Positions 1-59,021 of a DNA stretch of 59,021 bases are shown here, one piece after another. The notes under the pieces are model-generated. The model did no database searches. It had not been told where the DNA came from and saw nothing but the letters and a program-made list of their open reading frames with translations. The stretch is taken from contig MU006104.1 of assembly GCA_010093705.1 (NCBI GenBank), positions 496,001 to 555,021 on the forward strand, in the 5' to 3' direction. The position numbers and the translations under genes were made by a program. Position 1 is the first letter of the stretch; every line of letters begins with the position of its first letter. This stretch comes from Patellaria atrata CBS 101060. Taxonomy: Eukaryota.

Positions 1-742
1 AACGGGTACTAATCCATTCTCTGCTGCCCACTTCCTGACTCCTACTCGTCTGCCATCATACTCGTAACCCCAGTGTTGCCGGTCTTCTGGTTTACTTAGA
101 TGCAATTCATCGCTTGTTCCATTTGCAGGTGCAAATGCAATGAAGACGTATCGATGCTTTCCCGTCTTAGGCGGAGGCCCCGGAGGCTTATACTCCATTA
201 TCTCGTCGACCGATAATGCTGAAGATGACACCTTCACGTTCGTTGCGATCCAATGGCACATTTCCGACCATTCTGGGTCATCACGTGATGGAGCATCAGG
301 ATCCGTCAATGTGACAGTATACGTTATTGAGCTCGATGATGCCAGATCAGACGGGTCGTAGAGAGTGATATTTGGTTTATCTTGGGTATCATCTGGAGAA
401 ATAGTGTTCCCCAAGTGGGCAGTCTCATTGGAAGGCCAGCTTATGTTAAGGGTTAATCTTGGTATGAAGGTGTCAATCACTGTGATAACAGACAAACATC
501 AGAATCGCGTAACGACTAGTCCGTGTTGATAGTCAAACCTGTTGGTATGATCTCAGCTTTTTCGAGTCTATACGTACGATTAGTAGTTTCAATGTGAAGA
601 TCTTAGCTAGGACTTACTCCGAAATAACATCAAGATGATGGGTACTGGTATGTAGAACTTGTTGCTCGGTAGGCAAAGCATTGATTGCTGTGAGTAAGTT
701 AAAAGCAAAGAGCAATCCACGGAAAGCTGCTTTGAAAGCCAT
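1..742 (-). CDS. PEBP family (phosphatidylethanolamine-binding / carboxypeptidase Y inhibitor Tfs1-like) protein with N-terminal signal peptide; 3' end runs off the window
   Basis: Manual minus-strand translation from ATG at 742: MAFKAAFRGLLFAFNLLTAINALP..., two introns (~617-569, ~539-480), then VTLTDPDAPSRDDPEWSEMCHWIA...YKPPGPPPKTGKHRYVF, the PEBP DPDxP and GxHRY motifs. Not in the ORF track. Confidence 0.9.
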
Positions 743-1180
743 AATGACTAGTATGATGCGGTTATTAGCTCCAATGGGTACACTGAGAGCCAGTCACTAG
801 AGTTTCAATGTCAATTGAAATGATAGAAACAAAATCAATTTGTCTAAGAGAATCAATTTGACAAAGATGAAGATGCGGACCAGAAGAGCTATTCGCAAGA
901 ATGACATCAATACCGCGTTGACCATGCCAAGCACACGCGATACCGATTTCCGTACATTTCCATCCAAAGCCCTCAGGTACTGCACAACAGTACAAATTAA
1001 CTTTGAACAGCTGTATTCCGTATCTAGCATTCATAATAGAGGGTTATACATTATACTTAAATTAACAATTGAAATGTGAAGGTGTATTCCAATCTCCCAA
1101 TGACAAATTATGTGGTCCTTTTAGCTCTTTGACCTCCGTCTTCTCCACCTTCTCTCCCCCAACATACGCACAACCTCATC

Positions 1181-2284
1181 ATGGGCAAAGCTAATACCAA
1201 TGACAACGATCTCCTTGCCCGTCTTAACGCTCTCAAGCCATCTTCAGTATCTCTAACATCCAACATCGCTAGCAGCATACCTCTCACTCTCCAGCGTCCC
1301 GAGTCGGAGGCCCAAGTTAGAGACCTGGATCTTACAGCTCGGTTTCGGCGGCTCGGCACTCCAAGTTCATCCGCAGGAACACCCAAGGAGCTTGATCCTA
1401 AGGATGTACTTAAAGAGAAACCAGGGAATCGACACGAAACTGGGGGCGCAGATGATACTACTGAGGATGACAAGACTTTAGAGCAGTTGCTTGAAGAGCT
1501 AGGTCTGGAAAAGAAGGAGTGGAACGTTGGCGAAAAGGAGCAAGATGATGTTGAGAAATTGATGATGGAGGCTAAGGAGGTGGTGAAGAAGTCAGAGGAT
1601 ATGCGGGGTCTAGAAGGGAGAGGGGAGGACACCCAGGACGGGGACAAGGCGAAACAAGAAGCGGGAAAGGAGAATGGTGGAGGGCTGAAATCTCGTTCAC
1701 AGGAGGATCATGACATTGATGCAAAAGACGAAGAAGATGCGGATGAGTACATCGCACAAGTCCTTGCAGGGCTGAAATACGAAAAGAAATACAAAGAGCA
1801 CAATTTAGGCTCAGAATCTGAAGGTGATACCACAAAGGGGAGTAAAAAGGCTACAAAGGATGCACATGAAGACCCTTATACACCTACAGACAACGACTCT
1901 GAAGCCCCGTTTTCCCTACCCTCAGCGCCTACATCTCTCCCCACCCCCTCAACCACCGATTCTACAGACGAAACAGACATCCTCTCTGCCCGTATCTCCG
2001 CCCTAACTCTTCCCAGCGCCCCGACCTCTGCACCAAGCCCCAAAATCCGCAATTCATCTTCTAAAACTATTCCCTTCACTGATGAGGAAATTGATTCCTG
2101 GTGTATCATCTGCACTGACGACGCTACTCTAAAATGTCTCGGCTGCGATGGTGATCTATATTGCCATCGGTGCTGGAATGAGGGTCATAGGGGCCAGGAT
2201 GCGGGCTTTGAGGAGCGTAGGCACAGGGCGGTGAATTTCGCACAAAGTGGTGGTGCGGGGAGAAGGAAGGCTGCGGCTGTTTAG
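1181..2284 (+). CDS. ANCHR/ZFYVE19-like protein: acidic low-complexity region, MIM1-like motifs, C-terminal B-box-type zinc finger
   Basis: Intronless 367-aa ORF. C-terminal WCIICTDDATLKCLGCDGDLYCHRCWNEGH...H matches the ZFYVE19 C-terminal B-box pattern. No FYVE domain is visible. Confidence 0.75.
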   Translation: MGKANTNDNDLLARLNALKPSSVSLTSNIASSIPLTLQRPESEAQVRDLDLTARFRRLGTPSSSAGTPKELDPKDVLKEKPGNRHETGGADDTTEDDKTLEQLLEELGLEKKEWNVGEKEQDDVEKLMMEAKEVVKKSEDMRGLEGRGEDTQDGDKAKQEAGKENGGGLKSRSQEDHDIDAKDEEDADEYIAQVLAGLKYEKKYKEHNLGSESEGDTTKGSKKATKDAHEDPYTPTDNDSEAPFSLPSAPTSLPTPSTTDSTDETDILSARISALTLPSAPTSAPSPKIRNSSSKTIPFTDEEIDSWCIICTDDATLKCLGCDGDLYCHRCWNEGHRGQDAGFEERRHRAVNFAQSGGAGRRKAAAV

Positions 2285-2542
2285 GGGAAGAAAGAAGAAA
2301 ATAGCGTAGGCGAGAGGGGTGAGCTATCAATTCAGAGTTATGGTAAGAGAAGATTTCCCTTATACACAACACATAATGCCGAGAATAAAGCCATACCAGT
2401 ACGTTGTACAAACTGACGCAAGATCCAGAAGTCTTAAATTAGATCAGGATTTCATTCACTGACCCAGGCGGTAAGCAAATGTATTTCGCTGGTTTGATTA
2501 AGAGAATGGCCGAAACTTCAATACCTTGTAAATCTACACTCT

Positions 2543-5479
2543 CTATAACCCAGACCACCAACTTGTCTCTTGGACTGTAATCCTCTTCGTCAAAAAATTA
2601 CCCATGCTACTAGTACCAATCAATATATCGTATTCCCCCTTCTCCGAAATCCATTTATCCCTGGATTCATCCCAATAGCTAAACGCATACTTAGCGTCAA
2701 CACTCACTGTCGCCGTCGCCGCCTTCCCAGACACTACAAAAACCTTCTTGAATCCTTTTAGCTCCCTCACTGGCCGTTGTATCGATGGTTCAATCGGTTG
2801 AATATAAACCTGTACAACTTCCGCACCGTCTACAGAGCCAACATTGTTGACGTTCACCGTGACAATCACTCTCTGCGAATTCTGGACCCGTAAATCGTTG
2901 AGCTTGAATGTAGTATACGACAATCCATGTCCAAACGGAAATAACACCGGCCTGAGTACTTTCTGGTAGTATTTATATCCTACGTAAACATCCTCGCCGT
3001 ACAGTACCCTTCCGGCCTCGGACCTGAAATTGAAGAAGGCGGGGTTATCCTGTACACGTTTAGGAAAGCTCAAGGGAAGTTTGCCGGATGGGTTTACATC
3101 GCCGAACAAGATGTCTGCGATAGCATTTCCAGTTTCGTTACCCCCATACCATGCTTGTACGAGAGCATTTACCTCATCCACCCACGGCATAGTGACTGGC
3201 GTACCAGATTGGATGACGACGGCTGTGTTGGGATTTGCAGCTGCAACGGCGGAGATCATCTCGTCCACATGCCCCGGGAGATCCATGTGCGGTCGGTCCG
3301 CTCCTTCGGTTTCGAATTCGGACTTTCATATTGTTAGTTCACAATCTCTGGGGACTACCATTGGGTTGAAACTCACGTTTAGACCTGCAAATATCACTAC
3401 CTGGTCACACTCTTTGGCTAGTTGTACCGCTTTTTCGATCTCTTTTTCTGGGTCGGTCCTCTTGGTTCCCCCGACAATAAGTCCACCGCCTGTCAAATCA
3501 ATATCTGAAATCGGCCTATAGTTCGCTACAGCAACTGATCCCCACTGTACGTAGAATCTGTACGATTCACCTGCTTTAAGCTCCATAGAACCTCTCTCCT
3601 CGATTGTTCCCGTGCAAAAGAAGGTTTCCGCAGGTGTTTGTTTGGTCCAGTTATCAACGACCAGCTCATCGTTTATCCAGAGTTTGGCCTTACCAGCCGC
3701 TGTGAGTCCGAAGTCGTACATACCGCTCTCTTCTGGTGCCAATATACCTTCAACGTCTGCGTAGTATCCATTGATCGGATCCAAGTTTTTGTGTCGAAAG
3801 TCCGCTAGAAACATGGATGAGTTCTTCAGGTCCAAGCTGTCTACTGGTTTCCTGTCTTTGATGTCTGGCGAATCCGAATAGAAAGTGATCGTGAAGCCAG
3901 GTTTTCCCTCCTTAGTCTTCAGCAGTGGTCCGACCTGAGGGAGATTCATATATGCTGTAGCACCTAGAGCGTAGCTATACTTATCTGTTTTGGCCTTGAC
4001 CCCGTCGAAAGGCGTTACTGCGTAATAGGGGATTAGAGCAGCCGATCCACCGCCACAAAAGGTAGCAACCTTAGCATTTGGTCCGATGATCGCAATCTTC
4101 TTATCTTTTTTAAACGGTAATACCCGTTTCTCATTCTTGAGCAGAACGATGGACGCTGCCGCAACGTCCCTTAGTATTTTCGCAGTCTCTTGTGTATCGA
4201 TCGCCTTCTCTTCTGCATTCTCTGTAATGCTCGTTGCGGAAACCCTCTTGACGAGCTCCAAGACCTTCCGCGCGCGGTCCTCTACATCATACTTTGAAAC
4301 TTTCTTCCCGTTCACCGCGGACGTCAACAGATTCCCTCTCCACTTCGTCGGTCCCGGCATCTCGAGATCCATTCCCGCGAGCACGGCGCCGGAAGTCGAA
4401 TACGTGCCAAACCTTCCTCAAGTCAGCGATCCCTTCCTTCAATTCCAGCTCCAACCAAGCCCAGATCAAAGAAAGCCAGAATTCCTACCAATCACTCATC
4501 ACGAGTCCCTCAAACCCCCACTCCCTCCTCAACACCCCATCCACCAATCTCTTTTCCTCACTAACATGCCGACCATTAACCTTATTATACGCCGTCATGA
4601 CAGCCCCCATCCCAACCTCCCTCTGACAAATCATAAAAGGCAACAAATAACACTCCCTCAACGCCCTCTCGGACACCACACTCGACACACTCATCCTCTC
4701 ATGCTCCTGATCATTACAAACAAAATGCTTCACGCACGCCACCACGCCCTCCCCCTCGACCCCCTTAACCACACTCGCCGCGCACAGTCCCGAGAGAACT
4801 GGGTCCTCCGAGAACGACTCGAACCCCCGCCCTCCAAGCGGCGAGCGCTGGATGTTTATCGTCGGCCCGAGAAGCACGTGTGCGCCTTTCGCCCGCGTCT
4901 CGCGGCCGAGCAGCGACCCCGCGGTTTCCAGGAGCGAAGTGTCCCATGTGGCTCCGAGCGCGGTGCCACAGGGAAGACAGGCGGCTGGGACGCCGTTGAA
5001 GAAGCGGGTGCCGCGGGCGCCATTGGGGCCGTCGGTCACGCGGATGCTGGGGACGTGGAGGCGAGGGATCGGAGTCGTGTGCCAGAAGTCGCGGCCTGTT
5101 GGGGGTCAGTGTTTATTCTCTGGCGGTGTTGTGGTATGAGCGGGAGATTTATGGATGGTGGTTCCGGGGGGGGGGGGGGTTGTATGTTGTACAGGCCGCT
5201 TTAAGGAGAGGTGTGATTCATTGTATGCGTATGATGAAATGTACGAGGAGCCTCCCATTGTTCGTAGGGATTTTGAATATGGGGAATACGAGTCTGTCGA
5301 CACCGGGAATCGATAGTCCCCCAAGGGCCGTGTGAAGAGCGTACTTCAGCTCCAGAACACCAACTACAAGAGGGCAAATAATAACAATTGAAGTAGAAAA
5401 ACACCGTACCAGCGAGTAGACTGATCCTCTCCGAATCCGTCAATTTACCAAGAACATCTTCTACATCGAAGTCCTGCAT
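2543..5479 (-). CDS. GH3 beta-glucosidase, intracellular type with PA14 insert and Fn3-like C-terminus
   Basis: Exons ~5479-5410, 5095-4487, ~4409-3379, ~3324-2543. Motifs [33 protein letters not shown] (nucleophile Asp), [28 protein letters not shown]. No signal peptide. Confidence 0.95.
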
Positions 5480-6826
5480 TGCTCTTGACTACCTGGATAT
5501 ACGAATTCGACTTCGGCCTAGGAGGACGGGAGAACGAGAAAAGAAAAGCACGGAGAAGCGGACATATCGACAAACAAAACGAAGGTGTCCATTTTATATA
5601 TCTTTATACACGGCCCTAATAACCATCGCTGCAACCCCTTCGCTAAACAAGCTGTCGGTACCTACTATACCGTTCCCCAGATATTCAAAAGAGCATACCC
5701 TTACCTTATGGGTATTGCTTGTTGGCGAAACTCCGGTGTATATGCGGGAAGAGACGGTTCATCTTCGGGACGGCTGGTAGGATGCATGAAACGTATAGAC
5801 ATTGACATATCCGACAAATGGAAAGGCGGCTACTATAGACGATTGTAAATGTGCTGCCAGATTGAGTCGCGAACAAGACGCTAAAGGCTTAGAGACGAGA
5901 GTGAGGTGCTTGTACGGAACACATGAGATACTGAAATGCTCATGGTACGACCGTGGATTGGGGTAGGACTTGAGTTTGCTGTAGGAAACCCCGCAGTGGC
6001 GGCCCGGGTTGCCGAATATGAAGTAGATGTGGAAGTATGGCAGTGCCGAAATAAAAGAAAGTTGATGAAGGATTGGACTTTATACTCTACTGTTGCAGGT
6101 TGAAAAGCACTGATTTGAACGTCAATTGAAATGGTACAGTTGATATTCTACATAATGATTTCTGTCAACTTATCCTGGTCCGTAGACTTTCCTCCAGGTT
6201 GCTGCCCGGATCCGTTTCCTATACTCGTTTTCGAGTATTTTGTTCGGAGCTACTTTGGGCTCCGGAATTTCTGGAAGGTGCTCTTCCCTTCCATATGCTG
6301 CCAATTGCAGCGTCAACACCTGTACCCGAAAGTCAAACTATCACCAGGAAGAAGTTAGTATTAAGTCAGTGCGAATGCTAAAGTCTGTTGCGAGCCAGGT
6401 AGTCATAGGGATAGTGTATAGTGGCGTCTCACTGGGAATAATCAGATAGAATTGGTAGTATACTGTACAGCCATGCATTTTTCGGTACGGCAATGCACTT
6501 CGCGTAGCAAAGCGGTATCCAAGTATTGCAATTTCTCAAAATACCAAGTGGCACGGCGCATTGCATTCCGGTAGCAATAGCCGTGTCTAAGTATTCTACT
6601 TTTCCTCCCATATTATCTACTAGTACAGCAGGATACATTTTGTGTAGCAAAAGCCGTAGCCAGCTATGATTTGTCTCCTACGGCAAGGTATACCCCGCAG
6701 GAAGCGCAAGATGGAAGGGTCGGTTTCGAAGTATATGACTTTTGTTGGTCGAAAGATATCGTCGAACGGATGGCATGCATCGTTATGCAGGGACACTATC
6801 CAGAGAGTGAAAGTATGGTGCAATGC

Positions 6827-8390
6827 TCAGGATATGGAACCCACCTCCGATGAATTCGGATCAACACCTTTACCGGATGCAGACTTGCTGACATCCTTCA
6901 TGAGGACATCCGTATCCTCTTTATCACCAGGCGAAGCATTTCTCCGTCTCTTTGCACTCGCATCGTATCGTTCAACCGAGCGGCGTCGTTTACGTTCATT
7001 CGGTGAACTTTTGCCCGAGGGGCTGGACTCGCGACGTCCTGTTCGTGATTCAGGTACAGATTCCTTTCGATCGTCAGTATAAGCCTTTTTGTCATCACTA
7101 GTAGCCGAGAGCGATCTTGTGCTTTGACGTCTTCTCCGCCTATGTTGTGGGCTTAGTGATCGAAGGGACGACCTCGAGAGTGAACGCGAGATAGACCTGT
7201 TTCGGTAGGTATCGGCGCGACGGTTCCTTGGGTGGGGACTTCTTGACACACGTCGTGAAAGGGGACGGTCTTCCCTACTTCGCCGACTTCTAGGAGAAGG
7301 TGAGCGTAATGACGCGCGTGGGGTTGTGGATCGATAGCGTTCACTACGAGTTCCTGCCCTCTGTCTGCTTCCAATGGACCTTGATCTAGTCCTTGACCTT
7401 GACATATCTCGACTTGAATATGGGCCACGTCTACGGCGGGGAGGAGTACGTGACCTAGTTGGTGATCTTCGACGACGACGAGGTGGACTTGGGGACCGGC
7501 TGTGTGATGTGCTGCGAGATCGAGCATACCTGCGCGGTGGAGGTGATCCCGTTCTTGACCTTGAACGACGTGGTGAACGGCTCCTCGATGGGGAGCGAGC
7601 GCGACGTCTATCGTCGCGTCTTCTGAAACCTGACGGTACATAAGTATCATGTTCGCGCCTGGGTGGTGGTCGTTCTCGATATCGTGGAGGTGATCTAGAA
7701 GCTCTACGCGATCTTCGATCAGAGTCGCGACTCACGCGTCCACCACGTCCTCTACCTTGAATGCTACGATCACCATGTTCGCGTTGTCTGATATTTTCTA
7801 CATCCGCATCTCTGATTCGTTCAGTCTCTCGCTGTTTGCGTGCTGCTTCTGCAGCTTTTTCTGCCTCAATCTAATAATATTGTTAGACTTTTCGTTGTTA
7901 CGACACGACAAATGTCTTACTTTTTCTTGAATTAATTCTAGCTTCTTTGCTTCAAGTAGCTCCTTGGGAACTCCCAAATTATTTTCTTGTGCACTGAGAC
8001 AAAGACCCCACAGTTCTTTGCAGAAAGTTGCTGCATCTTTGTCGAGAAAACCAGTGAGCTGTATCTGTAGGTTCTTAATGTTGGGCTACACGACAATCAT
8101 TAGACTGGGCTGGCAAATTTGCGAGATGCGACTTACGAAGCGTTCACCCTCCAAGAGATTGAAGCATAGCTCAATCACAATGTCATCTTCATTGCCGAGG
8201 ATCTCCGATATCTTGCCAGCAATCCACCTATGTCAATGGTTAGCGAAACGTTCAGCAGACGCGAAATTGTCCAAACATAAACATACTTCTTCATGACCTC
8301 AATCTTTACCTTGCGCATGTCGACTTTCTGGTTGAATTCGGGCGGAAACTTCGTCGACTTGAGCAACTTCTGATCCACGGTGGTAGCCAT
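6827..8390 (-). CDS. PWI-domain serine/arginine-rich splicing coactivator (SRRM1/SRm160-like)
   Basis: Starts MATTVDQKLLKSTKFPPEFNQKVDMRKVKIEVMKK (PWI N-terminus). Three introns (~8287-8229, ~8136-8086, ~7920-7873), QLTGFL motif, long RS/RSP-rich last exon. The exact 3' end is uncertain because a possible donor lies near 6844. Confidence 0.88.
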
Positions 8391-9266
8391 GGTGAATTGA
8401 GAGATGTTGTTCACCAAGTCAAAGCTGACAAGTTTTTCGACACGGTGAGTTGTGGATGAGAAGTTGAGAAGGTAAAGCTCTGACGATCAAATGTGGCTTG
8501 TTGGCCCGTGCGCTCAATTGCGCTAGGCAGCAGCCGCGGGCTTGGCGTCAACTCCACTACTATGATGCGCTAAGCCAGAGTAGGTGCTCCCGAAAGGGAA
8601 AATTCCATATTTGTCTCTTCTAGCTGTTGAATTCATACTGACGGGAGCGTGAATTATGACTTTAGAACATGCAGATAACAAGGAATAAAAGAAAGACCCA
8701 TCTGGGAGATTTAGTGGGATGGTAAGGCACGGCCACAGCAGAGAGAAGGGGAAACTACAGTAGGAGAGGGGGGCAAGAACAGAGCAGTATTGCGGTAAGG
8801 ATCTTCTTATGTTTACTGTGGTCATGTAAATCTGGAAGTAGATAGAGACGGGACTAAGTGCAGATGGAACTACCTTAAGGTATCTGTGTTAGTTGAGTTG
8901 GTATCACTAGCTAGGAAGGAAATGCCAAATAATTGAACAACCAAGGAGTTAAATGGTCCTTCACATTGGATCGACTTAAACAGTATGTATCTATGTACGA
9001 GAAAGAACATTCATCAAAAGGGAAGTCACTAAGAAGACAGAACCGCCTACTTCAGAATTGTAACTCGCCATGCTCTTTTCTACACTACCATTCTCCCTCT
9101 CCTATAAACCCGCTGCCCAAAAACCCTTCAATATCACTAAAGAAAGAGATTCTATCCTGAGCAGAGTTTATACTGTCGTTTCTAGAGAGCAGTACGGTAT
9201 ATCTATCTCGATTTCGACACCTCATACTGTCAGTTTATCGTCAATTGAACTTTCGAAAAGCTTGAA

Positions 9267-10617
9267 ATGGCAGACGCTCCCGAGGACCAGACTGTGCCTC
9301 CTGTTGACCCTGCTCCAGAGGAGCTAGCAGTTGATGCACCAAAAGGTATTCTCATCGCAAGATATTTATGGAGCTTACGGTACTGACACCTAAAGATCCT
9401 GCAGATCCTGCCCCGGAACCAGCTCCCGAGCCAGAAGCAGACCCGGTACCTGAGGCGGAACCCGAAGCAGAGCCTGATCCTGCCGCAGAACCTGATCCTA
9501 CCGCAGAACCTGATCCTGCCGCAGAACCTGATCCTGCTGTAGAGCCTGATCCTGTCGCAGATCCTGAGTCGGTTGAGCCACAACCGGAACCTGAGCCTGC
9601 AGCAGAGGGTATGACCCTCCTCTATGATAATGAGACCGCAACTAATAGTGTCTCTTTGAAGAACTGGCGGAAGAACCTCTCAAGCAAGTAGTGATAGCCA
9701 CGACGGAGAACGGCGACCCAGTGGTGGTTGTTATCAACGATCCCGCACCAGAGGAAGAGCCTCCTAAACCACTTTCAAGAGCGAATACGGAACCCGTCAG
9801 GTCCAGGGCTGCATCCGTTATAGAAGCTATTGCAAGCAGAAAACCCTCGAGCGCTGCTAGCAGGAAAGCATCTGTCGCTGAGGAGGCCGCTAGCAGAAAG
9901 GCATCCATCGCTTCAGAAGCTGCCAGTAGAAAAGCCTCCATCGCTGAAGACGCCGCCAGCAGAAAAGCTTCCATCGCTGAGGATGCTGCAAGCAGAAAGA
10001 GCTCAATTGCTTCAGAAGCTGCCAGCAGGAAAGCTTCCGTAGCAGAGAAAGCTGCGAGCAGAAAGGCTTCTCTTGCTGAAGAAATCGCAAGTAGGAAGCA
10101 ATCATTGGCCGAGGCTGTCGCCAGCAGGAAAGCTTCCATACTAGCCAGTAGAAAAGCTTCAGCAGCAGAGGAAGTTGCTGAAGCACTGGCTGAAATTGCG
10201 GCGGAGGCTCCTCCACCAGCAGCGGTAGTACCACCTCTACAAAAACAACCAACAGTACCAACTGTTCCAGAAGAGAATCCAGGTAAGAAAGTCCCAGCAA
10301 CATCATTCAAGACTCATAAATGACCCCCTAAAGCGGAGTTCTTCGCTCTTCATCCTTACTGCTTTCCTTTCCGACTTGAGACTTATCGTTCAGTAGCAGC
10401 AGATCCTACAGATCCGCCCATAGACGACGCAGTTACACTCGCCGAATCAGAGCCTCCGCCTCGGATCCCACGAAAGCGTGACAAGATGAGAGCCAAGACC
10501 CCCTATGCCGTGCACGCCGCTATTCTTGGGAAAGAGGTAGCAGACAAAATCCGACCCATGCTCCTTGAAGCAGCCGCGAAGCCTACCGTAGCTAAAGTAG
10601 TCGCCGAACCAGTCTGA
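9267..10617 (+). CDS. Low-complexity repeat protein (EPDPA repeats and ASRKAS 11-mer repeats), function unknown
   Basis: ATG at 9267 (MADAPEDQTVPP). GT-AG introns ~9346-9393, ~9609-9660 and ~10283-10333 join the ORF-track pieces into one frame ending ...VAKVVAEPV-TGA at 10617. Confidence 0.75.
9400..9608 (+). repeat. Coding 18-nt tandem repeat (GCAGAACCTGATCCTGCC-like; AEPDPA/EP units)
   Basis: Near-identical gcagaacctgatcct units repeat directly in the sequence and encode AEPDPAAEPDPTAEPDPAAEPDPAVEPDPV. Confidence 0.9.
9832..10165 (+). repeat. Coding ~33-nt tandem repeat encoding ASRKAS(I/V/L)AE(E/D)A units
   Basis: 11 ASRKxS motifs counted in ORF 9691-10323, mostly 11 aa apart, with many synonymous differences between copies. 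Confidence 0.9.
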
Positions 10618-11119
10618 CTCGGTGGAAGCCAGATAAAGGGCGCCCTGGGAAACAAGGCATTCTTGAAATATCCTTGGGATCTCACGCCTATGGAAAAGGA
10701 ATTTCGACGGAAGAAAAAGCGTGGTCTTATTGACGATGACGAACCTATCCAAATTTGAACACACGACGGAAGCCGTAGCGGGGTATCGTGTGCTTAGGAT
10801 TGTTTATTTCTGTGTGGGACAGCGCATTGTTATCTTGTTACTTTGGTTTCCCTTCAATCTTGTCTTCTCAGTATAGGGGTTGTGGATATGCGCTCTAACC
10901 TTGAAACCTCCTTATGATAGATACCTAACGAAGCAACGCAATACTCTTCCTAAGTAGACATTTCTACATCGTGTTCTTGAAGTTCTACACTTAAGACAAA
11001 GCGCATTTTAAGGGGTGGTAGATTGTCCACTATCCACCATCCATCGAAGAGATGCTTGAGGAGCGCTTGGTAGTCTCCAATCTCTTCCCGGTTCCAATGC
11101 CATCACCTCTAACCCTCAT

Positions 11120-11464
11120 TCATCTCCCTAACTCAGCAACAACCCTCCTCACCTCCTCTCTCGCCTCCCTCAACTCCCTATCCAGCCCTTCTCTCTGCGC
11201 TATCTTGACGGTTTGATGGAGTTCCACAAGCTCTCTTGCCCTCCTTAAATCTTGATCGTCATCATCCTTGCTCTGTATAGTGCTTGTGGATTGCTCCGAC
11301 CCATCTCCAGGACGGATGGACACGAGGGCGAGCGCAGCGGAGGGATCCTATGCAATTGGTGTTAGCAGGAGTAAGTTAAGGCATGGGTGACGCAGATAGG
11401 AGAGACATACGCAGACGCGGAGGGTGTTGATGTCAGAAAGGATTTGTGCGACCGTGAGAGGCAT
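11120..11464 (-). CDS. Small hypothetical protein (~93 aa) with a predicted helical, charged C-terminus
   Basis: ATG at 11464 gives MPLTVAQILSDINTLRVC, then intron 11410-11348 (GTATGT...CTAAC...TAG), then DPSAALALVS...DLRRARELVELH...LGR-TGA. Confidence 0.75.
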
Positions 11465-11933
11465 GTTGGATACCCACAGTCCTGGAAGTCTGGTCGACGA
11501 TCGGACTCTTGGATTGTGGAAGAGTTGATGATGGGATACGGTGGAATTCAGTCAAGCTCGGACTGATGTCGCAACGAAAACAAAGCTCCGAACGCTTCCC
11601 CGCAACAACGTAATTCTACAGCTTCCATTCTTAAACACCTCCCAATTCCATAATATTCCTAGTAAGTACAGTGACCATATTCATTTCTTACGGTACTAAA
11701 GATCTTGTAGACAACTGTACTATAGAAACATCCCCAATCGAGCTTCCGTCGCCTCCCTCCTCAACTCCGAAGCTCCAGCATCTCCACCCAGTAATCCATA
11801 TTTCACCATAGCACTCAGGAGCCTCTCCAATTGGATCATACCCACCTATATCTATATACATATTTTTATATACACATAGCTATATGCCCCCCTACCTCCC
11901 TCAAACATCATTCACCACCCCCTTACCACCACA

Positions 11934-12743
11934 ATGTCCACCCTCAACGCCCTAAAACAAAACTGCAGGAAAGTAATCTGCATCGGGCGCAACTACGCCG
12001 ACCACATCGCCGAGCTAAATAACACACGACCCAAGCAGCCCTTCTTCTTCCTCAAGCCCTCTTCGTCGATCCTGCTCCCGGACCATGGTCCCGTCCTGCG
12101 ACCCAAGGGCGTGAGTCTGCACTACGAGGTCGAGCTCGCGCTCGTGATCGGGAGGACGGTGCGGGATCTAGACGAGAGGGACGAAGAAGGGGTATTGGGG
12201 GCCATTGAGTGTGAGTTTGGGATTCTTTAGAACCCTTTCTTACATTAAGGGGTTGAATAAACCGTGGGCTTCCACACACAAAAGCTACCTTACTAACCCC
12301 TTCCCTGTACCACAGCATACCTCCTCGCCATCGACATGACCGCCCGCAACGTCCAAGAAGAAGCGAAGAAGAAAGGTCTCCCCTGGTCCATCGCAAAAGG
12401 CTTCGACACCTTCCTACCCATCTCCTCCGTAATCCCGAAGACCGCGATTCCAGACCCTCATAACGTCCATCTTTCCCTCTCTGTGAATGACCAGGTGAGA
12501 CAATCGGACAATACTGAACTGATGCTGTTCAAAATCCCGCGGCAAATAGCCGAGATTAGTAAGGTGATGACACTCGAGAAGGGGGATATCGTGCTCACGG
12601 GTACGCCGAAGGGGGTGGGTAGTGTGGAAGCGGGGGATGTCATGAAGTGCGGCATCAAGGTTGACGGGAAGGAGTTGCAGGAAGGGCGGATAGAGGTTGA
12701 AGTGAAGGACAGAGAGGGGCTGTATGAATTCAGAGAGACATAG
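11934..12743 (+). CDS. Fumarylacetoacetate hydrolase family protein (FAHD1/Fmp41-like)
   Basis: KVICIGRNYADH, PFFFLKPSS, HYEVEL, intron ~12211-12316, DMTARNVQ, GLPWSIAKGFDTF, TLEKGDIVLTGTPKGVG. Confidence 0.95.
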
Positions 12744-12870
12744 TTTGAAAAATGCAATATCACTTTTGTATTAGTACCGGCCGGAATCGTAGCGAATGTG
12801 AATACAAGACCAGAATTTCAGGGAAAAAACTACTTGAAGCGCCCCATGAATACCACATGTTGAAACACGC

Positions 12871-14304
12871 CTAACCCGGTAGCTCAGGCAACTCGTTCTC
12901 TTGGGGGATCTGCCTCCTTTTCCGTTTCTTCAATGGCCGCTTTTCTCCTTCAAGCCTATCTTTCTGCTCAGCCACACGTTTTGATCCCGTTGATGCTTGA
13001 GGATTTGAATCTCGAGCCTGCAAGGCCGTATCCGGATTTATCCCCGATACTCTACCTTGGCTTCTTGTGCGTGGAGCAGATTTCAGGGGGCGAATTAGCT
13101 TCTCCTTGCGCGCTTGATTTTTTACACGAGTTATTAGATTCATCTTCCGAGTCGAGATTCGTAGGTTTAGTGAGTCTAGCAGTTTTGTCTTCTTTGCAGC
13201 AGCTCTAGTCTGTCTCATGGTCTGGCTTTGCGTAGAAGTGCTAGCTTTCGCTGTAGGCTCAGGCTCAACGCAGGTCTGAATCATCCTCGACGCCGATTCC
13301 GTTACTATCGCTGGTACATCAGGATTCTGTTCTATTATGTTTCTACTCTGGATGTTTTCAACTTCGGACTGTTCAGCCGTCTGACAGGTGACTGGATTAC
13401 GAGAGCCTGGAGTCGGACTGGATATGAGATCTTGGCTGGAAGATCGAATTGGATTTCCTATTGTATGTGAAGTTGTATTCTTATAGTTTTCTCGTGATGA
13501 ACTTCGTAGTGTTGGACTTCTTATAAGTGGTGCAAATTCTGGACGCTTCATCTGTGGAGGTGACATTTGGGGACTCTCAGGCACTAGAACCTTCCCAAAT
13601 GAATTTTGAGTATTTTCTTCACCGTCCGTAGTGAGCTCTGAATTGGCCCTCATTGGCGGAGTTCGACGATCTTCAGTAGTTCTGAGAGTTTCGCGATTGA
13701 TCGATTGCTGAAGTTGTTCGATGGCTTCCCGATTCGAGGCTTCAATGACCTCCATCCTGCCCAGCAATGCTCTCATTCTGATTCCATCCTCACCCCTTCC
13801 AGTCTCAACGACATCTAACCTGCGACTAAGGACTCTCGCATCCGTGGGATTGTCTTTCCTTCCTATCTTCTCTTCGAGTTTCGTGTCTTTCTGCTCCTTA
13901 GTTTCTAAATTTTCAAGTCTCATCGTCAAGTTCTCGGCCTCTGTATCTATTTTCTCCACAGCATTGCTCATTTCTCTGAAATCTGTTCGCAGTACTCCGA
14001 TCGTCTTCCCCAAAGCAGCCAATCTAGTATCTGTATCGGAAATCTTTGAATGGGTCTCAGCATCCAATTTCTCAATCCAGATTCTAAGTTCATCCATACT
14101 CTTTGATATAGTAGTCAACCTCTTCTCATTATCAGCGACATTTTTCTTGATGACCTGCTCGCTAGCCTCGATGTTCTTGGATGTTGTTTCTAACCGTTTG
14201 ATCAAATCCTCAACGCACTTCACTCGTTCCAGCAGGTATGTGTGCTCTTTCTTCAACTGGTGAGCCCACAGGAGGGATGTTGGACTGGAAGGGCGAGGCG
14301 CCAT
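12871..14304 (-). CDS. Hypothetical protein with N-terminal coiled coil and basic C-terminus (possible NLS)
   Basis: Intronless 477-aa ORF. Heptad-rich N-terminal half, S/T/P-rich disordered tail ending KRPLKKRKRR. Confidence 0.8.
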   Translation of the reverse strand: MAPRPSSPTSLLWAHQLKKEHTYLLERVKCVEDLIKRLETTSKNIEASEQVIKKNVADNEKRLTTISKSMDELRIWIEKLDAETHSKISDTDTRLAALGKTIGVLRTDFREMSNAVEKIDTEAENLTMRLENLETKEQKDTKLEEKIGRKDNPTDARVLSRRLDVVETGRGEDGIRMRALLGRMEVIEASNREAIEQLQQSINRETLRTTEDRRTPPMRANSELTTDGEENTQNSFGKVLVPESPQMSPPQMKRPEFAPLIRSPTLRSSSRENYKNTTSHTIGNPIRSSSQDLISSPTPGSRNPVTCQTAEQSEVENIQSRNIIEQNPDVPAIVTESASRMIQTCVEPEPTAKASTSTQSQTMRQTRAAAKKTKLLDSLNLRISTRKMNLITRVKNQARKEKLIRPLKSAPRTRSQGRVSGINPDTALQARDSNPQASTGSKRVAEQKDRLEGEKRPLKKRKRRQIPQENELPELPG

Positions 14305-14514
14305 TTTGCAATCAAAGCAGATCGAGCAGTGCGATGTGAAGGACGCAGAAAGATTTCAGATCAGGGGAACGACTATAACGAGCCAAAGCAGTACTGGAAA
14401 CTGGAGAATGCGAACGTGATGCTTCAAAGAGTTACGATATAGCTGGGCCTATCACAGTGTTAGCTTTCACTCCTCTGCTAATCAGATACCTTGTGGGAAT
14501 AATTACCAACCGAG

Positions 14515-15363
14515 CTATGAGCGAAGTCCTAGGAGTGGACACACGATCAAATATGTTATATGAACAATAGTGAAAAAGGGTACGACAAAGAGACAGTAGT
14601 TCAGTGGATAGTGGATAATCAGAAGTATATATAGAGGTATGTACCACAACAGTAACAAGAAGACTCCCAAGATGAGAGCTATGATAATGTTGGCCGAGCG
14701 GCTTCTGGTCCCAAAGACGATATAATAATCTCTGGAGAAGTTTAGAAAGTAGACAAGGATCGACTGCGTACGATAGAAATCGATTGCAAAGACTAGCATG
14801 CTGAAAGTTAGTGAAGACTGCGTATACAATATACTTGAAGATGGAATTGAAAATGACCGAGAAAACTGTTGAACGAAGAGAAGAAGTGGAGGTTGATCCA
14901 GCGGGAGCAGATTTCTCTACTGTGCAAGATGAACGAAACTTGAGCAGGTACGATTGAATACCATCATACCAGATCGTACCTTCAGGTATCGCCTGGTCTG
15001 TTTCAGGAATGTCAGTGACCATCATGTTTCCCCGTTCGGTGATCTGATACTCGGCCGTACTTACCACAATATCACTGGATTCGGTCGATGAGCCGAACGC
15101 ACAATCTCACACCCAACGTATAGCATCAAAATAAGGAAGAACGGAAAAAAAATCCAGTCGAAAGGTTTAGGCGTGTGATCGAGAATTATGCCCAACAGGA
15201 AAACGAAAAATGCGCACAGGAAGCCCAAAATGAACGATATGGCAGGGTTTCCGAAGGTATCTCGAAGGTCAATGATACACCAATGGGTTTCGGTGCTGAA
15301 ATCTGGGGTTCTGATGGTGACTGGATTCACGGGAGGATGGTAATTGAATCGGAGGTGTAGCAT
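14515..15363 (-). CDS. Putative orphan multi-pass membrane protein; exon structure uncertain
   Basis: Two hydrophobic ORFs (15061-15363, 14515-14829) separated by a canonical GTAAGT donor at ~15064, a CTGAC branch point and candidate acceptors near 14993 and 14917. Confidence 0.4.
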
Positions 15364-16218
15364 GCTGATCGGTATTAAGACTGCATGCAGATATGTTTGA
15401 ATGGAAGTGTGAATGGAAGTGTGATCGAATGGAAATGTATGAAAATGAAAATTTGTAAAGTAGAAGTTTGGTTATGGATGGTAAGAAAATGGAAGAGATA
15501 AAATGCCTTTTAGACGGGTTTAACAGAACTGGAAGGAGCAAAGTGTCAAGTGTTAAATAGGTAGGCACGATTCAACACATTTAAACACATTCGACGTGAA
15601 CAGGTCCAGTAATAAGGTACCGGCATTCGGTAAATATCATGACTGTTAGTATATCCATGATCAATCCGAAAGATTTGAAAGGAAAGAGGGCATCACGAAG
15701 GGAAAATACTGGGTTTAGAGGTCAAGTGGAAAAAGCCCATCAAATCACCTCGACAGTGTACAAAGCTTAAGAGCTTGAAACCCATCTATTGCAGAAGAAG
15801 AAATTACCAAGGCCGAAACATGCGGCACGTCTATAAATGGTATATCGCAGATCAGAGAATCCCGACAACCATTATACGTGCAACAGAACCAAGCCCTACA
15901 TACACAGCTCTCCCGACTCGAAAATGAAGAGTCGAGAAGAGACGTCAGAATCATTTGAAACAAGCAAAGCACGAGCCAGCCTTTTCTTGAGACTATGCGT
16001 TTTGATGAAAGAGAATTAGACATCGAGATTATGACTACTAACGCCTGAATGCCAGAAGACATGGAAAGCCCAACGCACTCTACTTTTGAACGCCGCGTGT
16101 TAATACACTAGGCAGTTCTAAATGACACCACCTCGTCCGATGAATATCCTGGTAACTTGAGAAGTAACAAGACAAAGTCGTGAGGGGGAGTCCTTGATGC
16201 GTCGTGAGGCAGAAATAA

Positions 16219-17634
16219 TTAAATGAGATCTATAAACATGTGTTAGTGGGATCCTTGATCCAGTTCTGACATCGGGGTTATGCTTACCAGCAACGTTCAT
16301 GGGCATCTCTTCAATTTGGGTGCTGTAGAACTGTTCAATCTCTCTCATCATTCGTACATCGTCAGCCGTAACAAAGTTAATCGCAACACCTTTCCTGCCG
16401 AAACGCCCACCACGACCGATGCGATGGATATAGTTTTCGCGGTTGGCCGGAAGATCATAGTTGATAACAAGGGAAACCTGTTGAACGTCAATACCACGGG
16501 CAAGAAGATCCGTGGCGATAAGAACACGAGATGAACCGGAACGGAACTCCTTCATGATAACATCACGCTCTGCTTGAGCCATATCACCGTGCATGGCAGA
16601 GACGGTGAAGTCACGAGCAGTCAGCTTATCGGTAAGCCAGTCGACCTTTCTCCGAGTATTGCAGAAGATAACTGCTTGTGTGATAGTAACAGTCTCGTAC
16701 AAGTCAGAAAGAGTATCCAACTTCCAGTCCTCTTTCTCAACGGCAATGTAGAATTGCTTGATACCTTCAAGAGTGAGCTCGTCCTTCTTGACGAGGATAC
16801 GGACTGGGTCACGCATGAACTTAGTAGTAACCTCAAGGACGTCCTGAGGCATGGTCGCCGAGAGAAGAACGACTTGCGTGGATTGCGGGAGAAGCTGGAA
16901 GATGTCGTAGATTTGCTCTGTGAATCCACGGGATAACATCTCGTCAGCTTCGTCAAGAACGAACATCTTCATGTTGTCGGTCTTGAGGACGCGGCGCTGA
17001 ATCATATCCTGAACACGTCCAGGAGTACCAACGACGACCTGAGGACCGTCTTGCAGAGCCTTCATATCATCGCGAACGCTTGTGCCGCCAATACAAGCAT
17101 GGCATTCCACTTGCATAAAATCGCCAATAGCGACAACGACCTTTTGAATCTGTTGAGCTAATTCACGGGTGGGGGCAAGGATAAGAGCCTGGCACGCCTT
17201 GATGTTGGGATCAAGCTTCTGAAGGACGGAGATGGAGAAAGTGGCAGTTTTCCCCGTACCGGATTGCGCTTGAGCAATAACATCGGAGCCTATTGTGAAC
17301 TGTTAATGACTTGTTACTTCAGATACAGACGGAGATAAAAGGCATACCCTTGATAACCGGCATGATAGCACGGGATTGAATAGCTGAAGGACGTTCGAAG
17401 CCATAAGCATAAACACCGCGGAGCAACTCTGACTTGAGGTTCATCGAATCGAAGGAGTCAGTGATTTCATCGTAGTTAGACTCGATCTGAGCTATAGGTG
17501 GCGAGTGTTAGTACGGGCTCATATTCGATCTTCGACAAAAAAAATGCGCAATACCATCGCAGCCGTAAGACGATAGGAAAGAGTGAGAGAAGGACCATAC
17601 CATCGGGGATATCCTCAAGCCCTTTATCAGCCAT
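16219..17634 (-). CDS. TIF1: Eukaryotic translation initiation factor 4A (DEAD-box helicase)
   Basis: [11 protein letters not shown] start. Motifs [45 protein letters not shown]. The last intron (~16287-16230) gives the canonical end [14 protein letters not shown]. Confidence 0.97.
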
Positions 17635-18194
17635 GATTGCGGTGGAGAATGGGTTGATCACAGGCGCTGTGCTGTGATCGTGAAAAGTTGTCTGGTGGTG
17701 GGGCTGTTAGAAGCGATGGTGATCCTTCGGATTACCGCCGCGAGTTGTTGAAATTTGTACTGAAAAACTAGAAACCTAACTCTCTAAGAATGAGAGTTAT
17801 ACGGTATCTAGTGATATGAAGTTGTTCTATTGTAGTTTCTTTGGGTTGGTGAGTGATGGAGGGAGGGAGAGATGGTACAAGTTATAAAGAAGAAAGTCCA
17901 ACGAAAAAAATTAGCCGAACGCGCTAGCACCAGGTCTTCAACCCAACCACGGTGGAGGGAACCGGGAGGCAACAAATCAACTAAGGGGATATCTCACTTT
18001 CTTCCAGCTTCTTTTACTCTTTAGTGACTCTTACGAATCTGAATTGCCGCTGAAAAGAATGGACAAACTGGTTGGAAATTAGGCCCGCTATTCGTTGTCC
18101 TGGACTTCATAGACATTCAGCTACTGGTTCTACAGGTATTGTAGTGGTGGGAGGAGCAAATATTTCACAGGGCCAGATTCATGACGAGAAGGCC

Positions 18195-19887
18195 ATGTCC
18201 CCATCTGCGGTACCAGTAGATGACTGTCAACCTGCAAGCTATGAAGATGACTCAGACCGTCCTATCAAAAGAGTAAAGCTTTCAATATCAAATCGTGATG
18301 GTACGCCCGAGCTGGGTGTAGAAGAGATATCACAAACGGTGCCGCCTCATCCGTTGGGCATAAAACCGTCAGGAAATGCATATTCATCCGATATCAACAT
18401 AAAGGATGCATGCGGTGGATTTCAAATATTACCGGATGAACTCGTTATACAGGTATTGGAATATTTGAACGCATCGTCTTTAGTAGCACTTGGGGCAACT
18501 TGTAAGGCGCTGTATGCTTTTACAAGAGCTGAGGAATTGTGGAAGTCACTTTTCATTGAGTATGTTACATGTCTATCTCATTTCTTATATCTACTGTCTC
18601 AGGCTAGTGTATCCTATGAAGTAGCCTGGTAAACGACCTGCTTAGTGGAATTATAATCATATCATGATCTTGTATACATGTTGAATATGTGCTGATCCTA
18701 TCTGCACTAGATATCCCCTAAAGAACTTCACCTGGAAGAGGACATGGCGCTCTACTTATTTAAACCTCCCTTCATATAGGGAAGCTCATGTGTCTTGCCG
18801 GAACTTGTTCTCTGATGCTCTCTACCGCCCCTATTTCTGTACATACACGTCTTTGCGACCATACACCACCGCAATCCCCGCTCAAAACGAAATCCAGCGT
18901 CTAACGAACCTCACACAGGAGGAGTTCAATAGTAGCTGGCTGGGTAAACCGTTTATTCTAACTTCGCCCGTGAAGGAGTGGCCTGTGTACTGGCAGTGGA
19001 CGATCGATAATCTACTAAAACGATATCATGATACCAGCTTCCGCGCCGAAGCCGTAGATTGGCTATTCCATCATTATATTTCCTATATGCGCGATTCATC
19101 AGATGAAAGTCCCCTGTACCTCTTCGACAGCCGCTTTGTAGAAAAGATGGGTCTCACCGTCGGTCGGGACGAAGAGGATGCCTCGTACTGGATACCCGAC
19201 TGCTTCGGGGGAGACCTATTCAATATTCTAGGAGACCAACGACCGAACAGTCGTTGGCTGATCATAGGGCCTACCAGAAGCGGTAGTACGTTCCACAAGG
19301 ATCCCAATGCGACGTCCGCTTGGAACGCCGTCATTCAAGGCTCGAAATACTGGATAATGTTTCCACCGTCAAAGACTGGTGAGCTTCCGCCTGGGATTTT
19401 TCTCAGTGCTGATCAGTCCGAGATCACAAGTCCGTTGAGTATCGCGGAATATCTGCTCGAATTTCATGCATTAGCACGTAAGACTCCAGGATGTAAGGAA
19501 GGGATTTGCTACCGTGGGGAGGTCTTATACGTACCGAGTGGCTGGTTTCATCTTGTGCTGAACCTTGAGGATGGGATTGCTATAACACAAAATTTTGTGC
19601 CGAGAGCAAGACTGGGAGAAGTGTTGACGTTTCTAAAGGATATGCCAGAGCAGGTCAGCGGATTTAAGGACGAAGTGGTGGATCCGTATGGGCTATTAAC
19701 ACAAAAACTCAGAGAGCAAATGCCGGAAATATTAGAGGAAGCGTTGAAAGGGATGGAACTAAAAGCTAAGGGCAGCAAAGCAAAATGGGAGGAGTTAACA
19801 CGAAGCGAGAAGGACGAAGAAGTATTGGGTGGAGGCTTTATTTTTGGGTTCGGTGGTGACGAAGAGGACGATGATGAGATACCGTGA
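18195..19887 (+). CDS. F-box and JmjC domain protein (JMJD6-like 2OG/Fe dioxygenase)
   Basis: F-box LPDELVIQVLEYL, intron ~18560-18710, JmjC SGSTFHKDPNATSAWN...YVPSGWFHLVLN with an intact HxD...H triad. Confidence 0.92.
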
Positions 19888-20168
19888 CATAATTCAAGTT
19901 CTCTCCTTGGACAGAATGGTCAACTACAGCATTCACTTTGTGGAACCACCATTTGTGAACCGATCAAAACAAGCATATCATTGTGAAGGAGTGTAGCTTC
20001 GACTAGGCCTACGAAACAGAAGACAAATGACACAAGTAGTGATACGACTGCCGAAAGAGTGACTAGGAACTCCCAGTGATCATCCTCCTTCCACACCATT
20101 CCTTCACCCCCTCAACCAGTAGTCCCTTTCCCGCTTCTGGGACAGTCTCAAACATACTGCTATATCCA

Positions 20169-20520
20169 CTATGGGGGGCAGACAGGGACAGGGCTAGTCG
20201 CCAAAAGAGCAGTGAGTCCAGGAATGCAATTAGCACATGCGCAAAGCTTCGACACTAGTCAGCATACTTATCTTCTGAAATGCTGCTATCATTATAAGAG
20301 AAGGTAGGATAACAGAACTTACAGCAGGGATGTTGGTAGTGCAGGCTAAAACAGCATCAAGGTCCTGGGCAATAACAGCTGGAAGGATACACCCAATCCT
20401 AGATAGGACGAAGTTTCGGCATTGGGTGCTAAGGCAGTTCAACTGACGCTCCTCGAGGGCAGAAGGAGCAGCAATGGCTGAGGTCGCGAAGACGGCAGCG
20501 AGGATGGTAGAGAAACGCAT
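20169..20520 (-). CDS. Small secreted 8-Cys protein, possibly fungal calcium-binding protein (CBP)-like
   Basis: Signal peptide MRFSTILAAVFATSAIA, propeptide ending LEER, intron 20322-20247. Mature part QLNCLSTQCRNFVLSRIGCILPAVIAQDLDAVLACTTNIPA|LCACANCIPGLTALLATSPVPVCPP. TATA-like element near 20665. The family call is from memory of the Cys spacing. Confidence 0.8.
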
Positions 20521-23500
20521 ATTGCTTGAGTTTGGATGAGACTGAAGAGCTCGGAACTGATGAAGCAGACAGTTTAGCTTTGAGTGAAGATAGGTCGCTG
20601 TTGGTACTGAATGATCGAGCTTGCTGGTGGATAGAGATATTGGAGGAAGAGTAGGAGCCTTTTATAGACGTTGGATACCCTCCCTCCTATCTTTTCTCTC
20701 GGAAAGTCCGCAATGAGAACCTTACTGAGTTCGATGTTGGGTATCCATCACAATCCCTTTGATGCATCTTCTGAGACCACACCCAAGATACTGTGACTAA
20801 ACATGAAGCCTCAAAGGTAATACAATCTGTCAGCTATCGCAGTAATAATGTGCGCCTAAGGCTTGAATGCGAGATGATATTCCATTATCTAAACGCTTGA
20901 CAAGTTATTTGGACGAGACTGGACATGTAATTGAACACAGAATACACTACTGGTTGGAACGATGCCGTAAACCCGCCATCGAGCAATCCTTATAGCAACT
21001 ATCTCGTCTAAGATGCCTCAATTTGGGCATATCTAGCAATTCCTCTGTATGGCAGGCAATGCGGAGAAGACCACTTTCGACAAAAAAGAAAAGAGGGCGA
21101 TGTTTATGGATAATCATTGATCCTATAGATGTGTTGTTACCCTATGTGCGGTATAGTTCGATTGCATGAGCTAAATGATCATAAGATGGACGTATCTATT
21201 GGTGGACGGTTGCTGCAGGAAGAGCTGCCAGACCAATCAACCACGTGGTTATTATTTAGATACACATAGACCGGAGCAGTGGGGTTGAAAACTCTGCTGC
21301 AGAAAATATTTATCTCCGAGCCGTACGTTGTGTGAAAACCTAAAGGAAATCTCTGTATACTGGCTATGGTCGTACAGTAGTGCTAATGTGTAACCGTGGA
21401 GCTAATAGATTAGCCAATCTAGTCCTCGTTCTTTACTATATTGTATACAAGGCTTTAACGACCCTTTTTAATCCATGCTGGGAGAACATAGCAGACGCCT
21501 TAAGATCCATATATCGAGTATGTGCCGTAGAAACTATCATTGCATGTGTGGTGAGAACCGATCACGCACTCTCATGCAAAGTAACAGGCTCTCGCTTGCG
21601 GGGAAGCAACCGAGCCAGTGAGAAGATGCAAGGTCCGTACAGTCAAGTATGGATCGTTTCAGACCGCAGATGTCCGCGAGAGATTGAAAAAGACGTGTCC
21701 CTCTATTAGTAGTACCAGTTCTAATATCCACCAGTGGAAAGGAATGCTGTCAGAAAGTCTAGGATGGGTACTATTTTCCGATAAATTCCAGCCTTTGGCG
21801 CTCTCGGCGAAGTTGGAAAAAGCCCTGCGTGCCATACAACCACCAGTAATAAGCGAAGACAAGATCAAAACTAGTCAGACGAGTATAAGAAAAAAGTTCT
21901 TTTTTTTTTTTTGAATGTATTGGTGCGCATTAGGTTACTAGGTTCTTCTAAGGACGGAGGGTGCTTAGCAAAGAACTGACTTTGACTCAAGACACTAACT
22001 TAGGAGAATTTAAATTGATCTACAAGTAGAGAGAAAGCGTAGAAAACGATTTAGAGAGAGCTGCCTTATGTAGCTACCCGCAGCTATAGTATAAGAGGTA
22101 GCGGGAGATCTACGATTAGTTGACCTTGAAACTCTACCCGCACCACTAAAACTTTTAAGGTTCTAATCCACGTGGTAATAGGACAACGTCGATCTCAAGT
22201 AATCCGGGGAACCGGACGAGTACCAGAAACTCATCCATCCTGTAGTGGGTGCTGGAACATTAGAATCGACTGGATCCAAGAGACTATTACAATCTAAGTG
22301 AGTGAGGCAGAGCACGATCTTTCTCAGGTCTTGATGCACATTAGATATTCCGATGTGCGATCTCCTCTGCTGACATGTATAACCCTCTCTAACTGTAGAA
22401 GATCGTCATAGCGGGATAGTATATGCAGGTGACAAGATCGGCACTGCTTTTTTCTCTTGGAGAATAATTGAAACGGAAGGAAGAGATGGCCGAGGGCCGA
22501 GAGTAACCCGCGGAAGGTGTGAAAGTGAGGAATAACTGTACAGCAAGAGCTACATATTAGGCGTGCCTGAGGTCTTTACTATTGGTGGCGAGCATGTGGG
22601 GCGGGTTTACTTGTTCACCACTCAGCCATGTAATGAGGGTAGATATGTTGGTGTCCTCTCTAGCTGTCGTCGTTGCGGCCAAAAGCATCACGGTAGTTCA
22701 TGAGAAAAACACGACCTATCCGATGTCAATATAGGCGTGGTTGGATTCTCGCCGTGGCAAGCCTTCCAGCTCACCACTATCCATAGAAACGCCCAGTTGA
22801 TGTCGCATTAGCATGGAGCGCGAACTATTGGTGGCCTAATCCATTTTTTGGGGACCTTCTAACCTTGCGCTGGCAAAGGACGCTTTCAATTTCTTTTTTG
22901 AAAAGAGAGGGGAAGGGCGTTACAGGGAGGAGCATTGTATATCAACGATTCCGTTCTGTTGAACAAATGATTTTAGTAAGTGGAAGCATCTGTGAAAGGG
23001 GATATCTACCAATCAGAGGATAAAACCGGGAGCGTGAGAGCAGAGAGTAGTCGCCTCGGCGTGAGAAGGAAGTTCTGTCTGAATTGAGACATAGGCCATT
23101 TCGATACAATAAGCAATCCCTACTGCATGACGTGAACAGAATGATCTTATGAACATTGATGGAATCCATATGTGTTTGTTTTTGATCTTGAGGAGCTCCA
23201 GACAGCGTCGTTCAAGAAACGGAGTACTCTCGAGCGAGCAAAGCAAAGCACTTTTGGTGTCAACTTCGACATGCTGTGGCCCAAGTTTCTTGAATTGAAT
23301 GCATTCTCCGAAATTTGTATATTATAAGGCTTTATTGGTACCCGGTGAAACCCTCTAGGATGACTTTCTACGCGCAATTGTACGGTAGGGTATTATAAGT
23401 TGGCAGGAGTATCTTTTTCTGAAAATGTGTGGGTTCTTCGTTTCCCTGAATTATCTATTTTGTCTTTCCAAATCTCCTCTACTGTCTTTATGTATCTTCT

Positions 23501-24166
23501 CGTAGATGCTCCCCGTCAATAATGGATCTTTCGATGCTTTTACTTCCGATCCATTGAGACATCGCCGAGTGATTCCCATCGCTTGGATTCAGATACTTTT
23601 GCTGGTGGAGCGATGGTGAAAAGCGCGTGAGAAACCTAGACGGCTATTTGGTATATTATTTACACCCTCAAAGATTTAGAACTGATATATCTAAGAAGTG
23701 TACATCAACACGACGAGATTCAATTCGATGGCGTCAAGAGTTCCCAGTCCCAGTTACCTTATCGTCTGAATGGAAGCTCCAATTCTAGCTAGATCACGTG
23801 ATTCGACTGTCGGAATCAAGTCGGGACGGATTGCCCGCAAAGTACCCCACTTGGGCATGAAGCTCTAACAGGCAATGAATATAAGTGAATATTACTTTGT
23901 AATGACAGACTGTGACCTAATACTCCGATTATCACTCCTATAATCAACAAACGTGTTGTATCCTGATTCACTGACCTTGTGATCCCTATCCACCTCACCG
24001 AAGCCCGCCATCAGCCGCACGAGGCTGTGGTATTTGAACATTGTTTGCGATCCTTCTAAAGGCCTTTGGGGTGAATTGTATCCTATCAACCTCCTCGAAT
24101 CTTATATACAATTCCTACACTTTCGATCTTTTATAAATTATCACCTAACATTCTTCGGTCCGGAAT

Positions 24167-25523
24167 ATGGCGTATAACAAAGGGTATAACCCAGATGCAC
24201 TTCCAGCGCACGCCGAGCCTGACCAGGTAACTCTACACATCTCTCATTTGTTATTGGAAGTTATCTAAAACATTAGTAGGCAGCGGCAATAATTTCAGGT
24301 CAATCAAGAGACTCACGAGACTCACGTCCTCCTCCACGAACCTCATCTCGGCCGGATGCCTACTCAAACAAACCTCTACCTGGACCGGGACAGCTTCGAC
24401 CAGATGACCGCTATGGGGGTCGAAATACCGCACCTCCTCTAAGAGACAGATATGATGATAGACCACGGTATGATGATCGATATGACAATCGACAGAACTC
24501 TAGATACAGTGATTCCCATCAGAGTCATCATGGTTATGGCTCCCCTCCTCCCCCAGCGGATTATGGACATGGTCCACCACCTCAGGGATATCACAATCGT
24601 CCTCCAGCAAGGCCTCCACCTACACCTGCTCTGCCATCAAGAGACCCGAATGACAGGGATGCTTTGTGGAGGTTGTTCGGGCAAGTGGACAAAGATCGTA
24701 CGTACTGGGTGGGATTCTCCCGTCACGAGTCTGTCAATCTAACTGTAACATGAAGGAAGCGGACAACTAACAGAGAGTGAGCTACGAGCGGCTCTTGTCA
24801 ATGGCGATTATTCTTCATTTGACCCCCATACTGTCAAAATGATGATAAGGTATTCAGTGATCTTCAGAATCAGTGCAAAGGACAAATAGCTGATGCTTGG
24901 ATATCTTAGAATGTTTGATACGGACAGATCAGGAACCATAAACTTTGAAGAATTCTGGTATCTTCACAATTTATTCTTGAACCCCTTTTACCCATTACCC
25001 CCTTGAGCATAAAGTTCCCCCTCTTCCCTCTCGCATAACCTAACACCCTCCCCCTTAGTGGTCTCTGGGGCTTCCTCTCCGCCTGGCGTGGTCTCTTCGA
25101 CCGCTTTGATGCCGATCGCTCCGGCTCGATCCAATACCACGAATTCACCGAAGCTCTCGTCGCCTTCGGGTACCGTCTCTCTCCTCAGTTCACGACGCTA
25201 CTCTTCCGCACTTACGACCGCCGCGGCGACAACGCCATCAGCTTCGACCTCTTCGTGCAAGCCTGCATCAGCTTAAAGCGCATGACGGATGTGTTTAAGA
25301 AGTACGATGAGGATCGGGATGGGTATATCACTTTGAGCTTGTGAGTAACCAAACCCTCATGTCGACTTCTTGGTTGTTTGGGACTAGTGTTGGCTGACTG
25401 ATACCGTCTGCTTCGATGCTACAGTGAAGAATTCCTCACAGGTGCGCAAGGCCTCTTCCTCTTCAACAGCATCTCCCCGGCCACTGATACCGGCCTGTAC
25501 TAGAAATCATAAGCCAGCGCTAA
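24167..25523 (+). CDS. PEF1: Penta-EF-hand calcium-binding protein (peflin/ALG-2-like)
   Basis: MAYNKGYNPDALPAHAEPDQ start, Pro-rich N-terminus, EF hands DKDRSGQLTESEL, DTDRSGTINFEEF, DADRSGSIQYHEF, DEDRDGYITLSFEEFL. Six introns. Confidence 0.92.
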
Positions 25524-25929
25524 GAACCTCGAATTCCACAAGAAAGAAAAGGTAATCTTCGACACAGCGGCTGCCGCATCCTTCGTAAGGTAGTCATCGG
25601 TTCAGCTAGCATCGACCCTAAATAGCAGATTTGATTTTGGATATCAGCGACCCATCACACGTTCACGAAGGATAGAAGTCCAGTCGGACACGGTATAATG
25701 AGGATAATACAATCATATTAGGGTTTGGAGACAAGTATTTTTACAGTAAAGCATAGAAATGACACCGTTTGATACCCCCCGAAACGCGCTCAGATGACCC
25801 ACCCGAGAGAAACTCCGTATGCTATGTCACAATCATGTACCCAGTCACTCCACCCATGCAAACATCAAATCGTACAATACCCGCAAACATTACGCACTTT
25901 ATCCAGAACCCATCCGTATATATCGTACC

Positions 25930-27875
25930 TTACACGTCTACTTCTTTCCCCCCACTCCTCTGTCGCAATTTCTCCTCCAACCTCTCCACCCTCGCCCTCT
26001 TCTCCTCCTCCAACCCCGTCCGCGTCTCCACATGCTCCTTCCTGAGCTCCTTCGTCCCGATCGCGAGACTGAACAGCACGCCCACGGCCGCCAGCGTGGT
26101 GTACATGATCCACATCTCGCTCAGACTGCCAGCGTACGCCTGGCGCGCGATTCTTCTCTGCGCTTCGGGCAGGGCGGCCACGAGCCGGACGTTCGCGCCT
26201 GCGTTGCCGCCGCCGAGAGCACGGGCTGTGGTCTCCCCTAGTGCGGCAAGGAGGGCGGGGCTGCGGGTTTGCATGCGGTTCTGGAAGACGACGCCGCCGA
26301 TGACGACGGAGATGGAGGTCGCGAGCTGGCGGATAAAACCGAACGTCGCAGTCGCGGTAGCGATGTCTCTCGTGCTAACGCTCGCCTGAAACGCGATGAG
26401 GGGAGCTTGGAAATTAGGTCCGATGCCGATGCCTGCGACGACCTGGTAGAGGATGAGTTTGGTCCAGGAGGATTTGGCGTCGATGTCGATAAAGAGGCCG
26501 TAGCCGAGGAGCATGAGCGTCATGCCGAACCAGATGGGGTCGCGGTACCGGCCGGATTTGCGGATGTAGAAGCCGGTTGCGGCACTGATGCAGGAGAGGG
26601 AGAGGGCGGTGGGGAGGACGTAGACGCCGCTCAGGAGAGGGGTCGCGCCGCGCACGGCTTGGAAGTAGAGGGGGAGGAAGTAGGAGCCCGCGATGAAGAC
26701 CATGCCGTGGATGAAGACGGTGCCTAGGGCGGCGACGGAGGTGCGGGCACGGAAGAGACGGAGAGGCATCATGGGGTAGGTGGCTAGTTTCCATTCGTTG
26801 AGGAGGAAGAGGATGATCGTGGCTACGCCGAAGAGGATGAGACAGAGTACGACGGCTGAGGTCCAGGGATGTGTCACGCCGCCGAATTCGAGGCCCATGA
26901 GGAGCATGACGGTTCCGCCGACGATGGTGAGGGTACCGATCCAGTCGATCGCCTTGATGCCGGCCCAGAGGGGCGTCTTGGGGGTGTGGACGTCGAGGAA
27001 GAAGAAAATAATGAGGAACGCGGCGCCGTCGAGGGGAAGATTGATATAGAAGCACCAGCGCCAGGATACTTTCTCAGTGAACACTCCGCCTACTACTGGA
27101 CCAAGTGCTGAAGCAACGGCCCACACACCGCCAATGATGCCGAAGTAGACAGGACGCTTGCGCTGGGAGAAGAGGTCGGAGATAGTAATATTCACTAGGG
27201 TGACCAGGCCGCCACCGCCGATACCTTGGATCGCTCGGGCCGCGAGCAGCATGCCAATATTGACGGATAATGCTGCGATAAGGGATCCGATGCAGAATAC
27301 GGCATTCGCGGCCAACAGAACCGGTTTTCGGCCGAAGATGTCAGATACCTTGCCCCATAGTGGGGTTGAAGCTGAGTTGCCTAGGAGATACGCGGAACCT
27401 ATCCAGGTATATCCAGCAGAGGAGTGGAAGTGTTCTGCGATTGTTGGAGCAGCGGTTGTGATGATTGTCTAGGTGTTGTCAGTATTGGTATGTAACTCGC
27501 TACTATAAGATGATTAACTTACGACGTCGAGGGCTGCTAGGAATACAGCCATCTATTGGAATAATCAGCAATTGATCCCCAACTTGACAACAGGATACAT
27601 ACGCATAATGCGGACATGATCAGAACAATTGTTGTTCTCGTGCGCGTCCGTTCTGGTGGAGGCCCGGATTCGCCATTGTCTGCAACGTCGCCAGAAGCAT
27701 CTTTGATCTCTTCCACAGGCTCAATGTCTGATTGAGATTCAAATTCCTGGTCCTTTTCTAGACCTTTGCTTCCATCCAAGTCGGAATTCGTCTGCGCCAA
27801 CGTTTGAGAGCTCAGTGTGGGTTCATTGCGCTCCGCGGGAACACGCATTAGCTCATACTCTTTGTTTGGCTCCAT
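25930..27875 (-). CDS. MFS drug:H+ antiporter (DHA2, 14 TMS) efflux pump
   Basis: Introns ~27601-27550 and ~27521-27469. Motifs AALD, WIGSAYLL, WGKVSDIFGRKP, ARAIQGIGGGG, WRWCFYINLP, IDWIG. Confidence 0.95.
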
Positions 27876-28579
27876 TGCCGCTATTATGACTTATGATGGA
27901 AGACGACAGGAGGGAGACAAAGAAGAAGATAGGTTATAGAAGGCGACGAGACGCTCTGATGAAAGAATAAAGCAGACGTTTAACACTCTAACTTCAAAGC
28001 GGCTATAACGGGGATAAGCGATTTTCGATTGCGGGACATATATAGGTTATGAGTGAATGCGGCGAAGATCATGAACAACGAAAAATGACCATTCTCACTT
28101 CCCAGGCTGTCACTCTTCTTGTAGGCCTGTCAGTGTACTTGTAGTGTACCTATCAACCCCTCGTCTACTTAAATGTACAGATAATCGCTTTTTCGGCATA
28201 TTTGAGAGGCCGAATGCCGCACGCCGTGACCTTGTTGATGGTTTGCAGAGATTTTATTCACCACTGGACGTTCGTTTTGAACGCCACAAGCTGTTCGCGA
28301 AAAAAATTCCTCGTTTAGCCACCGCACCTGTGTACGAATGCATGTTTCAGCTGGCATCTAGATGTGATCATGGTAAAACTTACTTCTCAAGCCTTATTCC
28401 CGTACAAGCTTCTGAGATTTAAGTAGATGTTGAAAATATATTGAATGGCGATCTATAAGTTCCAAGGCGTCATACACCAGCTGGCTCGTGCGCCTACGCG
28501 ACTTCTCGTTCACGTGACTCACGTTTCCTTGGCTTACCATCTCAACAAGAGAAGGGAAAGTAAAAAAAAAATAAATCAA

Positions 28580-28879
28580 GCGTTTATATCGAAAAAGGCG
28601 TCGTATATCGCACATAAATCGTCGCCATTTTTCAACGAGATTTCAGATAACTATCTCGAATCTTTATTTCACCAACCGCTAAGCGAATAACAAAAAAAAA
28701 GATTTTGCGTTTCTATCGAAAAAGACGTTGGGGTAGCACGACTTTATTCTCGTCTCTCTCCTGAGGTACTTCATGTCCAGATGAGAAAAAAGTGAACTTC
28801 CACCACATTATCTGAAAAGTCTAATCGCACATGAATCTTCGCCGTTTTTCAGCGAGATTTCAGAAGACTATTTCGATTC
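28580..28879. repeat. Diverged local direct duplication interrupted by ~93 nt
   Basis: 28607-28662 vs 28824-28879 has 8 mismatches in 56 nt. 28580-28603 vs 28707-28730 also match, each preceded by an A-run. Confidence 0.75.
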
Positions 28880-29457
28880 CCTATCCTACCAACCGTTAGC
28901 AAATGACCAAAGAATTTCGTGCGTTTTAATATCCGGATTCCTGCCGCTCCTGCGATCGAATCTGCGCACAGACCACACTGATCTCGTATAGATTGTGAGA
29001 TAAGATAATCTGGTATTGCTTCTCTTAACATCATAAATCAGGACTCCTGGACACTTGTATAGTTGTTGTACAGCTACTGGTCTACTGTCAGGTCCCAAGT
29101 GCTAATGATTCTGTATGGTGCGTTTGGGGATCTGAGTCTATGGCTATGGGTCCCCGATTCCTTCACGATACTATTGTTGTTGAATTTAAAGGCTTTGAGG
29201 ATAATTCATCTTTATACCGTTACACGGGAATCAAGACAGTCAGTTCAGCTGTACGATTGTAGGTCCCTCACATCTTTATCAGCTTCTCCGTACGGTAGAA
29301 TCGAAGCCAGCTTGAAGCGGAGGTATAATCAATTCAATTCAGCTACCTGCCAGTATCTCATTCCAGTACAATATGTCCCGGGCTATCCTAAGCGCCATAC
29401 TCCAACTCTAATCTATCCAGCAGAACATTAGAGCAGCAAGGGTATACCACATCACCC

Positions 29458-30456
29458 TTATTCATCTTCCGCACGCTCAACATCCTGAATCCCAGTAACA
29501 CGACCCTTCATCTTCTCCACCTCAGCCACCAAATCCGCCATACCCCGCCCAAGCTCAAAGACACCCTGATCCACCATATCGGTAAGGTCCTCCATATCCC
29601 TCTTCCGCATATGTCGACTATGCACACGACGAAGGCCAGTCTCCACAAACCTGCTCTCCCTCCTTCCCCCCTTGCCCCCCTCAGCCCCCTCGACCTTCAT
29701 CCCCTTGAGCACCCCACTCCTGATCTTCCTCACACCCACACTACGTACCACCTTTGCGCCTTCGGTGTTCGGATCCAACAGCCCCCATACCCACCCCCTG
29801 ACCCCCATGAGCCGCGCGTACACCCCGTCCAGAATCCCGCCCATCGTCGACACCGTGACACGCAGGTCATTGCACTCCTTGCGAGCAGCCGCGAGCCGTG
29901 TCTTGAGGGTCTCGCGCTGCAGGAGCAGGACGTCGACGTCGTCCTCGAGCATCGACGCCGTACGCGTTCCCCTCTGGTATTGACCGGCTGGGTAGTACGG
30001 GAGGGGGCGGGGGACGGAGTCGAGGGCGTCGGGGGAGCGGTGACGGGACATGCGGTACTGGTGCAGGTACTGCATGCTGGAGGTACGGGGCGGGGGCGGG
30101 TCTGTGACTTCGCCGTCGTTGTAGGGGGGTTTCTCCATCGCTGGGGTGGAGGTGGTTTCGTCCCGGTGCCATTGTTGGGAACGCCGGACTTGCTTGTCGG
30201 TCGCGATGGCTTGACCGATCGCGGCGGGGTTGCTGGATGAGCGCTCGATGCGGCTTAAGAGCCATTCGGAGACGGTTAAGTCTACGCTGTCGCTTTGGTT
30301 CCGTTTATGATGAGGAGCACTTTCGTCTTCGCATGCAGGAGACATTGTGTCTATTTCTTCTGCTTTGGGAAGTACGGGCTCTGGGTGTGCGTCTTGTGCG
30401 ATGCTGAATTCGTGATCTTCGACTTCTGACTGTACCATATTTGGTACGGCTGCCAT
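29458..30456 (-). CDS. Hypothetical protein with a central coiled-coil segment
   Basis: Intronless 332-aa ORF with GC-rich codon usage and LEDDVDVLLLQRETLKTRLAAARKECNDLR heptads. Confidence 0.7.
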   Translation of the reverse strand: MAAVPNMVQSEVEDHEFSIAQDAHPEPVLPKAEEIDTMSPACEDESAPHHKRNQSDSVDLTVSEWLLSRIERSSSNPAAIGQAIATDKQVRRSQQWHRDETTSTPAMEKPPYNDGEVTDPPPPRTSSMQYLHQYRMSRHRSPDALDSVPRPLPYYPAGQYQRGTRTASMLEDDVDVLLLQRETLKTRLAAARKECNDLRVTVSTMGGILDGVYARLMGVRGWVWGLLDPNTEGAKVVRSVGVRKIRSGVLKGMKVEGAEGGKGGRRESRFVETGLRRVHSRHMRKRDMEDLTDMVDQGVFELGRGMADLVAEVEKMKGRVTGIQDVERAEDE

Positions 30457-31104
30457 GGTCTATTGGTAAATGATGGGATTGAGTTTTGTGATGGAAGAGG
30501 GTGTGAGTACGGTTGAGGTTGTTATGGAAGAAAGGAAGAGGGAGTGAGCGAGAGCGAGAGAATTAAATAAATGCACACGTGCAAACGGACGTTTGCCGCT
30601 AGCAGAGCAAGACCGTCATGTGCATTGAGTCACGGAATAACTTATCATGAGGTTAATTGACATTGAAGGATTTGGGATAGGGGACTTTGGTGAAGTAGTG
30701 AATGCCGGAGAGGAAGTAGCTGAAAGTTATGGGAGAATGGTGAAGACTGGCGAAAAAGCGAGGACTAAACTTTACTCTTAGGGGGTAAAAAGAAAGGTGC
30801 GTGAGAATATATGTTGAAGTGTGACTCAATACGACGTATGTTGAATGATTTCATCGACTAATACTAGCACACGAGGGCAATATTACCACCTAGGTACTAC
30901 TCTCTAACGCATATCTTGTCATCATACCAGCTAGAGATAGCATCTATATAGCTATTAGTACAGCAGTAATGTCGGTTAGAATATATGACCTCTACACAAC
31001 GAAACGCCTAACCCCGTGATTCATACCGAACTTTCCAAAAATGCTCTATATGTACCGAATAAGATAACGTCATATGTACAATGCAGGGAGTTTTCGAAGC
31101 CATT

Positions 31105-32315
31105 TCAATTCCTATCATCAACCTCGTCATCCTCTCCTGGGTCAAAGATATCAACATCAGCAGCGTCATCGTCTACATCCGTAAGTTCGTCCCGGTAGCC
31201 CTGTTCTTCGTCCAAGTACGCATTTCTCAAACTGATATCATCCTCATCTTCCCGTAGAGTTTCTGCGGCTTCTAGAGCATCCGGGTCATCTGCATACTCT
31301 CGTTCCAGACGTTCATGACTAACTCTTCGTGCATTTGCGCGTTCTTGAGCTTCCAACTCCTTGACACGCTGCTTTGTTTTCTTGTACATAATAGATCCGG
31401 TAACAATACCAGCAGTTACACCAATTATCATGCTTATCCAAGATACGGCCCTGGTCTTAGCATCCATCTGGCCTCCTTTCTCGGCAAGGATGCCAAGTTG
31501 TGCTCCAACGAAAATCCCAAGCATCAACTTGGGAGTTGCGGCGGCCGTAGCGATAGCAAATTGCATCGGAGTAATAGTAGGAAACGTAGATAAAGCTCCA
31601 TTCGAAGGAGAATAGGGTAATGGGGACAACCGAATCATTATCAATAGCTTTAAGCCGTCATGCTTGAGGACAAGGGCTAGAGCAGCGAACCGGGTATCAT
31701 TCTCAAGAAGACGTTCGACAAAACCACGGAGAACTCCTCGAGATAGTATAAAAGCGGTCGTACTTCCCGCTACTGTGGCGGTAGCAGCAATAAACCAACT
31801 ATGAGTCGGTTAGGAAGATTTGCAATATTAGAGGATAGTGGAGACTTGTTTCTCAAAGTTACGCACCCATTTGGGAACCCAAACACAAAGCCAGTGATAG
31901 TCACCAGCATAGCATAACCCAATAATGGTGGGAATGAAACGCAAAATATCAGTGCCCATAGGATCGCCCATCCAAATGGCATGTCTCTCCACCTTTTTGC
32001 TACTGGTGTCACCCATTGGAAGATGCGCTCATTGAATACCAGGAAGAGTATTACAAGGACATTGATGATGATGAGCGTCGTAACGACAAGAATACGTTGG
32101 ACGGGCGTAAGCTTCTTGTATATCTTCACTACCTGCCGCTGAACCGTCTCATATCTCCGAAACATACGATCCTTGAATGATTCCGGGCCATCACCGTAAA
32201 TGGAACGGCGAGCCGATCTTCTTGTCCACGCAGGACTGATAGAGCGTCGACTCGAGGGTGGAGGTTCATCGATGGGTAGGGCGAGCGCGCGAGCATCGTA
32301 GTCTTGAGACGGCAT
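31105..32315 (-). CDS. TVP38: TVP38/TMEM64 (VTT/DedA, SNARE-associated) Golgi membrane protein
   Basis: SFPPLLGY...GFVFGFPNG, intron ~31863-31803, RFAALALVLKHDGLKLLIMIRLSPLPYSPSNG, TPKLMLGIFVG, acidic tail. Confidence 0.9.
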
Positions 32316-33212
32316 CTTACAGTCGCCGCTGGAGGGTCGGATGCGGCGGAAGAGGAGGAGGGAGGAGGAGGAGGCCCAACGGAAAGGTGATTGATAGAAT
32401 AGTTGGAAGAAGAAGATACCTTAAATGTTACCTCATTGGTGTTAACTGTATGAATGTTGTTATTATTCAGACTTAAGCTTAGGTTGTTGCACTTTGCAAA
32501 CTATCACAGGCGGTTGAAATGCTAGACAGTCAGCAGAAGCGGGATTACAACATCCCGTCAAGGAACGCTCCGCCGCATTTAGAATATGTCAAGATCACAT
32601 TGGGATAGATGTCGGTGAGTAGGTACGGTATCATTGTAACTTTTACTGTATTATATCCTCCTTGACTTGCACTCATTCCTCATGGCGGAATTTCCGTGAA
32701 TCTCAAATTATCTATTTCTCTTCACTCAGACCGGAAGTTGAGATGGGAATTGGTGATGCAGGTCCGCAGCAAGGCTTACGTAGCTTCAGCCCGCCTAGCC
32801 AGGCTTAGGAGGCTAACCGTTATTATCCTTAGCAACCCTCCCACGCCTCCCAACTCCAACCTCATACTTTTCTTATCATGCTGTTTAAACAGCTCACTCC
32901 AACAACAATTCCTTGATATATCTCATACAACTCTCCTTGTTGTTTGAATTCACTTTTCTCTTGCTTTAACCTCTCTCTTCCAGCGGGGTAACTCTGCTGT
33001 GGCTTGAGACAAGCATTGCTCCACTCCAGTCACTTCTGAAACCCTCCCTGATCGAACCCTGTGACAACTTTCGCCTTCTTTCCTATCGACTCCTCAAGCC
33101 TCGAATTCTGATAACAGACCCGAGCTCCTGCAGCATTCCATCTGTAGATCGCGTTATCACCTTCTAGAGCCCTTCGTAATCACGAGTCGGACTCCTGTCA
33201 TAAACTCCTAAA

Positions 33213-33898
33213 ATGCCATCTATCCATTACGCTCTCAGGTCCACCCTCTTCCGACGGGACGACGACGACGACGAATTTGATGACGACTATGAGTCGTTTT
33301 GGTGGACAGACGTAAGTTATACTACGAAATATGTTGACACTCTTAACTGACTTGGTCTAGACTGGCGTTATTGTCAAATACTGCATCTTCCTATTCATCT
33401 TTCTAGTTATATTTGGCTGGATAATTGGAGGCTTTATACATGCTCGTCGACGTTTAAATCGAGGACAACCTCCACTCAGATATCACAAGGTAACAATCCA
33501 ATTCAAAAGTCAAATTGTCCTTTCTAACTATGGATAGTGGTTGGTTCCTCGATCACACCGCAACCCGCGACCCCAGAACCAGTTCTCTTTCTATCAGCAA
33601 GGCCAAGGTCAGGGTCAAGCTTACGGCATGCAAGCTTACCCTGAACCGCCTCCATGTAATTCAACACAAGCCGTTCACATATTAACCCCGCTAACCTTTC
33701 ATAGTGTACACCCAAGATGCCCCTCCCGCATATCAGCCACCACCTGGAGCTACAAAAGCAAACCCACAGCAGGAGATTTATCCTTCGCAGTCCCCAGCTG
33801 GTCCATCTAACCAAGCTGACGCACCAGAATTGCCACAGCGCCCGACGCCGGCTCCACAGGCTCGCGCCTGGGCCCGAACCTTGTTCCGCCGCACTTGA
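33213..33898 (+). CDS. RCR-family (Congo-red resistance / Rsp5-adaptor-like) single-pass membrane protein with PY motifs
   Basis: Four exons (introns ~33312-33360, ~33490-33537, ~33656-33704). Sequence FWWTD-TGVIVKYCIFLFIFLVIFGWIIGGFIHARRRLNRGQPPLRYHKWLV, followed by EPPPLY and PPAY motifs. Confidence 0.8.
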
Positions 33899-34193
33899 AT
33901 GACTGAGATATATGCATGGACGGCGTCTGGTATCGATCGACACGATTTTCGGTTTGAAAATCCACATGGGAGCATATCTGTATTATTGAGCGGGATTCCA
34001 TATTGCTTGGTGTTAAAGGTAATAGGCGATAAAATTCTTCTGCGAGCAAAGATTCCCCTGAGTTCGTGATTCTTCACGTTCTCTCATGATATTTTCGCGC
34101 CTAATATAGCGCTCTTCAAGATCCATAGATAGTTGCGACTTTTGTGGTGAAAGAAATAGAGATAGTAATGTAAAGCATTGTTTCAATCTTCTT

Positions 34194-34908
34194 TCAATCC
34201 ATGTCCATAGCATCCAGATCGTCCTCGTCGATTCCATCTGGCTTTACACTATTCGATAGGGTCTCCATCGGTTGCGGATCGTTCGTCGCATCTATTGCGA
34301 CATTTGCGCCGACGAGTTGCCCTTGGCGTAATCGACTCCTAGCTTCTATTATCGCCTTCCGTACACTATCTTGCTCTTTTGGAATTGTCAGAGAAGTTGG
34401 GTCGGTGTACAAGATTAACTGATTGTTCTCGTTCGCATCAGGGTCTCGATGCATCAGGATATGTCTTGGTATTTTGTTCAAGTGCTTTTCGATATCTGAC
34501 AGGAAGATGGGATGCTCGTCATCCGACTCTACGTCAGCGAGATCTTGCTCTAGGTCGTAAATGTAGACTTTGTGCTTCGACTCGTCTACCTGCATGCAAT
34601 CATCCTCTGAAGGTACACGTTGTGGTCGGTTGCGCTTTTCGTTCTCCGTTTTCGTAGGACTGGGGTTCTGTGGAGATATCGGTGCATAGTTATTAGAGCT
34701 TGAAATTGGGATGTAGAGCTTGCCATTATGATCTGTAGCACACAAGAAAATCAGCCACACTGCAATAGTCCCAATTTATGAGCAGAATTAGCATACCTAG
34801 ACTTAGTAAATCAAAACGTTTTGCGAATCTCTGGTCGCGCTCAAGGTCATCTTGTGCAGCTCGTTTTCTAGTATTGATGGTTGTGACCTCCATCGTCCGA
34901 CTCGCCAT
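34194..34908 (-). CDS. Conserved-looking fungal hypothetical protein
   Basis: MASRTMEVTTINTRKRAAQDDLERDQRFAKRFDLLSL, intron ~34796-34734, then MQVDESKHKVYIYDL...IFLSDIEKHL...LILYTDPTSLTIPKEQDSVRKAIIEARSR. Confidence 0.8.
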
Positions 34909-35056
34909 CCCGACTTCGACACCTCCCGCTCTAACACCTCCTTTCTTCCGTCAAAAAGGGTCGAGAATCAATTGATTTGGTATCCTAGTTGTTATCATCT
35001 AAATAACAAATACTCGTGGAGCTAGTGACTGTTTGCAAGCTCAGCTCAGTGGATGA

Positions 35057-38000
35057 ATGTTGGGGAAAGTCGTCTCGTGGGGTTGCTGGAGAGCAAGCTT
35101 GACTCACAGCCGCGGTTTTGTACACGACCGCAGATTGTTCGAGAATATTCACCTCGACACCACGACTTTTGGTGCTTTGACCGCACATCATTCCCAGAGC
35201 GTTAGCACCAAGAGACCTACTCAATTAGGTTTTATCCAAATTCGCAATATGGCTTCTGTTGCGGAAGATAAGGTTGAGTGGCCTGCGCAGAGAGTTCGGG
35301 ATACGTTTCTCGAGTATTTCAAGAAAAATGGACACACTTTTGGTATATTTCTTAAGGATATAGATACGATTTGCTATTTACTAAGATGGTTTTGTGCAGT
35401 CCCTTCATCTTCGGTCGTTCCTTTGTCAGATCCCACTTTGCTATTTACCAATGCGGGCATGAATCAGTACAAGTCCATATTCTTGGGTACTGTAGATCCT
35501 CAATCTGATTTTGCTAAATTGAAGCGTGCTGTGAACACCCAAAAGGTATGTGTGATTGTAGAACCCTCTCTTAATAATGCTAACTATTATCTAGTGTATT
35601 CGTGCTGGCGGCAAACATAATGTCCGTTGATCCCGGAACCCACTATTGTTTAAAACTAATCAATCAAAGGACCTCGACGATGTGGGAAAAGACAGTTATC
35701 ACCATGTAGGTGATCCTGCCTTACACACGGGTCTCTCACTCACTATCAATTTAGACTTTCTTCGAAATGCTGGGCAATTGGAGTTTTGGGGATTACTTCA
35801 AGAAAGAGGCAATCGGATACTCCTGGGAACTACTGACCAAAGTATATGGACTAGATCCAGACAGGCTATACGTAACGTATTTTGAAGGTTACGCACCAGG
35901 TGGACTAGAACCAGATAACGAAGCAAAAGAGTTATGGAAATCAGTAGGGGTCGCAGACGACCATATCCTTCCTGGAAACATGAAGGATAACTTCTGGGAA
36001 ATGGGTGACCAAGGACCCTGCGGACCATGCAGTGAAATCCATTACGACAGGATAGGTGGTAGGAACGCTGCTCATCTTGTCAATCAAGATGATCCTAATG
36101 TATTGGAGATCTGGAATAACGTCTTCATTCAATACAATCGAGAACCAGATAAATCATTAAGGTCACTACCGAATAAACACGTAGACACTGGAATGGGCTT
36201 CGAGCGTTTAGTTTCCGTTCTTCAGAACAAAATGTCAAATTACGACACTGATGTCTTCACCCCCCTTTTTAGGACCATCCAGGAGATCACCGGCGCAAGA
36301 GGATATCGTGGTAAGTTCGGCGAAGATGACCCGGATGGTATCGATACAGCATACAGGGTCGTTGCAGATCATGTCCGGTTACTAACCTTCGCTATTTCTG
36401 ACGGCGGTGTGCCTAACAACGTTGGTCGTGGTTATGTGGTTAGGCGAGTATTACGAAGAGGTGCTCGGTATGCACGTAAATACTTTGCTACAGAAATTGG
36501 TGACTTTTTCTCAAAGATCGTCCCGAAATTGGTCGAACAGATGGGTGATATGTTTCCTGAAATCACAAAGAAGGAAGATGATGTCAAAGAGATTCTAAAC
36601 GAGGAGGAACTCTCCTTTGCTAAGAGCTTGGATCGGGGTGAAGTCATGTTTGAGAAGTACGCACAGCAGTGTAAAGTACGGGACTCTACAGACCTTCCTG
36701 GAGACGATGTTTGGAGGCTCTATGATACATACGGTTTCCCCGTAGATCTTACGAAGATTATGGCTGAAGAGAGAGGGTTGAAGATCAACGATGCTGAAGT
36801 CTCAGAAGCTCAGGAGAGGGCAAGGGAAGCTAGTAAAGGTGAAAAGAAGACTGGTGCGCTACTCGTCAAGCTCGACGTTCATGATCTAGGTGCACTGGAG
36901 AAGATGAATGACGTACCCAAGACGGATGATTCTGCAAAGTTTGGTAGGAGCAACATTACATCCGTGGTCAAGGCTGTATATCATGGTAAGAAATTTCTTC
37001 AGAGTACGAGCGAAGTACCTGAAGGTGAACAGTTCGGATTGATGTTGGATCGGACAAACTTCTATGCTGAACAGGGTGGACAGGAATATGATACCGGCAA
37101 GATTTTAATAGATGGCGAGGCCGAATTAGACGTACAAAACGTTCAAGTCTATGCGGGTTACGTTCTACATACCGGATACATGAACTACGGCTCTCTCAAA
37201 GTTGGGGATGAGGTAATCTGCGAATTTGATGAGGTATGTATATCTAGACATTTGAACCTATCAATTACTAAGCGATATAGCTTCGACGACATCCTATTAG
37301 GAATAATCATACGGGCACCCATATTCTCAACTATGCCTTGCGTGAGGTACTTGGCAATGAGGTGGACCAGAAGGGTTCACTTGTAGCACCAGAAAAGCTT
37401 CGTTTCGACTTCTCGCACAAGTCAGGTGTTACAGACGCGGAAATTGAGAAAGTGGAGTCGATATCCACAGAGTATATACGTCAAAATTCGGAGGTATACG
37501 CGAAGGATGTACCACTCGCAACCGCGAGGAATATCAAGGGCGTTCGTGCTGTGTTCGGAGAGACGTATCCGGATCCCGTGCGAGTTGTGTCGGTTGGCGT
37601 ACCGGTTGAGGACTTACTCGAGGATGTACAGAATGATGCTTGGGAGAAGGTCAGCGTTGAATTCTGCGGTGGTACTCATGTTGAGAAGACGGGTGAGATT
37701 AAAGAGCTCATCATCCTAGAAGAGAGCGGTATCGCCAAAGGTATTCGACGGATAATCGCAGTCACTGGTCAAACAGCATACGAAGTCCAAAGAGTAGCTC
37801 AGGAGTTTTCTGAGCATCTCGAGAAACTGGAGAAGATGGAGTATAGCCCCGAGAAAGAAAAGTTGACCAAGGAAACTACACTACAACTCAACCAGCTATC
37901 AGTCTCTGCACTGGCAAAAACTAAACTAAGAGAGAGATTCGCGAAGATAGTGAAGGCCAATCTGGATCATCAAAAAGCTGCTGCAAAGGTAGAGAACAAG

Positions 38001-38429
38001 AAGGTCCTAGATACGATTACGAACTACTTCACGGAGAATAAGGATAAGAGTCATCTTGTGGTTCAGGTACCAATATCTGCGAATGCCAAAGCGATCAGTG
38101 AAGCAATCAAGCACGTTTCGACAAAGGCAAAGGATAAAAGCGTTTATCTCTTCGCTGCTGACAAGTTTGAGGGTAAAGTCGTACACGGATGTCACGTGTC
38201 AGAGGTACGTGGGTATATACAAAATAGCTCCAGCAAATTCTAACAATAAATCTAGAATCTAAGCAAACAAGGGGCTTCCGCTAACGAGTGGGCGAATACA
38301 GTAGCTGCTGCCGTAGGAGGCAAAGCTGGTGGCAAGGGAGCAACGAGTGTAGGCAACGGTACGAACACGGACAAACTCGAGGAAGGACTCGAACTTGCGA
38401 CCAAATATCTGGAAAAGTTCCAGTTATGA
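35057..38429 (+). CDS. ALA1: Alanyl-tRNA synthetase, likely dual cytosolic (ATG 35249) and mitochondrial (ATG 35057) forms
   Basis: [69 protein letters not shown], editing motifs NHTGTH and EFCGGTH, GGKAGGK end. Six introns. Confidence 0.97.
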
Positions 38430-39070
38430 GAGGAGGATCACGCTATTTCATACGATCTGCACTAAGGAATGGTCGCGTATTGCAGTGGAGAGTCCTTTCG
38501 CCGATAGCATACGCTGAGGGTATTACTTCATACACTGTTGCGCTCTGAGACTTGAATTTGCGTGTTACTATCGATCTGTATGTTGAAAGATGTATAGAAT
38601 TTTCTCTGAAGAAGAGAAATCGGTAATAAGGAAGTTCGGACAAACCAACTTAAATCAGATACGAGTCATAGTTCCAGGAGAAGTTCCAATAATTAATGCT
38701 GGCTCGCCAAGCCTCAAGGGGCCGTTATGCTAATGAATCCTCCTACACAGCCCATTACTGCCTTCGGGGCGTTCACAAGCTTTGAATTTTCTCTCTCCCG
38801 TCTTCGCTCTTCTCTCTATTTTGAGGTCTTTCGTCTGTGGCGGCCTGGTATTTTACTGGTCACTCATGCGCGTCTGACCGTCCTGTCGTTCCTTTTCGTA
38901 TTACATACAGTACATATAATATACGCTCTAGTCGTTGTGCAATCGCTGCATCGTCATTCGTTTCGATCACTTGTTCTTTCTGTTCCTTCTGAGTGTCGTC
39001 GAGGTCTTTCCTTCTTCCGTTTCTTAAATTCTGGTCTTCCAATTCTCGCTGGAGGTCGAGGTCTAGGGAT

Positions 39071-40430
39071 ATGTATCCCATGATCCGCCATCCCCTCAAT
39101 CAACGTGAATATGACAAGAGATGGGCTTGGAAGTTCTGGCTTAGAGTCATCACCTTCATTTTTGCAAGTGTATCGCTAGGATGTTGTGCATATGTGCTTG
39201 CAAACCCTAGGCGGGGATATCGTTGGTCGGGATATTGGGATACATTGTCGATGTTCGTTGTAATGTGGCCGGTATATTCCCTCTGAACCATAGGAGTTTG
39301 AAGGAACGCGACTGATATGGTTGAATCTAGCTGGGAGCTTCTGTGCTGTGGAACTTAACCGCTATCCTCACCTATGTATTCTCAACTGGCCCCATACATC
39401 CCGGAGCAGTTGTCGGACTCGATCTCATCATATGGCTCGTACTATTTCTAACCGGTATATTCGGAACAATAGAAGGCGTCCAAGATGCAGAATGGAGAGC
39501 GAGAAATTACTATGGCGACAGCTCGTACGGCGATTGGAGGACTATCAATGGTACTGATACGTGGGTTCCGAACGGATATGGCTCGGATAACGAGTACGCA
39601 TGTCAGCCCTTCGACACTTGCGCAGATTCCGTAAAAGCGCAACGGCAACTTACAGACCGGGCTACGGTTCAACTGGTGGGCATGGCGTATCTATGGTTGA
39701 TCGTGTATGTTTTGACCCGATATATACCCCGATTACCGTTTTAGTCTCGTAGGAGTGTATGCTGACTGTTTTACCCAGCTTGCTCCACTTTGCGCTATTC
39801 GTATGCGGTTGCATCGATACTCATGATCGTCGTGCTAAAGCTAAAACTCGAGAAGCCACCGTCATCGCTGAACGCATAATCTCAGAGATGCAGGCACGAG
39901 GTCAGATTCGACGACCTAGGGCTACAGACGCTGCTGCTGCAATGGGACGACAGCATAAAAGTCGTCACTCGAAAAATCCTGCCCCTGTTCCAACTACCGC
40001 ACCGCGCAACTGGGGACCACCGCCGAACATGCAATATCAAGGCCAATACCAACAAGGGGGATACCAATATCAACCGCAAAAGCAGCAACCATGGCCACAA
40101 GTGCATCACCAAGTACCGCCTCAGATGCAACAGACCGCCCCGCAACCCCCGCAACGAGTTCCGCCAGGTCCACCTATGGCTTCGGGTGCAGGTACCACGC
40201 GAGCACCACCACAGTTACCTCCAATAATTACTACAACTCCTTCCGTCTCGCCCCCTGAGCCCCAAAAAGCGCAGGTAGAAATCCACACTCCCAAAGAATC
40301 CCCGCCGTTGAAAGTGTCACCACCTGGTTCCCTGTACGAGGAACCGCAACCGACGGCGGCCTCTGGAGCTGGTCCATCAACGCAAAGACCAGTATCCGAC
40401 ATTGCACCTGGCGGGATTCGGAATGTTTGA
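39071..40430 (+). CDS. MARVEL-like four-TM membrane protein with Pro/Gln-rich cytosolic tail
   Basis: Introns ~39272-39330 and ~39705-39778 join hydrophobic segments (LRVITFIF, IHPGAVVGLDLIIW, LLHFALFVCGCIDTH) to a P/Q-rich tail. Confidence 0.75.
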
Positions 40431-41200
40431 AAGGATGAGAGTCTGTTGTTCCGGAATTTTTACGTTGCTATGAAATGACATACCTGGCGGAAGAATTTGT
40501 CTCGTCGTTGCTACGTGTCTTGAACTTAAGCTGATTATTGCATTGGTGTGGAGTCTATTGAAGTTGCATTGAGATACCCCGTTCATATTTACATTTGTAT
40601 CCCTTCGTGTTATTATTATTTCAGGATAGCTTACGGCTCCCTTCTGACCCTTTTTCGTGTAATGAGGAGCGAGACGAACTTGGAAGGGGGTGGTCAAGGA
40701 GAACTACATAGTCATTTACTGGGGAGAGTTGAGGCAGATACATTCGATAAATAGTCTTGAATGAGGAAAAACCAAAGCTGTGGTATTTCTTAAATTATTT
40801 ATTGATCTCTTTCCGTCGCTGATATCGATCTCATTCTCTCAACGTTCTGAATGTTTGTTCATGTAAGCTTTGATCGACGATGCTTAGCCATGGTATTGAG
40901 TGATAAGGGTAATGGTTGGTCTGATCTTCCAATATCTTAATAAGACAGAATTGGGATTGCTTCTTCGCAACTTAGAATCTACGAGGTGAGTGTTCCTGGA
41001 ACTACAAGTAAATTGTAGCTGCTGATTCAGAAGTAATTGAATCAACCATACCTTATCATTTAGCTACAATCCCTCCCTCAGTACTCGAACTTACAAAAGG
41101 CATCACCCACTCAATCTAACCGTAATGTAAAACGCAAAACGTGTTTATAAAAAAGAAAAGAAAACGGTATTATATTAAATAAAAATAATTAAATAAAAAT

Positions 41201-41363
41201 AAAAAAAGGGCAAAACAGTTCCCACGCCCTCCGAAGAGGGCCTGGTACATCTGCTGCCCTAGCTAGGGCCCGGAGATAATGGGGGCTTTTTGCCCCCTCG
41301 GGGAGTCGACCCCCGGGATACCGATGTTGCCTAGTAGCGCTTCCACTAGGCTACCCCGGGGGC
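41201..41363 (-). ncRNA. Putative RNA polymerase III transcript with tRNA-like promoter boxes and multiple hairpins (unclassified ncRNA or tRNA-derived SINE)
   Basis: Minus strand: TTATATA at 41396-41390, A-box TAGCCTAGTGG (41353-41343), B-box-like GGGTCGACTCC (41312-41302), T7 at 41207-41201, and four hairpins including GCCCTC-TTCG-GAGGGC. Confidence 0.6.
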
Positions 41364-42036
41364 TATAGGAAGTAGTCGTAGATTTGTTGTATATAAGGTG
41401 CAAGAGCGGGCGGGTCACGCGATGGGGTGTTTTGTGTGACTCGTTTGTCTTTGGGGAAGGAGCGAGGAGGGGACAGGTGAGGTAAGGTGTTTGTTGAAGG
41501 TAACACAATAAATGAATTTTAGGGTCGTAGGAGAAGAATACCTGGCTTTTTCTCTATCAGATATGAGTCCGTCAACTCGCCTGCTTCTACTTTGTTATAG
41601 TCACTTGATTTATCATCTTCTACTATCACGGCTACCTCCTCTGTTTCTGTACGGGGAGCACTCTACTTGGATTGTCTATTTGCTCTTCAAGAAAGGTGTA
41701 GTTTCCTACGCTCGTGCAGCTTGCGTTGCTTTACCTGTTATGATATAAATACCACCGAACTCTCGTCACGCATTCGAAGACGTAAGGTAAGGTAGGTTTT
41801 CTGGCCTGTTCAAACTCAATAAGGAAAGTGTCACTGTGATGATCACAGCTTCCCTAAATATAATGCGCTTGAACTTGGCCGAGTTTTTCATAATTCAGGA
41901 CATTTAGAATGAGACGGAAGGATCCTATCCATCCTTTTCACTCATCTACACATCGATCTATTATCTGAAAGTATATCCAGCATGATCTAGTTGTATTTGG
42001 AAGTCGTTATTCTAACCAATCTGTTTTCTCTCTACT

Positions 42037-44642
42037 ATGCCCATTCAAGTCCTACCTCGAACTACAGTCCGCCAAATTGGCTCAAGTCAAAGTATTTCGT
42101 CACCTACATCAGTAGTCAAAGAACTCATTGACAACGCGCTTGACGCACGTGCAACGTCCATTTTCATTGAAATAGCATCAAACACCCTTGATACGATTGT
42201 TGTCCGCGATAATGGTCACGGTAGAAGACCGGAAAGCACTGTGTCGGAGATATTGTACGAGTAAAATCCGTGATTTCAAAGACTTAAGCACGATAGGGGG
42301 GAAGTGGTTGGGTTTTAGGGGAGAAGCTTTGGCTAGTCTGGCCGAGTTGAGTGGTGAGTTGAAGATTCTGACAAGAGTTGAGGGTGAGGAGGTTGCCGTT
42401 TGCTTGAAGATAGGGAAGGATGGGGAGATTCAGAAGTGAGTTTACTGCTCTAGTCAATCTGTCGAGCGGAGTATCCTGAATCAACACTCCACAGTCAGGA
42501 ACGAGCCTCACATGCAGTGGGCACCACCATCCGCGTCAATGAGCTCTACAAGACTCAACCAGTACGGCATCAAGCAGCCCTAAAAAAATGCATCGAAGGA
42601 GCTTGCAAGCATCAAACGTATCCTTTACGGCTATGCTCTTGTTTGGCCGTCTACGAGACTTTCTCTGCGGATTCTCAAAGCAAATACCGACAAAGGAAAT
42701 TGGGCATTTGCCCCCCAAACCCGGCGCTGGTGTTGAAGAAGTAGCTTTTGAAGTCGTAAGAAAGGATTGCGCATCTAGCTGCGGCTGGTGTGTCCTTGAA
42801 ACCAACAACTTTGAGATTCAAGCTTTTATACCACGACCAGGTGCATCTAGTAACAAGATCAGCACCGTCGGTCAGTTTCTCTCGGTAGACTCAAGACCAG
42901 TTAGTGCGCGATCCGGAGTGCTTAAGCAAATCCTCACGCTTTACAAAGACAGGTTGAAGAAACTCGGACCTAATCTCGCTAATGTTAAAGATCCCTTCCT
43001 GTATATGAATATTGTTTGTCCTGAAGGAAGCTATGATTCGAATATTGAGCCGAGTAAGAATGATGTTCTCTTTGAAGACCGCAATTCCGTTTTTCAAGCA
43101 GTGAACGCGTTGTTTGATGTCTTTTACCCGTCTAACCTCGAGATGGAATCTTCACCGACAAGCTCCGCAGGGCCTTCCTTAGGGATAACGAGATCAAGTG
43201 AAGCGCTCCTAGAAGAAGGTTCTAGCGGCCAAATCGAGGATATAGGATCAACAGAATACAGTAGATGTCCTAGGAGCAATATGTACGACTTCGACGAGGA
43301 CGATTTCCCCCCAGATCCGGAAGTTGGTCAAAAATCAGTAGTATCTGACAAAAACAATGACGACGATCAGATGCGGACCAAGGTATGTCTAAATCCTTGG
43401 ACGATTGCTGCCTTGAATGCCCGACCCAAGATTATTCCCAACCCTTCAATGAATGGTCAACCTCCAACGCCTGTACAGCGGACAACCGAACGAAACATAA
43501 GCCCGGTCACTCCCTCAAGTTAAGCAACGGCTACAATTCCACGTCTTTCTCAAAATATTCTGTTAACGCCTCACTCCTCATCACCTATCAAACTTTCCTC
43601 TTCCTAAATTGAGCATGATAGACTATCTTCAATCCCTTCTCATCAATCCACAATAGAAGAACTGGATGTGGTTGAGTCCAGGCAAAGCATTAGAGCTCCG
43701 CATGAACACTTTATACCAGCTACTTAATTCACACCTATTAATATGCCTCATCTGGGAACCCCACTTTCAGCGATACCCCTGAAACCTCCCGTCACTCGAC
43801 GTCAAGCAGCCCATCAGCAGATCCAGCGCCCTTTTAGTGATTCAACTGTGGGTTCAGTGAATTCTCAAGCTGATATCTAGTTTCCTTAGTCCCGAGTTCC
43901 ACGTAGTGCACGGAATCCACCTTTTCAAAGACCTAATCGGAAAGGCTACGTGGGATCTAATCGAGATTTGGCTAGGGAGTTTATGCTCCCTGCAGACCAT
44001 CCAACTCAAGATGACAGGAGCGAATATAATATGAGCAGGAACTCCGCTCACCTAGCTCCAGAAGGACCGCCAACGATCAGGGGTGACTCTGAGGACATAG
44101 ATGCCTTTATATCCAAATGTGTAAACCGTGATGAGAGCCCTACTACGCAACTGAAAGCTGGTGATCCGCCCCTCCGGCGTTCAACCCGTATCCGTAGATT
44201 TTCTGGAAAGAGCTCTGTAGGAGAAGAGATCAATATTCTGAAATCGACTCAAGCACAAGAGGATAGTATTCTCCCCGTTAATCCATACAAAAAACGCCGT
44301 ACCACCGACGGTCGTCTCCAGCGTTCTAAATCATCCCGGTTACCCCTTGAACGTACACCTTACGAATATCAACTGCAGAATGCCTCTACCATGTTTCATA
44401 TGACCATATCACATATTCGTGCAACACTAAATGTACAGAAGCAAAAAGGGGTGTTTGAACACTTCGATTGGGCTGCGACTCTACCTAAAGGAAATACTGT
44501 GCTCCAAGCTGATGTCTCATCCGAGGAAACTGCAGAGTGGAGCACTAGTTTGAATGAGGCCCTACAGATACTACGTGCTGGTGATCAAATTTCAATTAAC
44601 CTAGAGGAACTCCTTAGAGAGGCTTTTGCGAGGGATATCTGA
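42037..44642 (+). pseudogene. Disrupted MutL-family gene (MLH2/PMS1-type; no endonuclease motif seen)
   Basis: GHKL ATPase motifs VKELIDNALDA, DNGHG, TSK, LGFRGEALAS, and the S5-fold YDSNIEPSKNDVLF. Frameshifts at ~42223, the A7 run 42582-42588 and the C6 run 42711-42716. In-frame stops at 43521, 43605, 43725, 43878 and 43887. Confidence 0.85.
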
Positions 44643-45575
44643 GTGCACATTTTGAGTCATCTCCAAGCGTCTACATCTCCGATTTACCCTCCAGATATTA
44701 CATACTATGCTCAAAAATACTGTGAGCACACATCTCCAGAATCTTCAGACTTATTTGACCCAATTTCTTTCTCCAGCAAGTGCCGTCTCCAAGTCCATGT
44801 TTACGTACTCGGGTTGCAAAGCCTCACACGAAAAGTGTAATCATTTTGTCAAGAAGATAATTTATATATATATATATAGTCCAATAATATATTAGATTAC
44901 CCCTTAGCCCCCTCAAGCCACTCATCGCTTGTCCATTATACACGCGCCCAGCTAACGCCATGGGGGCTGATCTTCTACATGCTACACCAATATCATAACT
45001 CTAAAATTCTCCGGCCCACATGATTGGACAAGAGGAAAGTATAACAATACAAACAACGTGCCGAACCGCAAGGTACATTAAGGCCAACCGGTATAGTGGA
45101 AAGGTAACCTTCGATGCGGGGTGTTAGTTGGACAACGTAATCTAGGCACTATATAGGAAACGTGAATCTTCACACTCTGTGCGCGGGGCAGATTTTTCTT
45201 ACTTGTGGAGGAATTTGAGCGCTTACTGTGCGCGAAGGGGAGCTTGGGGGGTTTATATGAATGTTAAATTTGAGGATGATATAGGGAAGAGGTGTGAGTT
45301 GGATGTGAGAAGGTTTCGGTATTGTTATAAGACCGGACATAGGCCTGGTAGTGGAGGTTTCTAGATTCGAAGGCTTTTTAGGGCTTCTGATTACCTTTTA
45401 ATTCTCTTCGTTGTTTAGTACTTCTTTTCGTCTGTTTTGGTTCGCGCTCTAGTAGCTGCGTTTCTTCGTTTCTGTACTACTCTCTCACTAAGCAGAGTCC
45501 GGTTATACCAACACTACAATACCCGCAATAACGAATCCCCTATTCTACTCAACGCTCCGGTCCTTCACACTAACA

Positions 45576-46564
45576 ATGCATCCCGCACCCCTTTTCCTCC
45601 TCCCCCTCCTTGCCCCCCTCATACACGCCGCCCCCACCGCCACGAAAAGCCTCTGGCAGCCCCGTCCCGGCAGCAGCTGGCAAATCGTGCTGTCGGCCGA
45701 ACTCGACGCCTCACGGCGCCTGACGCCCGACACCGCCGTCTTCGATTTGGATCTCTTCGACACGTCGGCCGAGACGATCGCGCAGCTGCACGCGAGGGGG
45801 AAGAAGGTGATTTGCTATTTCAGCGCCGGGTCGTACGAGGAGTGGAGGGAGGATGCGGATTCGTTTGCGCGGACGGATATGGGGAGGGAGTTGGATGGGT
45901 GGGAGGGGGAGAGGTGGTGAGTTGCGTTTTTCTGTTTTATGGGAAACTGGACCCTCTGAGAGATGTGTGTTTGGGAATCTTGGGTTGATTATGAGGGTGT
46001 AGGCTTGATACACGCTCGAAGAACGTGAGGAACGTTATGAAGAAGCGGATTGATCTTGCGGCGACCAAGGGGTGTGACGCCATTGACCCTGACAACGTCG
46101 ATGGTTTCGTAAGTAGTCCGCGCTGAACCCCTTTCCCCGTGTAGCGATCTAACGAAAAACAGGAGAACAGAAACGGTCTCAACCTTCGCGAATCCGACGC
46201 GGTTTCCTACGTCCGATTCCTAGCCCAGACAGCCGCATCAAAGGGCCTCAGCACCGGTCTCAAGAACGCGCAGTCCATCGTTCGGGACGTGTTGGACGTC
46301 GTGCAGTTTTCCGTCAACGAACAATGCCACGAATACCGCGAGTGCGGCGAATATCGTCCGTTCATCAACGCTGGGAAACCCGTGTTTAATATCGAGTATC
46401 CTCCTACTGCACCACGAGTGCCGGCGAGGATCAGAACCAATCTTTGCTCCGCGTATGCGGGAGGTGATGCGAGCGGGTTCTCCACCATTATCAAAGGTAT
46501 GGATTTGGACGGTTGGGTCCAGCTTTGCGAGGGGACCTCAGCGACGACGGAAACTCTCAAGTGA
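45576..46564 (+). CDS. Secreted GH114 endo-alpha-1,4-polygalactosaminidase (Ega3-like)
   Basis: Signal peptide, WQPRPGSSWQIVL, VICYFSAGSYEEWRED, KGCDAIDPDNVDG, GLKNA, VNEQC, KPVFNIEY. Introns ~45917-46002 and ~46109-46161. Confidence 0.92.
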
Positions 46565-46652
46565 ACATATATGTACAAGTCGTCGTGACATGTTCCCAGG
46601 ATATTACCCGTCGTGTATTCGATATTTCTCTTCAAGTAGATATTTCAATGAC

Positions 46653-49002
46653 TCAGATATTCCCGTTGCTAAGCGATTCCTGCGGACTGGGTGGTAGCAT
46701 TTGCTTGAAGATGTTATCTACACGCTTGATCAAGCGCACACTGTGTTCAACGCTCGGCGAAACACTAGCGCCAGGAATATGCATCCATGTTCTGAGCAGT
46801 TGCTCGAGATGCGGTCCGAGAAGTGTTGCCCTGGAGGCGATGTTTGGCTGTAGTAAAACCGGTAACTGAGATGCGGCTAATAGAATAAGCATCGCGCTTG
46901 CCATGGACAGAGCACATATCCATGTGTCAAACATCACTGTATGCGGAAAACTTCGGAGGTTTAGGATATGCAGTATGCAAGCATCTAAGCAATGCTCGCA
47001 TCCCTCAAGGACGGCCGGAGGTATTGCTTTGTTACCGGTGCAGTTGGCCAAAGCCCACATCAGGTACGGTCTGAAAATGATACTTTGACAAGTCAGATAT
47101 CGTTGTCTTAGAAAGCCGCCGAGCGCGTTCGTCGTGGGATGATTATCCAGAGAAAACTGAAGGGGTGGTGGAAGGAGTTCCCTCCAGTCATCAAGCTGAT
47201 GCGATAATTCTGCGACGATGGAAGGAAATCTTGCATCATCGATGCTTGCTCCAGTGTCCTTCGCGTAGAGGAGGTGATGGACACGATTAAGTAGTCGGCG
47301 CATAGAAATGCATGCGAGGAAGTATAGTGACGATTGCTCCTGGCTGTCTACTTGCTTTTGCGTATAATATTCTCCAGGTAACGGAACTGATGACTCGATA
47401 TCGGCTATTCCAGATTGCGGTAGCGCGGATAGTTCAGCTAGATAGTCACTAAAAAGTTGTCAGTATTGAGAATGGGTCATTCCGTTATTTTTTTAATCGC
47501 CGGGAGTGTCAAATTGGGGTTCAAGGTCTGAAGCCTCAACACATAAAGGACTAGTGAGAGAGGAAGCGGTAAATTCGGACTGACCTTTCAAGAATATAGC
47601 AAGACCAAAAGATCCTTCGAACACACTCAGTTTCAGTAGGGTTCGCGGCTGATATGGGATATGAGAGTATGAGCTGACACTTTTTGGCGGAATTAGTTAA
47701 GAATGACCACGCTTGAAGGGGCCGTTGTAGAAAAGCGAAGAATAGGGCGGCAAAGAATAAGCACTGAGCAGCGTCGGTAGTCATATCCATGAATGCTCTG
47801 TGTATCATCTTCATCGCACCATCAAAGTACACCTCACTCATAATTCTATGTGGCCGTCGGATGTCGGACATATTATTCGAGCATGAGGCGTAGTCACATT
47901 CCGATTCGACTAGACCACTCGCGCAGCCCAGAGCCATCACCAATAGTGCAAGACAAGAGTCGGTATTACTGTTCAAACCCCCGGAGATGAGTCGCGTTCG
48001 GAGTTCCATTAATCTCGTCAAACTCATAGTTGGGTACCAAAAGTTTACATTTCGTTGAAATGCGTCTAGAATCTTATCAATTTCCGCGGTGGTCGCGTAC
48101 GGATATATGAATGATGTGCGTTCTGGTAACTGCGGCCTGGATGATTCGAGTTGGAAGATCAGATCGACTGACCGACTCTCCGGTTGGAGAGAGGGAAACT
48201 GGTTGAAGTGTGGCCATGTAAGTATTTCCTATGGAAAGAAGTTGATTTAGTCAAAGATAGGTGTTTAATATGCACGATTCGGAATTTACCTGTGTGGTGC
48301 AAGTCTGTAAGGTTGATATCATTGCGTTCTCGATCATATCTCCCCGATTCATACTCGTCACTGTAGCTGGTGAGGGTAAGACCCATGGAGAAATATCATT
48401 TGGCGCAGAAAAGTTGTTGTTGTTGTTGTTGTTGGAAAAGTTACTGGCATTAATAAGACCTGACACGTTAGACTATGCGTGAAAGTTAATTCAAGTCTCT
48501 AGGTAAATAGGGGTTGCGGTTGCTAACCAGTTCAGCCTTCATCTCATGAAGAAGCCTCTCGGAGCGTAGGGCAACTTCAAGAATAAGATCACCCCTACTT
48601 TTCCTAGAATGAATTAGTATGATCTAATGGAGAGCAAAGGGGATGGGATGTTGTACGGTAATGCTTTCGTGCCATAGAGACATTCTTCTCCAGCAGCACT
48701 ACAAGTAGTACACGGATGTCGGCCATCACATCTATCCATATATGAGTTAGTACGTGAACCGTAATACTATCAGGTTCTTTTCTTTGGGAGTGGTGACGGT
48801 GGCCATTTCTTCGGTATGTTGAAATTTCGGTTTAGATGCGGTAGTTCTAATGGATTGATACTGACCGGACCTTTCTATGTCTGCAATAATCACACTGCGG
48901 ATTGATTAGTCTAAAGTATTCAAAGCATTCCTAAGATTGGCATCTTACAGCATGAGATGTTCTTTTGCGGTGGTGTGTTCGTGCCAACCAATCAACTGGC
49001 AT
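46653..49002 (-). CDS. Zn(II)2Cys6 fungal transcription factor with middle homology region
   Basis: Spliced N-terminus MPVDWLARTHHRKRTSHA|CDYCRHRKVR|CDGRHPCTTCSAAGEECLY, and RRIFWSCYILES|DYLAELSALPQSGI in the fungal TF domain. The start codon is uncertain. Confidence 0.88.
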
Positions 49003-49577
49003 TTCAGGTGTTTGTGGGGAGAACTCGTCCATGGTCTCCATCCCATATATCTTGTGTGGGATCGACACAAGTCACACTGTAGTGAAGGGTACGTTCAACG
49101 ATAGAGATCTGAGGAAATCTAGATAGACGTCAAAAAGAACAGCGATGAATCGATAGCGAGACAAGCGTGCCGGTGCCGAGGACATTTTAGTTCCTGTGAT
49201 ATTCGGACACAGACCAGGAGAAAGATGCGGGGAAAGTAGTGGCCCCGGTTTATTTGTACACCAATTATCAAAGCTTAGAATCGCTACCATTTCCGGTATT
49301 TTCGGGATTTTCTTCATATGATTTAGTATTAAATATGACCGTAATTCCAGTGTGGAATTGACGAGGATATTGGTTGTGATTAGTGTTGAGTGTCTGGATG
49401 ATATACGGGAAATACTACTTTTGTCCAATGGGATGTCGTCACATGGATCTGCCCCTGGATCTTGAGAACAAAACCCAGGATTAAAGAATATTGTTTCACG
49501 TAAGATCCTTAGCAAAGACATAAAATACCAGCTATTTACAAGGTTAGATGCCATTTGTTTGCTCGCTTGCACATCAT

Positions 49578-51338
49578 CTATGCTTCTAGCGTTTTCTCTC
49601 CACCTTCGACGTGAAGAGTGTTGAGGACTGTGCCGAGATCTCTCTTTTTGAGTGACCTCTTGACTGGTCTTGGATCTTCGAAGACTTCCGTAAGTTCTTC
49701 TAGAGTTCTCTCTTTCGTCTCGGGGAAATAAAGCCAGATTACAGCCACTTCAATGACATCCCAGGCTACGAAGACGAGATAGAAGTAGTACTTTATATCC
49801 TCAAAAGCTGGGCCGGACGCATACTGAATCACAGCGCTGCTAATACTCGAAGCCAAGTTGCCAACTGCGGTACCTTTGGCTCTTGTAGCGGTGGTGAGAG
49901 TCTCGGCGATGTACATGCTTTGCAGTGGAGTCCAGCCAAATGAGAAGACGATACCAAAGAGGTAGATAAATGCGATAGTCGTGTTTGCTGCCGAATTGTT
50001 CGAAGGGTCTTCGGTGGCGAGCTTCGATGTTCCGGTGATTATCGCAAAGGATACCATACAAAACAAGAGTGAGTATATAAGTAGAGGTCTCCGCCCGATC
50101 GTATCAGTGAGACGAGCACCAATAATAGCGCCCACGAAACAGATGGCGGGATATATACCGTTCAGCATGAGCTTTGTAGACTCTGACTGAATTCCTGCTG
50201 TTTCAAGCATCACCGGGAGGTAGTACGAAGTTACAGACTTATTATCTTATTAGCGAATGGTAAATAAAGTGCCACGGAATACTGACATTGCCTGAGAGTT
50301 GCCCGAAACATGCCATGCCCAAGACACAAATGAGACGATGGCGAGCGGAATGCGTATTGTAGAGCTCTTTATACTCCCACCACCTCTTGTCTGACGAATC
50401 GGTTCTAATCTGTTCGCGCATTTCTTTCATCTGGAGTACGACAATGGGGTGCGAGGCATCTCCACCACCATGGTATTTACTGATTATATTCCGAGCTTCT
50501 TCAGTGCGATCCTGAGCGATAAGCCAACGGGGTGACTCTGGTAAGAACCAGATTCCGATGGCGACAACAACCGAAGAAACCAACTGGCACCATACGGGTA
50601 TGCGCCAGCCTACATTCGAGCCTATATCTTTGCAGCCAAAGACAACCCAGCTTGCTACAATGGAGCCTATGTACCTAAGCGATTATTTAGTTTGAATCCA
50701 TGAAACGTGCCATATTTACGCAGTGACTCACCATGTGCAATTGTAGAGACCGGTGATGGTACCACGCCATGAAGGATGGGCCATTTCACTCACATAACAG
50801 GGAGCGCTGACACAACAGAAGCTAACACCAAACCCAAGTAGAAATCGACCGGCAAGGAACATGCTCCGATTTACAGCAGGTGCTTGAATACATGTCCCAA
50901 GAATTATGATCAATGCACCCGTAAACATACCCATACGGCGTCCCCAATAGTCGTTGACAGGACCTGTGAGAAATACTGCCGGTATGGAACCGATAGGATA
51001 TAAAGCAAAGGTAATACCTGTGCTAGATCCAGCAGATTTCCTATTTAACATTAGGGCTACATGATGAAATCATATTTGTATAATCGTTCTTACATGTTGA
51101 AAGTCTTTTGATATGATTCCATTGCGTTGAGCCCACCCATCAACGAGCCATCATATCCATTCAGACAACCGCACAGGTAAGGGATTACCAAACATAAGTA
51201 GAGACGGAACATATGCCTTTTCCATGGACTGTATTGTGATTTCATCACATCCTCCGCGAGTTGGACGGCATCGCTGACAGTGCCAGTATCCTCATGATGC
51301 TCGATTGCCGTCTTCTTCTCGGAGAGATCTCCTGACAT
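49578..51338 (-). CDS. MFS sugar porter, lactose/cellodextrin permease-like (Lac12/LacpA clade)
   Basis: [66 protein letters not shown]. Three introns. Confidence 0.93.
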
Positions 51339-55521
<4,183 letters not shown>

Positions 55522-56271
55522 TTGGGGTTCCCTTTGGAAGCATTTGTCGAGATTGATTGGTTGGCCAGTTGAACTTTTCTGGGTTTGATACTAGATCGAA
55601 AATCGAGGATTTGTGTGCATCGTGAACGGCATCTGAACCGTGAATGGAAGCTGTGAAGCACCCGGTTCGGATTCAAGGTCTAGATAAGCTTCACCTAGCC
55701 CACCATACAAGTCAAGCCATAGGATGCAGCCCGAAATGGTTGTGGCTGACGGTTAGACCCATTTTGTACTCTAACGCGGAAGACGGATCTATATACTTTA
55801 ACTTGTAGTCCGGGGTATTACCTCAACAACCATGTTTGCTGATTATAATGGTCACGGAGCTGCTATCCAATCGTCAGTGATGGCGATAGTTTCATACGGC
55901 CCGATATTTTGTTGCTACTTGGATTAATAGAGCAATAGATGGGGCGTCTGAGTTCCTATGATGCTCTAAACCTAGTTGAAGTAACTGGCATATAGGCCCG
56001 TTCTTGTGTGTTTCTTCCTCATGACTTATTCAGTGAGACGTAGCTATATTGACTTCTTGGTCTTATATTCAATTTGATTGTCCCCTTGCTTTGAACCCGC
56101 CGGCTATGGCCGTGCTTTCCCCGGATCTTCCGCCGCTCAGATATGTGAGAACTCTGGGGTTTCCCAGTCTCAGGACTCAAAGATGGATGGTATAAATAGG
56201 ATAGAGTACATCTTCCCTACTGCACTACTGGAAAGTAGCTGCGCTCAAGTTAACATTATACCTGATTCCAC

Positions 56272-57504
56272 TTGGAAATGTGGACAACACAGCTCCTCCC
56301 TCTTCTAGGCGCTTTTTTAACCTTCGCACAAGTTGCATCAAGTGCACCCCTCCACACCTCAAGCCGATGGATCCTTGACTCCTCGAACCAGCGCGTGAAA
56401 CTCCGCTGCGTGAACTGGGCCGGACACATGGAAGCCAATATTCCCGAAGGTCTGCAGCACCAATCCGCCTCGACCACCGCCAGCTGGATCAGCAGTAACG
56501 GCTTCAACTGCGTCCGCCTAACGTACAGTATTGATATGGCGCTGAATCCTTCCCAGTCGATCAGCTCCTCCTTCAGTGCGGCAGCTAGTCCGGCCGGCGT
56601 CAGTAGCTCGCAAATGACGAGCTTGTACAACTCTGTGGTGAGCAAGAACAGCTGGGCAAGTTCGAGCACAACCCAAGGGGCATTTTCGAAGGTTATCGAT
56701 GAGTTGGGCGCCAAAGGGGTCATGGTAATCCTTGATAATCATGTTTCCCGCGCGTCTTGGTGTTGTGGAGGAAGCGATGGAAACGGGTGGTGGGATGCGG
56801 CCTCTGGATACAATGCGGACAACTCGCGCTATTTTAACACCCAGAACTGGTTAAAGGGACTCGGTGCGATGGCATCATTCGCGGCACAAAAGCCTAATGT
56901 TGTGGGGATGAGCCTTAGGAACGAACTCAGAGCTTCCGGGAACCAAGACAAGAATAACCACGCGGATTGGTATAATTATGTAACGCAAGGCGCGAAAGCA
57001 ATCCACAATGCGAACCAGGACCTCCTTGTTGTGATCGGAGGGACCAACTACGCGTCAGACCTAGGCTATCTGTACAACAAGCCGTTCGACCGTAAACCAT
57101 TCGGCGATAAAATCGTATGGGAGTTCCATTCCTACGCATGGACGCTTGGTTCCGGGACAACCTCCAACTGTGATAGTTATAAGAAAGTTCTTGGCGACAA
57201 AGCTGGATACCTTCTAACTCAAAATAAGGACTTCACTGGTCCACTTTGGCTTTCTGAATTCGGTTGGGCCCAGCAGAATACGCCCTCCGACGAGCAAGCT
57301 TATTTGAAGTGCTTGGTCCAGTATATGGAGAATAACGATGCTGAATGGGCGTATTGGGCGCTCCAAGGAGATTACTATGTTAGAGATAAGACTATCAATA
57401 AGGATGAATCGTATGGACTACTTAACAAGGATTGGTCTGGATGGCGGAACAGTAATTTTAAGAGTCAGATTGGGCGGATGATGGATATGACACAGGGGCC
57501 GTAG
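56272..57504 (+). CDS. Secreted GH5 glycoside hydrolase, probably subfamily GH5_16 (endo-beta-1,6-galactanase-like)
   Basis: Signal peptide, RWILDSSNQRVKLRCVNWAGHMEANIPEGL, DNHVSRASWCC, SLRNELR (acid/base), WLSEFG (nucleophile), WAYWALQGDYY. The subfamily call is from motif recognition only. Confidence 0.85.
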   Translation: MEMWTTQLLPLLGAFLTFAQVASSAPLHTSSRWILDSSNQRVKLRCVNWAGHMEANIPEGLQHQSASTTASWISSNGFNCVRLTYSIDMALNPSQSISSSFSAAASPAGVSSSQMTSLYNSVVSKNSWASSSTTQGAFSKVIDELGAKGVMVILDNHVSRASWCCGGSDGNGWWDAASGYNADNSRYFNTQNWLKGLGAMASFAAQKPNVVGMSLRNELRASGNQDKNNHADWYNYVTQGAKAIHNANQDLLVVIGGTNYASDLGYLYNKPFDRKPFGDKIVWEFHSYAWTLGSGTTSNCDSYKKVLGDKAGYLLTQNKDFTGPLWLSEFGWAQQNTPSDEQAYLKCLVQYMENNDAEWAYWALQGDYYVRDKTINKDESYGLLNKDWSGWRNSNFKSQIGRMMDMTQGP

Positions 57505-57678
57505 AATGTATCGGCGAGAAATGTAAATAAGAGTATTTGAGGAAGATAACGGCACTATTCCATTACACTAGCTAGTTGAATCAATGATATGATATATGTT
57601 CTCTCTCCTTCCAGTCACGAATCCAAGCTACTCTACGTCTACTCATTGGTAGTGTTTACTTTTTACTATACCGTGAGA

Positions 57679-57815
57679 AACGACCTGACTGTACAACATG
57701 ATTTGACTGTATTAAATGATTTGACTGTACAAAATGATTTGACTGTACAGAATGATTTGCCTGTACAAAATTATTTGACTCTACAAAATGACTTGACTAT
57801 ACAGAATGACTTGAC
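57679..57815 (+). repeat. 18-bp minisatellite, ~7.6 copies (consensus AATGATTTGACTGTACAA)
   Basis: Units read directly from the sequence. They lie in frame in the 85-aa ORF 57589-57846 as NDLTVQ repeats. Confidence 0.9.
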
Positions 57816-58250
57816 GGAGGATTTTAAGTTTTGGAGAAGATATTGATTTATTGATGCATAAGACATGCTTACGATCCCCTGCAGGTATAGCAAGCATGCA
57901 TCAACTGATATATGATAGATCCATGGAAGGGGGAACTTGCAGCTTCCTCGATGAGAGCGTTCTTCTTCAATCGTCGATTCAAAAAAAAAATTGTATACTT
58001 CGACTATCCAAGAGAAAAGACGGAAATCGATTGGACATATAAGACAAAGAAAATCCGACTGTCGATCTTCCTTTGCATAGCATAACGTTTGCGCTGCACA
58101 TACGTAGGAGCCATATGCGGCCATGACAAAGAAATGGTCATGATTTTGTTAAGCGCAAGCATTTGCCAGCAATGCTGTCGACTAGGGTATCCATAATAGT
58201 CGATCCTCCTAGAATTTTGAGTTGGTGAAATCTTAAACCCATGCGCAACG

Positions 58251-58877
58251 ATGTGTTATCATAAACTCTATATCTTTGATTGTGGGCACTCACTCTTTCA
58301 CCACGTCTGCGTTCTTCCAGCTCCCCCACGACCTCCTCGAGTCCCCCAAACTCCCAGAACTCCAAAGACACCCAAGTCCCCCAGATCGATTGCGTCACCC
58401 ATAAGTGTCATGAGTCCTGTGAAAATATCCACTCCACCCCAAACCCCGCGAAATCAACCTTACTCCGAGAAGTGTGATCCTCAAGCTCACCCCTTTCTCT
58501 CACGCAAGATAGACAAGTTATGCCTAGTCTGCGCTAGAACAAGAGACGAACTTCTCAAAAAGATGGGGACAAGCGAGATCAAGTTCGAGGAGTGGAAGTG
58601 GCGCGTCATGTATGGGAACCCTGAGGCGGAGGCTGGAGCGTGGAGGCATTGGGGGAAGCCGAGAGTGGATGTTAAGGCGAAGTGGGAGGAGAGACAGAGG
58701 GTGGAGGCGGCGAGAGCGAGGGAAACGAGCAGTGTCGGGAACGTTACGGCGGAGAGGGAAACAGGACGGTCGATGGAGCGGACGCCGGAGCGGACGATGA
58801 CTGATGGTGGTGAGAGGATATCGCTTGGTGAGATGCATGCAGCTCTTGGAGCAAGGGTAGAATCTGCTTATCGATAA
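58251..58877 (+). CDS. Hypothetical protein with N-terminal MC...CGH putative zinc-binding motif and Pro-rich PxTP repeats
   Basis: 208-aa ORF MCYHKLYIFDCGHS...C...H...LCLVC, a pattern common in Pezizomycotina hypothetical proteins. Confidence 0.7.
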   Translation: MCYHKLYIFDCGHSLFHHVCVLPAPPRPPRVPQTPRTPKTPKSPRSIASPISVMSPVKISTPPQTPRNQPYSEKCDPQAHPFLSRKIDKLCLVCARTRDELLKKMGTSEIKFEEWKWRVMYGNPEAEAGAWRHWGKPRVDVKAKWEERQRVEAARARETSSVGNVTAERETGRSMERTPERTMTDGGERISLGEMHAALGARVESAYR

Positions 58878-59021
58878 GGTGGAGAAGACCCTTTCGATGT
58901 CATAGCTTCATCAGCTTCTCCACATCCAGTGTGGCCAATAATACTTTAGTATTAGATACTATCGAATACGGATTAGTATTGTATCGGATCGATATCGATA
59001 AATACCTTAATAATACCTTAA

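Follow-up and report, generated by a model that had tools for sequence, protein, structure and literature searches.

A GC-rich island in an intergenic gap

The element described here lies on the minus strand at positions 41201..41363 of the window, i.e. the whole 59,021-nt stretch of DNA that was analysed. It occupies an intergenic gap. The ORF upstream of it stops 770 nt before the element, and ~680 nt beyond the element a MutL-family gene begins. The ORF directly upstream of the gap is P,Q-rich and 225 aa long (39753-40430, plus strand), with no Pfam match. The MutL-family gene, also on the plus strand, begins near 42040, with HATPase_c_3 in 42016-42264 and features of the DNA_mis_repair type in 42543-43523. 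An alanyl-tRNA synthetase gene is located at 35767-38243. In a collection of 15 billion proteins the MutL-family ORF at 42588-43520 (plus strand) is a singleton at 90% identity, carrying no names; no close relative of the species therefore seems to be present in that collection.

Read on the minus strand, the element runs from a G at 41363 (taken as +1) down to a run of seven T nucleotides at 41207-41201 (+157 to +163), which may serve as a Pol III terminator or mark the beginning of a T-rich tail. It is ~160 nt long and its borders in base composition are sharp, with a G+C content of 64% against 22% in the 108 nt on the 3′ side and 49% in the 97 nt on the 5′ side. Ten stretches of at least 156 nt in the window reach the G+C content of the element, and only one of them has limits that coincide exactly with those of the element. 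Perfect GC-rich hairpins with a stem of at least 6 bp are not a general feature of this DNA, since there are only five in the 59-kb window, two of which are inside the element. Directly 3′ of the T run, Tandem Repeats Finder reports an AT-rich unit of 14 nt in perfect tandem (2.1 copies at 41174..41202, minus strand), which may be either a microsatellite-like tail or mere flanking sequence. The element has no A-rich tail, and the flanking sequence reads A before its 5′ end and T after its 3′ end. We conclude that the observation is real and non-random; there is a GC-rich, hairpin-packed island of ~160 bases at this position, with promoter boxes of the tRNA type.

We note separately that the most GC-rich kilobase of the window (64%), at 25930-27468 on the minus strand, codes for an MFS transporter (MFS_1, E 9.5e-45; TRI12-like).

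The features that a sequence-only reading of this DNA had listed (i.e. TTATATA, an A box, a B-box variant, a T-arm-like hairpin, GC hairpins and the T run) are all found on the minus strand at the offsets it had claimed. The TTATATA motif is at 41396-41390 (-33 to -27), in the flank and outside the GC-rich island. The A box TAGCCTAGTGG at 41353-41343 (+11) matches the consensus TRGCNNAGTGG perfectly, and it also provides the 5′ arm of the inner stem of the first hairpin described below. The B-box variant GGGTCGACTCC at 41312-41302 (+52) departs from the B-box pattern by one mismatch and lies inside the T-arm-like hairpin.

Chance expectations differ between these motifs. The strict A box occurs three times in the window, each time on the minus strand, whereas 300 dinucleotide shuffles contained 0.74 on average. 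For the B-box form GKTCGANNCC the count is likewise three, against a shuffle mean of 3.5. A looser A-to-B pair, on one strand with a spacer of 20-60 nt, has only two matches in the window; these overlap, starting at 41353 and 41348, and both are in the element. The loose form alone would be expected ~2.3 times per shuffle by chance. The pair starting at 41353 also fits the strict A box together with the GKTCGANNCC form of the B box, and for such a strict pair we estimate a chance of ~0.001 per window, a figure obtained by arithmetic from the shuffle rates of the separate boxes and not from direct shuffling of the pair. The element is thus the one place in the window that combines a strict A box at +11 with a one-mismatch B box at +52, as would be expected of a SINE. 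The other two strict A boxes, at 35443 and 22628 on the minus strand, have no B box 20-60 nt downstream and are probably due to chance, because ~0.74 are expected per window. At the level of sequence, the arrangement of TATA, A and B boxes and oligo-T is a type-2 Pol III-like layout, as had been proposed.

Predicted fold and comparison with known RNAs

The 161-nt RNA read from the minus strand has a predicted folding energy of -85.3 kcal/mol. Shuffled sequences have a mean of -65.7 kcal/mol, giving a z-score of -4.72, and none of 200 shuffles folded as well. For the plus-strand RNA the predicted energy is -74.8 kcal/mol with a z-score of -2.27, and 4 of 200 shuffles were as good. In the minimum-energy fold of the minus strand 4 of the 50 pairs are G-U, and by reading there are no A-C mismatches within the stems. 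The preference of the fold for the strand carrying the promoter boxes, which had been noticed from the letters, is therefore borne out. The G-U pairs and the difference of 10.5 kcal/mol between the strands point to structure at the level of RNA, although they favour this only weakly.

The minimum-energy fold is a chain of four hairpins, H1 to H4, all read on the minus strand. H1 (41309..41363) is an extended hairpin of 55 nt, in which an outer stem of 12 bp is followed by an inner stem of 9 bp and a loop of AAGCG; its pair probabilities are 0.61-1.0. H2 (41281..41297) is the hairpin GGGGGC-AAAAA-GCCCCC, with a predicted energy of -12.4 kcal/mol and a pair probability of 0.88. H3 (41256..41269, GCCCT-AGCT-AGGGC) is weak, having a pair probability of 0.008 in the ensemble, and is the most variable part between copies. 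H4 (41208..41259) is a closed extended hairpin of 51-52 nt that corresponds to the conserved 3′ module discussed below; at its tip is GCCCTC-TTCG-GAGGGC (41226-41241), with a cUUCGg loop. When H4 is folded alone its predicted energy is -30.1 kcal/mol with a z-score of -4.35, and again none of 200 shuffles was as good. The T-arm-like hairpin CGGGG-GTCGACT-CCCCG (41299..41315) contains the B-box variant at 41302-41312. It overlaps H1 and competes with it, and in the ensemble of the full RNA it has a pair probability of 0.03.

The sequence-only reading had given GGGGGCAAAA three mutually exclusive partners, and had taken this as a hint of alternative folds. All three partners are indeed complementary in sequence, but the full-RNA ensemble populates only the segment's own hairpin (pair probability 0.88), while the acceptor-like pairing has a probability of 0.00 and pairing with the 3′ UUUUGCCC one of 0.001. 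The complementarity thus stands, while the ensemble gives the alternative folds no support. When the isolated 73-nt head is made to adopt an acceptor stem, a single long arm and a T arm, its energy is -39.4 kcal/mol compared with a minimum of -42.3 kcal/mol, so that this three-helix tRNA-like fold is only 2.9 kcal/mol above the minimum-energy fold of the head.

The element has some resemblance to tRNA and mascRNA (RF00005 and RF01684 respectively): its A and B boxes are at +11 and +52, it contains a T-arm-like hairpin, and its sequence allows an acceptor-like GCCCCC/GGGGGC pairing of 6 bp, followed by A. It differs from them in having no anticodon arm. A tRNA gene was considered and rejected, as there is neither a cloverleaf nor an anticodon arm. 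ARAGORN found no tRNA in the window, and under relaxed settings gave only low-grade junk calls on both strands; the Rfam tRNA model (RF00005) is not listed at E<=10 in either 501 nt or 83 nt around the element. The earlier statement that no normal cloverleaf is formed is thus correct. The best Rfam match at E<=10 is to the mascRNA model (RF01684), at 15.4 bits against a gathering score of 42.5 (E 0.45 over 83 nt); this weak match rests on the T arm. Covariance models for 5S, U6, SRP, RNase P/MRP, snoRNAs, vault and Y RNAs gave no match, with only chance-level rows at E<=10, and Rfam 15 gave no match at the gathering score anywhere in the window. The element is neither a tRNA nor a member of a known Rfam RNA family, in agreement with the previous failure to place it in one.

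Searches of other collections were also made. A stop-to-stop frame of 53 aa across the element has no candidate homologue in the protein collection. A 20-nt pattern of the UUCG hairpin found a single locus in a metagenome scan (L001), where an unrelated hairpin with a T run shares the pattern only. Patterns of the module and of the head had no matches in the genome-contig and viral-contig collections, and four stretches of 20-23 nt of the element had none in the full texts of open-access papers and bioRxiv, to which that search was confined.

A dispersed family with a conserved 3′ module

Within the 59-kb window the element has no second copy by BLASTN with a word size of 7 (best E 0.6). Copies elsewhere were assessed from the contigs of two runs (X1 and X2) made from one sample of the same organism in one study, probably from DNA; that sample may be the source of the window's own assembly. 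Contigs were aligned to 36000-46000 of the window at an identity of at least 90%, with 41173-41208 masked in the comparison. The loose ends of clipped contigs were read over 30 letters each, and these were aligned by eye and not by computation.

There are 18 aligned records in X1 and 25 in X2, most of which are other contigs that match only from 41209/12 to 41256/60, with identities of 90-99%. In both runs the window's own contig has single-copy depth (318.5 in X1, 444.9 in X2), and it breaks at 41212. The segment 41209-41259 is found in at least six different long contigs in each run (2.0-33.5 kb), with 1-4 differing letters, and the depth of these long contigs is also that of single-copy sequence (312-319 in X1, against 318.5 for the own contig). 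At 41226 the summed depth corresponds to 16.7 copies in X1 (5334/318.5) and to 15.1 copies in X2 (6730/444.9), i.e. ~15-17 copies of the 3′ module (H4) per genome. At 41260 the depth corresponds to 3.0 copies in both runs, and at 41263-78 to ~2 copies in X1, so that the 3′ module is about five times commoner than the adjoining upstream part. Some 5 copies have the same one-base deletion at 41226, and this suggests a subfamily.

In 13 of the 14 records shown besides the window's own contig, the similarity ends at 41256-41260, which is exactly where the H4 stem has its base. About three copies extend past this border at the same level of identity; others, judged by eye, continue as diverged sequence. 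At least two further copies share the middle part of the element. A contig of 64 nt covers 41243-41304 with one substitution and four single-base indels, all in or beside H3; the indels of this second copy are at 41260, 41263, 41272 and 41278. Another contig reaches 41317, and thus spans the B-box region. By eye, four of the five distinct types of loose end can still be aligned with the window through shared anchors and indels, and in three of these a small GC hairpin, differing in sequence, occupies the position of H3. The remaining type, behind 41254, does not resemble the window.

The element is thus one member of a small dispersed repeat family, in which a well-conserved 3′ module with its limits at the base of the H4 stem is joined to a more variable body. 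The sequence-only reading had named many dispersed decayed copies with target-site duplications as a result that would make the element an ordinary SINE, and the first half of this, the dispersed copies, is what was found. The proposal of a unique functional ncRNA gene is undercut by the presence of ~15-17 copies of the 3′ third in separate contigs.

Origin of the family

Membership of a small dispersed family removes the reading as a unique novel ncRNA and favours that as a SINE. Our best explanation, which we rate at around an even chance, is that it belongs to a family of short non-coding repeats, dispersed at low copy number through the nuclear genome of this ascomycete, and that it is most probably a non-autonomous retroposon of the SINE type. 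The motifs, the strand-specific fold, the presence of many dispersed copies and the better conservation of the 3′ module are observed, whereas Pol III transcription, retroposition and the existence of a partner LINE are inferred. The features that fit a SINE are the short length, the A and B boxes within a degenerate tRNA-like head, the variable body, the conserved terminal stem-loop, the T-rich end, the low copy number and the dispersal. The non-coding unit of ~160 nt is within the usual length range of SINEs (~100-600 bp). Its copies are dispersed over separate contigs of single-copy depth (in one sample), and a tail form is present in the T run with the 14-nt AT-rich tandem.

Other marks of a SINE were sought and were not seen. 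Comparison of 111 nt upstream with 126 nt downstream of the element revealed no target-site duplication of at least 7 exact bases, or of at least 10 with one mismatch, as had also been reported from the letters alone; in the AT-rich flanks of one copy a shorter one would not stand out. As to an origin of the head from tRNA, 5S or 7SL RNA, only the A box and the T arm resemble tRNA and the covariance models gave no match; the head is not detectably derived from a tRNA. No LINE or reverse transcriptase was seen in the 59-kb window. The designation as a SINE is favoured but unproven. Of the earlier suggestion of a SINE master copy, only the SINE part is retained, as the best reading.

On the SINE reading, the degenerate tRNA-like head would be bound by TFIIIC through its A and B boxes, which are internal to the element, and Pol III would start near 41363 and stop at the T run to give an RNA of ~155-160 nt composed of GC hairpins. 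The 3′-terminal stem-loop (41208-41259), together with the U/T-rich sequence, could then be a handle for the reverse transcriptase of a partner LINE, which would use it for target-primed reverse transcription. The middle hairpins would be free to vary.

In stringent-type LINE/SINE pairs the reverse transcriptase recognises a 3′ stem-loop. The element is similar to these pairs in having, beside a short repeat tail, a conserved terminal stem-loop that is better kept than the body; a partner LINE and its recognition of the stem-loop are postulated here.

SINEs that end in T runs or T-rich microsatellites, with a 3′ end in common with LINEs of the RTE clade, are known in plants and animals (PMC6007223). 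Plant Au-like SINEs, AFROSINE and Sauria SINE (PMC6007223) resemble the element in that they end in a T run or in T-rich sequence like a microsatellite, and in that their 3′ region is conserved, as is usual where it is shared with a LINE. The signature given there for RTE-mobilised SINEs, i.e. a stretch of T ~10 nt upstream of a target-site duplication that begins with T (PMC6007223), is not seen in the 5′ flank of the element.

Among fungal SINEs, AfuSINE2 of Aspergillus fumigatus is 140-493 bp long and of low copy number, with degenerate A and B boxes and with heads for which no cloverleaf fold is obtained, and nrs1 has 11 copies (PMC5063351). The element shares with AfuSINE2, MgSINE, Foxy and nrs1 its short non-coding nature, low copy number, 5′ motifs like A and B boxes, non-cloverleaf head and gene-rich location (PMC5063351). 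It differs from AfuSINE2 and the other fungal SINEs as described there in that no target-site duplication was found here and no tRNA ancestor can be named (PMC5063351), and the likeness is one of description and not of sequence. Its tail is T-rich, where AfuSINE2-1a has ACT repeats (PMC5063351).

The family might alternatively consist of the 5′-truncated 3′ ends of a LINE or other retroelement, with the 3′ stem-loop as the handle in the LINE 3′ UTR, and with the A and B boxes and TATA arising by chance in GC-rich palindromic sequence. We regard this as unlikely, though as deserving some weight. It would fit with the 3′ module being about five times more abundant than the sequence upstream of the module, and with the failure of the tRNA model to match the head. 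The loose-end type behind 41254 that is unlike the window would also be expected, given a shorter truncation or a different upstream context. However, random 5′ truncation predicts a spread of borders, whereas these pile up at 41256-41260. Moreover, the GC-rich island starts sharply at 41363, and the strict combination of A at +11 and B at +52 has an estimated chance of ~0.001 per window. One contig carries 102 letters past 41259 before it ends, compared with 104 in the window copy, which hints at a common unit length, although the end of a contig is weak evidence. Somewhat less probable is a set of ~15 non-mobile genes for Pol III-transcribed structured small RNAs, having a common 3′ domain and variable 5′ and middle hairpins, with a head that is perhaps cut off as a tRNA mimic. 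The Pol III-like layout with its upstream TATA and the strong, strand-specific fold are consistent with such genes. So is the three-helix tRNA-like fold of the 73-nt head, only 2.9 kcal/mol above the minimum, as is the fact that the best Rfam match, weak as it is, is to the tRNA-like mascRNA (E 0.45, 83 nt). In four other copies, as judged by eye, the H3 position still holds a small GC hairpin whose stem or loop has changed in sequence, yet this is weak evidence because short GC-rich sequence forms small hairpins easily. Gene status is disfavoured by the lack of any match in Rfam and by the many indels that separate the copies, one of which seems to be truncated. A variant of the idea, to which we give marginally less credence again, is that the ~15 copies are a family of structured RNAs made by Pol III, whether mobile or domesticated. 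These would have a constrained 3′ UUCG stem-loop, upstream hairpins kept by compensatory change, and a tRNA-mimic head (acceptor-like stem, one long arm and T arm) recognised by tRNA-processing enzymes.

Mobility or recombination at the level of DNA seems improbable to us. The element would then be a MITE, a Helitron-type end with a 3′ hairpin, or the nuclear equivalent of palindromic GC clusters, and a chain of GC palindromes set in AT-rich DNA, with a conserved 3′ hairpin module, varying upstream sequence, and flanks reading A (5′) and T (3′), has the appearance of such elements. Yet there are no terminal inverted repeats; no inverted pair joins 41201-41230 with 41340-41363, and since the ends are not linked in this way the element is not a MITE. 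Helitrons have 5′-TC and 3′-CTRR termini with a hairpin near the 3′ end. Here a hairpin is present, but the termini read GC... and ...GCCC, so that a Helitron end was rejected, and the G-U pairs with the strand difference of 10.5 kcal/mol point to RNA-level structure instead. A single-copy gene for a novel ncRNA is the least credible possibility, and a very improbable one. The lack of a second copy in the 59-kb window and of any Rfam or tRNA match would agree with it, but it is contradicted by the ~15-17 genomic copies of the 3′ module and the at least two further copies of the middle part, unless those contigs are artefacts.

Elements as short as 160 nt may escape repeat-induced point mutation, and this could be the reason why the element has kept its GC-richness. 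If it is a SINE, it is a clean and compact example of 160 nt in which the A and B boxes look intact, the 3′ stem-loop is sharply conserved and the end is rich in T, and it would point to a partner LINE with stringent 3′-end recognition in an ascomycete. Few fungal SINE families have been described, about ten in the list given by PMC5063351, to which 15 oomycete families are added. If instead the copies are a family of structured RNAs, they would constitute a kind of fungal small RNA that has so far gone undescribed. We may also speculate that a site bound by Pol III and TFIIIC ~680 nt upstream could affect expression of the MutL-family mismatch-repair gene.

The window contains some other repeats. 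A second small repeat is located at 45631-45685, in the GC-rich ORF region 45543-45859. Here there is an extra X1 contig (depth 353.6, compared with 318.5) with a loose end of 89 letters before 45631. At 9467-10083, within the overlapping ORFs of 9642-10323, there are tandem repeats that keep the reading frame, their periods being 18 and 33/66/99 nt; they probably belong to a repeat-containing protein. At 57686-57815 an 18-nt unit is repeated 7.2 times with 86% identity.
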